Positions 1 to 20,000 of a stretch of 20,000 bases of DNA are shown one piece after another. Made by a program: the position numbers and the translations under genes. How positions within the stretch are numbered: the first letter of the stretch is position 1; each line of letters starts with the position of its first letter. The notes beneath the pieces are model-generated. The model ran no database searches. It had not been told where the DNA came from and saw only the letters and a program-made list of their open reading frames with translations. Origin of the DNA: an uncultured virus (IMG/VR IMGVR_UViG_2927790845_000001). Its lineage: Duplodnaviria; Heunggongvirae; Uroviricota; Caudoviricetes. The stretch spans positions 56,359 to 76,358 of the IMG/VR virus record IMGVR_UViG_2927790845_000001. One strand, given 5' to 3'.

Positions 1-304
1 GAAATCGATTCACAGATTTCTCTAATGACAGATACGTAATTGGTGGAATGTTCGACATCATATTGATTAATCGTGCCCTGCGCAGCTCAATCGAATCATC
101 TGACTCTCGCTGCACCTTGAGCATTCTTTCCCAACGATTCAATCCCCACGTCGCTGTTAAAGGGAAAAATTGATCCGTTACATCAAAAATGGATTCGTCC
201 AATTGTTCAAACTCTGGCGCCTCTGTTTTTAGTAAATGATCCACATCATAAATCTCTGTGAAATAAGGCGGCAAGTAGTTTTTCATTTCATCAAGTTTGC
301 TCAA
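1..304 (-). CDS. xkdU: baseplate/tail protein XkdU (YmfQ/DUF2313-like), 3' end outside the window
   Basis: Hand translation from TTG at 304 gives [35 protein letters not shown]...[13 protein letters not shown]..., open to the window edge. It overlaps the xkdT stop. Not in the ORF track. Confidence 0.85.
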
Positions 305-1337
305 TAACCTTCACCTGCCTCAGACGTGGTATCTCAATGTCCTGTAATACTAAGTTTTTTGACTCCCCATTCAATAAGACGTTTGCATAATCGGACACAC
401 TCTCTGAATGGTACAAAATATCATTTAAGGCGGACATTCGAATCGTACTTTTTTCAAATGCGATTGATTTTAACAGTGCTTTGACCTTTTCTTCTATTTC
501 TTTTTGCGCACCCTCAAGTGTCCAGTCCATCTGAAGTTCGACGGACACTTCTACGTCAATATCCAGCCACTTGGCGCTTTCCACAGTTGCTTTTGAGCCA
601 ATAGGAGCTTGCCCTTCTCCTTCTCCCGGTACAGGATCGATATACTCCTGGACCCTTTTGACAAGAAGCTCAGATGCTACATCTAGATTGCCATCTGTGA
701 TGACAATTTTGACCGTTCCCTCTCCATTCCATAGCGGGAATACTTTCGCTCTGCCGACACCAACCACTTCCTCGGCCCACTTTTTGTAATGTGCTCTGTT
801 GGCACTGACAGCCTCTCGCCTTGCGCGTATTAAATACCGATCGTATAATGACGCATCATCTTCTTCCTCTTGCCCTGGTATCACCAATTCCTTCATGATC
901 ATCGACTCTAGACCCGGAATGGTATCAAGCGATAGCAGCGGCTGACCTGTTAATTGCCCATTGCCGACTGTACCTGTTGTCTCGCATTCTAGTGTACCGT
1001 CCTTTGAAAATTGAAAATAAACATCTTCAATAAAGAATCTTGATCCTGCTGGAATGTTTACGTTCTCTGGTTGAATGGTTACGGACCAGACCGCTTTGGT
1101 GGCTGGCTTTCGTTCAATCCCCACTTCTGCTGCTCGTCGATCTAAAAATTCCCCCTGTGCTGTATCAGCAAAGACAAGCTCAAATACTTGATCAAGCCAA
1201 ATATACGACTGAGCCAGTTCAGCAGCAGCAGGTGCCAAGGCATTCCAAATGACGCTGTTTTCTCTTTTATCTATGTCATCTGGCAGCCTGTCCAGCATTC
1301 TTTCCATCAACGCCTCATACGTTTGCTCCTCAAACAT
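291..1337 (-). CDS. xkdT: baseplate J-like wedge protein XkdT
   Basis: 348 aa with baseplate J-type motifs ([56 protein letters not shown]) and PBSX synteny. Confidence 0.92.
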
Positions 1338-1752
1338 CTCCCTCCATCACCTCCTCTATTTCTAATGTGCCTTCATCTGTGACAATGGCTAGTTTGACTT
1401 GAAAGGCATCATTTTGCTTCGTGACCTCTATCTCTTCAATATGATCAATCCGCTCATCAACGACCAATGCTTCTTCTAGCAATCTTGGAATCTCCATTTC
1501 TTTGTATTCATCTGTTGCTTCTGTATCGGTCAATAGCTCCTGAATTTCAGTACCAATGTCGTGACTGTAAATGGGGTGTGCATAGCGCTCTGTTCGCAAT
1601 GTCATATAAATAAATTGACGGATCGCTTCAATGCCTGTAATGGCTTCATTTGTCAGCCTACCATTTTCAAAATCTATGCGATACGTCGTCGAGGTTTCTA
1701 CCTCTTCGTCTTCTTCTGTTTCCTCGATTTCTTCCTCTGGTGAAAGTGCCAC
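1330..1752 (-). CDS. xkdS: baseplate protein XkdS (DUF2634 / gp25-like)
   Basis: Motifs [11 protein letters not shown] and [16 protein letters not shown]. Start moved to GTG 1752 (MALSPE), 8 nt after GGAGG at 1761-1765. Confidence 0.88.
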
Positions 1753-1766
1753 ATTCATCACCTCCC

Positions 1767-2033
1767 TTACAATTTGTCGATGATGTAAAAGGACTGCCCT
1801 CCTGCCATTGCAAGTACCATAATGCTGTCTCCCTTTTTCAACTCATCATCCTCACCCTTATTTAAGCGTTTAGGCCAAATAAGCAGTTCTTCTGGAATGA
1901 TCAGCTTACTATTTTCATTTAATCGGATGTGAAGAGGCGAAGCCATTGTGACCTCTCCAATCACCAGATCAATTGGAGAAGCTGCATCTACTGCATTGAC
2001 AGCGAGTCGTTTAATTGCTTCACTTAATCTCAT
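1767..2033 (-). CDS. xkdR: baseplate spike-associated protein XkdR (DUF2577)
   Basis: 88 aa, [17 protein letters not shown]...[24 protein letters not shown]; synteny. Confidence 0.88.
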
Positions 2034-3040
2034 GCTTGATCACCCTTTGGCATGGAATTTTTCTCAACGACGTCAATTGTCATGGTGTGCTTCACTCCAT
2101 TGAATTCATGTTTGTCTTGATCGATCCAGTAGGTTTTTTTGATGTTGATTTCAGGGATTTTCAAATAGATTGGCAGACCGCTTTGCAGTTCAGGGATTCC
2201 TAGTGCTTGTATGCTTTTCACTTCTTGTTTGACGCCTTTTTTTTCAGCTAGACGTACTTTCGCTCTTTTTTGAAGCTGCGGCTGGTTGATTTGACCTGTG
2301 ACCGTCTCCACATGCTGTAAAATGCCGTACTGACTCTGACCCGCTTTGTCCTGTTCGATCACCACAATATCTGATTTGCTACCTTTTTTCTTATTCTTCC
2401 CCTGTTCGTCTACAGACGTGCGCATCTTCACACGTGTTGCTGTCTCTTCAATGGAGGTGCTGTACTGATAACCGATGAGGTTGACGCCTGATTCAATGAC
2501 CCACACGTCCTCTGGATCGGGCCAAGCTCTCAGTCCCATCTTGCCTTTAGCAGAATAAATTTGATAATTTCTACCGGTTTGCCGCTTCGTTTCTTTCAAT
2601 GCTTTTAAAATGATGTCATATAAACTCGTGTCATTTTTAAAAACGAGAGACTTCATGACATGTCCTGTATTTGCGATGGATGTCATAGGAATTTGAAAGT
2701 CTGCCCCGATCCGCCTCAAAATTTGATCTGCCCGTTGATTTGAAAAAACATATACATCTTGGTTTTTCACTAAATATTGGAGCATATCGTATGCGGTAAA
2801 GGTCAGCTTTCCTTCAACAGGCGTCCTAGAAAACACGATGCCTCTGAACAGCTCTTTTCCTTTCCATTTAAAAAGAACCGTGTCTCCTTCTGAGACACGG
2901 TAATATGTTTGACTGCCTTGCTTTGTGATAATATTCGCCTGAATAGAGCGAGGGGCCTGATACCTTTGCCCCTGAAGTGTCACACTCTCTGTGACAAGCT
3001 CATACATCGTGCCGCTTCTGATGGCAAAAAGCTCAATCAA
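2030..3040 (-). CDS. xkdQ: baseplate hub protein XkdQ
   Basis: Motif FTAYDMLQYLVKNQDVYVF. Start moved to TTG 3040 (MIELFAIRSG), just downstream of a G-rich RBS at the xkdP stop. Confidence 0.88.
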   Translation of the reverse strand: MIELFAIRSGTMYELVTESVTLQGQRYQAPRSIQANIITKQGSQTYYRVSEGDTVLFKWKGKELFRGIVFSRTPVEGKLTFTAYDMLQYLVKNQDVYVFSNQRADQILRRIGADFQIPMTSIANTGHVMKSLVFKNDTSLYDIILKALKETKRQTGRNYQIYSAKGKMGLRAWPDPEDVWVIESGVNLIGYQYSTSIEETATRVKMRTSVDEQGKNKKKGSKSDIVVIEQDKAGQSQYGILQHVETVTGQINQPQLQKRAKVRLAEKKGVKQEVKSIQALGIPELQSGLPIYLKIPEINIKKTYWIDQDKHEFNGVKHTMTIDVVEKNSMPKGDQA

Positions 3041-3051
3041 TGTCAGCCCCC

Positions 3052-3720
3052 CTATTGTGGTATTTTCAATTTTTGCCCTGGAAAAATCCAATGTCCCGGC
3101 TGTTTAATATTCCGTTTACTTCGTTTGATCATCGCTGCTTTATTGGCATTCCAAATACGCCGCCATTTTGTACTATCGCCATAAAAACGGCCTGAAATGG
3201 CCCACAGAGTATCTCCCTTTTTGACAGTGTACAATTTTGGTGGTGTTTTTGAGGGTCTTTTCTTTTTGGTTTGTTTCGCTTTTTTCTTTCGTTTGATTTT
3301 CCTAGGCGATGCGGTTTTATATTCCTTTAACTCGATCGTAAATTCACGATCCCCTATGTCATAAGACCCTTCCTTGTGTGTGAAGCTCTCAATGCTGCAC
3401 GTCATGTTGATTTTAGTCCCTGTCACAATCAGTCGCACAGACTTCTTTGAACGCATCATTCGTTCAATTTTCGCTATTGCATTCTCTGGTGATGGAATGC
3501 TTTTATATTCAGCAATTGGCGAATATTTCTTAGGAAATAATGAGGTGAATGATACTTGTTTAGCCGATGGTACATCAATAAAAGTCAGTTCTCCAAAGGA
3601 GGAGACCTTCACTGTTTCATTTTGTACGTTATTTGTAATCTCAAGTTCGGATGGAAGCACAGGGAATCGCAACTTCTCCTTGCCTTGGGAAATCCACAAT
3701 TGATACACTGATTTACCCAT
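3052..3720 (-). CDS. xkdP: LysM-domain tail tube initiator-like protein XkdP
   Basis: C-terminal LysM motif [30 protein letters not shown]...[10 protein letters not shown]; follows the tape measure gene. Confidence 0.92.
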
Positions 3721-6700
3721 CGATCACGACCCCTTTCGTTCCTGTCTGAAGCTCTACTTCCAGTTCGTCTACAAGCATTTGTCTAATTTTTTCGACAAGC
3801 GATTGCTGATCCTGTCCATTATGGAAATGCTGATCACCATTGAACTGGATGGTGATTTGTTTATTGCCTGACGTTGTTGCAGTCCCAGCTGGCTGTGCTG
3901 AGGTGACTTGCTGCATCTGTGATTCTGGTAAAGGAGCAGATGCATTTGATGGATCATAGACTTGCATCCCAAGTGCCTTTGCTGCCTGCGTCAATAAATA
4001 TCTCCCGCGAATGCCTCTTTCTTCTGGAATAATCCATTCGCGTTTGTTTCCTTCACCGACTCTAGCTACCTGCTCCTGAGTAATCAGACCGCCATTGGCG
4101 TAGCCTTTATAAGGACCGCCTCTTCTCATACTCCGTAATCCCGGTGTATTGAAGACTGTTCCATATCTGCCCTTAATGTAGTTAATGGCTGCTACGGCAT
4201 TATGAATTGGGTTCCAAATATCATTCATGCCCTTGCCTTTATTGGAATGGAAGGTCGGTCCAATGGTTTGCATTAACCCTTTAGAAGGCGTTCCCTTCTT
4301 GGCGTTGGAATCCCACAAGTTGATGGCTTTCGGGTTACCATTTGATTCGTGCTGAGCGATTGTCATAAGACCTGGAAGCCAGCTCATCGATGTGCCAGTC
4401 GCCATCAGAGCTGCCATGAGCCATTGCTGAACACTAAGACCTGAAGCACCCATACCGCTGAACGCTCCGATTAATGAACCCGCTTGATTTTCAGCAAACT
4501 TTTTCACATCAACTGAATCGAGCCCTTTGACGACACCGATCGATGCGAATTTCCCTAGACTCATCATGACACGCGAAGGAGAATGAATGTCTAGTTCTTC
4601 TCTAAACGCCTGTTCCACTTTCTTCGCCATTTCTTTGGCAGCTTGTGTGACTTCACTTGCTTTTGAACGCATGCCGCTATTGAAGGCGTCGATCATTCCT
4701 GAACCCCATCCTGGTGATTCTTGTTTGGCTTGCAGGAATGGTTGTTTGACGTGTTGGTCTACGTATTGGCTTGTGCCAGTAGATGTCATGTTTTGACCTG
4801 AAGCAAAGCCAGCAACAGTTTGTGAACCATAAACCGAAGAAGCTGCTTGAATTTGATTAAATGGTTGGTCAATATTGGCTTGTTTCCACTGATTAAGAGA
4901 AATTTTATTACTATTCATCCCCTTCTCAAAATCAGAAGTAAATTCTTTTCCATAACTAACGCCACTTTCGGAGTTGTTCATTGATATTGAACCTCTTCCA
5001 GATAAAGAAACAGATGAGGTTACGTCTGTCCTCTGCTTAGCTGAGACATTCGATGAAGCCAAATTACTAGCGCTTTTTGGCACAACATTCATCCCAAGGT
5101 GAGTTGCTGCTTGAGCAAGTAACATCTTCCCTCGACCTCTATTGTTTTCCGTTGGAATAACAAACTCCTTGCCCGCTTCCCCTATCCAAGAAAGCATAGG
5201 TTTAGTAATATACCCCCCAGTAGCTTTATGACCAACCTGATTTAAACCGGTTTTCTCTTCGCCTTTACCTATGAAAAATTCTATTACTCCGCCGCCTATT
5301 TCTTTTGCTTTATCTACTATTCTACCAATAAAACCAAACATTTTTTCCCACGTTTCTGTTAGTTCCTCAGCATGTTTCTTTAATGGCTCAAAGACATTTT
5401 TATTGAACCAATCACTCACTGTTTCCCAAACACCTTTGATCGTTTCCCAAACTGATTTAAACGTTTCCCAAACAAATTTTATTGCTGGTTCTGCATATTT
5501 TTGATACGGTTGCCATACGTTTTCATCAAACCAAGTAGAGAGTTTTTCCCATGTAGTTTTAATCCAGTTCCATGTATTTTGAAACAAATTCCACACAAAA
5601 GTAATGGCTGGCAATGCATATGTTTTAAACGGTGTCCAAACATATTCATTAAACCATTCAGAAAATGCACTCCATGTTTCTTGAATCCAGTTCCACGTTT
5701 CAACAAGTTTGTTCCATACCCAGCCAATTGCTTCTATCGCATATTGACCGAATGGGTCCCAAACATTTGTTAAAAACCATTCAGAGAAAACACCCCATGT
5801 TTCTTGAATCCAGTTCCACGTTTCAACAAGCTTGTTCCATACCCAGCCAATTGCTTCTATCGCATATTGACCGAATGGGTCCCAAACATTTGTTAAAAAC
5901 CATTCAGAAAAAATACCCCATGTTTCCTGAATCCAGTTCCATGTGTCAACAAGTTTATTCCACACCCAACCAATTGCTTCTATCGCATATTGGCCAAATG
6001 GTTCCCAAACATAATCCATGAACCATTTTGATGCTACTGCCCAAATATTTTTGATAATTGTCCATGCAACATCAAATACGCCAACTACAAAATTGATAAT
6101 CGGAACTGAAAAATTATAAATAGGCAGCCAAACTTTTTCCATGAACCAAGAAGAAAGTTGTCCCCATTTTTCAGTGATCCAATTCCATGTCTCACCGAAG
6201 AATGTTGTAATAGGAGTTAATACATTATTATTGATCCATCCTGAAACTTTGTTCCAAGTATCTTTAATCCAATTAACTGCATTTTCAGCACCTTTGACAA
6301 TGTCATCCCATTTTTTCTTCAAGGTTCCGTCATCAAACATCTTTCCGACCCATTTTCCTAAACCTTCACCTAAAATGCTTCCTAAAATTCCGCCGATTGC
6401 TGTTCCAATACCTGGTGCAATCATTGTTCCTATCGCGGCACCACCCATACCACCAGCAATGCCCCCGCCGAATCCTCCTACTTTTTCACCTACATTTTCT
6501 TTTGTTGTGCCAATTAATTCTGTTGCACTAAGTAAAGGCCCAAGTATGGGTACTTTTTTTAATAACTTGCCTGCACCTTTACCTAAATTTTTAAATGTAT
6601 CTCCTAAGCCTTTTAGCTTATCAGTATCTTTGAATATCCCAGCGAGACCAGCTATAGCCATAATACCTGGAATTTTTTTGGTTAAACTGCCTAATTTAGT

Positions 6701-7852
6701 TGGAGATTTTTTATTCTTTTCAACCCTCGTAGTTCCAGTTGGATTATTCGGTTTGTTTTTCGGACCATTTCTATTATCTGTTTGGGTAGTTCCAGTTGGA
6801 TTTAAACCTTTTGCACAACAAGAACAGCAGCTTATTTTAAATAAACCTTTTCCGTTTTGCGTTTGGTCTGAGTTCTGGTTACCCAACTGACCTGGTGAAG
6901 TATTATTATTAGACCCATCCGAGTTATTTGAAGGGTTTTTCGGACCAAGGATCAAATCTAATCCTTTGTTAAACCATTTATCTAGATACTCTTCAGGATT
7001 GATTTTAATTTTCTCACGAATTCGTCCGATTACTTCTTGCTTGTATTCGTCTATTTTCGTTTCAATCCAAGGTAGCGCCTTTTCATCCCAAAATTTCCTA
7101 GGGCTTAATTTTTCCTTCAATTTATCTGAGACGTCACCTGCATATTTTTCAATTTCTTTTAACGCCTTGTTCCCCAAATTCCCCAGCCAGCTTTGTTTGT
7201 TTTCCTGCGTTTTTGTAGCAGCTGTCGCATTAGTTTTCTTTTTGATTTTCTTTTCTTTCACAACTGACTCTGCCTGATCTCGTTTTTTCAACTTACTCTT
7301 TGCATTGTCTTGAACAGACACTCTGATCTCATGTTTAGCCATTGTCAAGCTTTTGAGTGTCTTTTTGATTCGTTGAATGGCAGCGGTGGCTTGGTCAACC
7401 ATGTTTAATCTCATATAGTACGTTCTGTTCATGAGCTGAAGGATTGATTTTTTGATTGATGACATTTTTCCTGACAACTGATCATTCAGTTTGAACGTCA
7501 GCAGGATTGGACTTGCTTGTGATTGTTTCAAGCGATCTATACTGGATTTAATGACATCTAGTCCTTTTGCTTGAATGGTTATGACCATCTGTTTCGGTAT
7601 CATGTTCAGCTGGTTTGTTAATGATTTGAGATCACGATAGATTCCTTGATCTAGCTTCATGGATAATACAGATAACCTTCTAATCGATAAATTGAGGTTC
7701 CTTAGCTTCTTTTCATCCATTTCCAGGCTTATTTTCACCGGTTTTCTAAATGGTTTGAGCTGCTTCTCAAACGTTTGAAATCGTTTTTGAATGCGCAACA
7801 GCTTCTTTGATACTTTGTCTTCTAATTCAAATCGTGCAGTGAGCTTCGCCAG
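3713..7852 (-). CDS. xkdO: tape measure protein XkdO with Trp-rich repeats and a C-terminal lytic transglycosylase (SLT) domain; probable CTG start
   Basis: Longest ORF, located after the tail chaperone. SLT motif [31 protein letters not shown]. The frame is open back to CTG at 7852 ([18 protein letters not shown]), with AAAGGAGG 8 nt upstream. Confidence 0.92.
5651..6019. repeat. three near-identical 123-bp tandem repeats (41 aa) inside xkdO
   Basis: aaaccattcaga recurs at 5651, 5774 and 5897 (period 123). The protein unit is [41 protein letters not shown]. Confidence 0.92.
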
Positions 7853-7853
7853 T

Positions 7854-8009
7854 TTATTTCCCTCCTTTCTTTGCTTCTTTTTCTAGCATGTCGAGTTTGT
7901 AGCTGATGAGTCCGAATAAGAATGCCTTAAATTGTCTTGGTGCTTCGTATAAATCGAGGAGTTCTGATGGAGAATAGTGAAGCTCATGCATGGCGTAATA
8001 TAAAAACAC
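7854..8009 (-). CDS. xkzB: tail assembly chaperone C-terminal extension (XkzB-like), probably expressed by -1 frameshift from xkdN
   Basis: The -1 frame relative to xkdN is open from 8042 to TAA 7856-7854: KKLIKDGDKEAVFLYYAMHELHYSPSELLDLYEAPRQFKAFLFGLISYKLDMLEKEAKKGGK. GTG at 8009 is an alternative start. Not in the ORF track. Confidence 0.82.
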   Translation of the reverse strand: MFLYYAMHELHYSPSELLDLYEAPRQFKAFLFGLISYKLDMLEKEAKKGGK

Positions 8010-8032
8010 CGCTTCCTTATCCCCATCTTTTA

Positions 8033-8473
8033 TTAGTTTTTTGCTGCTTCTTCTAAATCTTCAATTTCGTCTTCAAATCCATTGATTTCAATCGCTTTGT
8101 TTAACCAGTTTGCATATTCACCGCCGACAGATAAAACACGTTTTGCAACTTCAACTGGATCTTGTGTGCTGTAGGCTTCTCTTAATTCCTTTGAGCGGAA
8201 ATCTGGATAAATCGTCGATTCAATGGCAATTCGTGCATAGAAGCGCTGGCTGTCTAAGTCTTTTACGCGGCCTCTGCCTTTGACATTTTTGAACGTGGTG
8301 TTTTCTTTTTCCAGTTCATCAATACGTTCCGTGGTAATCGCTTTGAAGACAAAAGGAATGACATTCCCTTTTTTATCAACAAAACGCTTAGAAATTGGTA
8401 CTTTGACCTCTTCTGCTTCTACTGTTTGTCCTGGCATAAAAAATGAAAGATCAAATGTTTGTTTTTCGCTCAT
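8033..8473 (-). CDS. xkdN: tail assembly chaperone XkdN
   Basis: Likely start is ATG 8473 (MSEKQTFDLSFFM) after an AAGGGAG RBS; 146 aa; lies between the tube and tape measure genes. Confidence 0.9.
   Translation of the reverse strand: MSEKQTFDLSFFMPGQTVEAEEVKVPISKRFVDKKGNVIPFVFKAITTERIDELEKENTTFKNVKGRGRVKDLDSQRFYARIAIESTIYPDFRSKELREAYSTQDPVEVAKRVLSVGGEYANWLNKAIEINGFEDEIEDLEEAAKN
8036..8042 (-). other. programmed -1 ribosomal frameshift slippery heptamer A AAA AAC
   Basis: xkdN ends GCA AAA AAC TAA (X XXY YYZ pattern). The -1 frame stays open for 60 more codons, ending just before xkdO. This is the lambda G/GT-type arrangement. Confidence 0.8.
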
Positions 8474-8510
8474 GTTTAAAAACTCCCTTTTGTTTGTTTT
8501 TTTTGAATAC

Positions 8511-8541
8511 AAAAAAGCACATCCATTTTTGAATGTGCTTT
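8511..8541 (-). terminator. intrinsic terminator-like hairpin (minus strand) just upstream of xkdN
   Basis: Minus strand reads AAAGCACATTC-AAAAAT-GGATGTGCTTT-TTT: an inverted repeat followed by a U-tract. Confidence 0.6.
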
Positions 8542-8561
8542 CCAATCTTTTCATGTATAAT
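8530..8561 (+). promoter_or_regulatory. putative sigma-A promoter of the type I toxin mRNA
   Basis: Perfect TATAAT at 8556-8561, about 70 nt upstream of the toxin ATG. The -35 element is weak or not obvious. Confidence 0.55.
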
Positions 8562-8631
8562 TGAGAACGTACAATTGAACGGCTTGCTCAAGGGCGTCTG
8601 GCTCATCCCCGATAGGAAGGGGGTGATGCTC

Positions 8632-8715
8632 ATGTCAACATTCCAAGCACTGATGTTAATGCTTGCTTTCGGGTCATTTATCATTGCCCTGTTGACATAT
8701 ATAGACAAAAAATAG
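8632..8715 (+). CDS. type I toxin-antitoxin toxin, BsrE/BsrH-like holin-like membrane peptide (27 aa)
   Basis: MSTFQALMLMLAFGSFIIALLTYIDKK has one hydrophobic helix and a Lys tail, and closely matches B. subtilis BsrE/BsrH as I recall them. A strong SD AAGGGGGTGA (8617-8626) precedes ATG 8632. Confidence 0.9.
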   Translation: MSTFQALMLMLAFGSFIIALLTYIDKK

Positions 8716-8755
8716 ACTCCCCCTTGAGCTTTGGTAGGTGAAAGGGAAAGTCTAT
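8707..8755 (-). terminator. intrinsic terminator of the antitoxin RNA
   Basis: Minus strand ATAGACTTTCCCTT...AAGGGGGAGTCTAT (14 bp, 2 G-U pairs) followed by TTTTT. Confidence 0.8.
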
Positions 8756-8807
8756 CCTGAACATCCTATTCGATTGGCCAGCCCCTTGAAGAGCCTCATT
8801 GTACATT

Positions 8808-8839
8808 GCCGGGATGTTAGCGCATCCTGGCTTCTTTTT
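8808..8839 (+). terminator. intrinsic terminator of the toxin mRNA
   Basis: GCCGGGATG-ttagcg-CATCCTGGC followed by TTCTTTTT. Confidence 0.85.
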
Positions 8840-8932
8840 ATTGTATGCAAATCTCTTTGCATGTAAACATAATTTTGTGTGTCATTTATTGCAATGTGCA
8901 TTACAAATGCATTCATTTTTCATTACATTTGC

Positions 8933-8975
8933 ATTATAGCATATTTGGTTTTTATTTAGCTAATTAATTAGCTAA
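8933..8975 (-). promoter_or_regulatory. putative antitoxin promoter (extended -10) with a 20-bp palindrome over the -35 region
   Basis: TGCTATAAT on the minus strand (8941-8933); TTAGCTAATTAATTAGCTAA at 8956-8975. Confidence 0.65.
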
Positions 8976-8990
8976 TTTCCTCCACATTTC

Positions 8991-9434
8991 TTAGAAAGAA
9001 TTCTTCAGCTTTTCAGGCAGATCAAAGTCTTCAAATGTAAATGGAACTTCTTCTTCAAGTGCCTCTGAATCGACATCTAGTCCAGCAATTTTAGCTGAAT
9101 CAAAGTTGACATCGAATAATGTCACACGCTCTGTGCCTCGGCCTGATGATTTATCATCAATTACCGCTTGAAGAGTGAAATAAGGATCTTCCCCTTTTTT
9201 CACATAGTTGAGCATGAGTTGAACGAAACGTGACGTAACTTTATAGAATGTTGCCGTTCCTGTTCCGTTTGCCCCAGTTGTTTTATGGCCAGTCATTCGG
9301 CGGCCCATTACGTTCACTTCTGATTTATTTTTCTCCACGTTTGCTTCAAACGTTTTGATAAAGGCAAGTTCCTCACCTTCTAAGAAAAGACGACCTTCTT
9401 TACCTGAGATTGTATTTTGCGCTTTAAAAGCCAT
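8991..9434 (-). CDS. xkdM: tail tube (core) protein XkdM
   Basis: 147 aa, MAFKAQNTISGKEGRLF...EEEVPFTFEDFD, typical of the XkdM tube family; follows the sheath gene. Confidence 0.95.
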   Translation of the reverse strand: MAFKAQNTISGKEGRLFLEGEELAFIKTFEANVEKNKSEVNVMGRRMTGHKTTGANGTGTATFYKVTSRFVQLMLNYVKKGEDPYFTLQAVIDDKSSGRGTERVTLFDVNFDSAKIAGLDVDSEALEEEVPFTFEDFDLPEKLKNSF

Positions 9435-9435
9435 C

Positions 9436-10782
9436 TTACTTCACCTCCACATTGAAATAGAATTTTTCTGCTGCGTCTACTGGCTGTACTGCTAAATCGA
9501 TGATAAATCCATCACGATCTTCATTGAGGCCAATGACGATATCTGTTTCTGAGTTAAAGCCTGTAATACCGCTGCCATCTTGAAGTTGTGTGAGATACTG
9601 TGTAATCAGTGTTTTCACAAGCTGCACTCCATCATCAGATGCTGGAATGTCATTGCCATTGGCTTTGCGTAATTTAATCAAATTTTTCAGTTCAAATGTT
9701 AAATCATTGTTGATTGCATCTAGCACACGGATGATTTTGTTTTTCGCCATTTGCTGGTTCTTTTCAACCGTGAAGCTTGTCAAAGAGTTAATATCTTTTT
9801 CAACGCTCACCGTGCGGTCTCTTGCATCGAAAGTGAAAAGAAACTCTCCTTGTGATAAACGGTATTCTACTTGATCATTATCAAGACGCTCTAATGTATC
9901 GACTGCGCCTTCGTATTCAACAAAGGTCAGTGACTGATTAAAAGTCGCTCCTGCACTTGCTCCTGCGACCCAAGCTGTTGTTTGAGCAGGCGCGAGTTCT
10001 GTTCCGTCTTCTAAAACAACACCGCTTGTGACATTGATGATACCTTCTTGATCAGCTGCATAGTTAGCCACAACGCCTTGCACCTTACGTCCTTGCTTAT
10101 TACGTAAACGCTCAATAAATGACGCGAATGTTGCTTTTAATTGCTCACTATTATCGACTGGGAGTGCAATAACATCAAAGTATTCCGTTTCAGCTGCTTC
10201 TAGGAAAGCTGTATAATCTGCGACACTTGCCACACCGTTTTTCCCGCCGCTTAAAGCCGCTCCAGCAGTAATGACCGCTTCGCCTTCACCAGAAAATTGA
10301 ACGTATTTGTTTTTCACAAGATCTTTGACATCTGTGACCACCTGTTTATCGACAATATCTGTTCCAAGATAGGTGATGACGTCACGTTTTGTGCTGTCGA
10401 GTACATTTTCTGCCACTTGAATGGTAATCTCATTTCCTTTTTGACCACCGTAATTGGCAGTAACCACAAAGTTTTCTGCGATTTCCGCTTTGGCTGGCTC
10501 TCCTTCGTTTAGGCGGTAAAGCAAGACCGTTTGCGCTTTTTTCTTCGCTTCACGGAAAAGAAGAAGTGACTTATCATCAATGTTGAGCCCGACCTTTTTA
10601 TTTAAGTCTTCCATATCGGAAACGGAAATAAAGGTTTTTGGTTCTCCCCAGCTCATGACAAGAGGAAGTGCAACTGTTCCTCGCTCGCCTAAAGTAATTC
10701 GCTGCTCTGCTGTTGTTTTAAAATTAAAGTAAATGCCAGGACGCTTTTTCTCTGTACCTGGTGTAAAAGTGCCTCCGTTCAT
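9436..10782 (-). CDS. xkdK: contractile tail sheath protein XkdK
   Basis: 448 aa, MNGGTFTPGTEKKRPGIYFNF...VQPVDAAEKFYFNVEVK, sheath family. Confidence 0.95.
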   Translation of the reverse strand: MNGGTFTPGTEKKRPGIYFNFKTTAEQRITLGERGTVALPLVMSWGEPKTFISVSDMEDLNKKVGLNIDDKSLLLFREAKKKAQTVLLYRLNEGEPAKAEIAENFVVTANYGGQKGNEITIQVAENVLDSTKRDVITYLGTDIVDKQVVTDVKDLVKNKYVQFSGEGEAVITAGAALSGGKNGVASVADYTAFLEAAETEYFDVIALPVDNSEQLKATFASFIERLRNKQGRKVQGVVANYAADQEGIINVTSGVVLEDGTELAPAQTTAWVAGASAGATFNQSLTFVEYEGAVDTLERLDNDQVEYRLSQGEFLFTFDARDRTVSVEKDINSLTSFTVEKNQQMAKNKIIRVLDAINNDLTFELKNLIKLRKANGNDIPASDDGVQLVKTLITQYLTQLQDGSGITGFNSETDIVIGLNEDRDGFIIDLAVQPVDAAEKFYFNVEVK

Positions 10783-10785
10783 CCT

Positions 10786-10998
10786 TTAAACCTCCTTGGA
10801 CAAAAAAGCATCGATGTGCTTCTTTGCTTCTGTTTTTGTAATTGGTTGATGTTTGATATAAAAAAGAGCACCTTCAAGGATTTCTGGTTTTACCCCAAAA
10901 AGATCCTTGCTGTGCTCTTTTAAGGCTTCAAATGAAAAGCCAAATTCTTTTTCTTCGCCCGCTGTTTGATCGAGCTGTGTTTTTTTAGTCTTGCTCAC
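10786..10998 (-). CDS. small conserved phage protein upstream of the sheath (YkzM-like)
   Basis: 70 aa with FGVKPEILEGALF...ITKTEAKKHIDAFLSKEV; synteny between xkdJ and xkdK. Confidence 0.75.
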   Translation of the reverse strand: MSKTKKTQLDQTAGEEKEFGFSFEALKEHSKDLFGVKPEILEGALFYIKHQPITKTEAKKHIDAFLSKEV

Positions 10999-11440
10999 GT
11001 TTGATCACCCCATCTGAAAAATTGATATCTTCTAGGCTTGGCTGTTTATCTCGGTTGTACCAATAGCTGCTATCCCATGTCAGGACAATCGCTGCTACAC
11101 CTTGATCTATGATTCTTGTTTCCACTCTTTTTATGCGGACATAATCATCAAGCACCTCTCCATCTTCACTGATCATCTGAATGATTTGACGATCAGCAAG
11201 CAATGCATCGACGACTGTTTCCGCCGCATCATGCGCTTTTTCTGTATCCATATGAAACACTTTCACTTGCAGCGAATAAGATTTCATAAAAGTAGACACT
11301 GTATCTGGACCACTAATGACAGTCACTGGCGGCACATAAACAGATGGCACTTGAAAACGCTCTGGCAGAAGACGATCATACATTTTCACTGGATAGCGTG
11401 TGTATATATAATGCATGATTGCCCCGACTTCTTGATTCAT
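10985..11440 (-). CDS. xkdJ: tail terminator/completion protein XkdJ
   Basis: Start moved to ATG 11440 (MNQEVGAIM) after GGAGGTGA; 151 aa; synteny. Confidence 0.82.
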   Translation of the reverse strand: MNQEVGAIMHYIYTRYPVKMYDRLLPERFQVPSVYVPPVTVISGPDTVSTFMKSYSLQVKVFHMDTEKAHDAAETVVDALLADRQIIQMISEDGEVLDDYVRIKRVETRIIDQGVAAIVLTWDSSYWYNRDKQPSLEDINFSDGVIKREQD

Positions 11441-11444
11441 TCCA

Positions 11445-11942
11445 TCACCTCCCAAAATGTCGATCGATCCAGCTTTGAAGCTTTCGATCCAGCGAGTGTT
11501 CAAACATTTGTTCATAGAGCATGACGGCATGATCCCAGTACCCATTTCCTTCAATCCATTGAGATGAAAGCATCATGCCAGTACTGGCATTCGGATCATA
11601 TTCAAAGCGGCTGCCGTTCCATCTGCCAGGCACCCATCTTCGTTCTCCATTTGAAGAAATGGCATGTCCATCATTCACGTAAGAGGCATAATCGAGCTGT
11701 GTCCCTACTTCTAGCGTGAGCCCGCCTCGGGAAGTGAGAAAGTGATTCTCCTTGTCACCTTTTTGAAAGGAATTGAGGAGACGTCCTGTATCAACAGCCT
11801 TTTCTTTGATGATTTCATCTTGAATGATGTCTAAAAACTGTAAGCCCATTTCCTGTAACCACTCTTGATATTGCGCCGTTAAGCCGCCACTATTTGCCTG
11901 TTGGAGCTGGGATAGCAGCCGGTCAAGTCCATCAATTTTCAT
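11445..11942 (-). CDS. xkdI: HK97 gp10-like tail completion protein XkdI
   Basis: Start ATG 11942 (MKIDGLDRL) overlaps the xkdH stop (ATGA). Motifs VDTGRLLNS and VGTQLDYASYVNDGH. Confidence 0.88.
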   Translation of the reverse strand: MKIDGLDRLLSQLQQANSGGLTAQYQEWLQEMGLQFLDIIQDEIIKEKAVDTGRLLNSFQKGDKENHFLTSRGGLTLEVGTQLDYASYVNDGHAISSNGERRWVPGRWNGSRFEYDPNASTGMMLSSQWIEGNGYWDHAVMLYEQMFEHSLDRKLQSWIDRHFGR

Positions 11943-12295
11943 AGGTTTTCCTTTCTGACGGCCATCACTTCCATGTGATGATTTTTCACTCTTTTTGGCT
12001 GCTGCAACTTGAGTGAGATGCCGTTCCACACCATTTTGTCATGCAAGCGAATGTCGCTTGCTAAAGGGAAATGGACGAGATAGGACTGATAGATGACTGT
12101 ATTCGGTTCTTCTTGCACGAGTGACTGGCTTTTTTCTACAACATAGCAAGACACATCTCTCATACTTGGTGTATCAGGATAAGAGATGTCCGTTTGCAGA
12201 TCTCCTGCTGGTATACCAAATTTGCCGCGGACTGCCTCTTCATTCTCTAAGTGAAAAAGATCACAGCGATCCGTTAATAGAGAATCATAACTCAT
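11939..12295 (-). CDS. xkdH: head-tail joining (stopper) protein XkdH
   Basis: 118 aa, MSYDSLLTDRCDLFHL; synteny. Confidence 0.87.
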   Translation of the reverse strand: MSYDSLLTDRCDLFHLENEEAVRGKFGIPAGDLQTDISYPDTPSMRDVSCYVVEKSQSLVQEEPNTVIYQSYLVHFPLASDIRLHDKMVWNGISLKLQQPKRVKNHHMEVMAVRKENL

Positions 12296-12675
12296 AATGA
12301 TCTCACCTTTAAATTGGCGCTGCCGCCAGTTAGTGAAGGTTCAATATAATCAACAAGAAGGGCATACACATAAGGTCTGCCTTTCACTTTGTCCGCTGCC
12401 TTTGCATATGAATAATCACCCATTTTTTCTGAAGTCAAGCCTTTCATCATGGATTCATCATCATTCAGCATGGCAAAATACTGGGCCATTTTTAATAAGG
12501 CGATCCTTGCTTTTTCAGGAATGGGCTGATATTTTTCATGTGTAAAATCGTGCCCGACAATTTGAAATACCGCTGCTTCTGCTTCAATAATATCTGCCGC
12601 TAGTCTCTCTACAGAACGATTTTTCACGCGATCAAATACAGAATAGGCTTGTAGTTCCTCAGCAGAAATGATCAT
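12292..12675 (-). CDS. head-tail connector/adaptor protein (YqbG/YkzL-like)
   Basis: 127 aa immediately after the capsid gene; motif SEKMGDYSY is typical of head-tail adaptors. Confidence 0.82.
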   Translation of the reverse strand: MIISAEELQAYSVFDRVKNRSVERLAADIIEAEAAVFQIVGHDFTHEKYQPIPEKARIALLKMAQYFAMLNDDESMMKGLTSEKMGDYSYAKAADKVKGRPYVYALLVDYIEPSLTGGSANLKVRSL

Positions 12676-12688
12676 AGCCTGCTGTCAC

Positions 12689-13612
12689 CTACTCTTTCAC
12701 TTTCATTACTTTGGCTACAGCATCCTCTTCCTCAAATTTGCTGTCGAGCTTCGCTGTCAGAACAATGATAAACTTACGGCTGCGAATATCTTTTTCTACT
12801 TCAATACGAATATTGCGAGAAAACCCTACGATAATGTTTTTCGGATGTGTCAGTAAAATATCTGATACGTCTGTTCCTTCTTCATCATATGGCTGCATAT
12901 TGGCAAGACCTTTGACCGGAACACCGAATGCAGAAGAAAGTCCGCCTTGAATCGCCGCATCTCCGAGACCTGTCTGACGGTTTGCTACTTGGTCTTTCCA
13001 CTCGACCTCTAAACTTGGGGATGTATAAAAACGGAAATCCTGAGGTACACGTAAATATTTTGACGGCATCGCTTTATAGGCTTGTTTGAACATTTGACGG
13101 CTAATTTCCGCTCCATTCGCATCGACAATATGAGAAACTGCCTGTTTTCGTACGCCATCCATTTGAGCTAAAAATGGATCTTGTGATGTTGTATCACCGT
13201 TGACGATCAGTTCTTCAATATCGACTGCCGCTCGTTCCGCCAGCATTTGCATAATGGTCTGCTGAATCCCGTCTTTTTCAATGTTGTTTTCAATGCTGTC
13301 GTACGTCATATGGATCTCAGCAATGACTTCTTTTGCATTGAGCTGGACAGTGCTTGTCGCTGGAACAACACGGTCTTTTGCATCAAGCGCTTTGCCTTCT
13401 TCTGCTGGGCGTAAAATGCGCTGACCGAAGCCGATTTTTTCGATTTTTTGTGAATCACTTTCCATTGGAATGATACGTGCATCATTTAAAACGGTTGGTG
13501 TATTTTGCATCATTCTAATGAATGTGTTGGATTGGGCTGCGTTCATGAGACCGCCTGTTTTTAAGCTGGCAAGTGTCATTTCAGCCTTGCGAATCAACTC
13601 TTGATTTCTCAC
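12689..13612 (-). CDS. xkdG: major capsid protein XkdG
   Basis: 307 aa from a GTG start after [31 protein letters not shown]...[14 protein letters not shown]. Confidence 0.93.
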
Positions 13613-13634
13613 ACTTTTTCCTCCTTATTTAGGC

Positions 13635-14723
13635 TTATAGTAAGCCATCCCATATGGGCTTTGTCATATCATTTTGTGTATCGTAATTTGTTTGTTTAGA
13701 AATGCCCCGCGCTTTTTCAAGCATGTGTATCCGCTCTGAAATAGGCAGTAGCTGTTGCTGAAGCACTTCCTGAATCGCTGCTTTTTCTCTGCCTGCTGAT
13801 TTCTCTAAGGTAGAGAGCTGATGACGAATTGGCGCAACCACTTGCTCCAGCACTTTTTGCACAGGTTCTTCTTCACCTGTTTGATCTGTCCCTTGTTTAT
13901 CCGCTTGTAAAACGTTGTCGATGGCCATTTTTGCTTTTTCTAGTTCGCGTACTTGATCAGTCGTTAATCCGGCATCTTGCTTTTGAACGGATGCTGGTCT
14001 TTCACCAATCGTTTGGAGGACATCATTTGTTTTCAACACATCCTGCACGATTGGAATCAATTGTTCAAGTGCCGCTCTTACGCTAGACTCATCACCATCA
14101 CTTGACTGCAACGTTTCCAGCAGATGATCTAAAACGCTCCAAAATTGTTGTGGCATATTTGCACCTTCCTCTTTCAAAAAGAAATTTTTCAGCAAAGAAA
14201 AAAGCCCTCTCTCGTTCGTTTCTTGAGATAGGAGCTGATCGTGTTCCTCTATTGCGATGATGTCTGCTGTTCCAGCCATTGAGTAGCCTGTAATATGGCC
14301 TTGCTGAATTTGGTCCCAAATATCTTGTGATGCCTTTGTCACAAGTACCCAAGATCCTTTTTGAATCAGCTCCCCGCCTACTTCAAAATCCGCTGGGGCA
14401 ATGTATGATTCGACGACTTCACCAACACCATCTTGAAAATCATGCTGTTTATCAATGTGACGGGCATCTTTCATAAAACCGTGTGCTGCTCTTTCAATTT
14501 CTTTGGCCGACATAAAGTCTTGATGTGCATCAGGTGTATTCGGTTCATACACGACGCCATATACGAGGCGATGCGCATCCTCTGCCTTCGTCAGGACACT
14601 GACTTCTTTTTGAAAGTCAGACTGCTTTTTCTTTGCTTTCATCAAGAAAAATTTCTTTTGGTTGGCGGCCTTGTCCACATAGGAAACATGTGTAATTTTT
14701 GCGTTTTTTAATTCCCTTGGCAT
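13635..14723 (-). CDS. xkdF: prohead protease/scaffold protein XkdF (putative phage serine protease)
   Basis: Start ATG 14723 (MPRELKNAKITHVSYVDKAAN) after AAAGGGGGTGA. Motifs LVYGVVYEP, IDKQHDF and ITGYSMAG, followed by a helical Q/E-rich C-terminal half. Confidence 0.88.
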   Translation of the reverse strand: MPRELKNAKITHVSYVDKAANQKKFFLMKAKKKQSDFQKEVSVLTKAEDAHRLVYGVVYEPNTPDAHQDFMSAKEIERAAHGFMKDARHIDKQHDFQDGVGEVVESYIAPADFEVGGELIQKGSWVLVTKASQDIWDQIQQGHITGYSMAGTADIIAIEEHDQLLSQETNERGLFSLLKNFFLKEEGANMPQQFWSVLDHLLETLQSSDGDESSVRAALEQLIPIVQDVLKTNDVLQTIGERPASVQKQDAGLTTDQVRELEKAKMAIDNVLQADKQGTDQTGEEEPVQKVLEQVVAPIRHQLSTLEKSAGREKAAIQEVLQQQLLPISERIHMLEKARGISKQTNYDTQNDMTKPIWDGLL

Positions 14724-14758
14724 ATGTTCACCCCCTTTCAAAAAAAGCTCACGTCCTT

Positions 14759-16216
14759 TTATTTCTCCAGCTGGTTTGACTCGGATGGAGACAGCCCATT
14801 AGCTGTTTTTATGCGGCTTTCTAAAGGTCGGTGGTAGAATTCTTCCGGCCATTCCTCTAACGTCTTACCAAGAATACGCCCCGCAAGATCTCGTAAATCA
14901 TTTGGCGATACTGCCCCAGCCTGAATAAATGGTGTTAGAACCTTCGCTATCTCTAATGGATCTCTAAAGTCAGGACCATTTAATAGAAAGCGGACATGCC
15001 ATATATCTAAATCCGGGAGAAAAAGAGTATTGAGTTTCCCTGCAATAAGATGCCGCTCTGGCTGAAACACTTGCTCCTCCGTTGTTTTTCGCGCGGTATC
15101 TGCTGTAGCCTTGTTATAATCTTGTGACTCTCCTGTGTAAATAGGCGGCAGACGAAAAGCGGAGCGGATTTTGTTTCTCGTCTTTTCATCGTATTCTAAA
15201 AAGAGCGCATCCTCTTGCAGGATTTCCGCCAAGGATTTAAAATTCACTTTGACATTTGATACATCTTCTTCACCTGTTAATCCTTTTTCTGTCGGAAGCC
15301 CTTCTACTTCGAGCAATAAAAACTTATGCGCATGATCAGACCCTTCAATATCATCCATATAATCTTGTAGCTGCTGATAAGAAGTCTCTGACAGCATGCC
15401 GTTTTCAACAATGATGGCACCAGGTACATGCCTTCCTTGCTTAAAATAAAGATAATTCAGCTCTTCTGCTTTTCGTGCGCCATACATATTGACGATGTTG
15501 CCAATCCAGCGGGGAATCCCATACGTCCCACTGCCAATTTTAAAATGAATGACTTCTGTTGCTTGAAGTGGTTCTGGTGTAGCATCATCGTACTTGCCTG
15601 TTTCATAATTTAATATGCGCGGATCACCATACTCCTTGAAAAAGACTTTCTTCTCATTGATGACCTGCACATATTTTCGGAATCGTTTCTTGCGATTCAT
15701 CGTCTTTAATTCGCCGTTTTCTGTGTAGTGGAATTCGACGTCGACTGGCTCACTCAACTTGCAAATGCGAATATGGAGTGCATCCAAATACTCGATTCCT
15801 GCCGGCTTTCCTTGTCCATCCCGCAGCACCTCTAAAAAGCCATTTCCTGTTTTCTCCCGGTCTTCTAGGACATAACCAAGAATCACGTCAGCAGACTCAT
15901 CATAGTTCATGTATTTCGTAAACTCTTCGAGTCTTGTCCATTCCTTCTCGGCTGTCTTCTTTTTGACCGGTTTCACATCTTCCGCATTAAAATCAAAGGC
16001 GTATTCCACCCCAAAGCCAAAGCCTAAAATGTTTGTTCGATACGCATCTATACATTGCTGAAGAATCGTTGAGTATTCTGCCATGCTTTTTAATTCATTG
16101 ATATGGTAGGGCGGCGGGACAATGTCATCTTTTTCGTATGAAAATTCATCCTCATACATTTGTTTTGTATGATCAGACATGTTGGCCTTCATAATCGTTG
16201 CTTTTAATTGTTTCAT
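14759..16216 (-). CDS. xkdE: phage portal protein XkdE
   Basis: 485 aa directly after the terminase large subunit; motifs [22 protein letters not shown] and IRSAFRLPP. Confidence 0.93.
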
Positions 16217-17526
16217 TGTATGGACCTCCTCTCTCGGTTTGGACGGACACGCTCTGAAGCAGTCTGTTTCAAATCGGTCACCTCATAATCATCTAGCGCA
16301 TACCAAATGGCGGATAATGTGTGTGGATCGATTTGAAATTCATCTTCTTCTAAGCGGCCGTTCTTATCTGCCTTATAGGTTAGTGATTGAAGTTCATAGA
16401 TGGTATAAGGGCAAGCATCAGAACAAATGATTTTCTTAAATCGTTTGATTTTCTTTGTATATTGCAAACGTGACCCTTGGAACTTATGCGCAGCGACCAT
16501 TTGAAATCCGCGCTGCCGAAAATAGTGAATCGTTTTAGGCTCTGCTGCGTCTGCCTTAATGAGTTCCTTTGATTCAACAAATTCTTTCAAATCAACAGCT
16601 GTTTCATCATCTGTTTTCCCGCGGTCGTAATATTCCCAATAAATATATAAGTACTTTTTTTCATGATCGACAGCTAACCGAATGAGCGCATTGTAGGATT
16701 CGACAAATCCAAAATCCATCCCCGCTCGTTTCAGCGGTCTTTCAATCTGCCCGATCGCATCTAATACGTCAGCATGCTGTCTGACCTCAAATTGCGGAAA
16801 CACTTTTGTGCCATTGATACCGAAGTATCCCTTTCTTGCAATTCGATAAAGATCTGGATCGTATTCTTTCAGCTCATCCAGCTGCTTGACATAGCTTCTA
16901 GGAAGAAATAGATTGTCTTCTGCTGTTGAGTGGTGATAGTACGTATCTTTTATCACGATGGTTCGCTGTTTGTATAAGGTTTCGTCATCAAGGACAAATC
17001 GTTTCAGCTGTTCATCTCTAAAGAAATGTCTGTACGTCCAATTATCCTGACCAACGGGATTCGTCGATAACATCATATAAAGAGGTAAAACCGGATGTCT
17101 CAGCCTTCCAAGCAGTTCTTTAAACCCTTCATATGAAACCTCGGAACACTCCTCAATCCAAATAATTGAGATGTTGTTGATCGACTTCAATTTCTCAGGC
17201 TTGTCCAGTCCTTTAAATAAAATGCTGCTCCCATTGCGAAAAGTGAGAGCAAGCGGTGAACTGCGGCACTTTACTAGATGATCAATGCCAAGATCGCTGA
17301 CGATTTCTTGTAAAAGAGAGTAGGTCGACTCCCGGTGCGTATCATACACTTCTCGAATGACAAGTGCTGTTCGTTTTTCCTCAAGCAGTTTTAAAATCAG
17401 CTTTAAAGCAATGTGATAGCTTTTGGAGGAGCCATAACCGCCTACTAAAAACTGAAACTTTTGATTCCAATCGAACAAAAAGTGTTCAAAATGAGGATTG
17501 ACTTCTTTTTCAATCAACGGCGTCAT
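16213..17526 (-). CDS. xtmB: terminase large subunit XtmB
   Basis: Walker A-like GGYGSSKS, Walker B IIWIEE, STNP coupling motif, nuclease motifs GMDFGF and [12 protein letters not shown]. Confidence 0.96.
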
Positions 17527-18170
17527 GAATCGTCCTCTTTTCTTTTGATCATGATATGAAGATCTTCTTCTTTTTCCTCACGAACTGCTTTTTTTGTTTT
17601 TTCGATTGTCAGCTCAATTTGCTTCAGCCTTAATCTTCGTTCATCTTTCGCATGAGCGAGCTCTTCAAACTGTTTAATCAGCCGTCTTAGTTCTCCCATT
17701 GCACGAGATTGGGCATTTAAAAAAGTAGCATGCCGATCCCATGAAAATTGAAACGAAAATTCCTCTGCCGTGATCTCTGGCTCTGGATGAATGCCTTCGC
17801 CTGTTTCTTCCTCTAATGAAGAAGGCAAGTACGTCGCCTTTTTCAGTTCTTTGATCATGTCATCTTGATCTGCTACATGCATGATGCGCTGCGCTCGAAT
17901 AATGGCTGCGTATTGAATTTGAATTTGATCCCAGATGATATCAAGAGATGTGCGCCCATCCATTTTTTCCATGATTTCAATCGTTTCATCTGAAAGAAAT
18001 TGGTGAAAGATCGAGTGCGCCTGCTTTGACGGTGTTTTTTGTCTTTGCCAGCCGTATCGTCTTTTCCATGATTTAACGGTATGGATGGAGACGTTGTAAT
18101 GATCGGCTAGTTGCTGGTACGTCATCCCTTTCATATAATCCTGCTTAGCCTCTATCCGTTTATCTTTCAT
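17523..18170 (-). CDS. xtmA: terminase small subunit XtmA
   Basis: N-terminal HTH ([30 protein letters not shown]); conserved [16 protein letters not shown] and [15 protein letters not shown]. Confidence 0.9.
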
Positions 18171-18254
18171 TTACATTCACCTGCCGCCTCCTTTTAGTTC
18201 GAATGATTCCCTGAAGAGAAATCATTTGTGCCGGGCTAGCAAACATTCGTTTGG

Positions 18255-18300
18255 TCTTTCTAACTATAGGTGGCAACTGTAAGACAAGCTTTTGAAGATT
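18255..18300 (-). promoter_or_regulatory. probable Xpf-dependent late promoter region
   Basis: Lies between the xpf terminator and xtmA. Minus strand reads TCTTACAGTTGCCACCTATAGT. Position is inferred from PBSX organisation; the exact elements are not verified. Confidence 0.45.
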
Positions 18301-18310
18301 GATGTGATGA

Positions 18311-18348
18311 AAGAAAAAACGCCTATTCAGCAGCTCTGAATAGACGTT
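18311..18348 (-). terminator. intrinsic terminator overlapping the end of xpf
   Basis: Minus strand AACGTCTATTCAG-agctg-CTGAATAGGCGTT then TTTTCTTT (13-bp stem). Confidence 0.8.
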
Positions 18349-18841
18349 CTTGTACTTTTTTGGACATTTTGGTCCGAGCTCTTTCCATATGTTTTTGGAC
18401 TGTTCCTTTTTTTACATCTAGCATGATCGCAATCTCGCTAAATGACAGACCCTGTGTTGTGTGCATAAAAAACACGTCTTTCTCTCGATCTGTTAAAACA
18501 GACAAAGCTTCATCGATTCGCTTTTTATCCCGCTCACTTACCTCTCTTTCTTTCTCTTGAATGAGGGTGTATTCATGTGATAAAGCCTCTAATACCTCTT
18601 GATTAGCAAGAATGGTTCGCTGATACACAGACCGTCTATCTAATCCTCTGCGTGCGCCTGGCTCTCTACCGATTTGAAGCCATTCCACCACGTATTCTAA
18701 ATCACTGACCATACTGGCGATCATTTTTTGATCATGTTTGTCCTGATCTGACATCTGTTTCTCTTCTTTGTCTTTCAATTGTTCATATCGTTTTCTGGCA
18801 TCTTTTAAACTTCTTTTATATTCAATCAGTAAATCTTGCAT
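18323..18841 (-). CDS. xpf: sigma factor-like positive control factor Xpf (Pcf)
   Basis: MQDLLIEYKRSLK; WLQIGREPGARRGLDRRSVYQR; C-terminal sigma region 4 HTH (LSFSEIAIMLDVKKGTVQKHMERARTK); upstream of the terminase. Confidence 0.93.
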   Translation of the reverse strand: MQDLLIEYKRSLKDARKRYEQLKDKEEKQMSDQDKHDQKMIASMVSDLEYVVEWLQIGREPGARRGLDRRSVYQRTILANQEVLEALSHEYTLIQEKEREVSERDKKRIDEALSVLTDREKDVFFMHTTQGLSFSEIAIMLDVKKGTVQKHMERARTKMSKKVQERLFRAAE

Positions 18842-18869
18842 CTATGCTCTCTCCCTTTTTTAAGAAAAT

Positions 18870-18920
18870 AAAAAACGGACACCAATCAGCCCCTTTTTAT
18901 AGGGTCTTGATCAGTGTCCG
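18870..18920 (-). terminator. intrinsic terminator between xtrA and xpf
   Basis: Minus strand CGGACACTGATCA...TGATTGGTGTCCG (13 bp including G-U pairs), with an inner CCCT/AGGG stem, followed by TTTTTT. Confidence 0.82.
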
Positions 18921-18965
18921 CAGGCTTTCCGTCTTGGACTTATTCAGTTGTTCTTGTTCATCAGA

Positions 18966-19172
18966 CTAGCTGATTTTAAAACCAATCTCATGATCGACTC
19001 TTGCAAAATGTCCTTTTGCTGTTTGAATAATCGTTTTTCCATGCTCAGGTACATCCATCATATAAGCCGTTCCTACGTTTCCATCTAACACAATGACTTG
19101 AATCTTTCCTTTTTCCATTTCACCGACAAATGTCTGGTTTTCTTGAATCATGAGTTGTTTTGGCTCGTTCAT
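18966..19172 (-). CDS. xtrA: XtrA/YqaO family protein
   Basis: 68 aa; GKIQVIVLDG...PEHGKTIIQTAKGHFARV; directly upstream of xpf as in PBSX. Confidence 0.88.
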   Translation of the reverse strand: MNEPKQLMIQENQTFVGEMEKGKIQVIVLDGNVGTAYMMDVPEHGKTIIQTAKGHFARVDHEIGFKIS

Positions 19173-19573
19173 ATGCTTGTCTCCTTATTTGGTGGTGAGG
19201 ATCTCATATCATCACCCATCGTATTTAAAATGATTTCCATTCGAGGACGCATGCTATAAAACTGTGAAACTCTTAATTCTACAATCTGTAAAGAGGCGTC
19301 ATCGGTAACGGCATGAAGTGCTTCTTGTATATACTGCAAATTTGGTTGAAGAATGCTGATGTGTACCGGGCGTATCAAGCCTTTTTCAGCAGATGTACGC
19401 GTGTCTTGGCTGTTCGCTAGATCAATGGGCATATTGTAAAATGAGCGAATGTCGAGTGATAATGCGCCTTTTATTTTGCTTGTGCATTGCGCTTTAGCGG
19501 CTGTTTGAATTCTGTTTATCAATGTCTCTTTTGTGCATAAATGTTCTTTTTCAATGATAAAATGAAGGACCAT
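19169..19573 (-). CDS. RusA-like (YqaN-like) protein, catalytic motif apparently lost; occupies the xkdD position
   Basis: Start ATG 19573 after GGGAG. IKGALSLDIRSF..MP..AEKGLIRPV...QIVELRVSQFYS.RPRMEIIL follows the Firmicute phage RusA pattern. Confidence 0.7.
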   Translation of the reverse strand: MVLHFIIEKEHLCTKETLINRIQTAAKAQCTSKIKGALSLDIRSFYNMPIDLANSQDTRTSAEKGLIRPVHISILQPNLQYIQEALHAVTDDASLQIVELRVSQFYSMRPRMEIILNTMGDDMRSSPPNKETSI

Positions 19574-19574
19574 G

Positions 19575-19679
19575 CTACGATCTCCCGTCATCCTTCGCCC
19601 ACTGCCGAATGTCTTGTTCGTTTTGACCCGCATTGAGCAAACATTTCAGGAATGTCATGATTTGCTTCAATCGATTCAT
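19575..19679 (-). CDS. small phage protein, 34 aa (YqdA-like)
   Basis: MNRLKQIMTFLKCLLNAGQNEQDIRQWAKDDGRS. ATGA overlap with the upstream stop, AAAGGA upstream, and its stop lies 1 nt before the next ATG. Below the ORF-track cutoff. Confidence 0.65.
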   Translation of the reverse strand: MNRLKQIMTFLKCLLNAGQNEQDIRQWAKDDGRS

Positions 19680-19873
19680 GTCGCATTCATCCTTTCCTTC
19701 TTCTTGTCATCAACGGCTTTTTCTGCCATGAGGGTCATGTATGTGCGTTTTTCTTCTGCCGTGGGGAAAGCAAAAATCGGCTCTTTTTGATGAAAAGTGA
19801 TCCAGCCGCCAGCTTGTACTAGGCAATGCTGGGCTTCTTTTCGGGCATCAAATGTCATCTGATGTCTCATCAT
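19676..19873 (-). CDS. hypothetical phage protein (about 65 aa)
   Basis: ORF-track ORF 19676..19879. AAAGGA at 19881-19886 favours ATG 19873. Overlaps both neighbours in operon fashion. Confidence 0.65.
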   Translation of the reverse strand: MMRHQMTFDARKEAQHCLVQAGGWITFHQKEPIFAFPTAEEKRTYMTLMAEKAVDDKKKERMNAT

Positions 19874-20000
19874 CATCAAATCCTTTCTCGCGGTCCTCGT
19901 CCTCTAATCGATAACCATTTCGGGACATTTCATATGGCCAGTAACGTTTTGGATAGCCGAAATCATTCATTTGTGTCACCATCGGATGTTCGATATTCAT
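19848..20000 (-). CDS. hypothetical small phage protein (at least 50 aa; may begin at or beyond the window edge)
   Basis: Open from ATG 20000: MNIEHPMVTQMNDFGYPKRYWPYEMSRNGYRLEDEDREKGFDDDETSDDI*. The RBS cannot be seen. Confidence 0.55.
   Translation of the reverse strand: MNIEHPMVTQMNDFGYPKRYWPYEMSRNGYRLEDEDREKGFDDDETSDDI

Follow-up and report, generated by a model that had tools for sequence, protein, structure and literature searches.

A conserved attenuator-like RNA element precedes late-activator genes in Bacillus phages and PBSX-type prophages, with XtrA as a candidate regulator

Between xtrA and the late-activator gene xpf, the window analysed here (20,000 nucleotides of an uncultured Caudoviricetes virus record) carries one member of a widespread family of ~80-nt elements. 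These elements are built from a 23-24 nt 5′ hairpin (helices P1 and P2) whose 3′ strand is also the foot of a terminator with a sequence-invariant lower stem. The family is apparently a real, undescribed attenuator gating the genes of late transcription activators. That the attenuation is regulated in some manner is, in our judgement, probable. As the most specific reading, we propose a cis-acting attenuator of the late-activator gene with XtrA as the most likely holder of the 5′ hairpin, to which we give somewhat less than an even chance.

At the right end of the window lies the junction between the early and late regions of a defective prophage of the PBSX type. Over the length of our query, this junction is 100% identical to the defective phage PBP180 of Bacillus pumilus, in whose record xtrA stands as ‘hypothetical protein ORF5’, followed by a ‘positive control sigma-like factor’, with nothing annotated between them. 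On the minus strand, the order runs from a RusA-like gene through xtrA, a 26-nt spacer, a 24-nt motif, a long hairpin, a U-tract, a ribosome-binding site and xpf to a terminator and the genes of the small and large terminase. The last gene before the element is xtrA (18966..19172; 68 aa; PF17356, E 9.4e-22), and xpf (18323..18841, with its ATG at 18841) encodes a sigma-like positive control factor of the late operon of 172 aa. Xpf matches Sigma70_r4_2 (E 9.5e-14) and the sigma factor family phrog_1190 (E 8.7e-55), and its region 4 match together with the position of its gene before terS and terL identifies it as an Xpf-type late sigma factor. The small terminase gene (17523..18170, minus strand; Terminase_5/HTH_23) opens the late operon. 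The earlier note, made from the letters of the window, had described xpf as closed by a terminator of its own, and a simple terminator scan recovered it at 18351-18315 (minus strand; 16 pairs, then a T run).

Downstream of xtrA, the spacer (18940..18965), which is variable among 12 B. pumilus-group loci and ends in a semi-conserved A-U-A-[ACU], leads into the 5′ hairpin, a putative antiterminator (18916..18939, from the minimum free energy (MFE) fold of the nascent RNA). The latter overlaps the terminator hairpin (18876..18920), in which an invariant lower stem (CGGACACUGAUCA/UGAUUGGUGUCCG) with a tandem G.U is topped by a variable apical stem. The U-tract (18865..18875; TTTTTTATTTT, that is UUUUUUAUUUU), conserved in homologue alignments A1 and A7, lies directly 3′ of this G+C-rich stem, giving the architecture of an intrinsic terminator in the 51 and 39 aligned homologues. 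The xpf ribosome-binding site GGGAGAG (18849..18855) follows, 7 nt before the ATG. A terminator between xtrA and this site had been claimed before, with coordinates that are all correct on the minus strand (hairpin and U-tract together span 18920-18865 in our analysis); the simple terminator scanner missed the 18920-18876 hairpin because of its internal loop. The 156-nt region folds at -42.2 kcal/mol, with the hairpin present in both the MFE and the centroid structure, a stability z of -3.18 and none of 200 shuffles as stable.

A consensus scan of the minus strand from 18990 to 18841 for sigma-70-like promoters returned no promoter-like site, in agreement with the earlier view that there is no room for a promoter before xpf. 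Sigma-54, ECF-like and LexA box readings of the leader, made by eye against consensus sequences, gave no convincing match. Two further features lie beside the element. A 9-bp hairpin spans the xtrA stop codon (18962-18989, minus strand) in both the MFE and centroid folds. The spacer of the B. pumilus group (window 18940-18965; loci L005-L008 and L048-L056) is rich in A and C and poor in G, contains CA(T)CA repeats that vary in length, and may be unstructured or rut-like.

The 24-nt motif GUCCAAGACGGAAAGCCUGCGGAC (18939-18916, minus strand) contains two short helices. P1 pairs GUCC (18939-18936) with GGAC (18919-18916), the same GGAC that forms the foot of the terminator, while P2 pairs CGG (18931-18929) with CC-G (18924, 18923 and 18921) around an AAAG loop, the two helices being separated by an AAGA/C internal loop. 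The P1 pairing had been pointed out in the earlier note with a GGAAA ‘loop’, in place of which we find the small inner helix P2 with an ARAG loop. On the nascent RNA, the GUCC:GGAC pairing is the MFE structure (-4.2 to -5.7 kcal/mol) until the 3′ arm of the terminator has been made. In the complete RNA, the terminator fold reaches -30.6 kcal/mol versus -18.6 kcal/mol with P1 forced, so that the terminator is favoured by 12 kcal/mol; if P1 were held, what is left of the stem would stop 5 nt short of the U-tract. Among 82 unique homologues, 71 have an MFE structure in which the upstream strand pairs with the foot, versus 110 of 1640 shuffles. The GUCC:GGAC alternative fold is real, and its mutual exclusivity with the terminator, as originally proposed, holds both in the nascent MFE and in a two-helix hairpin conserved in two divergent versions with compensatory changes. 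By folding and by these cross-type changes, the region has one of the defining features of an attenuator, a conserved alternative structure that is mutually exclusive with the terminator.

The motif AAGATTGGAAAGC is present at 8537-8549, with an equal match in 15 of 200 shuffles, and the covariance model finds no element there; the ‘similar’ motif at 8541 is chance, as the earlier note had suspected. The tandem U.G/G.U of the lower stem (ACUGA/UUGGU; window 18876-18920, alignments A1 and A7) is almost never ‘repaired’ to Watson-Crick pairs. From phages of the B. subtilis group to those of the B. cereus group, neither lower-stem arm changes in sequence, in contrast to the drifting apical stem. 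Structure by itself does not account for this constancy of the lower stem.

The element is far from confined to the window. Downstream of xtrA in 12 species of the B. pumilus group, the 24-mer, lower stem and U-tract are constant, and the spacer and apical stem vary. A search allowing up to three mismatches found the 24-mer in 50 of 91 Bacillaceae genomes, at 140 sites in total and one to seven per genome, with none for the reversed control; this recurrence is far beyond chance. The 24-mer is identical between xtrA and xpf in the PBSX of the B. subtilis group, where the proteins are 44% (XtrA) and 46% (Xpf) identical to those of the window. In genome G042, whose coordinates and sequences are those of B. 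subtilis 168, copies lie at 1,265,401, at 1,324,372 (xtrA-xpf) and at 2,691,511 (skin). Phage phi105 also has the element; there, a homologue of XtrA is encoded 5 kb upstream, and a small basic ORF and a DUF1492-type activator lie downstream. In B. tequilensis, a second locus has the element before an xpf homologue that lacks an adjacent xtrA, the nearest XtrA match being ~1.8 kb upstream. No family in Rfam 15 matches the element, the only matches in the fetched loci being two tRNAs elsewhere, and the 106-nt region has no Rfam match at E<=10, hence no RAT consensus RNA. A PyrR site, suggested by a resemblance to UCCAGAGAGG, was discarded, as the PyrR model has no match at E<=10.

Several variants and neighbours of the element were seen along the way. 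The provirus record of the window contains, outside the window, a second divergent copy (51 bits; variant GUCCAGAAGGAAGAACCUGCGGAC; G000:C1:30225-30324, minus strand; L083), ~5 kb downstream of a second xtrA homologue. The subclass of this copy, which also occurs in L067, L068, L070, L076-L078 and L103, is marked by a ~40-nt box (..ATGATAGAGACAAG..AACGAACGTGAATAT..) that is conserved upstream of the element and by a long, likewise conserved and apparently structured stretch (GGGAGACGC.CCTTTCCCTTATCAA..) on its downstream side, and has no Rfam match. In another subgroup (L029, L046, L066, L071, L074 and L081), a conserved box CGCAACTATCTGGATGTCTATCGCGATTAC lies 30-60 nt after the U-tract and before a small basic ORF. 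Some phage contigs of the B. cereus group hold two to five same-strand copies, sometimes of both hairpin types (L213, with copies at 2683, 5713, 7437 and 8752; L238, at 4464, 7682 and 8886; L233, L254, L259, L231 and L300); such contigs would fit one trans-acting factor serving several terminators.

The second hairpin version was found in XtrA-bearing genomes without the exact motif. The Type I hairpin of the B. subtilis and B. pumilus groups is invariant, and covariation is therefore uninformative for it either way. Type II, from B. cereus-group phages, reads GUUCU-A-CCAG-NNNN-CUGG-A-GGAC and continues into the same lower stem as Type I. Across 39 Type II sequences, 97.4% of the hairpin cells are paired, versus 44-53% with slid partners. 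The earlier note had suggested looking for covariation among homologous leaders, and it is present in Type II: three of the four P2 pairs and 5 of the 13 terminator-stem pairs show compensatory changes, P1 showing wobble variation only, without compensatory change. Over the whole family, P2 occurs as CGG:CCG, GGG:CCC, CCG:CGG and CUGG:CCAG, and a P1 variant, GCCU:GGGC, is accompanied by the matching change in the 3′ arm. At locus L078, P1 is broken and the terminator is kept.

These patterns bear on whether the conserved sequence acts as DNA, namely as a protein-binding site or as a promoter for the late activator. It is true that what the motif and the lower stem conserve is sequence and not structure. 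Against this stand the strict orientation of the element, which is that of the gene following it (of the model matches, 97 of 99 and 74 of 75 lie on the gene strand, the remainder being reverse echoes of the hairpin), the conserved U-tracts, where 3′ ends map in vivo in the paralogues listed by Mandell 2021, and a covariation of the RNA type, including G.U pairs. In addition, the covariance model finds no similar sequence before the late operon of the window. We give a DNA site very little credence.

In 35 loci examined, the first sizeable same-strand gene downstream is usually a late transcription activator, exceptions without a visible activator including L021, L054, L070, L075, L076, L077 and L078. 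These activators belong to three families, the Xpf-type sigma factors (phrog_1190), Sigma70_r4-like proteins (phrog_1058/36) and DUF1492/ArpU-like proteins (phrog_248), and terminase genes then follow. The genes upstream of the element are mutually unrelated in these 35 loci, and it is therefore the activator gene, and not the 3′ flank of xtrA, to which the element belongs. The earlier claim that the terminator gates xpf is supported; the accompanying picture of a feature of the xtrA 3′ flank gives way to an element that tracks the late-regulator gene, at 0-7.8 kb from xtrA. Translational coupling to the xtrA stop codon was rejected too: the spacer length ranges between ~4 and 36 nt, and an upstream ORF is missing from many copies.

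Between element and activator there is often a very basic ORF of 40-60 aa (phrog_3928/20406). It represents a family of 40-90 aa proteins in PHROGs of unknown function, without a Pfam match, that shares the motif ..R[DE]L..LMG......R.(K/R)GGA..K and accompanies most non-PBSX copies of both types (for example L071:3130-3261, L079:3090-3212, L097:1584-1772, L103:5895-6062 and L501:6004-6273). Its product is a possible feedback partner of the switch. Separately, the yjcO-type activator of B. subtilis (L071:3487-3948) has matches to Phage_antitermQ (E 0.0075) and to phrog_79, ‘Q-like’ (E 0.001), both below the family cut-off and probably due to the shared HTH region.

No protein family is linked to the element as tightly as XtrA, whichever of the two is taken as the starting point of the search. 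All 50 motif-positive genomes encode XtrA; at 95 of the 140 genomic sites, an XtrA lies on the same strand no more than 10 kb upstream (adjacent at 49 of them), and 93 of 145 XtrA matches have the motif within 10 kb downstream. In IMG/VR, loci selected by XtrA have the element downstream on the same strand in 80 of 80 cases for the cereus type and in 74 of 80 for the subtilis type, that is 154 of 160 together, and the six misses have at most 2.9 kb of downstream sequence. Loci selected by the element give the converse. A 14-mer pattern for Type II returned 78 loci, of which a model search dropped 50 as chance matches; XtrA lies upstream in 27 of the 28 true ones, the remaining locus having only 229 nt available. 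For Type I, XtrA lies upstream at 67 of 78 unique sites, and 10 of the 11 misses have less than 8 kb available. When the ORFs of the mosaic Type II loci were clustered, XtrA was the sole family present in all (24 of 24), followed by the large terminase in 13 of 24 and two activator families in 10 each. In the more uniform Type I loci, XtrA is found in 38 of 40 and the next families in 36 and 34; shared ancestry explains part of the linkage there, because other families are nearly as frequent. The link to xtrA homologues proposed in the earlier note thus stands as an association of the two, with the reservation that 45 of the 140 sites have no XtrA within 10 kb upstream. Intact-looking xtrA genes without an element occur at L092 and L093 (genome G010) and L098 (genome G070), where non-phage genes follow directly; these loci look like prophage remnants cut just after xtrA.

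The pairing of hairpin types with XtrA clades is less clear. Type II hairpins accompany clade B 88 times and clade A never, and Type I accompanies clade A 110 times and clade B 16 times, part of these 16 being regex noise by eye. B-clade XtrA does stand beside canonical Type I hairpins in B. subtilis-group prophages (L390, L403, L417 and L458). Genome G010 and contig L209 hold both hairpin types, each behind the matching XtrA. Judged from these sequence associations, hairpin type appears not to be strictly tied to XtrA clade, and the specificity test is ambiguous. The features shared by both hairpin types, P1 and the invariant 5′ arm GGACACUGA, could be recognisable for both XtrA clades.

XtrA itself offers few clues. 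The window protein scores 77 bits against PF17356 (PBSX_XtrA; cut-off 29.7) and belongs to phrog_1551, of unknown function; no function is given in the annotation sources or the literature searched. Its AF2 model is all-beta (pLDDT 76), and by residue count it is slightly acidic. Sixteen XtrA homologues compared with Pfam match only PF17356 plus noise, with no CAT, PRD, ANTAR or HutP domain, and Pfam likewise finds no CAT/PRD protein among the six window ORFs in 16213-19879. A fold search of the PDB with Foldseek gave no match at E<=1e-3, a wide VIA search reached a best Z of 3.9, and a sequence search of the PDB gave 0 matches. The nearest non-XtrA cluster in the ESM Atlas is DUF3954 (0.77), a lead only. 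A CsrA-like role, to which GGA motifs of the RNA and a string resembling DAP[KE]H in XtrA had pointed, was set aside at an hhalign probability of 1.9%. We nevertheless regard XtrA as a candidate trans-acting factor, and tentatively predict that it binds the RNA.

Two paralogues of the element terminate transcription in vivo in B. subtilis. Among the rows of supplementary files 1, 3 and 6 of the Term-seq study of Mandell 2021 that match our search terms, two listed terminators have hairpins identical to those of L071 and L073. At yjcN+96 (the yjcN-yjcO copy), %T is 95.6 in the wild type, 44.9 upon NusA depletion and 93.8 in delta-nusG, and at yqaO+1178 (the skin copy) the values are 75, 92 and 92.3; yjcO mRNA rises by log2 3.7 upon NusA depletion, according to the same supplements. 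The PBSX copy is unlisted in these rows because xtrA and xpf have only ~25 counts. Read densities computed from the baseMeans in those files are ~0.40 for xpf/xtrA and ~0.02 for yjcO/yjcN, from few reads and with many caveats, a weak hint at higher read-through where the early operon is active. At the B. subtilis PBSX locus (L072:2300-4300), two raw-read RNA runs have 0 reads, and two contig runs span the stretch unbroken.

Values such as these could also come from an unregulated, leaky terminator that insulates the activator gene with a fixed low read-through, the 5′ hairpin tuning efficiency or RNA stability and XtrA having an unrelated early function. Termination at the listed paralogues is 75-96% rather than 100%, by which some activator could always be made; the 12 kcal/mol advantage of the terminator fold and the absence of a nucleic-acid-binding signature in XtrA point the same way. 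Tuning does not explain, however, why the 5′ hairpin and the lower-stem arms, including the tandem G.U, are invariant while the apical stem drifts, why the architecture is kept across two sequence types, or why co-occurrence with XtrA is exclusive in the mosaic Type II set. We consider a constitutive leak improbable. A smaller chance still falls to the element being mainly the 3′ end of a small or 3′UTR-derived RNA whose conserved single-stranded 5′ part acts in trans. By eye, several copies have an AT-rich region with -10-like hexamers ending a few nt before the motif, and the skin copy yields a mapped 3′ end though its upstream gene is on the other strand. A pattern search of both strands matched only the elements themselves, however, with no second complementary site; the PBSX-type motif lies inside an operon transcript, and the conserved part folds on itself with covariation.

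If the attenuator is regulated, the factor need not be XtrA. The same switch might be operated by a conserved component of the host, such as RNA polymerase, NusA or a different RNA-binding protein, by the small basic protein or by the activator in feedback, an option that we regard as unlikely, with an appreciable chance of being right. The 24-nt hairpin and lower stem are identical where XtrA proteins are only 44% identical, and hairpin type follows host group more than XtrA clade. NusA depletion shifts termination at both B. subtilis paralogues in the Mandell 2021 rows, in opposite directions, the small basic ORF follows the element in both types, and the sites lacking a nearby XtrA amount to 45 of 140. 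On the other hand, the presence of both hairpin types in G010 and L209 is less easily explained by a single host factor, PBSX-type copies lack the small basic ORF, the late activators belong to three different families, and no other protein family equals the 24 of 24 of XtrA.

Taken as a switch held by XtrA, the element would work as follows. By default, polymerase coming from the early operon that ends in xtrA would stop at the hairpin and U-tract, and little xpf would be expressed. The 24-nt hairpin would form first on the nascent RNA, with its 3′ strand GGAC being the terminator foot. Were this hairpin, or the invariant 5′ arm, to be held, the remaining stem would stand 5 nt from the U-tract and termination would fail; read-through would then allow Xpf to be made and the operon from terminase to lysis to be turned on. 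XtrA, the most likely holder, would accumulate from transcripts that terminate here and act on later ones, and since it would be made from terminating transcripts, a delay between early and late expression would ensue. Regulated read-through and XtrA as its factor are what we infer from the anatomy and the linkage, and the direction of the XtrA effect, anti-termination and not enhanced termination, follows from the logic of this arrangement. More speculatively, XtrA (PF17356/phrog_1551) might found a new family of small phage RNA-binding antiterminators that would recognise the invariant 5′ arm and the hairpin of a terminator reserved for the late-activator gene and located before it. Together with the element, XtrA would then time the passage from early to late expression generally in temperate Bacillus phages (phi105-like and of the B. 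cereus group) and PBSX-type tailocins.

It is through the Xpf and Ltr activators that a prophage or tailocin becomes committed to making particles and lysing its host, and the literature searched holds no description of how their synthesis is timed in Bacillus phages. Our analysis defines a conserved, easily mutated RNA element and proposes a concrete, testable role for the XtrA family, in model systems that include PBSX, skin and phi105 in B. subtilis 168. If true, the RNA-binding antiterminators, a short list, would gain a phage-borne class, and Bacillus engineering a compact, tight off-switch part. Cross-talk between prophages that reside in one host could likewise be explained: the elements of PBSX, skin and the yjcN-yjcO remnant are sequence-identical in the leader, and therefore the induction of one prophage could activate the late activators of the others.

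The genes gated by the element belong to known families, the Ltr superfamily (RinA, ArpU and LtrA/B/C) and Xpf. In the portions covered of Quiles-Puchalt 2013 and of the PBP180-like description, the Ltr/Xpf activators are needed for the late operon to be transcribed; Quiles-Puchalt 2013 describes, in the same portions, a terminator downstream of ltr and the terS promoter, with no attenuator upstream of the activator, and the term ‘antitermination’ has 0 occurrences in the covered text of both Ltr-related papers. The supplements of Mandell 2021 list the two paralogues with %T and NusA/NusG dependence, and their matching rows make no mention of a shared 5′ motif, of paralogy or of a position before late activators. 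A 2015 entropy screen has the window upstream of yqaQ as a riboswitch candidate at rank 41, without analysis, and the word ‘phage’ is absent from the covered text of a 2025 review of RNA-binding antiterminators. Neither the element nor a function of XtrA is described in the literature searched; the hairpin may be described in McDonnell et al. 1994 (PBSX xpf), which lies outside this coverage. The principle of a protein-clamped antiterminator overlapping a terminator is known from RAT/LicT, and the element family, the phage setting and the candidate protein are what we did not find in that literature.

In lambda, read-through of terminators before late-regulator and late genes, through N/nut and Q/tR′, controls the transition from early to late expression. 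The element resembles this system in placing terminators before late activators, and some copies appear to have a promoter of their own that would give a short terminated RNA, as pR′-tR′ does. It differs in that each terminator has its own adjacent hairpin, with no boxA/boxB-like elements seen, and in that no arginine-rich N-like or Q-like protein was identified, the Phage_antitermQ matches of the yjcO type lying below the cut-off. Compared with the RAT/terminator switches of the BglG family (LicT, SacY, SacT and GlcT), which act in sugar metabolism rather than in the timing of phage late genes, the element has no likeness to the RAT sequence and XtrA has none of the CAT, PRD, ANTAR or HutP domains. 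The design is nonetheless alike, a short, weak 5′ hairpin sharing nucleotides with the 5′ arm of the terminator, and so is the logic of the CAT-domain systems: termination would be the default, and a protein clamping the hairpin would give read-through.
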